A stretch of 42,518 nt of DNA from an uncultured Sphingobium sp. (GTDB lineage Bacteria > Pseudomonadota > Alphaproteobacteria > Sphingomonadales > Sphingomonadaceae): the NCBI GenBank assembly GCA_964408525.1, contig CAYOZY010000001.1:1-42518 (forward strand). Reading direction: 5' to 3'. Below are positions 1 to 42,518 of the stretch, piece after piece. Each line of letters begins with the position of its first letter. Within the stretch, counting starts at the first letter, position 1. A model generated the notes under the pieces. That model made no database searches and was not told the origin of the DNA. It worked only from the letters and a program-made list of their open reading frames with translations. The position numbers were made by a program, and so were the translations under genes.

Positions 1-262
1 TCGCGAGAATGGGGAGGCCCGGCTGGCGCCGCTCTGCCTCATCGATGGCGGCGGCCAGCACATCGCAGCGCAGCACCATCCCCGCCCCGCCGCCCGCGGG
101 CGTATCATCGACGGTGCGGTGCTTGTCCGCCGCGAAGTCGCGTATCTGGATGGGGTCGCACGACCATATACCTTCAGCGAGCGCGCGGCCAGCAAGCGAC
201 ACGCCCAACGGGCCGGGGAACATCTCCGGGTAAAGGGTGAGGATTTGGGCGGCGAAGGTCAT
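1..262 (-). CDS. trmD: tRNA (guanine-N1)-methyltransferase TrmD, 5' part (runs off window start)
   Basis: Manual translation from ATG at 262: [27 protein letters not shown]...[15 protein letters not shown], the TrmD N-terminus; follows rpsP-rimM. Confidence 0.93.
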
Positions 263-579
263 TGTGATTTTCGCTTAATGTACGCCTTCGCTGAAAGCCA
301 ACCAGTCCACCAGCCAACAGTTGCAATCAAAATAAGCGCAATGCCAGTCGCTACTCGGCCTTGAGGATTCTCATCAACTTCCAAAGGCACAGCAAATTCA
401 ACCGCGATCAAAGGGACGCAGATCAATGGCAACGGCGCAGCAGACCAGTTGACAATATCCCGATGTTCCATGCTTGGCCGATAGCGCTTCAATAACAGCG
501 CCAAAACATACGATGCCACAGAGACGAGTGCCAGCGGCAGCAAACTGAACAAGACAGAGAATAATATTAATCCTTCCAT
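259..579 (-). CDS. Hypothetical small membrane protein (about 3 hydrophobic segments)
   Basis: ORF 259..591, likely ATG at 579; hydrophobic stretches; stop overlaps the trmD start (ATGA); visibly more AT-rich than flanks. Confidence 0.6.
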
Positions 580-646
580 CACCCCGCCCAATTCTCTGTC
601 TTCAGCCCCGGCACATCGGCAAAGTCCGACACCTTCTCACACTAGA

Positions 647-1147
647 TCACTCCACAAAAATCGAGTCAATCACCGCGCGGGTGCCCTCGATCTGGGCCGC
701 ATGCATCGGCACCATGAAACGGTTGCCGGATTTGCCGCTCGCTTCGGCGGGTCGCTCGATCTCGATGATGTCGCCAGCCCCGAAATTCTCGATCGCGACG
801 ATCGCGCCCAGCGCCTCGCCCGCATCCGAAACGCAGGGCAGTCCGATCAGGTCAATATGATAATATTCGCCCTCGCCCAGCGGAGGCAGGGCGGACCGCG
901 GCACGGTCAGCTCGGTGCCGCGAAGAGCTTCGGCATCGTTGCGATTGGCGACCTCGGTAAAGCGCGCGACCGCGCCATTGGATCCGGCGCGCACCGATTT
1001 GAGGGTGAGCGTCCGCCCACCCGCATCGAAGCTCGTATAGGGTTTGAGGCTGTCCGGCCCATCGCCGAACAGCTTCAGACGCACCTCGCCCGTAACGCCA
1101 TGCGCGCCGATGATAGCGGCGAGCACAACGGGACGGTCAGCTTCCAA
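647..1147 (-). CDS. rimM: Ribosome maturation factor RimM
   Basis: IIGAHGVTGEVRL, EYYHIDLIGL and GAGDIIEI motifs; lies between rpsP and trmD. Confidence 0.95.
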   Translation of the reverse strand: MEADRPVVLAAIIGAHGVTGEVRLKLFGDGPDSLKPYTSFDAGGRTLTLKSVRAGSNGAVARFTEVANRNDAEALRGTELTVPRSALPPLGEGEYYHIDLIGLPCVSDAGEALGAIVAIENFGAGDIIEIERPAEASGKSGNRFMVPMHAAQIEGTRAVIDSIFVE

Positions 1148-1150
1148 GGG

Positions 1151-1744
1151 TCAGCTCTCGGCCTTTTCCTCGCCGGTCTCTTCGGCGGGAACTTCTTCCG
1201 ACGCAGGAGCATCCTCTTCCACCGGCGCCTCAACCGATGCGGCGTCCGGGTCCGCCGCCGGTGCGTCCGGCGTGCCGCCCTCGGCCGCCTGATCCGCCAT
1301 CGCGGCGGCGTCTTCGGCGGTCGCGGTTTCCGGCACTTCGTCGGCGACGGCTTCGGCTACAGCCTCGACCTCGACGGCCTTGGCGGCCTCGGCCGCCTCG
1401 GCGGCTTCCGCGGCCTTGGCAGCGCGATCTTCGGCGCGGTCCTTGGCCTTCTGACCCGGCTCGCCCTTGTTCGGGTTGTTGCGCGCAGGACGCTCTTTCA
1501 CCCCGGCGGCATCGAGGAAGCGGGCAACACGATCGGTCGGCTGCGCGCCCTGCGCCACCCAATATTTCGCACGCTCGGCATCGAGCACCACGCGCTTCTC
1601 GTCGGTTTTGGCGAGCAGCGGATTATAGCTGCCGATGCGCTCGATGAACTTGCCGTCGCGCGGGGCGCGGGCATCCGCGACGACGATGCGGTAATAGGGG
1701 CGCTTCTTCGAACCGCCGCGCGAGAGACGAATGGATGTTGCCAT
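1151..1744 (-). CDS. rpsP: 30S ribosomal protein S16 with long acidic Ala/Glu-rich C-terminal extension
   Basis: [42 protein letters not shown]; ATG at 1744. Confidence 0.97.
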
Positions 1745-1795
1745 GTACCTAACCTTGCCTTTCTGAAAACAAATCAAACAGTTGAATTTAAAATG

Positions 1796-3256
1796 CTATT
1801 TCTTGCCGAAATTTCCGAATCCGGGCGGAAGTTTGGGCATGTCGCCGCCAGGAAGCCCTGGGAGCCCGCCCGCTCCGCCACCGCCGAGCAAACCTTCGAG
1901 GCCACCGCCTTTGCCGCCCATGCCGCCAAACATCTTGGCGAGGCCGCCCAATCCGCCCATCTTGCGGATCTTCTTCATCGCCGTTTCCATTTCCTGATGC
2001 ATTTTCAGGAGCTTGTTGACATCCTGCACGGTGCGGCCCGCACCCTTGGCGATGCGGATCTTGCGCTTGGCGTTGATGATCGCGGGGCGCTCGCGCTCCT
2101 TGGGCGTCATCGACCCGATCAGCGCATCGAGATGCACCAGCGCCTTGTCGTTCATGCCGCTCTGCGCCATCGCCGCCTGCGCCTTCTTCATGCCGGGTAT
2201 CATGCCCGCGAGCGCGCCGAGGCCGCCCATTTGCTGCATCTGGCGCAACTGCATGCGCAGGTCGTTCAAATCGAACTGACCCTTCGCCATTTTTTTGGCG
2301 AGCTTGTCGGCCTCTTCGGCGTCGATGACTTCGGCGGCGCGTTCTACCAGTGACACCACATCGCCCATGCCGAGGATGCGCTGGGCGACTCGCGCCGGGT
2401 GGAAAGGCTCGATAGCGTCCAGCTTTTCGCCGGTGCCCGCGAACTTGATCGGCGCGCCGGTGACAAAGCGCATCGAGAGCGCCGCGCCGCCGCGTGCATC
2501 GCCGTCCATACGCGTCAGCACCACGCCGGTCAGCGGCACCTGCTCGGTGAAGCTTTTGGCGACGTTGACCGCGTCCTGGCCGGTCAGGCTGTCGACGACC
2601 AGCAGGATTTCTTGCGGAACCGCGACTTCGGCCACCGCCTTCATCTCGTCCATCAGCGTCTGATCGACATGCAGGCGGCCCGCCGTATCGAGCATCACCA
2701 CATCATAGCCCTGCAACTTCGCCGACTGGAGCGCGCGCCGGGCGATCTCGACCGGGCGCTGGCCCGCAACGACGGGAAGCGTGGTTACGTCGCACTGCGT
2801 GCCGAGCACCGCGAGCTGCTCCTGCGCCGCCGGGCGATTGACGTCGAGCGACGCCATCATCACCTTCTTGCGGTCTCTTTCCTTCAACCGCCTGGCGATT
2901 TTGGCGGTGGTGGTGGTCTTGCCCGATCCTTGCAAGCCGACCATCATGATGACGGCGGGCGGCGCCGCGTCGAGCATCAGCTCGCTGCCCTCAGCGCCCA
3001 GAAACTCGGTCAGCGTGTCGGAGACGATCTTGACGACCATCTGCCCCGGCGTGACCGAACGCAGCACGTCGCTGCCTACAGCGCGATCGGTGGCGCGGTC
3101 GACGAACTCGCGCACCACTGGCAGGGCAACGTCCGCCTCCAGCAGCGCGATTCGCACCTCGCGCATCGCGGCGCGGACGTCATCCTCCGTGAGCGCTCCG
3201 CGCCCCCGCAGCTTGTCGAACACACCGTTCAGGCGATCACTGAGCGATTCGAACAT
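1796..3256 (-). CDS. ffh: Signal recognition particle protein Ffh
   Basis: GLQGSGKTTT, DTAGR, DGDARGG, Met-rich M domain. Confidence 0.98.
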   Translation of the reverse strand: MFESLSDRLNGVFDKLRGRGALTEDDVRAAMREVRIALLEADVALPVVREFVDRATDRAVGSDVLRSVTPGQMVVKIVSDTLTEFLGAEGSELMLDAAPPAVIMMVGLQGSGKTTTTAKIARRLKERDRKKVMMASLDVNRPAAQEQLAVLGTQCDVTTLPVVAGQRPVEIARRALQSAKLQGYDVVMLDTAGRLHVDQTLMDEMKAVAEVAVPQEILLVVDSLTGQDAVNVAKSFTEQVPLTGVVLTRMDGDARGGAALSMRFVTGAPIKFAGTGEKLDAIEPFHPARVAQRILGMGDVVSLVERAAEVIDAEEADKLAKKMAKGQFDLNDLRMQLRQMQQMGGLGALAGMIPGMKKAQAAMAQSGMNDKALVHLDALIGSMTPKERERPAIINAKRKIRIAKGAGRTVQDVNKLLKMHQEMETAMKKIRKMGGLGGLAKMFGGMGGKGGGLEGLLGGGGAGGLPGLPGGDMPKLPPGFGNFGKK

Positions 3257-3308
3257 TACAACCCCAAACCAGCGGAAACCCGCGCAAAACCTCGCGTCCC
3301 TGAAACGA

Positions 3309-3352
3309 CGAACACGCCGGTGGGCGAAACCTCGCCGACCAGCGTCGATCCG
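3309..3352 (-). promoter_or_regulatory. Candidate structured ffh leader RNA
   Basis: Minus-strand nested hairpin ACGCTGGT-c-GGCGA-ggtt-TCGCC-c-ACCGGCGT about 55 nt upstream of ffh; an ffh leader motif is described in Alphaproteobacteria, match not verified. Confidence 0.45.
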
Positions 3353-3523
3353 TGGACCCGTTGGCGCATTGCGCCGGACCGTGGATGTTCAGGGTATCGA
3401 ACGATCCTGAGACCGTCCGATTGCTTGGCAGCCCCCTAGGGGAAATGCGCGGGGAAGGCAAGCCGGTTAGGGTCCTGACCCTAGCATCTTGCGGTGCGCT
3501 ATGCGCATCCTAATATTCTGCAT

Positions 3524-4030
3524 ATGACCACCCGTCGGATCATCACCGTCAACGACAGCATGCAAAGCGGCTATCGCTATGAGCTGACCGCGCCGGAGGG
3601 GGAAGATTTTCATCCGGACTTCCAGCCCTTTTTCTCTCCGCAGGAAATGCTGGAGATGGGGGTGTTCGAAGGGAAATATTGCAACGACTGCGCGGGCGAA
3701 CTGCCTGCCGCCTGGTTCGAAAACGCCAAGATCTCTGGCATTGCGGATGAAAATCTGAACTATTTCGGCCTCAAGAGCCGCCAGCCGCTTTCGGTATGGC
3801 GGCAAAAGGGCTGGATATATGGCCCCGATGTGCGCGGCTGGTTCCAATGGTATTGCCGTTATTATCTCGGTCGCCGCCTGCCGGAAATCGACGCGATACA
3901 GATCAGGCGCTGGCGCGCTTTCTCGCGCCATGCGGGTCAGATACGCGCGAATTGCGCGCCGGGAGACATTTTCTGCCGCCCGCGCCAGCGGCAAGCGTTG
4001 CTGCAATGGGCCTATGATCCGCTGATCTGA
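3524..4030 (+). CDS. Conserved hypothetical protein (W/Y/R-rich, GWFQWYCRYYLGRR motif)
   Basis: Globular-looking ORF with GVFEGKY, GWFQWYCRYYLGRR and RQALLQWAYD; likely ATG at 3524. Confidence 0.8.
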   Translation: MTTRRIITVNDSMQSGYRYELTAPEGEDFHPDFQPFFSPQEMLEMGVFEGKYCNDCAGELPAAWFENAKISGIADENLNYFGLKSRQPLSVWRQKGWIYGPDVRGWFQWYCRYYLGRRLPEIDAIQIRRWRAFSRHAGQIRANCAPGDIFCRPRQRQALLQWAYDPLI

Positions 4031-4079
4031 TGGACCGCGAGCCGTGGACTTTCGCGCATTTCGTCCCTAAATGCGCGGC

Positions 4080-4880
4080 ATGGGACGTTTCTCCAAAATG
4101 CATGGCCTTGGCAACGACTTCGTTGTGATCGACGCACGCGAGAGCGCGGTAGAGATGACGCCTGCCCGCGCGCGCGCAATCGCGAACCGGCACACCGGCA
4201 TCGGTTGCGACCAACTCATCCTTGTCGGCGCCTCGGACAAAGCGGATGTGTTGATGCGCATCTTCAACGCCGATGGGAGCGAGGTGGAGGCGTGCGGCAA
4301 TGCGACGCGCTGCATCCCGTTGTTCGTGGGTCGTGACGTGACTATCGAGACGAAAGCAGGCGTGCTTGAAGCGAGGCGTGCTGCGGAAGGCGTGAGCGTC
4401 GACATGGGCGCGCCGCGCTTTGAGTGGGACGCCATACCGCTGGCCTATGCGATGGACACGCTCTCCATGCCGGTGAGCTGGGAGGATCTGCCCGCGCCCG
4501 CCGCCGTCAATGTCGGCAATCCGCACATGATCTTCTTCGTCGATGATCTGGATGCCGTGGACGTGGAAAGGCTTGGACCGATGATCGAGCATGATCCGCT
4601 CTTCCCGGAGCGCGTGAACGTCAACTTCGCGCAGATTATGGGGCCGAAGCGCATCCGCCTTATAGTGTGGGAGCGTGGCGCAGGGCTGACGCAGGCCTGC
4701 GGCACCGGCGCTTGCGCGACTGCCGTTGCCGCGATCCGTCGCGGGCTGGTGCGCGGGCCGGTGACGGTTTCGTTGCCGGGGGGCGATCTGGTGATCGACT
4801 GGCGGACCGGCGCGCCGATCATGATGAGCGGCCCGGCGACGTTCGTTTTTTCCGGCGAGGCCGACTGGGAAAGCTTCTGA
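4080..4880 (+). CDS. dapF: Diaminopimelate epimerase
   Basis: FSKMHGLGNDF, EACGNATRC, VGNPH, WERGAGLTQACGTGACA. Confidence 0.97.
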   Translation: MGRFSKMHGLGNDFVVIDARESAVEMTPARARAIANRHTGIGCDQLILVGASDKADVLMRIFNADGSEVEACGNATRCIPLFVGRDVTIETKAGVLEARRAAEGVSVDMGAPRFEWDAIPLAYAMDTLSMPVSWEDLPAPAAVNVGNPHMIFFVDDLDAVDVERLGPMIEHDPLFPERVNVNFAQIMGPKRIRLIVWERGAGLTQACGTGACATAVAAIRRGLVRGPVTVSLPGGDLVIDWRTGAPIMMSGPATFVFSGEADWESF

Positions 4881-6124
4881 TGTCGGGGGCAGAGGTCATC
4901 ACCTTCGGCTGCCGCCTCAACATCGCCGAAAGCGAAGCGATGCGCGCCCTCGCTGGCGGCGAGGATAATCTCGTCATCGTCAATAGCTGCGCTGTGACCG
5001 GCGAGGCGGTGCGACAGGCGCGGCAGGCGATCCGCCGTGCGCGGCGCGCCCGCCCCGAAGCGCGGATCGTCGTTACCGGCTGCGCGGCGCAGACAGACCC
5101 GGCGATGTTCGCGGCCATGCCGGAGGTCGATCAGGTGGTCGGCAATCGGGAGAAGATGCAGGCAGATGCCTTTGCTCCCGCTGCTGAAAGAGTGCACGTT
5201 TCCGACATCATGGCGGTGCGCGAGACCGCGCCGCATCTCATCTCCGCCTTTGCCGATCATGCCCGCGCCTTTGTCGAGGTTCAGAATGGCTGCGACCATC
5301 GCTGCACCTTCTGCATTATCCCCTATGGCCGGGGGAACAGCCGCTCGGTCCCGGCGGGCGCGGTGGTCGATCGCATCAAGGCGCTGGTCGACGAAGGCTA
5401 TAAGGAGGTCGTGCTCACAGGCGTCGATGTGACGAGCTATGGCGCCGACCTGCCGGGCGCGCCGACGCTGGGCGCGCTGATCGAGCGGATACTCACGCAT
5501 GTGCCGGGGATGCCCCGCCTGCGGCTTTCCTCGCTCGACAGCGTGGAGATCGACGACCGCCTGTTCGCGCTGGTGACTCAGGAAAGCCGGGTGATGCCGC
5601 ATCTCCATCTCTCGCTGCAATCGGGTGACGACATGATCCTGAAACGCATGAAGCGCCGCCACAGCCGCGCGGACGCAGTTCGCATCGTCGAGCGGCTGCT
5701 CGATGCCCGGCCGGAGATCAGCATCGGCGCGGACATCATCGCCGGTTTTCCGACCGAGACCCAGGAGATGTTCGAGGGCAGCCTGGAGCTGGTGAGCGAT
5801 TGCCGCATCGTTCACGGCCATATCTTCCCTTACAGCCCTCGCAAAGGTACACCTGCGGCGAAGATGCCTCAGGTCGAGGCACGGGTGATAAAGGACCGCG
5901 CGGCGCAGCTGCGCGCGGCCTGCGCCGACAATCGCGCAAGCTGGCTGCGCTCGCTGGTCGGCACGCGTCAGAGCGTGGTCGCGGAAGGCGACGGAACCAT
6001 GGGGCATGCCGGGAATTTTGCTCCAGTGCGCCTTTCCGTCCCAAAATCACGCGGCGAAATCCACGCCGCGACCATCTCCGGGGTTGAGAATGGCGTACTT
6101 ATCGAGCAAGAGCCTGCCCGATGA
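4880..6124 (+). CDS. mtaB: tRNA t6A methylthiotransferase MtaB (radical SAM)
   Basis: TFGCRLNIAES, NSCAVT, CDHRCTFC radical-SAM motif; ATG overlaps the dapF stop. Confidence 0.93.
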   Translation: MSGAEVITFGCRLNIAESEAMRALAGGEDNLVIVNSCAVTGEAVRQARQAIRRARRARPEARIVVTGCAAQTDPAMFAAMPEVDQVVGNREKMQADAFAPAAERVHVSDIMAVRETAPHLISAFADHARAFVEVQNGCDHRCTFCIIPYGRGNSRSVPAGAVVDRIKALVDEGYKEVVLTGVDVTSYGADLPGAPTLGALIERILTHVPGMPRLRLSSLDSVEIDDRLFALVTQESRVMPHLHLSLQSGDDMILKRMKRRHSRADAVRIVERLLDARPEISIGADIIAGFPTETQEMFEGSLELVSDCRIVHGHIFPYSPRKGTPAAKMPQVEARVIKDRAAQLRAACADNRASWLRSLVGTRQSVVAEGDGTMGHAGNFAPVRLSVPKSRGEIHAATISGVENGVLIEQEPAR

Positions 6125-7053
6125 GTGAAGACGCACCCAAAAGCTGGCGCGAGCGCCTGTTCGGCGGCCTGAAGCGCACATCGGAAAAGCTGGGCGACAA
6201 TCTGACCGGACTGTTCGCCAAGCCGCTTGACGACCAGACGCTCGATGAGATTGAGGAAGCGCTAATCGTTTCGGACCTCGGTCCCAGCATGGCTATGCGC
6301 ATCCGCGACCGGCTGGCGACAGGGCGCTTCAAGCAGACGATCACCGAGGAATATTTGCGCGAGGTGATCGCGGACGAGGTTGAAAATGTGCTGCGGCCGG
6401 TGGCGAAACCGCTGGTGGCGAAAGACATGCGCCCGCAGGTTATTCTCGTGATCGGCGTCAACGGATCGGGCAAGACGACGACCATCGCCAAGCTCGCCAA
6501 GCGCTTCCAGGAGCAGGGCAAATCGGTGATGCTGGCGGCGGGCGACACATTTCGCGCGGCGGCGATCGGCCAGCTGAAAATCTGGGCGGAGCGCATCGGT
6601 GTACCCATTGTTTCCGGCAAGGAAGGCGGTGATGCGGCGGGCCTCGCGTTCGAGGCGGTGAAGCGGGCCACCGAGCTGGGCATCGACATATTGATCGTCG
6701 ACACCGCCGGGCGATTGCAGAATCGCACCGAGCTGATGGACGAGCTGGCGAAGATCCGCCGTGTGCTCGGAAGGCTCGATCCCGCCAGCCCGCATGATGT
6801 GGTGCTGGTGCTCGATGCCACATCGGGGAACAATGTGCTCAGCCAGATCGAGGTGTTCCGCGAGGTCGCGCAGGTGACGGGCCTCGTCATGACCAAGCTG
6901 GATGGCACCGCGCGCGGCGGCATGCTGGTCGCGGCGGCGGAGAAATATGGCCTGCCCATCCATGCCATCGGCATCGGCGAGACTATCGACGATCTGCGCC
7001 CGTTCGATGCCGCCGACATGGCGAAGGCGATAGCCGGGAGCGCCTATGCCTGA
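6121..7053 (+). CDS. ftsY: SRP receptor FtsY
   Basis: GVNGSGKTTT, DTFRAAA, DTAGRLQ, TKLDGTARGG. Confidence 0.97.
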   Translation: MSEDAPKSWRERLFGGLKRTSEKLGDNLTGLFAKPLDDQTLDEIEEALIVSDLGPSMAMRIRDRLATGRFKQTITEEYLREVIADEVENVLRPVAKPLVAKDMRPQVILVIGVNGSGKTTTIAKLAKRFQEQGKSVMLAAGDTFRAAAIGQLKIWAERIGVPIVSGKEGGDAAGLAFEAVKRATELGIDILIVDTAGRLQNRTELMDELAKIRRVLGRLDPASPHDVVLVLDATSGNNVLSQIEVFREVAQVTGLVMTKLDGTARGGMLVAAAEKYGLPIHAIGIGETIDDLRPFDAADMAKAIAGSAYA

Positions 7054-7687
7054 AACATCTGCCACCCCCGCCGCCAAGCCCGCGCACAGCGGCAACCTCT
7101 CGCTCGCGCTCGATTTCGGGCCGCTGCTGGTGTTCTTTCTCGCCTATAAATTTTACGGCGTCATCATCGGTACCGGCGCCTTCATGGCGGCGATCGCGCT
7201 CGCGGTCATCGTCTCGAAGGTAAAGCTTGGCAAGGTTTCGCCGATGCTGTGGCTTTCGGCGGTGCTGGTGATCTTCTTCGGCGGGCTGACCATTTATTTC
7301 CACGACCAGCGCTTCATTCAGATCAAGCCGACAATCATCTACGGCTTTTTCGCGGCGATGCTGGTGGGTGGCCTGATGCGCGGCAAGCCCTTGCTCAAAT
7401 ATCTGCTTCAGGCCGCCTATGACGGGCTATCGGAAGAGGGCTGGATGAAGCTGTCGCGAAACTGGGCCTTTTTCTTCGTCGCGATGGCCATGGCAAACGA
7501 GGTGATGCGGGCTACCCTGAGCTTCGATGCATGGCTGGCGGTAAAGGTATGGGGCGTCACGATCGTTTCGTTCCTGTTTGCCGCCGCCAATATACCGATG
7601 CTGCTCAAGCATGGGCTGGTTCTGGACAAAAGCGATGCCGGCGCGGCGGAAGAGGCCGTCGCCAGAGGGGACCCGCCTCAGGGCTGA
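7046..7687 (+). CDS. ispZ: Inner membrane septation protein IspZ/YciB
   Basis: LDFGPLLVFF, FIQIKPTIIY, WMKLSRNWAFFF; directly after ftsY. Confidence 0.9.
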   Translation: MPETSATPAAKPAHSGNLSLALDFGPLLVFFLAYKFYGVIIGTGAFMAAIALAVIVSKVKLGKVSPMLWLSAVLVIFFGGLTIYFHDQRFIQIKPTIIYGFFAAMLVGGLMRGKPLLKYLLQAAYDGLSEEGWMKLSRNWAFFFVAMAMANEVMRATLSFDAWLAVKVWGVTIVSFLFAAANIPMLLKHGLVLDKSDAGAAEEAVARGDPPQG

Positions 7688-7700
7688 TAACAGCCCGCGC

Positions 7701-7910
7701 TCAGTCGTCGAAACCGATTGCGCCCGCAATCCTGTCGCGCACGGCCTTGATGCGCGCGGCGGCCTCGGAAAAGGTCGCGACATCGGCGCGATTGCCGTTG
7801 GCGCGGGCGTCCTTCACCGAATCCTCATAGCCTTCCATGTCGGCATCCAGCGCATCGACGATGATTTCCGCCTCGTCCAGCGTGAAGGTGAAATCGAAAC
7901 TTTTGCTCAT
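7701..7910 (-). CDS. Small hypothetical protein
   Basis: ATG at 7910 with purine-rich upstream sequence; helical acidic 69-aa product. Confidence 0.6.
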   Translation of the reverse strand: MSKSFDFTFTLDEAEIIVDALDADMEGYEDSVKDARANGNRADVATFSEAAARIKAVRDRIAGAIGFDD

Positions 7911-8058
7911 CCTGCCCCTTTCAAAGCCCATTATGGAAGGGGCCGTCCCCCGTTCCTTGCTATTATGCGATTATCGACAAAAGCGGTTCCCGCTTGTTGT
8001 CATCGCACTTCGGAAGAGCGGCCCATTCTATCGAATAATTTTTTCTGTGCCAGACGCC

Positions 8059-8685
8059 TCAGGCGTCCTCGGTCACTTTCTGGTCGGCGCGCGACACGCC
8101 CTCGCCATCGAGATTCTGCGAGACAAAATCCCAGTTAATCGCATTCTTCAGTATCTTCTCCGCATAGCTGGGCCGCGCATTGCGATAGTCGATATAATAG
8201 GCATGCTCCCACACGTCGAGGATGAAGAGCGGCTGGACATCGTCATAGGCGGCCGGGGTGTCGGCGTCATGATAGGACGCAACCTCCAGCGTTCCTCGCT
8301 TTAGCACCAGCGCTGCCCAGCCGCTGGCGAAATGACCGACGGCCTCGGCCTTCAGCTTCTCGATCAGCGCCTCGGTGCTGCCAAAGGCCTTATCGATTTT
8401 GGCCTGAAGTTCTGCGCTCGGCGCCGTCTTTTCCGGGGAGAGGCCGAGCCAGTAAAAGGTGTGATTCCATATCTGGCCGACCTGATTGAACAAGCCGCCT
8501 TTGGAGGAACGGATCAGCTCGACCAGCGATTTGCCTTGCAACGCAGCATCGGCCGCGACCAGTTCATTCGCCTTGACGACATAGGCGTTGTGATGCTTGC
8601 CATGATGATAGTCGAAGGTTTCGGCGCTGATGAGATCGCCAAAGGCGTCCTTGGAATAGGGCAAATCGGGGAGTTTGAAGGTCAT
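8059..8685 (-). CDS. sodB: Fe/Mn superoxide dismutase (probably Fe type)
   Basis: MTFKLPDLPY, HHGKHHNAYV, QIWNHTFYW, DVWEHAYY. Confidence 0.95.
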   Translation of the reverse strand: MTFKLPDLPYSKDAFGDLISAETFDYHHGKHHNAYVVKANELVAADAALQGKSLVELIRSSKGGLFNQVGQIWNHTFYWLGLSPEKTAPSAELQAKIDKAFGSTEALIEKLKAEAVGHFASGWAALVLKRGTLEVASYHDADTPAAYDDVQPLFILDVWEHAYYIDYRNARPSYAEKILKNAINWDFVSQNLDGEGVSRADQKVTEDA

Positions 8686-8916
8686 GATCCGTTTCCTGTG
8701 AAAGCTGGTCAGGTGATGGGGTTGTGCGACGATAACGCGCCACATAGCGGGAAGCTCCACCCCATGCCTGAAACATGCGTTGCATGGCAACATGACGAAT
8801 CAGGAGAAAATCGCGCAGCGATTAAACATGTGACATTCCAAGGCCTATAGCTTAATATCATCGCTGCAACAGCACGGTTCACCGTGTTCCTGGCGTATGA
8901 AACTATGGGGGAAGCC

Positions 8917-9480
8917 ATGGCAAAATTTTTCGGAAATCTTCATATGGTGCTGGTCGTCGGCCTGCTGCTGACGATCGCGGTCATTTTCGGTGTCGGCCCG
9001 AACGGGGAAGCGGTGAACGCCGCGTTCCGCTGGCTGCATCTGTTCTTCGGCGCGCTGTGGATCGGCCTGCTCTATTATTTCAACTTTGTGCAGATTCCGA
9101 CCATGCCGAAAATCCCAGCGGAACTGAAGCCCGCCGTTTCGAAGCATATCGCTCCGGCAGCGCTGTTCTTCTTTCGCTGGGGCGCGGCGTTCACCGTGCT
9201 GACCGGCCTCGTCGTCGCGCATCTGACCGGCTATCTGCACGAAGCGCTGATGCTGCGCGAGCCGTTCAAGCTGATTGGCATCGGCATGTGGCTGGCGCTC
9301 ATCATGGCGTTCAATGTCTGGTTCATCATATGGCCGAACCAGAAGAAGGCGCTGGGACTGGTGGAAGCGGACGACGCGACCAAGGCGAAAGCTGCGACGA
9401 TGGCAATGATCTTCAGCCGCACCAACACGCTGCTGTCGCTGCCGATGTTCTATTGCATGATCAACGCCAATCACGGATGA
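8917..9480 (+). CDS. Membrane protein of the urate hydroxylase PuuD / Urate_ox_N-like family
   Basis: FRWLHLFFGALWIGLLYYFNF, MAFNVWFIIWPNQKK and SRTNTLLSLP motifs. Confidence 0.7.
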   Translation: MAKFFGNLHMVLVVGLLLTIAVIFGVGPNGEAVNAAFRWLHLFFGALWIGLLYYFNFVQIPTMPKIPAELKPAVSKHIAPAALFFFRWGAAFTVLTGLVVAHLTGYLHEALMLREPFKLIGIGMWLALIMAFNVWFIIWPNQKKALGLVEADDATKAKAATMAMIFSRTNTLLSLPMFYCMINANHG

Positions 9481-9498
9481 TCGAGGCAATGTTGTTTG

Positions 9499-9536
9499 AA
9501 AAGCGCTGGCCGGGCCGAAGTGTCCGGCCGGTGTTT

Positions 9537-9538
<2 letters not shown>
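9499..9538 (+). terminator. Intrinsic terminator between convergent genes
   Basis: AAAAGCGCTGGCCGGGC-cgaagt-GTCCGGCCGGTGTTTTT hairpin ending in a T-tract. Confidence 0.65.
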
Positions 9539-10562
<1,024 letters not shown>

Positions 10563-10663
10563 ATGCCAAATATTAGCAAAAAACGCGATATTATAGCAAT
10601 AAATTTTATTCGTTCGATCTTTCAAAGATATAAGAAACGGCAGATTGCAGCCAATTCCTGAAA

Positions 10664-10680
10664 TTGGCACGGCTCGTGCA
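10664..10680 (+). promoter_or_regulatory. Sigma54 (-24/-12) promoter of the psp operon
   Basis: TTGGCACGGCTCGTGCA with exact GG-N10-GC spacing, next to pspF. Confidence 0.85.
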
Positions 10681-10746
10681 AATCTCCTGGCATGATCGGC
10701 AGCAGGGCGTTGCGGATCACATGTTTCAAACGAACAGGGGAATATC

Positions 10747-11223
10747 ATGACCGACAACACCATCTTTCGCTCTACCGCTTTCAGCCGCGTCGCTGCGGGC
10801 TCTCTCGCCATTGCCATGACCTTCGCGACCGTCTCGGCCGCAAAGGCTGAGACGAACGAAGCCTTCCGCGCCACCGTCGAAGCAGGCATAGACAGCGAGC
10901 TGCGCCTGCCCAAAGGCGCGATCGACAAGCGCCATGGCACCGCCGTGGTTGCCGTAACGGTCGGCGCGGAGGGCAGCGTCCAGAACGCCGCCATTGTTCA
11001 TTCCGCCGGTTATGCGAGCTTCGACCGCGAGGCGCTGCGCACCGCGCGCGTCGTTTCCTACCCCGCCACCGGCGAGGTGCGGGCCGTGGCGATGGTTCTT
11101 GGTTTCAACCAGCCCGCCGATGCAAAGGTGCAGGGCAAGGCCGCGCGGCTCGTGGCCGCCTATGCCGAAAAGCAGAAGGTCATGCTGGCCAACAGGACGA
11201 CCGCCCAGCAGCCCGACAGCTGA
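10747..11223 (+). CDS. Exported TonB C-terminal-domain family protein
   Basis: Signal peptide (AAKA-E), then GTAVVAVTVGAEGSVQNAAIVHSAGYASFDREAL, a TonB_C-like pattern. Confidence 0.75.
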   Translation: MTDNTIFRSTAFSRVAAGSLAIAMTFATVSAAKAETNEAFRATVEAGIDSELRLPKGAIDKRHGTAVVAVTVGAEGSVQNAAIVHSAGYASFDREALRTARVVSYPATGEVRAVAMVLGFNQPADAKVQGKAARLVAAYAEKQKVMLANRTTAQQPDS

Positions 11224-11311
11224 GTGTTCGTGTCCGGGGCAGGGTTCATATGCGTCCCTTGCATCCTGCCCCGGCAAAAGAGAAGATAGGGACCACAGGA
11301 GTCGTAACGAA

Positions 11312-12016
11312 ATGGGTATATTTTCCCGCACGCGAGACATCATCGCCGCCAATGTGACCGACATGCTCGATCGCGCGGAAGATCCGGCGAAGATGATCCG
11401 CATGATCATCCTCGAAATGGAGGAAACGCTGGTGGAAGTGCGGGCCTCGGCCGCGCGCACGATCGCCGACCAGAAGGAAATGCGCCGCGCTATCACCAAG
11501 CTGGAGGTCGCTCAGGCGAACTGGGCTGAGAAGGCCGCGCTCGCCCTGTCCAAGGATCGCGAGGATCTCGCCAAGGCCGCGCTCGTCGAAAAGCAGAAAG
11601 CCGCCGACATGGCCGCGCAGCTCGAAAGCGAGATCGTCGAACTGGACGATGCGCTGAAAGCGGCTGAGGACGACATTTCGAAGCTTCAGGCCAAGCTTCA
11701 GGAGGCGCGCGCGCGTCAGAACAGTCTTGTCAAGCGCATGGAAGGCGCACAAAATCGCCTTCGCCTGCGCGAGATGTATGCGGGCGAGCGCACCCGCGAG
11801 GCATTTGCCCGGTTCGAGATGCTGGAGCGCCGCGTCGATCTCGCCGAGGGCCATGCTGAGGCGATGGCGCTGGGCGCGCAGCCCAAGACGCTGGAGGAAG
11901 AAATCGCCGAGCTGCGCATGAGCGATCAGGTCGAGGCGGAGTTGGCCGCGCTGAAGGCGGCCCAGCAGGGCGCGGCTGCTGCGAAACCTGCCACGGAAAA
12001 GGATGCTGACTTATGA
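11312..12016 (+). CDS. pspA: Phage shock protein A
   Basis: MGIFSRTRDIIAANV...AEDPAKMIRMIILEMEETLVEVR, coiled coil. Confidence 0.96.
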   Translation: MGIFSRTRDIIAANVTDMLDRAEDPAKMIRMIILEMEETLVEVRASAARTIADQKEMRRAITKLEVAQANWAEKAALALSKDREDLAKAALVEKQKAADMAAQLESEIVELDDALKAAEDDISKLQAKLQEARARQNSLVKRMEGAQNRLRLREMYAGERTREAFARFEMLERRVDLAEGHAEAMALGAQPKTLEEEIAELRMSDQVEAELAALKAAQQGAAAAKPATEKDADL

Positions 12017-12285
12017 TGGAGGACGTATTTCTGCCGGTGTTTGTCGTCGGCATCATTTTCGTCGGGCTGCCCTGGGTGATTCTCCATTATCTTACCAAGT
12101 GGAAAACTGCTTCAAGCCTGACCCGCGAGGATGAAGCGCTGCTCGACAATCTCAACGACACGGCCCGGCGGCTGGAAGAGCGGCTAATGACCATCGAGCG
12201 CATCGTTGCCGCCGACCATCCGGACTTCAGACCTCAACGCGGAAGCGTCGATCCCGACCCCGCCGATTATCGCAGGAGCAACTGA
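12013..12285 (+). CDS. pspB: Phage shock protein B
   Basis: One TM helix then WVILHY...RRLEERLMTIERIV. Confidence 0.9.
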   Translation: MMEDVFLPVFVVGIIFVGLPWVILHYLTKWKTASSLTREDEALLDNLNDTARRLEERLMTIERIVAADHPDFRPQRGSVDPDPADYRRSN

Positions 12286-12286
12286 C

Positions 12287-12667
12287 ATGAGCGCCCGCCG
12301 CACCAAATATTATCTCGACAAGCAAAATGCCAAATGGATGGGCGTGTGTTCCGGCCTTGCCGATTATACGGGCATCGATGTCCTGTGGGTTCGCGTTGGC
12401 GCGATCGTGCTGACCATCATGGGTGGTTTCCCGTGGACGCTGGTCGCCTATTTCGTCACCGCATGGATGGCCGAACCCAAGCCCTATGGGCTTTATGACG
12501 ACGCGGAAGACGCGAAGTTCTGGCAGGGAGTGCGGGCCAGCCCGTCGCGCACAGCCCGCGCTGTCCGCTCGCAGTTCCGCGATATCGACCGGCGCCTCTC
12601 GGACATAGAGGTGCATTATACCAGCGCCAACAGCCGCCTTGCGCGTGAGATCGACAATCTGCGCTGA
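12287..12667 (+). CDS. pspC: Phage shock protein C
   Basis: YLDKQNAKWMGVCSGLADY; ATG at 12287. Confidence 0.92.
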   Translation: MSARRTKYYLDKQNAKWMGVCSGLADYTGIDVLWVRVGAIVLTIMGGFPWTLVAYFVTAWMAEPKPYGLYDDAEDAKFWQGVRASPSRTARAVRSQFRDIDRRLSDIEVHYTSANSRLAREIDNLR

Positions 12668-12691
12668 CCGGCATATCCGATGGAGATTGAG

Positions 12692-12719
12692 AGGGGGCGA
12701 TCGGCATCGCCCCTTTTTT
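12692..12719 (+). terminator. Intrinsic terminator after pspC
   Basis: GGGGCGAT-cggc-ATCGCCCC followed by TTTTTT. Confidence 0.85.
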
Positions 12720-12748
12720 CTTGTCGCATTGCCGTTATATCGGCGGCC

Positions 12749-13153
12749 ATGAACGCGCTGACCGATATCTACGAGGAATATGAATTCCTCGAACCCGATG
12801 ACCGCTATCGCTTGCTGATCGATCTGGGCAAGGCGCTCGAGCCGATGCCCGATGCGCTGAAGACCGACGCGACACTGGTGCGCGGATGTTCGGCGGCGGT
12901 GTGGGTCTATCCTATGCGGCTTGATGATGGGCGACTGCATTTCCTCGCCGACAGCAACGCGGCGATCACCAAGGGTATCATCGCGCTGGTGCTGACCACG
13001 GTGCAGGATCGCGAGCCGCAGGAGGTTGCGGTCACCGATATCGAGAGCGAGCTGGCGCCGTTCGATCTCAAAAACCAGCTTTCGTCCAACCGCACGCAGG
13101 GCATCCCCAATATGATCGCGCTGATCCGCGAGACCGCCGCGCGCTACCTCTGA
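12749..13153 (+). CDS. sufE: SufE family Fe-S cluster sulfur acceptor
   Basis: DRYRLLIDLGK, LVRGCSAAVW, ADSNAAITKG, LSSNRTQG. Confidence 0.9.
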   Translation: MNALTDIYEEYEFLEPDDRYRLLIDLGKALEPMPDALKTDATLVRGCSAAVWVYPMRLDDGRLHFLADSNAAITKGIIALVLTTVQDREPQEVAVTDIESELAPFDLKNQLSSNRTQGIPNMIALIRETAARYL

Positions 13154-13222
13154 GCGGGTCGCTGGGGAGCCGACCTTCGTGACGGGGATGACGCGCCGCC
13201 TTCCGCTTCCTATATCGAGGAC

Positions 13223-14227
13223 ATGGTGAAACTCTCCCTCCTCGATCTCGTTCCGGTCGTCGAAGACGGCACGGTGTCCGAAGCGCTCGCGCGCGCCGCC
13301 GATCTGGCTTTCCACGCGGAAGCGCTCGGTTATGCGCGCTACTGGACCGCAGAGCATCACGGCATGCCGGGCATCGCTTCGGCGGCGACATCGGTGGTGC
13401 TGGCGCATGTCGGCGCGGCGACCTCCACCATCCGCATTGGCGCGGGCGGCATCATGCTGCCCAACCACGCGCCGCTTGCCATCGCCGAGCAGTTCGGCAC
13501 GCTCGACGCGCTGTTTCCGGGACGGGTCGATCTCGGCCTCGGCCGCGCGCCCGGATCCGACCAGCGTGTCGCACAGGCGATGCGGCGAAACCTGATGAGC
13601 GGGGCTGAGAGTTTCCCGCGCGATGTGCAGGAAGTGCAGGCCTATTTCGCGGGCGACGAGCGACTGGGCTTCGAAGCCACGCCGGGTGCGGGCGCGAAGC
13701 CGGAGCTGTGGATTTTAGGGTCGAGTCTTTATGGTGCGCAGCTCGCCGCGCATTTCGGCCTGCCGTTTGCATTTGCCTCGCATTTCGCGCCGGACATGCT
13801 GGACGAGGCACTCGCCATCTATCGCCGCGATTTCCGCCCGTCGGACCAGCTCGACACGCCTTATGCAATGGCGGGCTTCAACATTTTTGCCGCCGACACG
13901 ATGGAACAGGCCGAACTGATCGCCACATCGATGATGCAGGCGTTCGTCGCTCTGCGCACCGGAAATCCCGGCAGGTTGAAGCCTCCGCTCGCTGGCTACC
14001 GCGAGAGTCTGCCCATGCAGTTTCAGGCGATGCTCGCCAATATCTTTCAGGCGACCAGCATCGGTAAGCAGGCAGAGGTCGAACACGACCTCGCGGCTTT
14101 CATCCGGCGCACGGGCGCGGACGAGATCATCGTCAGCGGAATGATCCATGACCAACAGGCGCGCAAACGCTCGCTTGAGATCGGCATGGCGGCGGCGATG
14201 GCGATCGGGGCAACGCAACCCGCCTGA
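13223..14227 (+). CDS. LLM-class (luciferase-like) flavin-dependent oxidoreductase
   Basis: [36 protein letters not shown]. Confidence 0.92.
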
Positions 14228-14232
14228 GCTCG

Positions 14233-14772
14233 TTAGCCGCCCGGCTTCCCGTTCCGTCGTTCCTCGGCCGTCCGCAACACATCATAGGCCGCCTGTATCG
14301 CCTGAAATTTGAGCGCGGCGTCCTTGTCGTCCGGCTTCACATCCGGGTGATTTTCCTTGGCGAGCCGGCGCCAGCTCTTGCGCACCGTCTCGAAATCGGC
14401 GTCGCTTTCCAGCTCCAGTATTTCCAGCGCGCGCATCTCTTCGCGGCTGCGCGTGCCGTCGCCAGGCGCGCCCCAGCCATAGAAGCTGCCGCCGGAAAAG
14501 CCGCCGGAGTCGCGCCGCTCGTCGCGCTCGCGCTGCGCCTTTTCCTCGTCGTCCAGCCCCTGAAAATAATCCCAGCCGCGATTATACTCCGCCGCATGCG
14601 CCTGACAGAAATACCAGCGTTCCGGGCTGTTGGGCGATTTGGGCGCGGGGCAATCGCCCGGTTCCTCGCAGCCATGCCGGTCGCACAGACGCACCTGTTT
14701 CGCGGCGCGCTCGCCGCCATAGCCGCCCCAGCGGGGGAAGCCCCAGTCATATCTGCGTCCTTGCCGTGCCAT
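14233..14772 (-). CDS. C-terminal J-domain (DnaJ-like) protein
   Basis: HPD motif (ENHPDVK) near the C-terminus; N-terminal Cys/His cluster (CDRHGC...CPAPKSP...FCQAH). Confidence 0.88.
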   Translation of the reverse strand: MARQGRRYDWGFPRWGGYGGERAAKQVRLCDRHGCEEPGDCPAPKSPNSPERWYFCQAHAAEYNRGWDYFQGLDDEEKAQRERDERRDSGGFSGGSFYGWGAPGDGTRSREEMRALEILELESDADFETVRKSWRRLAKENHPDVKPDDKDAALKFQAIQAAYDVLRTAEERRNGKPGG

Positions 14773-14882
14773 AAGCCGATCAGTGTAACCGGCGAAAGTT
14801 ACGGAAGGAAGATGGCTTGACGCTTTTTTGTCGGTTCACAGCCCCGCTTCCCCCCGGCGCGGCTATTTGCTATTGGAGCGCG

Positions 14883-15304
14883 GCCAGAGGGTCGGGCGGT
14901 CGCGGCGGAGGAAACTCCGGCGAGGAAAGTCCGGGCTCCACGAAACAACGGTGCCGGTTAATGGCCGGCTGGGCAGAAATCTGATTTCTGGCCAAGGGAA
15001 AGTGCCACAGAGAGCAGGTCACGAAAGACTTCGGTCCCGTGAAAAGTGAAAGGGTGCGGTAAGAGCGCACCGCGTCCCCAGCAACGGCGGGCGGCACGGC
15101 AAACCCCACCGGGAGCAAGACCGAATAGGGATGGCGCGCCTTTTCGCAGCGATGTGGGAGGCAGGGTGTTTCGCCCCAGACCATCCGGGTTGGTTGCTTG
15201 AGGGACGGAGTAATCCGCCCCCTAGAGGAATGGCCGCCCATCCGTTTACGCGTCCTTCGGGATACGGTGGCGGTGGACAGAACCCGGCTTACAGACCCTC
15301 TGGC
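14883..15304 (+). ncRNA. rnpB: RNase P RNA (type A)
   Basis: GAGGAAAGTCCGGGCTCC, GGAAAGTGCCACAGA, GGGTGCGGTAAGAGCGCACC, ACAGAACCCGGCTTA; P1 helix GCCAGAGGGTC/GACCCTCTGGC. Confidence 0.97.
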
Positions 15305-15427
15305 GCTTTCTGTTTTTGGGTCGGGGCGGGGTCGGCGGGAGGCGGCAGGGGCGTCTACGCGGTGTGCGGCGAACCGGGGCCTGATGGGCGATGGTGCAGA
15401 GGGGGATCGGCGGAATGAGATTTGGTA

Positions 15428-15449
15428 TTTAGTAAACTGTCACCGTAAT
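15428..15449 (+). repeat. 22-bp motif copy R1 (TTTAGTAAACTGTCACCGTAAT)
   Basis: Read directly; followed by CCCA as in R4. Confidence 0.95.
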
Positions 15450-15505
15450 CCCATTGGAGAAGCGCCGCTTCCAGCGCAGCACCCGTGCGTACGGTGCATT
15501 ACAGC

Positions 15506-15580
15506 TTACGCCCTTCAGGGCGTGCGTCGAGCCTCCCGCAGGAGCAAAGCGAGTGCGCCGTCAAGATCAGCTGAGGCGGG
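15506..15580. repeat. Structured ~70-nt element, copy A (downstream of cargo gene 1)
   Basis: TTACGCCCTTCAGGGCGTG..CCGCAGGAGCAAAGCGAGTG..TGAGGCGGG; aligns by eye with 17069-17137. Confidence 0.8.
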
Positions 15581-15604
15581 CACCGCGTGGCAGAGAAGAT
15601 AGCA

Positions 15605-16114
15605 CTACCTGCATTGATCTTCGTACACATGCTCCAAGCGAGCGTCGTCCAGCCTGCCGTCATACTCGATGGTAATTATACGGAGATTGAGGTTGGTCTT
15701 TTCAGTTCTCAGAACGCCGCTGACGACAACCCGATGCCGGTTAGCGCGACGAAATTCTGGCGTTGCACGACCTTCTGGCAATACCATGTCCGCCGTTTCG
15801 GGCGTGCGGTGGAGTTCTGACATCATCGCGTTTTCTAAAACTAGCAAATCAGCTTCCGAGTTTCGGGGGCAACTGTCGTGCCTTTCCCTTGTCCGGGGAC
15901 GCCCTTCATCGGCGCGAACTAAAGTCGCACTGTGCTTGCCGATAAACAGGAAGCCTTCGATTGCCACGCGCTGGCCCGACAACTCGTTACGGCGCTCGAA
16001 CACTTCCTGCAGTGGCAAAGCCGTAACCGCAGGCCCCGACCTTGGCACGGGTAATGACGTGCAAGACTGCAGAATGGTAGCCGCAGCCAGCGCCGTTAAG
16101 GATCGCATCAGCAC
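15605..16114 (-). CDS. Cargo lipoprotein 1 (hypothetical, possible OB-like beta fold)
   Basis: Signal peptide ending ILQSC, AGGAG upstream of the GTG, pattern EVFERRNELSGQRVAIEGFL...RHRVVVSGVL. Confidence 0.75.
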   Translation of the reverse strand: MLMRSLTALAAATILQSCTSLPVPRSGPAVTALPLQEVFERRNELSGQRVAIEGFLFIGKHSATLVRADEGRPRTRERHDSCPRNSEADLLVLENAMMSELHRTPETADMVLPEGRATPEFRRANRHRVVVSGVLRTEKTNLNLRIITIEYDGRLDDARLEHVYEDQCR

Positions 16115-16129
16115 AATCCGTTCTCCTGC

Positions 16130-16327
16130 TTATTTGCGACGAGGCCGCCCCTGATCGATATAGTCCGATGGCTTGAAACGGCCGAACTGATCGATTTCCA
16201 CCGTGCCTTTTGAGCCATCCCACAAGTGATCGTTCCGGTAGACCTGCCCAGACGGTGATGAAAGATAGGCTGGAATGCGAACTTTTTCGCCTGCAAGCTT
16301 TTTCGCCTGCCCCCCATTACGGTCCAT
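16130..16327 (-). pseudogene. Probable truncated 3' gene fragment upstream of cargo gene 1
   Basis: 65-codon frame starting at the R2 motif and ending 15 nt before the cargo 1 start; contains PAYLSSPSGQVYR. Confidence 0.4.
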
Positions 16328-16347
16328 TACGGTGACAGTTTACTAAA
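16326..16347 (-). repeat. 22-bp motif copy R2; encodes the last codons and stop of the transposase
   Basis: ATTACGGTGACAGTTTACTAAA is the exact reverse complement of R1; reads FSKLSP* in the transposase frame. Confidence 0.95.
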
Positions 16348-17019
16348 AGCAATCAATTTGTCCTTGGGTTTAGGCCCCCGCTTTTTCGGCAACAAGGAGC
16401 GTCCTGTCCGACGTTCCAGATCGGCGATCCAGTCCGGATCGCCAAGGGGGCGTCCGGTGGTCTCCGAACGCCGCAGCGCCCGCCATGCATCGGCACAATC
16501 GTCCGACACACCAAGAAAGGCAGCGAAATCACCATAGCGTTCCAGCACTGGCGCCACCCTGACCAGCGCATCGTCCTTGCCCGAAAGATGCGCGGCGACA
16601 CTCGACCAGCGCCAGCCCGCGGCCCTGTCTACCAGGCTCGCCCGCACCGGATTGAGAGACACATAGCGCACGGCATGCGCCAGGTGGGCTTCGTCCATGA
16701 CCACAGCGCCAAATCGCCCCTGCCACAAATGTCCGGTCCAGCGATGGCGCGCATTGATGAAGCCGGTATAACGGCGGTGCGCATCGGCAAAAGTACGCCG
16801 CAGCCCATCCTCATCGGATGGCACAATAACGAGATGAACATGGTTCGGCATCAGGCAATAGCACCATATCTCCGCACCCGCCCGCTCCGCTGCCTCGGCC
16901 AGAAGGTCGCGGTACAGCGCATAATCGCCATCTTCGAAAAATGTCTGTTGCCGCCGGTTGCCGCGTTGCGTCACATGATACGGGTAACCGGGAAGTACAA
17001 GGCGAGGAAGACGAGCCAT
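16327..17019 (-). CDS. REP-associated tyrosine transposase (RAYT; Y1 HUH, IS200/IS605-related)
   Basis: YPYHVTQRGNRRQ, HUH motif MPNHVHL, GHLWQGRF, catalytic-Tyr region YVSLNPVRA, WRWSS; frame intact; no tnpB nearby. Confidence 0.92.
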   Translation of the reverse strand: MARLPRLVLPGYPYHVTQRGNRRQQTFFEDGDYALYRDLLAEAAERAGAEIWCYCLMPNHVHLVIVPSDEDGLRRTFADAHRRYTGFINARHRWTGHLWQGRFGAVVMDEAHLAHAVRYVSLNPVRASLVDRAAGWRWSSVAAHLSGKDDALVRVAPVLERYGDFAAFLGVSDDCADAWRALRRSETTGRPLGDPDWIADLERRTGRSLLPKKRGPKPKDKLIAFSKLSP

Positions 17020-17045
17020 GCCTGCCTTATAACCAATATCATGCT

Positions 17046-17067
17046 TTTAGTAAACTGTCACCGTAAT
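17046..17067 (+). repeat. 22-bp motif copy R3
   Basis: Identical to R1; the perfect inverted match with R2 extends to 26 bp (16326-16351 vs 17042-17067). Confidence 0.95.
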
Positions 17068-17068
17068 A

Positions 17069-17137
17069 TTACGCCTTCGGCGTGAGTCAGGACCACCGCA
17101 CGAGCAATGCGAGTGAGAAAGCAATGGGTGAGGCGGG
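17069..17137. repeat. Structured ~70-nt element, copy B (downstream of cargo gene 2)
   Basis: TTACGCCTTCGGCGTG..CCGCACGAGCAATGCGAGTG..TGAGGCGGG; aligns by eye with 15506-15580. Confidence 0.8.
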
Positions 17138-17148
17138 GCGACCCAGCG

Positions 17149-17586
17149 TTAATGTTTCAAGCTTTGATATTTTTCTCTAAGATCAATATCATCAACAATT
17201 AAAGCGGATCCAACAAAACATCCATCAATATCATTCCGGGAGTAATTCCTGTAATAAACTCCCTTTATAACAATTTTCCTGTTATCTAAAAATGTCCTTG
17301 GGCCTTCCTCTTTGAGGAAATTGCTCTTTATTATGACACACGCGTCGTTAACGCCAGACATCGTCATATTTTTATCATATATTTTCATCTCCCAAGGATG
17401 AACCTTGGAAGCTATCTGGCCATAGATAAAGACTGTTTTCCCGTCATAAGCCTCTCCTCTTGAATTGACCTCGTGCGGACTCAAAACAGGCTGCTCATAT
17501 GCATGTCCTCTTTCGGACAAAGAAGGAGCGCATCCAGTCAACTCGATTAAGGATGCAACCAAAAATATAATGATGTGTTTTTTCAT
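17149..17586 (-). CDS. Cargo lipoprotein 2 (hypothetical, distant homologue of cargo 1)
   Basis: MKKH, hydrophobic core, lipobox LTGC; EVNSRGEAYDGKTVFIYGQI...NRKIVIKGVY; strongly AT-rich. Confidence 0.8.
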   Translation of the reverse strand: MKKHIIIFLVASLIELTGCAPSLSERGHAYEQPVLSPHEVNSRGEAYDGKTVFIYGQIASKVHPWEMKIYDKNMTMSGVNDACVIIKSNFLKEEGPRTFLDNRKIVIKGVYYRNYSRNDIDGCFVGSALIVDDIDLREKYQSLKH

Positions 17587-17634
17587 TTACTTCTTCACCT
17601 TCGGCAAAAGAAAATTCTTTTGTAAGGTGTTGGG

Positions 17635-17656
17635 ATTACGGTGACAGTTTACCAAA
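17635..17656 (-). repeat. 22-bp motif copy R4 (one mismatch)
   Basis: ATTACGGTGACAGTTTACCAAA; reverse complement TTTGGTAAACTGTCACCGTAAT followed by CCCA. Confidence 0.93.
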
Positions 17657-17674
17657 TGCACCCCGTCACTCCCC

Positions 17675-18358
17675 TCATTCATCCCCGGTCGGTTTGGGCA
17701 GCAGCAGCGCCAGCAATATCGCGCGGCATTCGCCGCAGATGATGCCGTCGATCATTTCCGGGCGGAAGCGGCGCTGGAACGCGCGCACCGCCGCCTCCGG
17801 CTCCTTGATGTCATAGCCGAAGCGTTCGAGCGCCAGCATGAAGGCGCTGTCGGACCAAAGCGGGTCCATCAGATGCTTGGTGGGGCGGGGCAGCGCGAGC
17901 CGCAGCCGCGCGAGCTTTGCCCAAGGGAACAGCTCGCCGGGGTCGAGTTTGCGGTCGGGCGCGACATCGCTGTGGCCGACGATATTGCCGCGGGTGATGC
18001 CGTGGCGCGTAACGATCTCGTGCACAAGCGGGATCAGCGCCTCGATCTGCGCGTCGGGAAATTCGCGATAGCCCCATTCATGGCCGGGATTGACGATCTC
18101 TATGCCGATGCTCGCGGAATTGACGTCGCTGATGCCGCGCCACCAGCTCTTGCCCGCGTGCCAGGCGCGCTTGTCCTCCGCCACCATGCGGACGATCTCG
18201 CCCTCCTCGGTCACGACATAGTGCGCGGAGACCTTCGATTCCGGGTTGGCGAGCCAGTCGATCGCGCTCTGCGCATCGGGCATGCCGGTATAGTGCAATA
18301 CCAGCATCGTCACCGGCAGCTTGCGTTCGTCGAAATTGGGCGACAGCCTCTCGATCAC
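17675..18358 (-). CDS. N-acetylmuramoyl-L-alanine amidase (Amidase_2, AmpD/AmiD-like)
   Basis: LVLHYTGM, VSAHYVV, RAWHAG, SIGIEIVN, GHSDVAPDRKLDPG. Confidence 0.93.
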   Translation of the reverse strand: MIERLSPNFDERKLPVTMLVLHYTGMPDAQSAIDWLANPESKVSAHYVVTEEGEIVRMVAEDKRAWHAGKSWWRGISDVNSASIGIEIVNPGHEWGYREFPDAQIEALIPLVHEIVTRHGITRGNIVGHSDVAPDRKLDPGELFPWAKLARLRLALPRPTKHLMDPLWSDSAFMLALERFGYDIKEPEAAVRAFQRRFRPEMIDGIICGECRAILLALLLPKPTGDE

Positions 18359-18462
18359 CTGTTGGTTCCGCCTCGATCCGGTTCTTCATTCTGACAGACG
18401 GGCGAACATGACGAACAAAGCGGGGCCGATCAAGCCGCGAATGAATTTGTGCCGGGCGCGGC

Positions 18463-19320
18463 TCAGATGTTGGCGCCAAGGACCGAAGGGTCGATCCGTT
18501 CATAGACGCCGCGATGGCGCTGGCTGGCCGTGAAATCCACGCTGTGGCCGATCACTGTCTCACCCGCGCCGAGCAGCAGGAAGCCGCCCACCGCGCTATG
18601 GCTCGCCAATGTCGCCAAAAGCTGTTTCTTGCGTTCGGGCGAGAAGTAGAGAAGGACATTGCGGCAGAGGACGAGGTCATATTCACCCGCCGGAGCCTTC
18701 GGGCCGAAAAGATTGTCGACGCGGAAGTCGATCATTTCCTGGATCGCCGGGTGTACGCGCCACAAATCCCCTTCGGGTTCCATCCACTTCAGCAGATCGT
18801 TGATCGCGAGGCCGCGCTGCACTTCCATCTGGGGTATCAGGCCCGATCGCGCCCGCTCGATCGCGGTGCTCGACACATCTGTGGCGAGTATCTTCATGCG
18901 CCAGTCGGGCCATGCCTGCGCGTGATTGTGGAACATCATCGCCAGCGAATAGGCCTCCTGCCCGGTGGAGCATCCCGCGCACCAGAGGCGCAATACCCGG
19001 CTGCGCCCACGTGCTTCGGCTTGCCGGATGAACTCCGGCAAAACGTCGCGCGCCAACAACTGGAAGATATGGGCATCGCGGAAGAAGCTGGTCTCGTTGT
19101 TGAGCAGGGCGTTTACCACCTGCGTCGCCAGCTCTCCTCGCGGTTCCGGCCCAATCCGCGCGGCCAGTTCGTCCAGTGTGGCGAGACCATGGGCTCGCAG
19201 AGTCGGCTTCAGCGAAGTTTCGAGGCGCCAGAGCCGGTTGTCCGACAAGGTCTGGCCCGTCCGGCCTTCCAGAACGGAGGCCAATATGCGCATCGGGGGA
19301 GTGAGCGTACATTCTTTCAT
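18463..19320 (-). CDS. cheR: Chemotaxis methyltransferase CheR
   Basis: NNETSFFRD, WCAGCSTGQEAYS, CRNVLLYF; ATG overlaps the cheB stop. Confidence 0.93.
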   Translation of the reverse strand: MKECTLTPPMRILASVLEGRTGQTLSDNRLWRLETSLKPTLRAHGLATLDELAARIGPEPRGELATQVVNALLNNETSFFRDAHIFQLLARDVLPEFIRQAEARGRSRVLRLWCAGCSTGQEAYSLAMMFHNHAQAWPDWRMKILATDVSSTAIERARSGLIPQMEVQRGLAINDLLKWMEPEGDLWRVHPAIQEMIDFRVDNLFGPKAPAGEYDLVLCRNVLLYFSPERKKQLLATLASHSAVGGFLLLGAGETVIGHSVDFTASQRHRGVYERIDPSVLGANI

Positions 19321-20399
19321 GCTCCGCCCCCGCATTGGGCGCGGACATAGCCGAATATATGCTCCGGCCTCAAATTGGCGCTGGCCAGCCCCGCGCGAGA
19401 CACCGAGCCGGGCATGCCCCAGACCACGCTGCTTTCCCGATCCTGCGCGATGATGGCCCCGCCTGCCGCGACGATCTTGCGGGCTCCGGCGGTGCCGTCC
19501 CGCCCGATCCCGGTCAGCACGATGCCTAGCGCGCCGGCGCCATAGCTATCGGCAACACCGGAAAACATCCTGTTCACCGACGGGAGCGACAGCGTTTCCG
19601 GATCGCGGTCCGCGATCAGGTTTGCCCGCACTATCGTTCCCTGACGGACGCAGGAGAGGCTGTGGGTGCCCGGCGCTATGTAGATATGACCGGGCACCAA
19701 AATATCGCCGGAACTGGCCACCGAAACCGGGAGGTCGCTCATGCGCGCAACCTGTTGCGCATAATAGGGCGTAAATGGTTCGGGCAGATGTTGGGTCACC
19801 AATATCGGCGCATCGGGGACGCCATGCAGGCCCGCCAATAATTCGCCCAAGGTGTGGATGCCGCCGGTCGACGCGCCGATGGCGATGCATTGGGGCCGGA
19901 AGTCGCGCGGGAAGGCGCGGAAGATGACGGGTGAAGGAGCATCCTTGAGCGTGCGGAAGCGGCGTGAGGCGCCCATTTGCCGCAGCCGGGGAACAAGCGC
20001 TTCGGCATAGGCGGCGGTGTGGCCCCGCATGGGCTTGGCGATGGCGTCGCTGGCGCCGAGGGACATCGCGGCAACTGCTGTTTTGCTGCCTCGCTGGCAA
20101 TGGGAGGACAGCATGAGGACATGCGCGCCGCGAGCAGCCTCGATTATCTCCGGAAGGGCATCGAGACCCTTGCGCCCCGGCATTTCATGATCGAGCAGGA
20201 CGATGTCCACCGCATTATCGGCGAGAAAGCTCAACGCCTCGCTCGCCGATCCGGTCGCGCAGAGCAAATTGATGTCGGAATAAGGTTCGAGCATGCGCGC
20301 TACGAGCGAACGCATGACCGCGGAGTCATCTACGGTCAACACCCTCACCTGCGCCTGATTTGCCTTGGCCCAGGCGCTGGCGGGGGAAATTGCCGACAT
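19317..20399 (-). CDS. cheB: Chemotaxis response regulator methylesterase CheB
   Basis: Receiver domain plus GASTGG, TQHLP, LTGIGRDG, WGMPG. Confidence 0.93.
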   Translation of the reverse strand: MSAISPASAWAKANQAQVRVLTVDDSAVMRSLVARMLEPYSDINLLCATGSASEALSFLADNAVDIVLLDHEMPGRKGLDALPEIIEAARGAHVLMLSSHCQRGSKTAVAAMSLGASDAIAKPMRGHTAAYAEALVPRLRQMGASRRFRTLKDAPSPVIFRAFPRDFRPQCIAIGASTGGIHTLGELLAGLHGVPDAPILVTQHLPEPFTPYYAQQVARMSDLPVSVASSGDILVPGHIYIAPGTHSLSCVRQGTIVRANLIADRDPETLSLPSVNRMFSGVADSYGAGALGIVLTGIGRDGTAGARKIVAAGGAIIAQDRESSVVWGMPGSVSRAGLASANLRPEHIFGYVRAQCGGGA

Positions 20400-20449
20400 G
20401 AGTGGCCCCGGAAGAAGAAAAGATGGAAAGGGTTGCGGCTATCCCGGCG

Positions 20450-20812
20450 TCAAAGGACGCCGACAATCTGCAACTTGCTCTCCAGCGTATCGCGATCGAA
20501 GGGCTTCATCACATATTCGTCCGCGCCGGCTTCCAGCGCCGCCTTGATGTGGCCGAGGCCATTTTCGGTGGTGCAGAAAATGACCTTGGGGCGCGAAGCC
20601 CTGGTGGCCGAAAGCTGTTGCAGAAATTCCATGCCGCTCATTACTGGCATGTTCCAGTCGAGCAGCACGACATCATGGTCGCTGCTCTGGCACTGGGCAA
20701 GTGCATCGCGGCCATCACATGCTTCCGACACCTTGATGTCAAGGGATTCGAGAATGTGGCGCGCGACCTTCCGGATGACTTTGGAATCATCCACCACCAG
20801 ACAATTTTTCAT
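20450..20812 (-). CDS. cheY: CheY-like single-domain response regulator
   Basis: VVDDS, LLDWNMP, MKPF; inside the che cluster. Confidence 0.9.
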   Translation of the reverse strand: MKNCLVVDDSKVIRKVARHILESLDIKVSEACDGRDALAQCQSSDHDVVLLDWNMPVMSGMEFLQQLSATRASRPKVIFCTTENGLGHIKAALEAGADEYVMKPFDRDTLESKLQIVGVL

Positions 20813-20885
20813 AGCGTTTACCTCGGATAACGTCCTCGTCAGATCATTATAGGATACAATGCTGAGCGAAACGTAAACGCGCAGG

Positions 20886-21344
20886 TCAGGCAGCGTGCGC
20901 GTTCATGCATCCTTCCATGAAGGCGGCGACCGACATCAGAAAATGGGGTTTTCCCATATATTCAATGACATTGCGGGCATAGGGTTGCCACGCCGCATCC
21001 ATTTGTCCACAGATCGGAAGGGGGTGCGACTCGATGGTCTGGATGTCGTCTACACCGTCGACCAGGATGCCGTAGCTGTGTCCGCTGATGTCGCAGACGA
21101 TCGCGTATCGATCCGCTTTGGGGCCAGATTCGCTGTCCGCTTCCGCCCCTCGCCCGCCGAGAATGAGGGCTTGCGCGTCTATGATGGTGAGTACGCGGCT
21201 GCGGAGCGCGGAAAGACCTGCCACATGGCCCGGAACGCCGGGGATGGGCGACAGTTCGCTAAGGCGGACGACCGCCTCCACCTCGTCGGTGAGAATGGCG
21301 ACCGGGGTTCCGGCGATCCGCGCGAAAAGATACAGCCCGCTCAT
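20886..21344 (-). CDS. cheW: Chemotaxis adaptor CheW
   Basis: PIPGVPGHVAGLSALRSRVLTIID, YGILVDGV. Confidence 0.88.
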   Translation of the reverse strand: MSGLYLFARIAGTPVAILTDEVEAVVRLSELSPIPGVPGHVAGLSALRSRVLTIIDAQALILGGRGAEADSESGPKADRYAIVCDISGHSYGILVDGVDDIQTIESHPLPICGQMDAAWQPYARNVIEYMGKPHFLMSVAAFMEGCMNAHAA

Positions 21345-23761
21345 GCGACGATCCTTTGTCCGGCGAAGGAAGAAATAGCGCTGAGCAATGCCTCGCGATC
21401 ATAGCGATAGATGCTGTCGTCGTCCGGCCCGGACGGCTGGCTGCTGCGGCGCAACCGCACCACCGGCGTGGCGGTAACGGGCGATGACGGCGGAGTGTTT
21501 TCGGAGGTCAGCACCATCACGGCTCCAGCATCGGCCGCGGCCCGCTCGTTCGCCTCGCCATGCCAGATCACATCATAGCCCGCCTGCCACAGCAGCGGCG
21601 CCAATATCTCGCGGTTCCAGCCGTCCTCGCCATCGAGGATCACATGCGGGAGGTCGCCTCCCCGCGCCTGAGCCTCGTCGATCTCTCCGTCCGCGAGCAG
21701 CGTCAGGCTATCGACCACTTCGACCTGCTTCCCTTCGACGAGGATCAACCCGGCGACGATGCCGTGACGCGCCGACATATCGAGCGCTGCGGGAAGTTCG
21801 TCGATGTCGACCACCGCGCGGATGGGATAGCAAAGCTCGCGCAGGTCGTCGCGGATGCGCAGGCACGTGACATCCATCCCGGTGGTTGCCGCGATGTCCG
21901 CCATCGAGACATGAGAAACACAGGGCACCAGCTTGCCGCCGATCGTGACATGAAGCCTGCCCGCAAAAGAACCGAAGCTCGCGACGGCAACATCCTCAAC
22001 CCGCTCCACCAGCGCCAGCCGGATGATCCGCTCCTCTCCACCCAGCTCGGTGAAGCGCAGGCCGGACCATGTTTCGTGATGCTCGGCATGCTCCGCGCCG
22101 ATGGCGCTGGCCGCTTCGACCGTTTCCGCAATGAGAGGCAGCTCCGCCGCCTGCGCGATGCCGCCCGCATCGAGCAGCAGCATCGGATGGCCGTTGTCGG
22201 GCAGGGTCATGCCGGCATAGATGCCCGCCGCCATCACGACCGGAGCCGCCGGCCGGATGACAAGTTCCTCATGATTTTCGACATGGCTGACGCCCAGAAT
22301 ATAGGGTTTTCCGCTGGCCGAGCGCACCAGCATGAGCGTGCGCGCGCCGGGGCGCTCTATTTTCGGCAGGCCGATGACCGTTTCGAGATCGATCATCGAA
22401 TAGCGCATGCCGCGGATCGTGGCGGTCAGGCCGCCGCCCAGGCTGACAACCGAAACCGTCGGATTGTTGTCGTGCAGGATCTCGACGACCGCGGAGCGCG
22501 GGATCGCGAAATTCAGTCCGCCCGCGCTCAATATGAGGCCGGGAATGATGGTGAGCGTGAGCGGAACGCGCATGGTGATCGTCAGGCCCTTGCCCATCTC
22601 GCTCGCCAACGAGATGACGCCGCCGATGCGCTCGATATTGGCACGCACGACATCCATGCCCACGCCGCGCCCCGATATGGCGGTGATCGAATCCGCGGTC
22701 GAAAGGCCGGGAGTGAAGATGAGGTCGAGCCGTGCCTGCGAGCTGAGATGGCTGGCATCCTGCGCGGACATGATGCCCGCCGCCACAACCTTCGCCACGA
22801 CCTTGTCGACATTGATGCCGCGCCCGTCGTCAGTGACTTCGATCACGATCTGGCTGCCCGACTGGCGTGCGGAAACCCTCAGTGTGCCAGCAGGCGGCTT
22901 GCCCGCAGCAATCCGCTCGTCAGGGGATTCTATCCCATGGTCGATGCTGTTGCGGACTATATGGGTGAGGGGATCGACGACCATCTCGACCATCTCGCGA
23001 TCCATTTCGACATCGCCGCCTTCGAGCACGAGATCGATAGTCTTGCCAAGATCGCGGCCAAGATCGCGCACCATGCGCGGGATGGCGACAAACAGCCGGT
23101 CGACGCGCTGCATCCGGGTCTTTGAAATGGTGTCGCGCATGTCGGCGATGCAAGCGGAAAGGCGTTCGAACGAGGTTTCCAGCTCCGGGTCCGGATCGTT
23201 CGTGCGCAGCTTGCGCGAAAGTTCGTTGCGGGCGAGCACCATGTCGGAAACGCCGTTCATCAACTGGTCGATCAGCGTCAGAGGCAGGCGGATGGTGCGC
23301 GATGCACCGCCCAAGCGCGGCTGGCCATCGGGCTGGGCCGCCATATTTTCCGGGCCGGCTTCCTCGCCTGTCCCCCTGGCCTTCGCCATGCGGAAACTGT
23401 GACGCAGGGTCTCGATCAGGTGATCGTCATTCTCCTGCGGCAAGGATTCACCGACCGCGACTGCCGCGCACAGCTCCGCGATGCGGTCCATGACGGCGAG
23501 CACGGCGCTGATCGTCGCACCGTCCGGCACGCTGTCGCCTTCGCGAAATTCCGACAGGACATCTTCTGCGGCATGGCTGAGTTTTTCGAAGCGGGGCAGG
23601 TTCAGAAAGCCGCAACTGCCCTTGACGGTATGAAAAAAACGGAAAAGCTCGTCGAGCAGCGCGCGGTCCGACGGGTCGATTTCCAGCGCCACCACCACAT
23701 TGGCGAGCGCTTCCAGCGACTCCTCGGTTTCGGCAACAAATTCAGATAACAGCTCGTCCAT
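21341..23761 (-). CDS. cheA: Chemotaxis histidine kinase CheA
   Basis: Hpt HTVKG, HIVRNSIDHGIE, DDGRG, SGRGVGMDVV, CheW-like domains. Confidence 0.95.
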   Translation of the reverse strand: MDELLSEFVAETEESLEALANVVVALEIDPSDRALLDELFRFFHTVKGSCGFLNLPRFEKLSHAAEDVLSEFREGDSVPDGATISAVLAVMDRIAELCAAVAVGESLPQENDDHLIETLRHSFRMAKARGTGEEAGPENMAAQPDGQPRLGGASRTIRLPLTLIDQLMNGVSDMVLARNELSRKLRTNDPDPELETSFERLSACIADMRDTISKTRMQRVDRLFVAIPRMVRDLGRDLGKTIDLVLEGGDVEMDREMVEMVVDPLTHIVRNSIDHGIESPDERIAAGKPPAGTLRVSARQSGSQIVIEVTDDGRGINVDKVVAKVVAAGIMSAQDASHLSSQARLDLIFTPGLSTADSITAISGRGVGMDVVRANIERIGGVISLASEMGKGLTITMRVPLTLTIIPGLILSAGGLNFAIPRSAVVEILHDNNPTVSVVSLGGGLTATIRGMRYSMIDLETVIGLPKIERPGARTLMLVRSASGKPYILGVSHVENHEELVIRPAAPVVMAAGIYAGMTLPDNGHPMLLLDAGGIAQAAELPLIAETVEAASAIGAEHAEHHETWSGLRFTELGGEERIIRLALVERVEDVAVASFGSFAGRLHVTIGGKLVPCVSHVSMADIAATTGMDVTCLRIRDDLRELCYPIRAVVDIDELPAALDMSARHGIVAGLILVEGKQVEVVDSLTLLADGEIDEAQARGGDLPHVILDGEDGWNREILAPLLWQAGYDVIWHGEANERAAADAGAVMVLTSENTPPSSPVTATPVVRLRRSSQPSGPDDDSIYRYDREALLSAISSFAGQRIVA

Positions 23762-23806
23762 GGTCCGCCCGCGAAAGGTTTCGCGCCGGATAATCAGCCG
23801 AACATG

Positions 23807-23822
23807 GTTAATTCGGCGTTAA
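23807..23822 (-). promoter_or_regulatory. CtrA-binding box upstream of cheA
   Basis: Minus strand TTAA-CGCCGAA-TTAAC, an exact TTAA-N7-TTAAC consensus about 45 bp upstream of cheA. Confidence 0.8.
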
Positions 23823-23869
23823 AAACCGCAAAAGCCGGAGCTTTATCCCACACAAGCGGTTGTAGAAAC

Positions 23870-24535
23870 CTACTCCGGAAGCTGGGCGCCGAACACCAGC
23901 GCCGGCTCGCCTGCATCCGAGAGCATCATCTGGCCGCCCGCGCGTTCGACAAGCTGGCGCGCCATCCACGCGGCGGCGGAGCGCGACGACAGCGCCCCCT
24001 CGCCCAATTGCCCGGAGAGCGCCGCGCGCAATTCCTCGTCCAGCACAATTTTCTGGCCTTGCGCGCGCACTGCGATTTCCGTGCCGTTTGCGCCTGCTTC
24101 CGCGCCGATGTCCAGCTGGCCGCCGCGTACCAGCGCATCGCCCGCGATCAGCGCGAGATTGAGCAATATCTTGGCGGCGCGCTTGTCGAGCGTATCGGCG
24201 CCGACCAGCCAGCCGATCTTGACGCGTCCGGACGCGGCGAACATGCCTTCGATCGCCTGTTTCGCCTCCGCCGCCGGGATGCTCTCGCCGAACCCGCCAG
24301 CCGATCCGAAGGCGAGGCGGAAGAATTTGAGCTTGCTCGCCGATGTGCGTGCGCTTTCACTGAGCAGGTCGAGGCAGCGTTCGCGCATTTCCGGATCGGT
24401 TTCGTCGGCCATCAGTTCGAGGCCGTTGTTGAAGGCGCCGACTGGGCTGAGCAGGTCATGGCACAGGCGCGAACAGAGCAGCGCAGCAAAATCCATCACC
24501 GGATCGCTCCTGTCGGTTGCCGCTCGATCACTCAT
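23870..24535 (-). CDS. chpT: Histidine phosphotransferase ChpT
   Basis: LLCSRLCHDLLSPVGA and KLKFFRLAFG. Confidence 0.92.
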   Translation of the reverse strand: MSDRAATDRSDPVMDFAALLCSRLCHDLLSPVGAFNNGLELMADETDPEMRERCLDLLSESARTSASKLKFFRLAFGSAGGFGESIPAAEAKQAIEGMFAASGRVKIGWLVGADTLDKRAAKILLNLALIAGDALVRGGQLDIGAEAGANGTEIAVRAQGQKIVLDEELRAALSGQLGEGALSSRSAAAWMARQLVERAGGQMMLSDAGEPALVFGAQLPE

Positions 24536-24646
24536 ATCTTCAGCCCCGTCCCTTTAGCCCCTGTCGCCTGGCGCATGCATTGCCCCCCAGACTGCCAGTC
24601 GTCTTTGCCGTCATGACGCCACGGATGCAAGGATAATGCAGGCTGT

Positions 24647-25060
24647 TTATGGTTGCTCTTCGACCATAATGGCACAGACGGCGAAGCGGTCATGCAACCC
24701 TTCGTCGCCCGCCTTCCAAAGTGAATAACTGCCGGACGGCCCGCAAATAAGCCATAGCGCGCCATCCGCCAGCGCCGTCTCCGCGTCGCACACCGATGGC
24801 CTCACATCGCTGCCGGGGTGCGAATGATAATGCCCCAGCACCTTCGGCCCGTCGCTGCGCGCTGCCTTATGCGCTGCGATCAGCGCGGCCGGGTCGATCT
24901 CGAAACGGCGGCGAGGGTCCGCCGCGACATTGGCGGTCTCTCGTGCTTCCGTGATCTGATCGCCATGTCCCAACAGCAACCCGCATGCTTCGGTTTCGGG
25001 CGATGCCGCCGCGAGATCCAATATGCGGTTGAGCACCTCTCTTGATATGCGAATGGCCAT
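24647..25060 (-). CDS. JAB/MPN (Mov34, M67) metallopeptidase domain protein
   Basis: EACGLLLG...FEIDP...YHSHP...PSVCD JAMM motif; ATG at 25060. Confidence 0.88.
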   Translation of the reverse strand: MAIRISREVLNRILDLAAASPETEACGLLLGHGDQITEARETANVAADPRRRFEIDPAALIAAHKAARSDGPKVLGHYHSHPGSDVRPSVCDAETALADGALWLICGPSGSYSLWKAGDEGLHDRFAVCAIMVEEQP

Positions 25061-25077
25061 CCCCACATGTCTAGCCG

Positions 25078-26037
25078 ATGGGGGAACAAGATTCCATATT
25101 GACCGCCGTGGTCGATCCGGGCCTGGCCGGGGCGCGGCTCGACAAGGCGCTTGCCGGGCTTGTGCCCGCGCTTTCGCGAGAGCGTCTGAAAGCCTTGATC
25201 CTCGAAGGGCAGGTTTCAAGCGAATGCGGCGAGCCGGTGCGCGACCCGGCACTCAAGGTGGTGGAAGGGCAGAGCTTTTCCGTTGCTTTGCCCGCCCCTG
25301 CTCCCGCCGATGCACAGGCGCAGGATATACCGCTCACTGTCGTTTTCGAAGACGCGCATCTCGTCGTCGTCGACAAGCCCGCAGGTTTGGTCGTTCACCC
25401 GGCGGCGGGCAATCTTGACGGAACCCTCGTCAATGCGCTGCTGCATCATTGCAAAGGCAGCCTGTCCGGCATTGGCGGCGTTGCGAGACCCGGTATCGTT
25501 CACCGCATCGACAAGGATACATCGGGGCTGCTGGTGGTCGCGAAAAGCGATGCCGCGCATGAAGGGCTTGCCGCCCAGTTCAAGGACCACAGCATTTCGC
25601 GCCGCTATCTTGCGATAGTGCGCGGAGTGCCTGCGCCACCTGCAGGCACGGTCGATACATGGATCGGGCGTTCGACCCGCGACCGCAAGAAAATGGCGGT
25701 GCAGATTGAAGGGCGCGGCAAGCACGCCGTCACCCATTATCGCACGATCGAGCCATTGCGCGGTTCCGCGCTGGTCGAGTGCAGGCTGGAGACCGGCCGC
25801 ACCCATCAGGTGCGCGTGCATATGAGCCATATCGGCCATACGCTGCTCGGCGATCCGGTCTATGGCGGACGGAGTGGAAGAAAGCGTCACGATGGACCAG
25901 TAAAGCAATCCTTGCGGCGTCAGGCATTGCACGCCGCCGCGCTGGGGTTTATTCATCCTATAACGGTTGAAAGGCTCGATTTCGAAAGTTCGTTGCCTGC
26001 GGATATGCAGGAACTGTTAAGCCAGCTTCGCGTATAG
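25078..26037 (+). CDS. rluD: RluA-family pseudouridine synthase (RluD-like)
   Basis: S4-like N-terminus RLDKAL, KPAGLVVHP, HRIDKDTSG, TGRTHQVRVH. Confidence 0.92.
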   Translation: MGEQDSILTAVVDPGLAGARLDKALAGLVPALSRERLKALILEGQVSSECGEPVRDPALKVVEGQSFSVALPAPAPADAQAQDIPLTVVFEDAHLVVVDKPAGLVVHPAAGNLDGTLVNALLHHCKGSLSGIGGVARPGIVHRIDKDTSGLLVVAKSDAAHEGLAAQFKDHSISRRYLAIVRGVPAPPAGTVDTWIGRSTRDRKKMAVQIEGRGKHAVTHYRTIEPLRGSALVECRLETGRTHQVRVHMSHIGHTLLGDPVYGGRSGRKRHDGPVKQSLRRQALHAAALGFIHPITVERLDFESSLPADMQELLSQLRV

Positions 26038-26102
26038 GTTGCTGGTGGTGTTAATGCCGTTGCCCGACAGGGGACGGCGAGGAAGGGACCAGGGTAGGAT
26101 AC

Positions 26103-27005
26103 ATGGCCAATAACAGCACATCGAAGGCGGTTGTCCCCGCATTGGGGAGCGACGCCAGCCTCAACCGCTATCTCGCGGAAATCCGCAAGTTTCCGATATT
26201 GACGCCGGAGCAGGAATATATGCTCGCCAAGCGTTATCAGGAGCATCAGGACCCCGAAGCGGCGGCGCAACTCGTCACGTCGCACCTGCGCCTCGTCGCG
26301 AAGATCGCGATGGGCTATCGCGGCTATGGCCTGCCGGTCAGCGAGCTCATTTCCGAGGGCAATATCGGCCTGATGCAGGGCGTGAAAAAATTCGAGCCGG
26401 ATCGCGGCTTTCGTCTCGCCACCTATGCGATGTGGTGGATCAGGGCGTCGATCCAGGAATTCATCCTGCGCTCGTGGAGTCTCGTGAAGATGGGCACCAC
26501 GGCGGCGCAGAAAAAGCTGTTTTTCAACCTGCGGCGCATGAAGAACAATATCGAGGCGTTCGAGGACGGCGATCTTCACCCTGACGATGTGACGAAAATC
26601 GCCACCGATCTCGGCGTATCGGAGGACGAGGTCGTCAGCATGAACCGTCGCATGGCAATGGGCGGCGACACGTCATTGAACGTGCCGATGCGCGAAGATG
26701 GCGAAGGTCAGTGGCAGGATTGGCTGGCCGATGACGGTCCGTTGCAGGACGAGCGCGTGGCCGATGCGGAAGAGCGCGATATGCGCCATGATATGCTGCT
26801 TGAGGCGATGGACAGCCTCAACGAGCGCGAAAAGCATATCCTCGCCGAACGCCGTCTCGCCGAAGAACCGAAAACGCTGGAGGAACTGAGCCAAGTCTAT
26901 GGCGTATCGCGTGAGCGGGTCCGCCAGATCGAGGTGCGGGCCTTCGAAAAGCTGCAAAAGGCGATGATGCGAATCGCGGGCGATCGTCGGCTTTTGCCGG
27001 CCTGA
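26103..27005 (+). CDS. rpoH: RNA polymerase sigma-32 factor
   Basis: Sigma region 2 FRLATYAMWWIRA, RpoH box QKKLFFNLR, region 4 SRERVRQIE. Confidence 0.97.
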   Translation: MANNSTSKAVVPALGSDASLNRYLAEIRKFPILTPEQEYMLAKRYQEHQDPEAAAQLVTSHLRLVAKIAMGYRGYGLPVSELISEGNIGLMQGVKKFEPDRGFRLATYAMWWIRASIQEFILRSWSLVKMGTTAAQKKLFFNLRRMKNNIEAFEDGDLHPDDVTKIATDLGVSEDEVVSMNRRMAMGGDTSLNVPMREDGEGQWQDWLADDGPLQDERVADAEERDMRHDMLLEAMDSLNEREKHILAERRLAEEPKTLEELSQVYGVSRERVRQIEVRAFEKLQKAMMRIAGDRRLLPA

Positions 27006-27051
27006 TGGTCGGCGCCGCGTCGGGGGTGGGCTGGCACCCCTTTGATTATGC

Positions 27052-27087
27052 ATAAAAAACCCGGCACCCCCTGAGAGGCACCGGGCC
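27052..27087 (-). terminator. Minus-strand intrinsic terminator in the intergenic region downstream of rpoH
   Basis: Minus strand CCCGGTGCCTC-tcag-GGGGTGCCGGG-TTTTTT; the G-U pairs form only on the minus-strand transcript. Confidence 0.65.
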
Positions 27088-27223
27088 AGAAGATGGGGGA
27101 TCTTGAATGTCCATCCCATCGGGTCGCACCCGTTTTATGGTCGCGTGAACATTAATTTTACATGACTCGGCCCCGGAATACCGGGGTTTTGCATTGGTCG
27201 CGCGCTGAGCCTATATAGAGCCG

Positions 27224-27730
27224 ATGCCCATTCTCCCTCGCCCAGCCTCTCCGCGCAGCGCCTTTGAAGATTTGCGCAATTATCTGTTTGAACGCCGCGC
27301 GCATAAATGGCCGCTGCTCGGCCTTTCGGTCGCCATCACATGGGTGATCATCTGGGCGTTTCTTGTCGACGCCAACACCAATACCATGCCCAGGCGCAAC
27401 CAGATCTTCTATGTCCAGAGCTGGGCGGCCGATCGATCCGACACGGCAGTCATCCTGCAGCAAAAACTGGACCTCGCGGAGCGCGAATTGTTGCTGCGCA
27501 AGAAGCAGGGGGAGATGCAGAAAGTCGCCGATGCCTTTGGCGTCGAATGGCGCGACGAGGCGAAACGCAATGACGCGCGCCGCGCCGAGGCGCTGAAATA
27601 CTGGAACGCGGAACTGGACCGCAGGCTCGCCAGGGCGCAGGCGAAAGAGCGGCAAGCGGGAGGCGCGGGGGATGCGCCTTCGTCCGTCGCTGCCCCCATC
27701 GGTCCGCCTGCTTCTGCCAAGACCGAATGA
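27224..27730 (+). CDS. Hypothetical single-pass membrane protein
   Basis: One TM segment plus a helical domain; stop overlaps the ribD start. Confidence 0.75.
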   Translation: MPILPRPASPRSAFEDLRNYLFERRAHKWPLLGLSVAITWVIIWAFLVDANTNTMPRRNQIFYVQSWAADRSDTAVILQQKLDLAERELLLRKKQGEMQKVADAFGVEWRDEAKRNDARRAEALKYWNAELDRRLARAQAKERQAGGAGDAPSSVAAPIGPPASAKTE

Positions 27731-28707
27731 GCAAGGCCGCTGACGCGCGCCTCATGCGCGCCGCCATCGCCCTTTCGCTGCGTGGCCTGGGGCGCACCTC
27801 GCCCAACCCCAATGTCGGTTGCCTGATCGTGCGGGGAGATGCGATCGTCGGGCGCGGCTGGACCCAGCCGGGAGGCAGGCCCCATGCCGAAGCGCAGGCG
27901 CTGGAGCAAGCCGAAGGCCAGACCCACGGCGCGACCGTCTATATAAGTCTGGAGCCGTGCTTCCATCTTAGCCCCCGCGGGCCGCGCTGTGTCGAGCTGT
28001 TGGAGGGCGCCGGAATCGCGCACGTCGTCATTGCCGCGACCGACCCGGACCCGCGCACAAACGGCCAGAGCATCCGATGGCTGCGAGAGCGCGGCATCGC
28101 AGTCGAAACGGGAGTGCTGGAGAGCGAAGCCCGCGCCGCCATGGGCGGGTTTTTCCTGCGTCAGACGCTGGGGCGGCCCTTGGTAACGCTGAAACTGGGA
28201 CTATCGCTCGATGGATGCATCGCCATGGCCGACGGCACGAGCCAGTGGATCACAGGCGCGGCGGCGCGCGCGCATGCCCATGTCGAGCGCGCCTGCCACG
28301 AGGCGATACTAGTGGGGCGCGGCACATGGTGGGCGGACGCTCCTCGGCTCGATGTGCGTCTGCCCGGTTTGGAGGAGCGCAGCCCGCGCCGGATCATGCT
28401 GGGGCATGGCGACGCGCCGGAGGGGTGGGAAATCATCGATGACCCGGCGCGTATCGCCGATCTCGATGCCGTTTCGCGGCTGATGGTCGAGGGCGGGGCG
28501 CAAACCGCCGCGGCCTTCCTCGCTGCGGACCTTGTCGACCGGCTGTTGCTCTATCGCGCGCCCATCGTCATTGGCGGCGGCAAGGGAGCGGTGGGCGATC
28601 TCGGCCTCGCTACGCTCGATGCCGCCCACGGGCGCTGGCGGCTGCTGGATCGGCGCGCGCTCGGCGCCGACACGGTTGAGGTTTACGCGCGAAACAGAGG
28701 CGGCTAG
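27727..28707 (+). CDS. ribD: Bifunctional riboflavin deaminase/reductase RibD
   Basis: PNPNVGC, HAE, LEPCFH...PRC, SLDG, VEGGA. Confidence 0.95.
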   Translation: MSKAADARLMRAAIALSLRGLGRTSPNPNVGCLIVRGDAIVGRGWTQPGGRPHAEAQALEQAEGQTHGATVYISLEPCFHLSPRGPRCVELLEGAGIAHVVIAATDPDPRTNGQSIRWLRERGIAVETGVLESEARAAMGGFFLRQTLGRPLVTLKLGLSLDGCIAMADGTSQWITGAAARAHAHVERACHEAILVGRGTWWADAPRLDVRLPGLEERSPRRIMLGHGDAPEGWEIIDDPARIADLDAVSRLMVEGGAQTAAAFLAADLVDRLLLYRAPIVIGGGKGAVGDLGLATLDAAHGRWRLLDRRALGADTVEVYARNRGG

Positions 28708-28716
28708 AGCGTTTTC

Positions 28717-29340
28717 ATGTTCACCGGCATCGTATCCGACATCGGCACCATCATCAGCGCGGAGCAGCGCGGCGATCTGCGCCTCTTCATATCCTGCGAC
28801 TATGCGGTGGACGAGGTCGCGATGGGCGCCTCGATCGCCTGCTCTGGCGTGTGCCTGACGGTGGTCGACAAGGGCGTGGACGGAGCGGGAAAGGGCTGGT
28901 TTGCGGTGGATGCCTCGGCGGAAACGGTGCGCCGCACCGCTCCGGGCATGTGGCAGGAAGGGCAAAGGCTCAACCTCGAACGTGCGCTGAAGCTCGGTGA
29001 TGAACTGGGCGGGCATATCGTCACCGGCCATGTTGATGGCCTTGCTCGGGTGATCGGCGTTCGCACCGAGGGCGATTCGCGCAATATAGGCTTTACCGTT
29101 GCCGCGGACATCGCACCTTTCATCGCGCCCAAGGGGTCGGTAACGCTCGATGGCGTATCGCTGACCGTCAACGAGGTGCGCGACGAGGGTGAGGAAGCGC
29201 ATTTCACCGTCAATATTATCCCGCATACATGGGAGGTGACGATATTGAGCCGGCTGGACACAGGGGCGCAGGTCAACGTGGAGATAGATGTGCTCGCCCG
29301 CTATCTGGCGCGGCTCAAGGAACGGTTTACCGTTATCTGA
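28717..29340 (+). CDS. ribE: Riboflavin synthase (alpha chain)
   Basis: MFTGIV, GVCLTV, NLERAL, GGHIVTGHVD. Confidence 0.96.
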   Translation: MFTGIVSDIGTIISAEQRGDLRLFISCDYAVDEVAMGASIACSGVCLTVVDKGVDGAGKGWFAVDASAETVRRTAPGMWQEGQRLNLERALKLGDELGGHIVTGHVDGLARVIGVRTEGDSRNIGFTVAADIAPFIAPKGSVTLDGVSLTVNEVRDEGEEAHFTVNIIPHTWEVTILSRLDTGAQVNVEIDVLARYLARLKERFTVI

Positions 29341-29379
29341 TGTGATTATTGCATATTGACTATCACACCATGATGTGAT
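29341..29379. promoter_or_regulatory. Operator-like TGTGAT/ATCACA repeats upstream of the HTH-ribB gene
   Basis: TGTGAT 29341-46, ATCACA 29362-67, TGTGAT 29374-79; TTGACT at 29356. Confidence 0.5.
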
Positions 29380-29390
29380 TTTCAGAGTTT

Positions 29391-30668
29391 ATGTCTACGC
29401 ACCTCATCGAACAGATCGAAGATCTCATCACCACGGGCGCGATGTCGCGCTCCGGCCTTGCCCGCGCCGCAGGGCTGCATGCCAACAGCCTGCGGAAGCT
29501 GGGCGAGGCGGACTGGAACCCGACCGCTGACACTCTCGGCAAGCTCGAAACCTATCTCGCGAAACGGGAGGGCGGCACGGCGCTCGCCAGCCCGGAAGAG
29601 ATCATTAACGAAGCGCGCAACGGGCGCATGTTCATTCTGGTCGATGACGAGGACCGCGAGAATGAGGGCGATCTTGTCATCCCCGCGCAAATGGCGACGC
29701 CCGACGCGATCAACTTCATGGCGACGTATGGCCGCGGGTTGATCTGCCTTGCGCTCACCAGGGACCGGGTCGACCAGCTCGGCCTCGACCTGATGAGCCG
29801 CGCCAACGGCACCCGTCATGAAACCGCGTTTACAGTTTCGATCGAGGCGCGCGAAGGCGTGACCACCGGCATATCAGCCGCCGACCGAGCCCGCACCATT
29901 GCGGTTGCCATCGACGCGTCCAAGGGGCGGCAGGATCTGGTGACGCCGGGTCATGTGTTTCCGCTGGTCGCGCGCGATGGCGGCGTGCTCATTCGCACCG
30001 GCCACACCGAGGCTGCGGTCGATGTCGCGCGCCTCGCCGGACTCAATCCTTCGGGCGTGATCTGCGAGATCATGAAGGACGACGGTACGATGGCCCGCCT
30101 CGATGACCTCGTTCCCTTTGCGCAAAAGCACAGGATGAAGATCGGCACCATCCGCGACCTGATCGCCTATCGCCGCCGCCATGACCATATGCTTGAAAAG
30201 CGGGAAGAGGCGCGTTTTCAAAGCCTGTGGGGCGGGGAGTGGAAGGCGATCACCTTCTACAACCGCGCCACGCAATCCGACCAGATCGTGTTACAAAAAG
30301 GCCATGTCGACCCAGACAAGCCGACGCTGGTGCGCATGCATCAGCTGACCCTTCTGGAAGACGGCTTTGGCGCAATCGGCCCGCGCGCCAATATCCTGTC
30401 GCGTTCCATGGAGATCATCAGCGAGGAAGGCGCAGGCATTATCGTTGTGATAAACCGTCGGACGCCTGATCAGTTCGGCCAGCTCCTTCGCGCCTATGCG
30501 GGTGGGATGCGCGATATGGACGAGCTGCGCGATTATGGCGTGGGCGCGCAAATTCTGGCGGAAATGGGCGTGCACGACATGACATTGCTGACCAACAGTA
30601 GCCACAGCCTGATCGCGCTCGACGGCTATGGCCTTGCCGTGGTCGGCCAGCGCTCCATCGACCTCTGA
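29391..30668 (+). CDS. ribB: DHBP synthase RibB with N-terminal HTH and degenerate C-terminal RibA-like domain
   Basis: [39 protein letters not shown]; ~60-aa N-terminal HTH-like segment; the C-terminal domain lacks the Zn cysteines. Confidence 0.92.
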
Positions 30669-30693
30669 ACCCATTTTCTCGTAGGAGACCCTC

Positions 30694-31116
30694 GTGGCGA
30701 AATTCCTCATCGTCGAAGCGCGCTGGTATGATCATCTTAACGATCTGCTGATCGAGGGCGCGGTGACGGCACTCGAAGCCGCCGGGCACAGTCACGAAGT
30801 CCTGACCGTGCCGGGATCGCTGGAGATACCGGCGGCCATCGCCATGGCGGCAGAAAGCGGCGGCTATGACGGTTTTATCGCCATTGGTGTGGTGATTCGC
30901 GGTGAGACCTATCATTTCGAGATCGTGTCGAACGAAAGCGCGCGCGGCCTGATGGCGCTGACGCTGGACGGTATCGTCATCGGCAACGGCATATTGACGG
31001 TGGAGAACGAAGCGCAGGCGCTTGCCCGCGCCCGCCCGGACGAAAAGGACAAGGGCGGCGAGGCCGCGAAAGCCGCGATCCGCATGCTGGAGATTCGCGA
31101 TAAATTCGCCAACTAA
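30694..31116 (+). CDS. ribH: Lumazine synthase
   Basis: [30 protein letters not shown]. Confidence 0.95.
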
Positions 31117-31163
31117 AGCCGGATCGCGCGCTTTGTCCTTGCGGTGAAGCGGCCTGCGCCTAA

Positions 31164-31841
31164 ATGAGAGGCATGGCCAAAACGAACCTGCCCGATGATC
31201 CGACGCTGGACGAGGTGCGCGCCGCGCTGGCGCCGCTGGTCGCGCGCAATGCTGCATTCGATGGCTGGTCCGCGCAAGCGGTGGAGATGGCAGCGGGGCA
31301 GGCAGGCGTTGCGCCGGAGATTGCCGCGCTGGCCTTCGATGGCGGGCCGATGGCGATGATCGAGGCGTGGGTCGCGCATGTGGACGAGGCGATGCTGGCC
31401 GCCTGCCCCCCCGAGAAGCTCGCCGCAATGAAGGTGCGCGAGCGCATCCTCGCGCTGGTGGAGGCACGGCTCGACCTGGTAGCGCGCGACAAGGAGGCGC
31501 TGCGGCGGGCGATGGCGATCATGGCGATGCCGCTCAATCTCGTCCGTTCAGCGAAGCTCGACTGGCGCTCGGCGGACCGGATGTGGCGCGCGGCGGGCGA
31601 TGCGGCGACGGACTATAATCACTACACCAAGCGGGTTCTGCTCGGCAGCATCTATGCGGCAACGCTGGTCGCTTTTCTTGACGACGAGAGCGAGCGGCAT
31701 GAGGAAACGCGCGCGTTCCTTGCGCGGCGGATCGACGGCGTGATGCGGTTCGAAAAGGCCAAGGCGCGGTTTTCCGCACGATCGGAACAGCGGCCCAGCC
31801 TCGCGCGTTTTGTGGGGCGCTTGCGCTATCACGCGCGCTGA
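31164..31841 (+). CDS. COQ9 family ubiquinone biosynthesis protein
   Basis: AFDGWS, DRMWRAAGDAATDYNHYTKR, FLARRIDGVMRFEK. Confidence 0.85.
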   Translation: MRGMAKTNLPDDPTLDEVRAALAPLVARNAAFDGWSAQAVEMAAGQAGVAPEIAALAFDGGPMAMIEAWVAHVDEAMLAACPPEKLAAMKVRERILALVEARLDLVARDKEALRRAMAIMAMPLNLVRSAKLDWRSADRMWRAAGDAATDYNHYTKRVLLGSIYAATLVAFLDDESERHEETRAFLARRIDGVMRFEKAKARFSARSEQRPSLARFVGRLRYHAR

Positions 31842-31916
31842 ATATTGGGCCGCAAGCTGGTTCAGGCGCAATTCAAAGGCGCTTTTCTATCAAGGCGAAC
31901 CCATCAGGAGCCGGAA

Positions 31917-32573
31917 ATGACCATAGTTCGTATCGCCCCCTTCGCCGCCTGCCTCGTAGCGCTCGCCCCCGCCACCATGCCAGCATGGTCGGCGCCGCCC
32001 GCGCCAGTACAGAGCAGCGAAGCGAAGGATCTGGCGCAAGTCAGCGCCTATATCCGCGCGGTCAAAAGCCTGACCGCGAGCTTTGCCCAGACCGACCGCA
32101 ACGGCCAGACCCTGACCGGGCAGCTCACACTGAAGCAGCCGGGCAAGATCCGCTTTCAATATCATCAGGGCGTGCCGCTGTTGATCGTGGGTGACGGCCG
32201 GGCGCTGACGATGATCGACTATGAGGTGCGGCAGGTGCAGCGCTGGCCGATCGGTAGCTCGCCGTTGGGCGCGCTTATCGATCCCTCGCGCGATTTCACG
32301 AAATTCAGCAAGGTCATCCAGACCGGCGATCCTACCATCGTCTCTGTCGAGGCGCATGACCCCAGGCGCCCCGAATATGGCACGATCACGTTGATTTTCC
32401 GGCGCAGCGCCTCCGCGCCGGCGGGCCTTGATCTTTACGGCTGGGTTGCTCGCGATGCCCAGGGCAACCGGACGGCGGTGCGCCTCTCCGGCACCCGGTA
32501 TAACGGGCCGGTTGCCGACAGCGCCTTCCGCTGGAAGGATCCCCGAGTGAAAAGCCGCCCCGGCGGCGGCTGA
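31917..32573 (+). CDS. lolA: Outer membrane lipoprotein carrier LolA family protein
   Basis: Signal peptide, LTASFAQ, GQLTLKQPGKIRFQY, LIVGDG. Confidence 0.85.
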   Translation: MTIVRIAPFAACLVALAPATMPAWSAPPAPVQSSEAKDLAQVSAYIRAVKSLTASFAQTDRNGQTLTGQLTLKQPGKIRFQYHQGVPLLIVGDGRALTMIDYEVRQVQRWPIGSSPLGALIDPSRDFTKFSKVIQTGDPTIVSVEAHDPRRPEYGTITLIFRRSASAPAGLDLYGWVARDAQGNRTAVRLSGTRYNGPVADSAFRWKDPRVKSRPGGG

Positions 32574-32669
32574 ACGGGCGAGGGCAGCGACGAACTGCAT
32601 CGGGCCGAATAAATATTCAGCTTCGTTCATCGTGGCGACAGCCTGAATCGAGTAGAAGCATTTCAACGA

Positions 32670-32782
32670 CAAAGGCGACGGTCGGGCTTCCCCCTGTTAC
32701 CCGGTCCTAGCCATTGCCAGTGCGCCGCGAGGCGCAAATCGAGGCCCCCGCTCCAACGCCCCCGGAGCGGGGGTCTTACTGT
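32670..32782 (+). ncRNA. Candidate intergenic small RNA (three hairpins)
   Basis: Hairpin with CTTCCCCCTGTTA loop, GCGA-tetraloop hairpin TGCGCC/GGCGCA, and a long terminal hairpin with a C-rich loop. Confidence 0.4.
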
Positions 32783-32865
32783 TCCGGCAGCGCCCCCGAC
32801 CAGCGGAAATATTCCATGCTCACCCCGCTTGCGTCCCCGGCCCGCGCCCCCTAGGGGAAAGAGCC

Positions 32866-33660
32866 ATGCCTCAGAATATCAAAATCGCCTCATGGAATAT
32901 CAACAGCGTCCGTGCCCGCCTCGACATCGTCACCCGCTTCCTCTCGGAAGAAGCGCCGGACATTCTCTGCCTTCAGGAAACCAAGGTCACGGACGATGTG
33001 TTTCCCGGCGGCATGTTCCGCCAGATGGGCTATAACCACCATATATTGCATGGCCAGCCGATGCATCATGGCGTGGCGATCGTGAGCCGCATCCCGATCC
33101 GCGAGGACGACCGTCTCGACTGGCAGGCCAATGGCGAGGCGCGGCATGTCGGCGTGCGGCTCGACAATGGCGTGCGGCTGGAAAATGTCTATGTGCCCGC
33201 CGGCGGTGACGTGCCCGCCCGTGAGGCAAATCCCAAATTCGGGCAGAAGCTTGATTTCATCGAGCGGATGATCGGCTGGGCTGGCAAGCTCGACAAACCG
33301 ACGATCCTGACCGGTGATTTCAACATCGCCCCGCTCGAATCGGATGTGTGGAGCCACAAGCAGCTTGTCGATGTCGTGAGCCATACCCCGGTCGAGGTCG
33401 ATCTTCTGGGGCGGCTTCAGGCGGCGCATGACTGGGTCGACATCGGGCGGAAATTCTTCCCCGCGCCGGAGCGGCTCTACACCTGGTGGAGCTATCGCGC
33501 GCGCGACTGGCAAGCGTCCGACCGGGGCCGCAGGCTCGATCATATGTGGGTCAGCCCGGAGCTGGCGGAAAAAGCGGTGAGCCACAAGGTTGTCGAGGCG
33601 TGCCGCAACTGGGCGCGGCCATCCGACCATGCGCCGCTGATAACGGAATTCGCCTTCTGA
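32866..33660 (+). CDS. xth: Exodeoxyribonuclease III
   Basis: SWNINSVR, LQETK, GDFNIAP, YTWWSYR, RRLDH, PSDHAP. Confidence 0.95.
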   Translation: MPQNIKIASWNINSVRARLDIVTRFLSEEAPDILCLQETKVTDDVFPGGMFRQMGYNHHILHGQPMHHGVAIVSRIPIREDDRLDWQANGEARHVGVRLDNGVRLENVYVPAGGDVPAREANPKFGQKLDFIERMIGWAGKLDKPTILTGDFNIAPLESDVWSHKQLVDVVSHTPVEVDLLGRLQAAHDWVDIGRKFFPAPERLYTWWSYRARDWQASDRGRRLDHMWVSPELAEKAVSHKVVEACRNWARPSDHAPLITEFAF

Positions 33661-34733
33661 TGGCGGCGCCCTCGGCCGCCCGCGATGTCGCCCGCGCAAT
33701 CGACGCGCTGCGGCGGGGCTGGCCGATTGAGATAGTGGCCGGTGCGGAGCGGCTCCTTCTGCTGGCAGTTGAGAGCGCGGACGAAGCCAGCTTGCCGCTG
33801 TTCGATCCGGCGGGCGAGGCGGATATCCTGATTTCCGCAGCGCGCGCGCAGACGCTTCATCTCGCCAATCAGCGCGAGGCGGCCGACCCGGAAGCACCCG
33901 TGCTCGTGCAGCGCGAACGCTGGATCGACATGGCGGGCGCGATGGCACTGGCAGACCCGGTGCGCGATCTCGCGACGCCGCTCAAGGGGCCGTATCGTGC
34001 GCTTGCGCTTGAAATGCCGCTGGCGGCAGCGGCGGCCTTGAAGTTGGCGCGGCTGGCGGGAATATTGCCTGCCTTTTTCGTTGCGTCCGGCCCGGTCGCG
34101 GCTGAGGCAAGCGCTGTTGCCGATGCGATAGGCGCCTTTGCCGGAGCGCCGCAACTGCATATCGCAACCCGCGCGCGCCTGCCCGTTGCGGCTTCGGAGG
34201 TGGGTGAGATCGTCGCCTTTCGCACACCGGGCGACCCGCGCGAGCATGTCGCGCTCATCATCGGAAAGCGCGACGGCAGTGTCCCAGTGGTGCGATTGCA
34301 CAGCGAGTGCCTGACCGGCGATGTGCTGGGCAGCCTCAAATGCGATTGCGGGCCGCAGCTCCATGGCGCGCTTTACCAGATAGCGGACGCGCAATGGGGC
34401 GTGCTGCTCTATCTGCGGCAGGAAGGGCGGGGCATCGGCCTCATCAACAAGCTGCGAGCCTATGCGCTTCAGGATCAGGGCTTCGACACTGTCGATGCCA
34501 ACACTCGTCTCGGTTTCGCGATCGACGCGCGCGATTTTTCGGTGGCGGCGCAGATGCTCAAATTGCTCGGAATCGGCAAGGTCCGGCTGCTCACCAACAA
34601 TCCGGCGAAGGTCGCCGGACTAGAGGGGGAGGGGATAGACGTTAGCGAGCGTCTGCCGCTCGCTATCGAGGCAAACCCGCATAATGAGCGCTATCTCGAT
34701 ACCAAGCGGGACCGCACCGGCCACCAGCTATGA
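33660..34733 (+). CDS. ribA: GTP cyclohydrolase II with degenerate N-terminal RibB-like domain
   Basis: RLHSECLTGDVLGSLKCDCG, QEGRGIGL, LLTNNP; ATG overlaps the xth stop. Confidence 0.93.
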   Translation: MAAPSAARDVARAIDALRRGWPIEIVAGAERLLLLAVESADEASLPLFDPAGEADILISAARAQTLHLANQREAADPEAPVLVQRERWIDMAGAMALADPVRDLATPLKGPYRALALEMPLAAAAALKLARLAGILPAFFVASGPVAAEASAVADAIGAFAGAPQLHIATRARLPVAASEVGEIVAFRTPGDPREHVALIIGKRDGSVPVVRLHSECLTGDVLGSLKCDCGPQLHGALYQIADAQWGVLLYLRQEGRGIGLINKLRAYALQDQGFDTVDANTRLGFAIDARDFSVAAQMLKLLGIGKVRLLTNNPAKVAGLEGEGIDVSERLPLAIEANPHNERYLDTKRDRTGHQL

Positions 34734-35254
34734 GCCATATCGTGCGTGTAGACACCGCCGCGCGGACCTTGAGCTTCGATGGCCGGACCCTGGCCTGCGC
34801 CATCGGCAAGGGCGGTGCCTGCCCCGCTGCCGACAAGCGCGAGGGAGACGAGCGCACGCCGCTGGGCATATGGCCGATCCGCGGCGCACTGCTGAGGCCG
34901 GGGCGGGTGAGCCTCGCGGAAACGCCGCGCATCCCGTGGCGCTGGACGCGCGATAACGACGGTTGGTCCGATGGTTCGGACGACCCCGCCTATAACCGCC
35001 CGGTGTTGCTGCCCCATCGCTTTTCGCATGAGCGGCTGCAACGCGAGGATGCGGCCTATGACATCGTCATCGTGCTCGGCCACAATGACGCGCCGCCAGT
35101 CCCCGGCAACGGCAGCGCGATCTTCTGGCATATCTGGGTGCCCGATGGCGGTGGCTCGCCAAAGCAGACCGAAGGCTGCATCGCCATTGCGCGCGAGGAG
35201 ATGGAGCGGATCCTCCCCTTGTTGAAACGCGAAATGAGCATGGAAATCGGCTAA
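34730..35254 (+). CDS. L,D-transpeptidase (YkuD-like) family protein
   Basis: KREGDERTPLG and GSAIFWH...TEGCIA (His/Cys catalytic motif). Confidence 0.85.
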   Translation: MSHIVRVDTAARTLSFDGRTLACAIGKGGACPAADKREGDERTPLGIWPIRGALLRPGRVSLAETPRIPWRWTRDNDGWSDGSDDPAYNRPVLLPHRFSHERLQREDAAYDIVIVLGHNDAPPVPGNGSAIFWHIWVPDGGGSPKQTEGCIAIAREEMERILPLLKREMSMEIG

Positions 35255-37566
35255 ATCGGGTTCCCCATTTCATCGCGCAGCACTTCGCGGCGGCCAACAT
35301 GATTGGGCGCGCCGACCAGTCCTTCATTCTCCATCCGCTCGATGAGCCGGGCCGCGCTGTTATAGCCGATGCGCAATTGCCGCTGCAGCCAGCTGGTCGA
35401 GGCCTTCTGGTTCTCGAACACCAGCTGGCAAGCCTTGCGATAGAGCTGTGCGTCCGGGCTGTCATCACCCAGGTCGACGCCATCCAATGCGAAGCTGCCG
35501 TCCTCCGGCTCCTCGGTGACGGCCTGCACATAATCGGGCTTGCCCTGAGCACGCCAATGGTCGGCGACCGCGCGCACCTCGTCGTCGCTGACGAACGGCC
35601 CATGGACGCGGGTCAGCCCCTTGCCTCCCGCCATGTAGAGCATGTCGCCCTTGCCTAGCAGTTGCTCCGCGCCCTGTTCTCCAAGGATCGTGCGGCTGTC
35701 GATCTTGCTAGTGACGAAGAAGCTGATGCGCGTCGGCAGGTTCGCCTTGATGACGCCGGTAATGACGTCGACCGACGGGCGCTGCGTCGCAAGGATGAGG
35801 TGGATGCCCGCCGCGCGCGCCTTTTGCGCCAGCCGCTGGATCAGGAACTCGACCTCCTTGCCCGCCGTCATCATCAGGTCAGCCAGCTCGTCGACCACCA
35901 CCACGATCTGCGGCAGCGGCTGGAAATCGAGCTGTTCCTCCTCATAGATGGGCTGGTGGGTTTCGGGGTCGTAACCCGTCTGCACCTTGCGGCCCAGCGG
36001 CTTGCCCTTGGCCTTGGCCGCCCGCACTTTCTCGTTGTAGTTGGCGAGGTTGCGGACGGAAATCGACGCCATCATGCGATAGCGGTCCTCCATTTGTTCG
36101 ACTGCCCATTTCAATGCGCGGATCGCCTTGGCAGGCTCCGTCACCACCGGCGAGAGCAGGTGCGGGATGTCGTCATAGATGCTCAGCTCCAGCATCTTTG
36201 GGTCGATCATGATGAGGCGCAGATCGTCCGGTGTCATGCGATAGAGCAGCGAGAGGATCATCGCGTTGAGGCCGACCGACTTACCCGATCCGGTCGTGCC
36301 CGCGATCAGCAAGTGCGGCATGGGAGCGAGGTCGGCGATCACAGGCTCGCCGGAGATGTTCTTGCCAAGGATGATCGGCAATCCGCCCGTCTGGCCCGCG
36401 AAGGCATCACTGGTGATGAGTTCGCGAAACGAGACGCCTTCGCGTTTCGCATTGGGCAACTCGATGCCCATCACCGTGCGACCGGGGATGACCGCGACGC
36501 GCGCCGAAAGCGCCGACATGTTGCGGGCGATGTCGTCGGCGAGCTGGATCACACGGCTGGCCTTGATGCCCGGCGCCGGTTCCAGCTCATACATGGTGAC
36601 GACCGGACCGGGGCGCACCTCGATCACATTGCCGGTCACCTTGAAATCGTCGAGCACGGATTCGAGCAGGCGGGCGTTGCGTTCCAGCGCGGCCTTGTCG
36701 ATCTGCGGTGCGGAAGAGGGCTGCACTTCGGCCAGTAGTTCGGGCGTCGGCAGCGAGCTGTTGCCGAACAGGTCGTCCTGTCGCGCGGCGGAATTGCCGG
36801 GACGCTGGGCGGGGGGAAGCTCGGGCGACTGGATGCGGATGGGTGGCTTTGGTTCGTTAGAGACTTGCGCGCGCGGGGCGGAGGGTTTGCGCGGTTCGTC
36901 GTCCTCATCCTCATCGGCATAAGCCGGGGCAGGAGCGCGGCGGAAAAGGGCCAAACCGGGCAGGGGCGGCCAGGCAAAAGCAAGAAGCGGCCGTTCCAGC
37001 CTCCAGCTCTTGTAGCACATAGAGACCCCCGCCACGAGGAACAGCGCGACCAGCGCCCATTCCAGCCAATAGGCGGCGTTATGCGGCATCAGAGCGCTGA
37101 CGTTGCGATACTGGCGCACGAGAAGCTGCGCCAGCAACCCGCCTCGTCCCGCAGGAAGCTGCGGAGGCGGGCCGGACGACAGCAGCTCCAGCCCGATGCC
37201 CGACAGCAGGACGCCACCAAGGCAGAGCCATATCTGGCGGCCCCATCCGCGCATGTCATCGGCGATCCAGAGCCTGCGCGCGAAGGTGGCGATGAGCGGT
37301 AGTACGAGCGCTGCTCCAATGCCCAGCAACAGTAGCGCGGTTCCCGCCATCCATGCGCCGGGCAGGCCCATGACATTCTCGACAGCGCCGCCCGCCGCCG
37401 TGTTCGCGGATCGGTCGCTCTCATGGTAGCCGAGCAGGGCGAGCGACAGGAAAACCACGAGCGCACCCAACGCTAGCGATCCCATGATCTGGCCCGTGCG
37501 CACAAGGCTGCGTTTCATCATGATGCGCCAATCCGCATCGCGCTTGGCCGGTGCCCGGCTGGCCAT
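35251..37566 (-). CDS. ftsK: DNA translocase FtsK
   Basis: N-terminal TM domain, GPVVTMYE, PHLLIAGTTGSGKS, ATQRPSVDV, gamma domain LQRQLRIGYNSAARLIE. Confidence 0.97.
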   Translation of the reverse strand: MASRAPAKRDADWRIMMKRSLVRTGQIMGSLALGALVVFLSLALLGYHESDRSANTAAGGAVENVMGLPGAWMAGTALLLLGIGAALVLPLIATFARRLWIADDMRGWGRQIWLCLGGVLLSGIGLELLSSGPPPQLPAGRGGLLAQLLVRQYRNVSALMPHNAAYWLEWALVALFLVAGVSMCYKSWRLERPLLAFAWPPLPGLALFRRAPAPAYADEDEDDEPRKPSAPRAQVSNEPKPPIRIQSPELPPAQRPGNSAARQDDLFGNSSLPTPELLAEVQPSSAPQIDKAALERNARLLESVLDDFKVTGNVIEVRPGPVVTMYELEPAPGIKASRVIQLADDIARNMSALSARVAVIPGRTVMGIELPNAKREGVSFRELITSDAFAGQTGGLPIILGKNISGEPVIADLAPMPHLLIAGTTGSGKSVGLNAMILSLLYRMTPDDLRLIMIDPKMLELSIYDDIPHLLSPVVTEPAKAIRALKWAVEQMEDRYRMMASISVRNLANYNEKVRAAKAKGKPLGRKVQTGYDPETHQPIYEEEQLDFQPLPQIVVVVDELADLMMTAGKEVEFLIQRLAQKARAAGIHLILATQRPSVDVITGVIKANLPTRISFFVTSKIDSRTILGEQGAEQLLGKGDMLYMAGGKGLTRVHGPFVSDDEVRAVADHWRAQGKPDYVQAVTEEPEDGSFALDGVDLGDDSPDAQLYRKACQLVFENQKASTSWLQRQLRIGYNSAARLIERMENEGLVGAPNHVGRREVLRDEMGNPI

Positions 37567-37670
37567 GACCTTGATCCCCGATATTTCCGATTTGTTCCGT
37601 TTTCGGACAATGCCCTGTGGCGGGACTCCGCGTCAAGAGTCGGCGTGAGGGAGGCGGGATGAGTCGAGTC

Positions 37671-38603
37671 TTACACCACTTCCGTCTCGATATGTCCGGC
37701 AATGTCCGGATCGGCCTTTGCCGCGATCAGGCATGCGGCGACGATCAGCGCCACGCCCGCAAGAACTTCGAGTGTCAGCGCCTCGCTGAACATCAGCCAG
37801 CCCACCAGCGTTGCCCAGATGAAGGCGCTATATTCGATGGGGATCAGTCGGCTCGCGGGGGCGCGGGCATAGGCGGCGGCGAGCAGGAATTGCGATCCGC
37901 AGGTCAACAGGGCGGAACCGGCGACGGCCCACCAGAAGGAGTCGGGGATGCTGCTCGCCGTCAGAAGCCACGGGGCAAGGGGCGTGAACACGGCCAACAC
38001 CACGATGTTCTGGAAGAAGGTGACTTCGACAGCGCTCGCGACCCGCGCCTGCCGGCTCTGGAGAATGAGGTTGATGGCGAACAGCACGGCGGAAACGAGA
38101 ACGCCAAGCGCCCCGGCAAGGGCGCGCCCGTCATAATCGCCCGTCAGCCGTCCGGAAAGGATCACGCCGACACCGACAAGGCCCAGCACGCCCGCCGCCA
38201 TGGAATATTTGCTGACCCGTTCCCCCAGCATCAGGACGGAAAGCGCAAGGGCGATGATCGGCGCGATGAAGGAAAGGGCGATTGCTTCGGCCAGCGGCAG
38301 GCGCGTCAACGACCAGAAGAACAGCCAGACCATCACTGCGATGATTACGCCGCGCAGCACATGGAGGCGCATGACGCCAGCAGGCGGCCAGCGATTGCGG
38401 GTGACCCCCATCGCGGCCCCCGACAGGAGGCTCGCCAGGATGCTGCGCCAGAAAATCGCGCTGTAAACGCCGACGGCAAGCGAGGCGTGTTTCATCAAGC
38501 CGTCCATGATCGAGAACAGCGCAACGCCGCCAGCGCACATCAGGACAGGCCCCCATATGGCCGCTTGTCCCTGTGCCGCTGTTCGGGCCAGTCGGTCGGT
38601 CAT
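37671..38603 (-). CDS. DMT/EamA family transporter
   Basis: About 10 TM segments with LPLAEAIALSFIAP, LGERVS and LMFSE patterns. Confidence 0.88.
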   Translation of the reverse strand: MTDRLARTAAQGQAAIWGPVLMCAGGVALFSIMDGLMKHASLAVGVYSAIFWRSILASLLSGAAMGVTRNRWPPAGVMRLHVLRGVIIAVMVWLFFWSLTRLPLAEAIALSFIAPIIALALSVLMLGERVSKYSMAAGVLGLVGVGVILSGRLTGDYDGRALAGALGVLVSAVLFAINLILQSRQARVASAVEVTFFQNIVVLAVFTPLAPWLLTASSIPDSFWWAVAGSALLTCGSQFLLAAAYARAPASRLIPIEYSAFIWATLVGWLMFSEALTLEVLAGVALIVAACLIAAKADPDIAGHIETEVV

Positions 38604-39403
38604 TGCGCCATGATCCGTTCGATCAGCTCGATGTCCTCCGGCTTGTCGGCATCGATGCAGGCGCGCGCTATGGGCAGCGGCACGATGCGCGCCGTTACGC
38701 CCAGCCTCCGCCCCGCGCGCGCTATCGCCTGATGGATGGTGAGCAGCCGAAGCACCGCGCCAAGCAGCAAGGGCAGACCGAAGGCGGCGACGATCTTGCG
38801 GCCTTTCTTCCTGTCCTGCTCTATCTCACGCCATTTTTCGAGTGCGCGCGCGGCATTGGCATTGCCCAGCCAGAAGAGATTGGCGCCGGACCATGCGCCG
38901 CCACGAAACTTCAGCCATGTGCGCCGCGAGGAGGGAAATTCGCGCATCAGCGTGGCGCGTTCGACCATGGCTGCGGCGATCTCGGCATCGCCCGTTTCGA
39001 CCGCGGCGAAAAAGGCGTCGATAATTTCCCGATCGAGCAGAACGTTGTCGGCGGTAGTGACCAGCGCGGGAAGCTGCGCGCGCTCGCCCGCAATCCAGTC
39101 GAGCAGGGATTGGCTGATGCCCGCGCCGCTTTCGACCAGCGCCACCCGTTCGTGATCGCGCAGCCAGGCGGTCTGCGGACGCTCTGCCAGCGCGGCGGGT
39201 TGCTGCGCCATCAGGATCACGGTGCCAATGCGCGGATGATCGAGCAGCGCGCGCGCGACATGATCAATCATCGGGCGTCCACCTATGGGCACCAGCGCCT
39301 TGGTTGCAACCCCGGCGTGATCGGCCAGCGCGTCCCCGCCCGGCCGGCTTCCGGCGAGGATGATCGCGGTGATCGGGCTATGGCGGGCGGCTTCCTGCTT
39401 CAT
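38600..39403 (-). CDS. MobA-like NTP transferase family protein
   Basis: AIILAGSR...KALVPIGGRPMI, TTADNVLL, IDADKPED; ATG at 39403. Confidence 0.85.
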   Translation of the reverse strand: MKQEAARHSPITAIILAGSRPGGDALADHAGVATKALVPIGGRPMIDHVARALLDHPRIGTVILMAQQPAALAERPQTAWLRDHERVALVESGAGISQSLLDWIAGERAQLPALVTTADNVLLDREIIDAFFAAVETGDAEIAAAMVERATLMREFPSSRRTWLKFRGGAWSGANLFWLGNANAARALEKWREIEQDRKKGRKIVAAFGLPLLLGAVLRLLTIHQAIARAGRRLGVTARIVPLPIARACIDADKPEDIELIERIMAQ

Positions 39404-39499
39404 CCCGGCTGCATAACGGGGAAAGGGCCGGCGCGCACGGTTCTTTTTCGGGCGCACTGCGCGGTTGAAAATCGGCGCGACTGAGGGTAGGCGCGAGGC

Positions 39500-39787
39500 A
39501 TGACCGATACACCTGAAACATCGTCCCAGCCCAAGGCGGCCGCGGACACACCGCCGGATCGCCTGTCTACCAGCCCGCGCAGCCCGTTTTTCGACATGGA
39601 AACGCTCCAGCGCGGCATAGGCATTCGCTTCAAGGACCGGGTGCGCACCGATGTCGAGGAATATTCGATTTCCGAAGGCTGGATCCGCGTGGCGGCGGGC
39701 AAGACGCGCGATCGCCATGGCCAGCCGTTGACGATCAGGCTCAACGGCCCGGTCGAGGCATGGTTCGAGGACATCAAGGCGGACTGA
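39500..39787 (+). CDS. Small conserved protein (DUF3297-like)
   Basis: PPDRLS...GIRFKD...DVEEYSISEGWIRV...GPVEAWF pattern. Confidence 0.75.
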   Translation: MTDTPETSSQPKAAADTPPDRLSTSPRSPFFDMETLQRGIGIRFKDRVRTDVEEYSISEGWIRVAAGKTRDRHGQPLTIRLNGPVEAWFEDIKAD

Positions 39788-39790
39788 CGA

Positions 39791-40861
39791 TCAGGCGGAC
39801 GCGGTGATGCGGCCCTCGGTAATGTGGAGGCGCGTGGCGCGATCGATGCCGTCAAACAGCGATGGCTCGGTGCCCGTCATCCACACCTGACTTCCAGTGC
39901 GCGCCAGCCGCTCGAACAGTGCCGTCCGGCGCGCAGAATCGAGATGCGCCGCGACTTCATCGAGCAGTAACAGCGGTGCCCGTTCGCGCGCCCGCGCGAC
40001 CAGCGCCGCATGGGCGAGCAGGATCGAGAGCAGCAGCGCCTTCTGTTCGCCGGTCGAGCATAGCGCGGCGGCCTGATCTTTCGCGACATGGGTAACGAGC
40101 AGGTCGCTGCGATGCGGGCCGGAAAGCGTGCGCCCTGCAGCAGCGTCGCGGCGGCGGCCTTCTCCCAGTGCCTCCGCCAAAGACCGCTCGGCGCCGTCCC
40201 ATAGCGAGAGCGCGAGCGCGGGCCGGGCGAACAGGCTCTCCGGTTCCTCCGCCAGAGCCTCGCCAAGCTGCACTACCAGCGCGCTGCGCGCCGCATGAAT
40301 GGCCGCCCCATGTTCGGTCATCTGCGCTTCGAGCGCGCTGAGCCAATGCTCGTCCCACCCGCGCGCAGCATCGGCGAGCAGCTTGTTGCGCGCGCGCATC
40401 GCCGCCTCATAGCGCGTCGAATGAACCGCATGAGCAGGATCGAGCGCTAGAGTCAGCCGGTCGAGAAAGCGGCGCCGGTCGCCCGCGCTGCCGGTGAACA
40501 GCCGGTCCATGGCGGGCGTGAGCCAGATCAGCGGCAGATGTTCCGCAAGCGCGCTGGCCGCGCTAGCTAGCCCGCCGATGCGCACCTGCCGCCGGTCCGG
40601 CGCTTCCGGGCTGGTGCCGGTGCCGATGGTGACGCCATCGACCTGCGCGGCGACGCCGAAGCTGCCGCGCCCGCCTTGCCGCGCCATCTGAGCCAGCGCC
40701 GCGCCGCGCAGCCCACGTCCCGGCGAAAGCAATGAAATCGCTTCCAATATGTTCGTCTTGCCCGCGCCATTTTCTCCGGTGAGTAGCACGAAATTCGCGC
40801 GAGGGACGATGAGCGCATCCTCATGGTTGCGAAAATCGCTCAGGGTGAGGCGGCTCAGCAT
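39791..40861 (-). CDS. recF: DNA replication/repair protein RecF
   Basis: [41 protein letters not shown]. Confidence 0.95.
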
Positions 40862-40881
40862 GCTGTGGTGGCGTGGTCCGG

Positions 40882-41874
40882 CTACCAGCTTCCAAAGCCG
40901 GGTGCTTCACCATTGGCGTCCGCTCGCCAGCGGCGGGGCCGTTTCCAGCCGATGGCCGGACGCTTGCGGAAGCGTAAGGTCGGCCAATGGCCGCCTTCAA
41001 GCCCCTGCGCCTCGATCCGGTCGACCAGCCGCATGCCCTGCGCGCGATAGGCGGTGATGATGCGCTCGGCCTGCGCATCGAGCAATCCGGCGAGGATGAG
41101 CGTGCCGCCTTCCGTCAGCACCGCGCAGATGGACGGCGCCAGCTCGATCAGTGGCCCGGCGAGGATATTGGCGATGACGAGATCATAGGGCGCTCGCGCC
41201 TGCAACACGGGATGATCGACTCCGGCCGCGACATGGCACGAGAGACACCCCTGGCCCGCACCGGACCTGACGGCGTTCAGCGCGCCATTCTGGAGCGTTA
41301 CCTCAACCGCCGCCGGGTCTATGTCCGAAGCCGTCGCGCGGGCGCGCGGCCATAGGTGCAGCGCAGCAAAGGCGAGCAGGCCGGTGCCCGTGCCGACGTC
41401 GATGATATTGCCGAAGCGCTCGCCCAGCGTCCGGCAGCGGTCGAGCATATGAAGGCAACCCGCCGTGGTTTCATGCTGGCCCGTGCCAAACGCTCTTCCG
41501 GCGGGGATCAGCAGCGGCACCAGTCCGGGCGGTGCCGGATCATCGGCATGATTGCGCACATGAAAGCGCCCCGCAATGACTGGCTCAAGCCCTTGTTGGC
41601 TGAGTGTCACCCAATCTTCGTCCGGCAAGGCTTCGAGCGCCGGTTTCCGCTTTGCGCTGCTGGGAACCAGCGCAGCGACAAGCGCGATCACGGCTTTGGA
41701 GGGCTTGGTTTCGAAATAGGCTTCAAGCTGCCAGCTACCGGGATTGTCCTCTTCCAGCTCGCGCGTCATCAGCGCGGGAGGAGGCTCCAGCTCGGCCAGC
41801 GCGCCCATGTCGTCGGACAATGCCTCTGCCTCCGCGCGGGTGCAGGGAAGCGTCAGTTTCCAGCCTTGCGTCAT
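40882..41874 (-). CDS. prmA: Ribosomal protein L11 methyltransferase
   Basis: [34 protein letters not shown]; ATG at 41874. Confidence 0.92.
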
Positions 41875-42098
41875 GGAATTCGCATCCCATGCGCCATGCC
41901 CGTCGTCAAGCCAATAGCTTCTGGCGAGAGCGTGGCCGCAGCGCCATGAGGCACCGTTTACGCGCGACGAATCGTGACGCAGTGCAACAATAGCCATGGA
42001 CGCATCTGCGCCGGGGGGCTATATTTACCGCCGGTGGGCGAATGGGAATCCGATTCCTCTGTCCATTTCGAACAGGAACTCCGGACCCGATTGACTGC

Positions 42099-42518
42099 AT
42101 GACGCCACCTCTACCTTATCGTCCCTGTGTCGGCATGATGATCGTGAACATGGAGGGGCTCGTCTTTGTAGGCCAGCGGCTCGACAGCAAGGTCGAGGCC
42201 TGGCAGATGCCCCAGGGCGGTATCGACAAGGGCGAAAATCCACGCGATTCGGCCTATCGCGAGCTGGCCGAGGAAACGGGCATCGCGCCCGATCTCGTCA
42301 AGATCATCGCCCAGAGCAAGGAAGAGCATTTCTACGACCTGCCCGACGAACTGGTGGGAGAGATCTGGGGCGGGAAATATCGCGGGCAGAAGCAGACCTG
42401 GTTCCTGATGCGCTTTCTGGGTGAGGACGCGCATGTGAACATCGAAACGCCGCATCAGGAGTTTCGCGACTGGCGCTGGGTCAAGCCGACGGAGCTTCCC
42501 GACCTGATCGTGCCGTTC
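42099..42518 (+). CDS. rppH: RNA pyrophosphohydrolase RppH (Nudix), runs off window end
   Basis: Manual translation: MTPPLPYRPCVGMM...WQMPQGGIDKGENPRDSAYRELAEETG...YRGQKQTWF. Confidence 0.92.
   Translation, partial: MTPPLPYRPCVGMMIVNMEGLVFVGQRLDSKVEAWQMPQGGIDKGENPRDSAYRELAEETGIAPDLVKIIAQSKEEHFYDLPDELVGEIWGGKYRGQKQTWFLMRFLGEDAHVNIETPHQEFRDWRWVKPTELPDLIVPF

Follow-up and report, generated by a model that had tools for sequence, protein, structure and literature searches.

A small HUH transposase gene in the window (the whole 42,518-nt stretch of Sphingobium DNA analysed here) stands at the center of an array in which cargo lies between the outer tips of terminal inverted repeats (TIRs). Here and in homologous loci, the DNA adjoining such repeats displays a polarity in base composition, tandem duplications anchored at the repeat tip, and breakpoints at the same tips. 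We lean, with modest confidence, toward tip-directed joining of foreign DNA to the outer TIR tips as the process that builds the array. The elements themselves belong to an already known class, the TIRtrons, to which the present analysis adds the outer-tip cargo and the tip scars.

Architecture of the rnpB-amidase locus

The locus is bounded on its left by the host gene rnpB for class A RNase P RNA (14884..15307, + strand; Rfam RF00010, 262.8 bits), the only Rfam match at the locus, and on its right by a host gene for an N-acetylmuramoyl-L-alanine amidase (17675..18358, − strand; Pfam Amidase_2, E 1.5e-38). Between them a 22-mer occurs as R1 (15428-15449, +), R2 (16326-16347, −), R3 (17046-17067, +) and R4 (17635-17656, −, with 1 mismatch), with 876 bp from R1 to R2 and 567 bp from R3 to R4, in full agreement with the coordinates, the mismatch and the enclosed lengths given in the preliminary description. 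The chance expectation is 0 in 100 shuffles, and the genome scan proposed earlier found the 22-mer confined to these 4 copies in the whole 2.91-Mb assembly (85% complete), even when 4 mismatches are allowed.

R2 and R3 are 100% complementary over 26 nt and are the 26-bp TIRs of the transposase gene, whereas R1 and R4 are orphan TIR copies. R2 (16326..16351, −), the 3′ TIR, overlaps the final transposase codons and pairs with R3 (17042..17067, +), the 5′ TIR; adjacent to R2 is an exact 10-nt tandem copy of its tip (16314..16323, +), which takes in 2 nt outside the repeat. R1 (15428..15449, +) points its outer tip toward cargo 1 and its inner end toward rnpB, and on its inner side is a 118-bp GC-rich (0.69) stretch (15310..15427) whose initial ~20 nt are similar to a shortened 5′ TIR leader. 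At its inner end, R4 (17635..17660, −) is fused with host sequence, and the amidase stop lies 14 nt away. No fold was found for the 26-nt TIR itself. The same sequence recurs in runs from other studies, as a single contig spanning 15280-17431 with 1 difference in X3 and as pieces with 0 differences in X4 and X5, and the assembled locus is therefore genuine; the small-share runs X12, X13 and X15 contain only short pieces of it.

The gene flanked by R2 and R3 (16327..17019, −) encodes a 230-aa TIRYT, a RAYT-like Y1 HUH transposase with the catalytic-type motifs H60-V-H62 and Y119-VSL-NP. The ORF matches Pfam Y1_Tnp (E 1.4e-10), H60-V-H62 and Y119 are unchanged across 14 homologs, the YVSLNP motif is present, and the C-terminal extension is conserved up to about residue 220. 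By sequence and by structure alike, the top match is E. coli TnpA-REP (PDB 4ER8), which has the same fold. The ORF scores 73.1 bits on NF047646 (REP_Tyr_transpos), below the cut-off of 80, and 15.1 bits on NF033573 (IS200/IS605) against a cut-off of 55. Thus, of the original assignment as a RAYT transposase, the Y1_Tnp domain and the HUH/Tyr residues hold, but the enzyme is a TIRYT rather than a REP-type RAYT. A leaderless promoter is predicted at 17026..17054 (−), with the −35 element TTTACT within R3, a 17-nt spacing to the −10 element and 6 nt from there to the ATG; this geometry recurs in 38/43 homologs, and a consensus promoter scan did not return the 17026..17054 promoter among its results. 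Gene copies inside one genome are 95-97% identical in 3/4 pairs, and the unit therefore copies itself.

TIRtrons and TIRYTs were named by Di Nocera, De Gregorio and Rocco in 2013 (PMC3733652), so the combination of a RAYT with non-palindromic inverted repeats is less surprising than had been supposed. As far as the available text of that paper describes them, TIRtrons share with the present locus a RAYT-like HUH/Tyr gene, long non-palindromic TIRs at a fixed distance, and additional TIRs at other genomic places as singles, dimers or clusters, to which R1 and R4 correspond. The TIR core GGTGACAG fits GGGGWSAS at 7/8 letters, with GGGGACAG variants in some homologs. To our knowledge, no TIRYT has any biochemistry. 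The same portion of PMC3733652 reports no assay of TIRtron activity, and the outer-tip cargo, GC polarity, tip duplications and cut site go beyond its account.

The Y---NP signature, long C-terminal extension and lack of REP hairpins also liken the enzyme to TnpA-Y1 subclass 2.1 (Quentin et al. 2018, PMC6006769), which is RAYT group 1 (Bertels et al. 2017, PMC5581495) and is equated with TIRYT. Because no Pfam HTH is found in the transposase, subclass 2.1.1 is likelier than 2.1.2. In the sections of these papers that were available, subclass 2.1 is the second-largest group, present in 14.9% of strains and with no known activity (PMC6006769), and RAYT group 1 duplicates at a higher rate than any other RAYT group (PMC5581495). 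REPtrons (RAYT groups 2 and 3) have the same fold and the same expected chemistry, but their substrate, in the available account, is a GTAG-tagged hairpin and their REPINs are gene-free (PMC8266576), whereas the repeat at this locus is non-folding. REPtron repeats moreover number in the hundreds, as against 4 copies here, and the NF047646 score lies under its cut-off. The presence of TIRs likewise sets the locus apart from IS200/IS605 elements, which have a short TnpA, subterminal hairpins and no TIRs.

Cargo and oriT-like sequences

Cargo 1 (15450..16313, GC 0.57) lies between the R1 and R2 tips, and a near-identical piece spanning 15474-16276, without the TIR-proximal letters, is present in run X7. 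It contains the 3′ tail of a longer gene (16130..16276, −), which reads in frame from an ATG overlapping the transposase stop. The tail is 83% identical to the C-terminal part of P0010 and stands in the atlas at 0.92-0.94 to DUF4329/Toxin-JAB1 clusters, with a weak Pfam match on P0011 (E 0.015); its sequence thus likely represents a DUF4329/JAB-type polymorphic toxin domain. Downstream is the gene for predicted lipoprotein 1 (15605..16114, −; 167-169 aa), with a lipobox-like Cys and no Pfam family, which is absent from 400 other genomes of the order and which, judged by its position, is a putative immunity-type partner. Cargo 2 (GC 0.41) encodes predicted lipoprotein 2 (17149..17586, −; 145 aa), also with a lipobox-like Cys and no Pfam family, whose likeness to lipoprotein 1 is weak (homology probability 22%). 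The same internal order had been proposed for both cargos; a lipoprotein ORF and a related element are indeed common to them, but the cargo 2 “gene tail” is a 15-codon frame, and a tail is demonstrated for cargo 1 alone. No donor protein for either cargo was found in 400 genomes of the order, nor donor DNA in 162 genomes of the genus or, beyond oriT, in plasmids.

A toxin-gene tail with a small downstream gene also characterizes orphan immunity arrays, which arise by sequential displacement driven by homologous recombination, according to the part of Kirchberger et al. 2017 (PMC5361080) that was available. Here, unlike in those arrays, the junctions are at TIR tips, and the immunity role is putative.

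The element related between the two cargos resembles the oriT of MOBF (TrwC) systems. Cargo 1 carries it whole (15473..15581, +), as detected with a profile built from 15 TIR-free loci (E 9e-18), with nic predicted to fall between 15497 and 15498, at a distance of 48 nt from R1. Cargo 2 carries a cut relative (17068..17135, +). This shorter version shares 78% identity with the cargo 1 copy across 50 nt, begins ~7 nt past where nic would lie, is missing the nic region and is not detected by a general oriT profile. A sub-motif common to both copies occurs at these two places only across 401 genomes and is absent from 400 family genomes. At homologous sites, trwB starts 5′ of the site in 11/15, and trwC is present in 7 of them within 6-kb loci.

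In the available pages of PMC4176350 is a printed R388 nic oligonucleotide that the cargo 1 nic region resembles, and the R388 oriT-trwABC region, as covered there and in PMC4853378, offers further likeness: a short hairpin, TGCGTA-NN-GT-N-Y and then AT, with a small gene, trwB and trwC downstream in relatives. Unlike R388, the locus keeps just oriT plus <0.9 kb of the leading side, and its oriT is predicted from sequence. MOBF conjugative elements are the likely source of both cargo pieces, which would come from the leading region close to oriT.

The element had been described as structured and as part of the cassette, and neither view survives: it shows no folding advantage over shuffled sequence (z −0.56, −0.76, 0.04), occurs elsewhere beside trwB/trwC without TIRs, and is found in 0/246 other TIR loci at E < 1. 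An attC- or REP-like cassette site was rejected for the same lack of a fold, the lack of an Rfam match and the position before trwB/trwC elsewhere, and oriT as a general component of TIR cargo was rejected on the 0/246 count.

Delivery by a relaxase, in which a MOBF relaxase on the T-strand would integrate that strand's leading end at TIR tips or close by, with the TIRYT playing a minor part, might explain why both cargos terminate near the predicted nic; TrwC has integrase activity, in the available part of PMC4176350, and G000 codes for TrwC relaxases. However, the junctions fall 48 nt before and ~7 nt after the predicted nic rather than on it, and other TIR cargos without oriT bear the same tip scars, which makes this explanation very improbable.

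TIRs and adjoining DNA in relatives

The proposed tie between the motif and this enzyme clade is borne out, with the motif in 69/77 homologous loci (210 matches vs 1.7 in shuffles). In a single draw of 300 family genomes, among which kin are not independent, the enzyme is present in 15/34 motif-positive vs 29/266 motif-negative genomes and in 10/10 genomes having at least 4 motifs. No enzyme was seen in 19/34 motif-positive genomes of that draw, which counts against tip joining. The motif was found in 1 viral contig, and no plasmid carries the transposase gene at E 1e-40.

TIR pairs that contain the gene are uniform in length (55 of 56 span 718-852 bp). Gene-less inner-facing pairs are short (49/51 up to 405 bp) and outer-facing pairs are gene-sized (38/41 between 288 and 5568 bp). 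At orphan TIRs, which make up 145 of 417, outer GC is below inner GC in 84/108 (0.50 vs 0.58), and segments between outer tips in relatives are AT-richer than their own locus in 28/33. The polarity is missing for mini-elements (11/29) and for TIRs with gene fragments (11/21), a point against tip joining. Among 36 cargos, no two have a gene in common once an IS110 piece and two Y1 genes that had been misclassed are set aside; the set includes L081 and L211 (Y1 genes, misread ends), and one L319 match falls in rnpB, all of them being kept in the counts. The apparent common cargo of L086 and L088 turned out to be the IS110 piece. Cargo segments thus behave as one-off acquisitions, not reusable cassettes.

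In 8 relatives that share this gene orientation, the rnpB-amidase interval holds 919-3348 bp of other DNA and zero TIRs. The comparison suggested in the preliminary description therefore yields the variable content that it anticipated but no exact empty site in a close strain; a joint of 15309 to 17677 in run X3, considered as an empty site, belongs to another, more abundant organism. Together with the GC polarity and the unrelated cargos, the differing interval upholds the claim that the DNA between the repeats is foreign as well as variable.

That the interval varies even without TIRs is also what a passive hotspot would produce, in which TIRtrons insert repeatedly into conjugative-element debris, host deletions leave orphan TIRs, and the enzyme brings no cargo. 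Decay is common, since 41/417 TIRs abut gene fragments and 72 lie in mini-elements; 20/35 complete TIRtrons have no other TIR within 3.2 kb, which counts against tip joining, and the two-sided layout of this locus occurs in 1/35; and no cargo movement was seen. Such a hotspot leaves unexplained the foreign outer and host-like inner DNA at orphan TIRs (84/108), the fixed-offset breakpoints without continuation described below, and two independent oriT-proximal pieces that each end at a tip. It is possible, though on the unlikely side. Should tip-directed joining prove wrong, the locus would be a common TIRtron that happens to occupy a variable site.

The alternating repeats around gene-sized, variable cargo, and the mini-element and cargo arrays present in certain genomes (L110, L111, L211), had suggested integron- or shufflon-like cassettes that are excised, inverted or exchanged. 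However, genes are cut through at the cargo ends, no common cassette site exists beyond the TIR, no cargo recurs among the 36, and neither TIR joints nor inversions at the locus appear in 8 runs (contigs, which drop rare forms). The enzyme, unlike that of integrons, is of the HUH type rather than a tyrosine-recombinase integrase acting on attC-bounded whole-gene cassettes, and the common element is oriT-like. Since the data reveal neither excision nor inversion nor a cassette that has moved, such shuffling is unsupported, and it is the least probable of the readings considered.

In its working the locus would resemble the rolling-circle IS91/ISCR and Helitron elements and IS26-type tandem arrays, in which a fixed end and a variable end can carry adjacent DNA and leave arrays whose ends are shared or orphan. 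It differs in that its two TIRs are symmetric and its Y1 enzyme is small and lacks a helicase, with no ori/ter asymmetry seen. Literature listings on DNA capture by Y1 enzymes, on Rhs arrays combined with IS200 and on the capture of oriT leading regions contained nothing relevant.

As separate observations, neighboring genes are co-directed in 39/47 cases upstream and 28/50 downstream (crude ORF calls), and presumed Rhs-junction motifs lie close to TIRs in 18/214 loci, an enrichment relative to controls unmatched for accessory DNA.

Tip scars and a proposed mechanism

Exact tandem duplications anchored at the tip, like that beside R2, occur at 84/436 TIRs, beginning 1-4 nt outside the TIR and most commonly at −3/−4, as against 8/429 at the inner end and 18/1493 at random outer places (1-2%). 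Comparing the two ends within an element gives just 36-39% agreement at positions −2/−3, and since these letters are included in the duplications, the tip copies are local copies. Where an outer flank has an intact counterpart, it breaks off at 1-7 nt from the core of the repeat in 14/36 cases, about 4 of the 14 being duplicates of TIR-bearing DNA, and the broken sequence resumes at the far junction in 0/18 cases, 6 of which had a complete element. These duplications and breakpoints fit the view that the tips are sites of enzyme action.

Such scars are the footprint that would be expected of a nick, 3′-OH extension and rejoining at the tip. In HUH chemistry, as set out in the available text of PMC8266576, the enzyme forms a 5′ P-Tyr link and the 3′-OH primes or attacks. 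Position and strand, read from the scars, suggest that the TIRYT likely nicks 2-4 nt outside the repeat. It would then be held via a 5′-phosphotyrosine on the strand reading ATTACGG inward, leaving a flank 3′-OH. Extension of this 3′-OH by a few nt into the TIR, followed by re-ligation, would give a tip duplication; attack by a different 3′ end would swap the former flank for new DNA. Recurrent events, with loss of element bodies, could yield arrays of the form tip-cargo-tip that include orphan and mini ends.

A broader version of tip-directed joining, which we regard as doubtful, would make TIRYTs end-capture enzymes that join the free 3′ ends of arriving mobile DNA at nicked tips and so archive toxin-tail and immunity genes in chromosomal arrays. 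What is captured at this locus would be the leading end of each of two MOBF conjugative elements, in an HUH-based process with no dedicated cassette site.

The scars lead to predictions of where the enzyme would cut (2-4 nt beyond the repeat), on which strand, and with what product (new DNA joined at the tip). If tip-directed joining is correct, a small HUH enzyme would constitute an unrecognized entry route of short foreign genes, some of them toxin-immunity-like, into chromosomes.

Terminal repeats of a TIRtron

A rescan of the window bears out the four motif copies of the preliminary description, together with their orientations and spacings: R1 (15428-15449, plus strand), R2 (16326-16351, minus), R3 (17042-17067, plus) and R4 (17635-17660, minus). 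The assembly contains no further copy, and the same sequence as the window is present in sequencing runs of other studies. The insert is flanked by rnpB on one side and an amidase gene on the other. The central ORF (16327-17019, minus strand), located between R2 and R3, encodes a 230-amino-acid Y1 HUH protein whose H60-V-H62 and Y119-VSL-NP motifs are invariant across 14 homologs and whose top match, by sequence and by structure, is E. coli TnpA-REP (4ER8). Its stop codon overlaps an ATG at the outer side of R2 (16325-16329) that is in frame with a toxin-like tail, so the downstream lipoprotein of cargo 1, the segment between R1 and R2, could be co-expressed with the transposase.

Among 77 loci encoding relatives of the transposase (60-83% identity), 69 carry the motif (210 matches versus 1.7 in shuffles); one copy precedes the start codon by approximately 47 nt and another, inverted, lies at the 3′ end. 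Because the motif holds the same two positions in these loci, R2 and R3 are the terminal inverted repeats (TIRs) of the transposase gene. This arrangement of a Y1 transposase (TIRYT) gene between TIRs was named TIRtron/TIRYT in 2013 (PMC3733652), and TIRYT is equated with subclass 2.1, or RAYT group 1 (PMC6006769, PMC5581495, 10.1101/2021.07.10.451892). The window element belongs to this already named kind. Motif and enzyme co-occur, and the preliminary description had listed a lack of co-occurrence as refuting it: within a single sample of 300 genomes from the family, the enzyme is encoded by 15 of 34 motif-positive versus 29 of 266 motif-negative genomes, and by 10 of the 10 with at least four motifs. 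The geometry of the upstream TIR and −35 box is common to 38 of 43 homologs, and this TIR likely supplies the −35 box for a leaderless transcript. TIRYT genes from the same genome are 95-97% identical in three of four pairs, so the TIRtron unit also copies itself.

Other enzyme genes were also observed. A second, distant Y1 transposase (approximately 30% identity) resides in the same assembly at G000:C314:1658-2050, and this TIR was not found beside its gene. Another genome contains three tandem TIRYT-like genes, approximately 1.4-1.9 kb apart and with one stop inside each match (G179:C1:56949-60988); a further one (G040) has nine short enzyme-gene fragments on several contigs, mostly covering residues 1-60, and no complete gene was detected there.

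Cargo between outer tips

The two ends of a TIR are distinguished here as its outer tip and its inner end. Read along the minus strand, the locus runs amidase, R4, cargo 2, R3, transposase gene, R2, cargo 1, R1 and rnpB, with the tips of each flanking pair facing the cargo. The layout proposed previously is thus retained in its repeat positions and re-read as cargo lying between tips, with R1 and R4 as orphan copies whose inner ends point toward host DNA. On the inner side of R1 lies a 118-bp GC-rich, strand-skewed stretch (15310-15427), which has no match beyond the TIR in the genome or the fetched loci.

A survey pooling homolog loci, regions around motif matches in family genomes and 138 metagenome stretches (a partial scan) yielded 417 distinct TIR groups. 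They comprise 137 beside a full gene, 41 beside a gene fragment, 72 in mini-elements, 145 orphans and 22 at contig edges. Where no gene lies between them, inner-facing TIRs sit close together, 49 of 51 pairs spanning at most 405 bp; outer-facing pairs have the size of genes, 38 of 41 measuring 288 to 5568 bp. In 36 outer-facing segments of 250-2600 bp (median 760 bp), two of which are misclassed Y1 genes, GC content falls below that of the remaining locus sequence in 28 of 33 scorable cases (0.49 versus 0.61). Likewise, GC is lower on the outer than the inner side of 84 of 108 orphan TIRs, a bias that is absent at mini-elements (11/29) and at TIRs with gene fragments (11/21). Pfam matches, obtained for 13 of 81 cargo ORFs, include DUF4265, a Colicin_E5 tail, two toxin-antitoxin pairs, Sel1, IS110 and a thioredoxin-AAA protein. 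Apart from an IS110 piece and the two misclassed Y1 genes, no gene is common to any two of the 36 cargos. The two-sided layout of the window occurs in one of 35 complete elements with 3.2-kb flanks, and 20 of the 35 have no further TIR.

IS110-family pieces adjoin or interrupt TIR tips elsewhere (L086:5450-5810 and 6582-6780; L088:8778-10127), giving the impression that IS110 targets the TIR. Several loci (L110:8401-8998, L111:4100-4208, L211) contain arrays of 54-88 bp mini-elements, each two fused TIRs, with low-GC genes between them; in one genome (G226) such arrays lie far from the enzyme gene.

The locus had been likened to an integron or shufflon that excises or swaps cassettes. This reading is unsupported and improbable: the cargo ends cut genes, no cargo recurs, and no joint, circle or inversion was found at the locus TIRs in contigs from eight runs. 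The locus presumably operates in a manner akin to one-ended rolling-circle transduction or an IS26-type array without belonging to either class; nor is it an integron or, probably, a shufflon.

Origin of the cargo and of its site

The element common to both cargos was described as structured, but it folds no better than shuffles. Near-identical sequences are found in 15 TIR-free loci of same-genus genomes; trwB starts on one fixed side in 11 of the 15, followed by trwC where the locus extends far enough. The cargo 1 copy matches the profile of these loci (E 9e-18) and resembles the R388 nic oligonucleotide as printed in PMC4176350, a likeness that predicts a nic site at 15497/15498, with the cargo 1 genes on the leading side. 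The copy in cargo 2, the segment between R3 and R4, lacks the nic region, starts approximately 7 nt after the predicted nic and is missed by the profile; it is 78% identical to the cargo 1 copy over 50 nt. Across 401 genomes, a sub-motif of both copies is confined to these two places, the pattern having been built from them. Rather than a shared cassette part, as had been proposed, the element is oriT-like, and since the profile has no match at E < 1 in any other of 246 loci searched, the oriT is probably a property of donors at this locus and not of the TIRtron system. The window's genome encodes several TrwC relaxase pieces (C57, C26, C80, C83, C116), and the profile has no strong match in it outside the window.

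Cargo 1 starts within a gene whose tail shares 83% identity with the end of P0010; by atlas features, and only weakly by Pfam, this protein resembles a DUF4329/JAB-type toxin domain. A run from another study (X7) holds 15474-16276 with 22 differing letters and eight gaps, and is unlike the window beyond both TIR-proximal ends, so oriT, lipoprotein and tail travel as one piece without TIRs. In 18 of 214 loci, Rhs-junction motifs occur no farther than 3 kb from a TIR (3.3 per 100 kb, versus 0.14 in the window's genome and 0 in 351 kb of unmatched control loci).

In most congeners, rnpB has the opposite orientation and mostly lies directly beside the amidase gene; relative to them, the window's rnpB (14884-15307) is inverted with respect to the dnaJ-like and amidase genes. 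A sub-clade sharing the window's orientation has a variable insert after rnpB. The preliminary description had suggested comparing this interval across relatives, and it proved variable: the eight of 20 fetched regions in the window's orientation contain 919-3348 bp of other DNA. TIR, transposase and cargo gene were found in none of them. The rnpB-amidase spot is a hotspot in its own right, and this variability keeps alive the possibility, which we consider doubtful, that the locus is a passive hotspot.

Scars at the tips and a putative joining reaction

Truncated copies of a TIR's own tip precede many TIRs, including one in the window (16314-16323). Exact tip-anchored copies accompany 84 of 436 TIRs; copies anchored at the inner end accompany 8 of 429, and random outer positions gave 18 of 1493. 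Isolate and single-contig assemblies also carry tip copies (eight partial copies at 40 TIRs in the assembled sequence). Among tandem duplications overlapping the TIR core, 91 of 93 begin beyond its edge, most often at −3 or −4. At −2 and −3, agreement between the two ends of one element is only 36-39%, which marks these letters as flank, yet they are copied; the duplication thus arises locally, starting just outside the repeat. A 16-nt imperfect direct repeat (16276-16307) lies between R2 and the X7-matching part of cargo 1.

Among 36 outer flanks with an intact counterpart, 14 are interrupted at a distance of 1-7 nt from the core (mode 2-3); approximately four of these represent duplicated TIR-bearing DNA. 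The broken sequence does not continue at the far junction in any of 18 cases examined, six of which had a complete element; one locus (L167) gave a weak match 70 nt inside. With breaks near the core and no such continuation, the tips are joints where one flank has been replaced by another, not points of clean insertion.

Given the HUH chemistry described in PMC8266576, the simplest account of the scars is that the enzyme would nick 2-4 nt outside the repeat and stay attached through its tyrosine to the TIR 5′ end. The tip duplication would then arise when the flank 3′-OH is lengthened and re-ligated, and attack by another 3′ end would place a new flank at the tip. We found no earlier account of the cargo polarity, tip scars or predicted cut site in the literature searched on TIRYT/TIRtron, Y1 gene capture, Rhs arrays and captured oriT regions, which covers few subscription journals. 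Capture of incoming conjugative DNA is an improbable function for the enzyme. For the array itself, the balance tips slightly toward construction by tip-directed joining, through which new flanks may have been attached at the TIRs.
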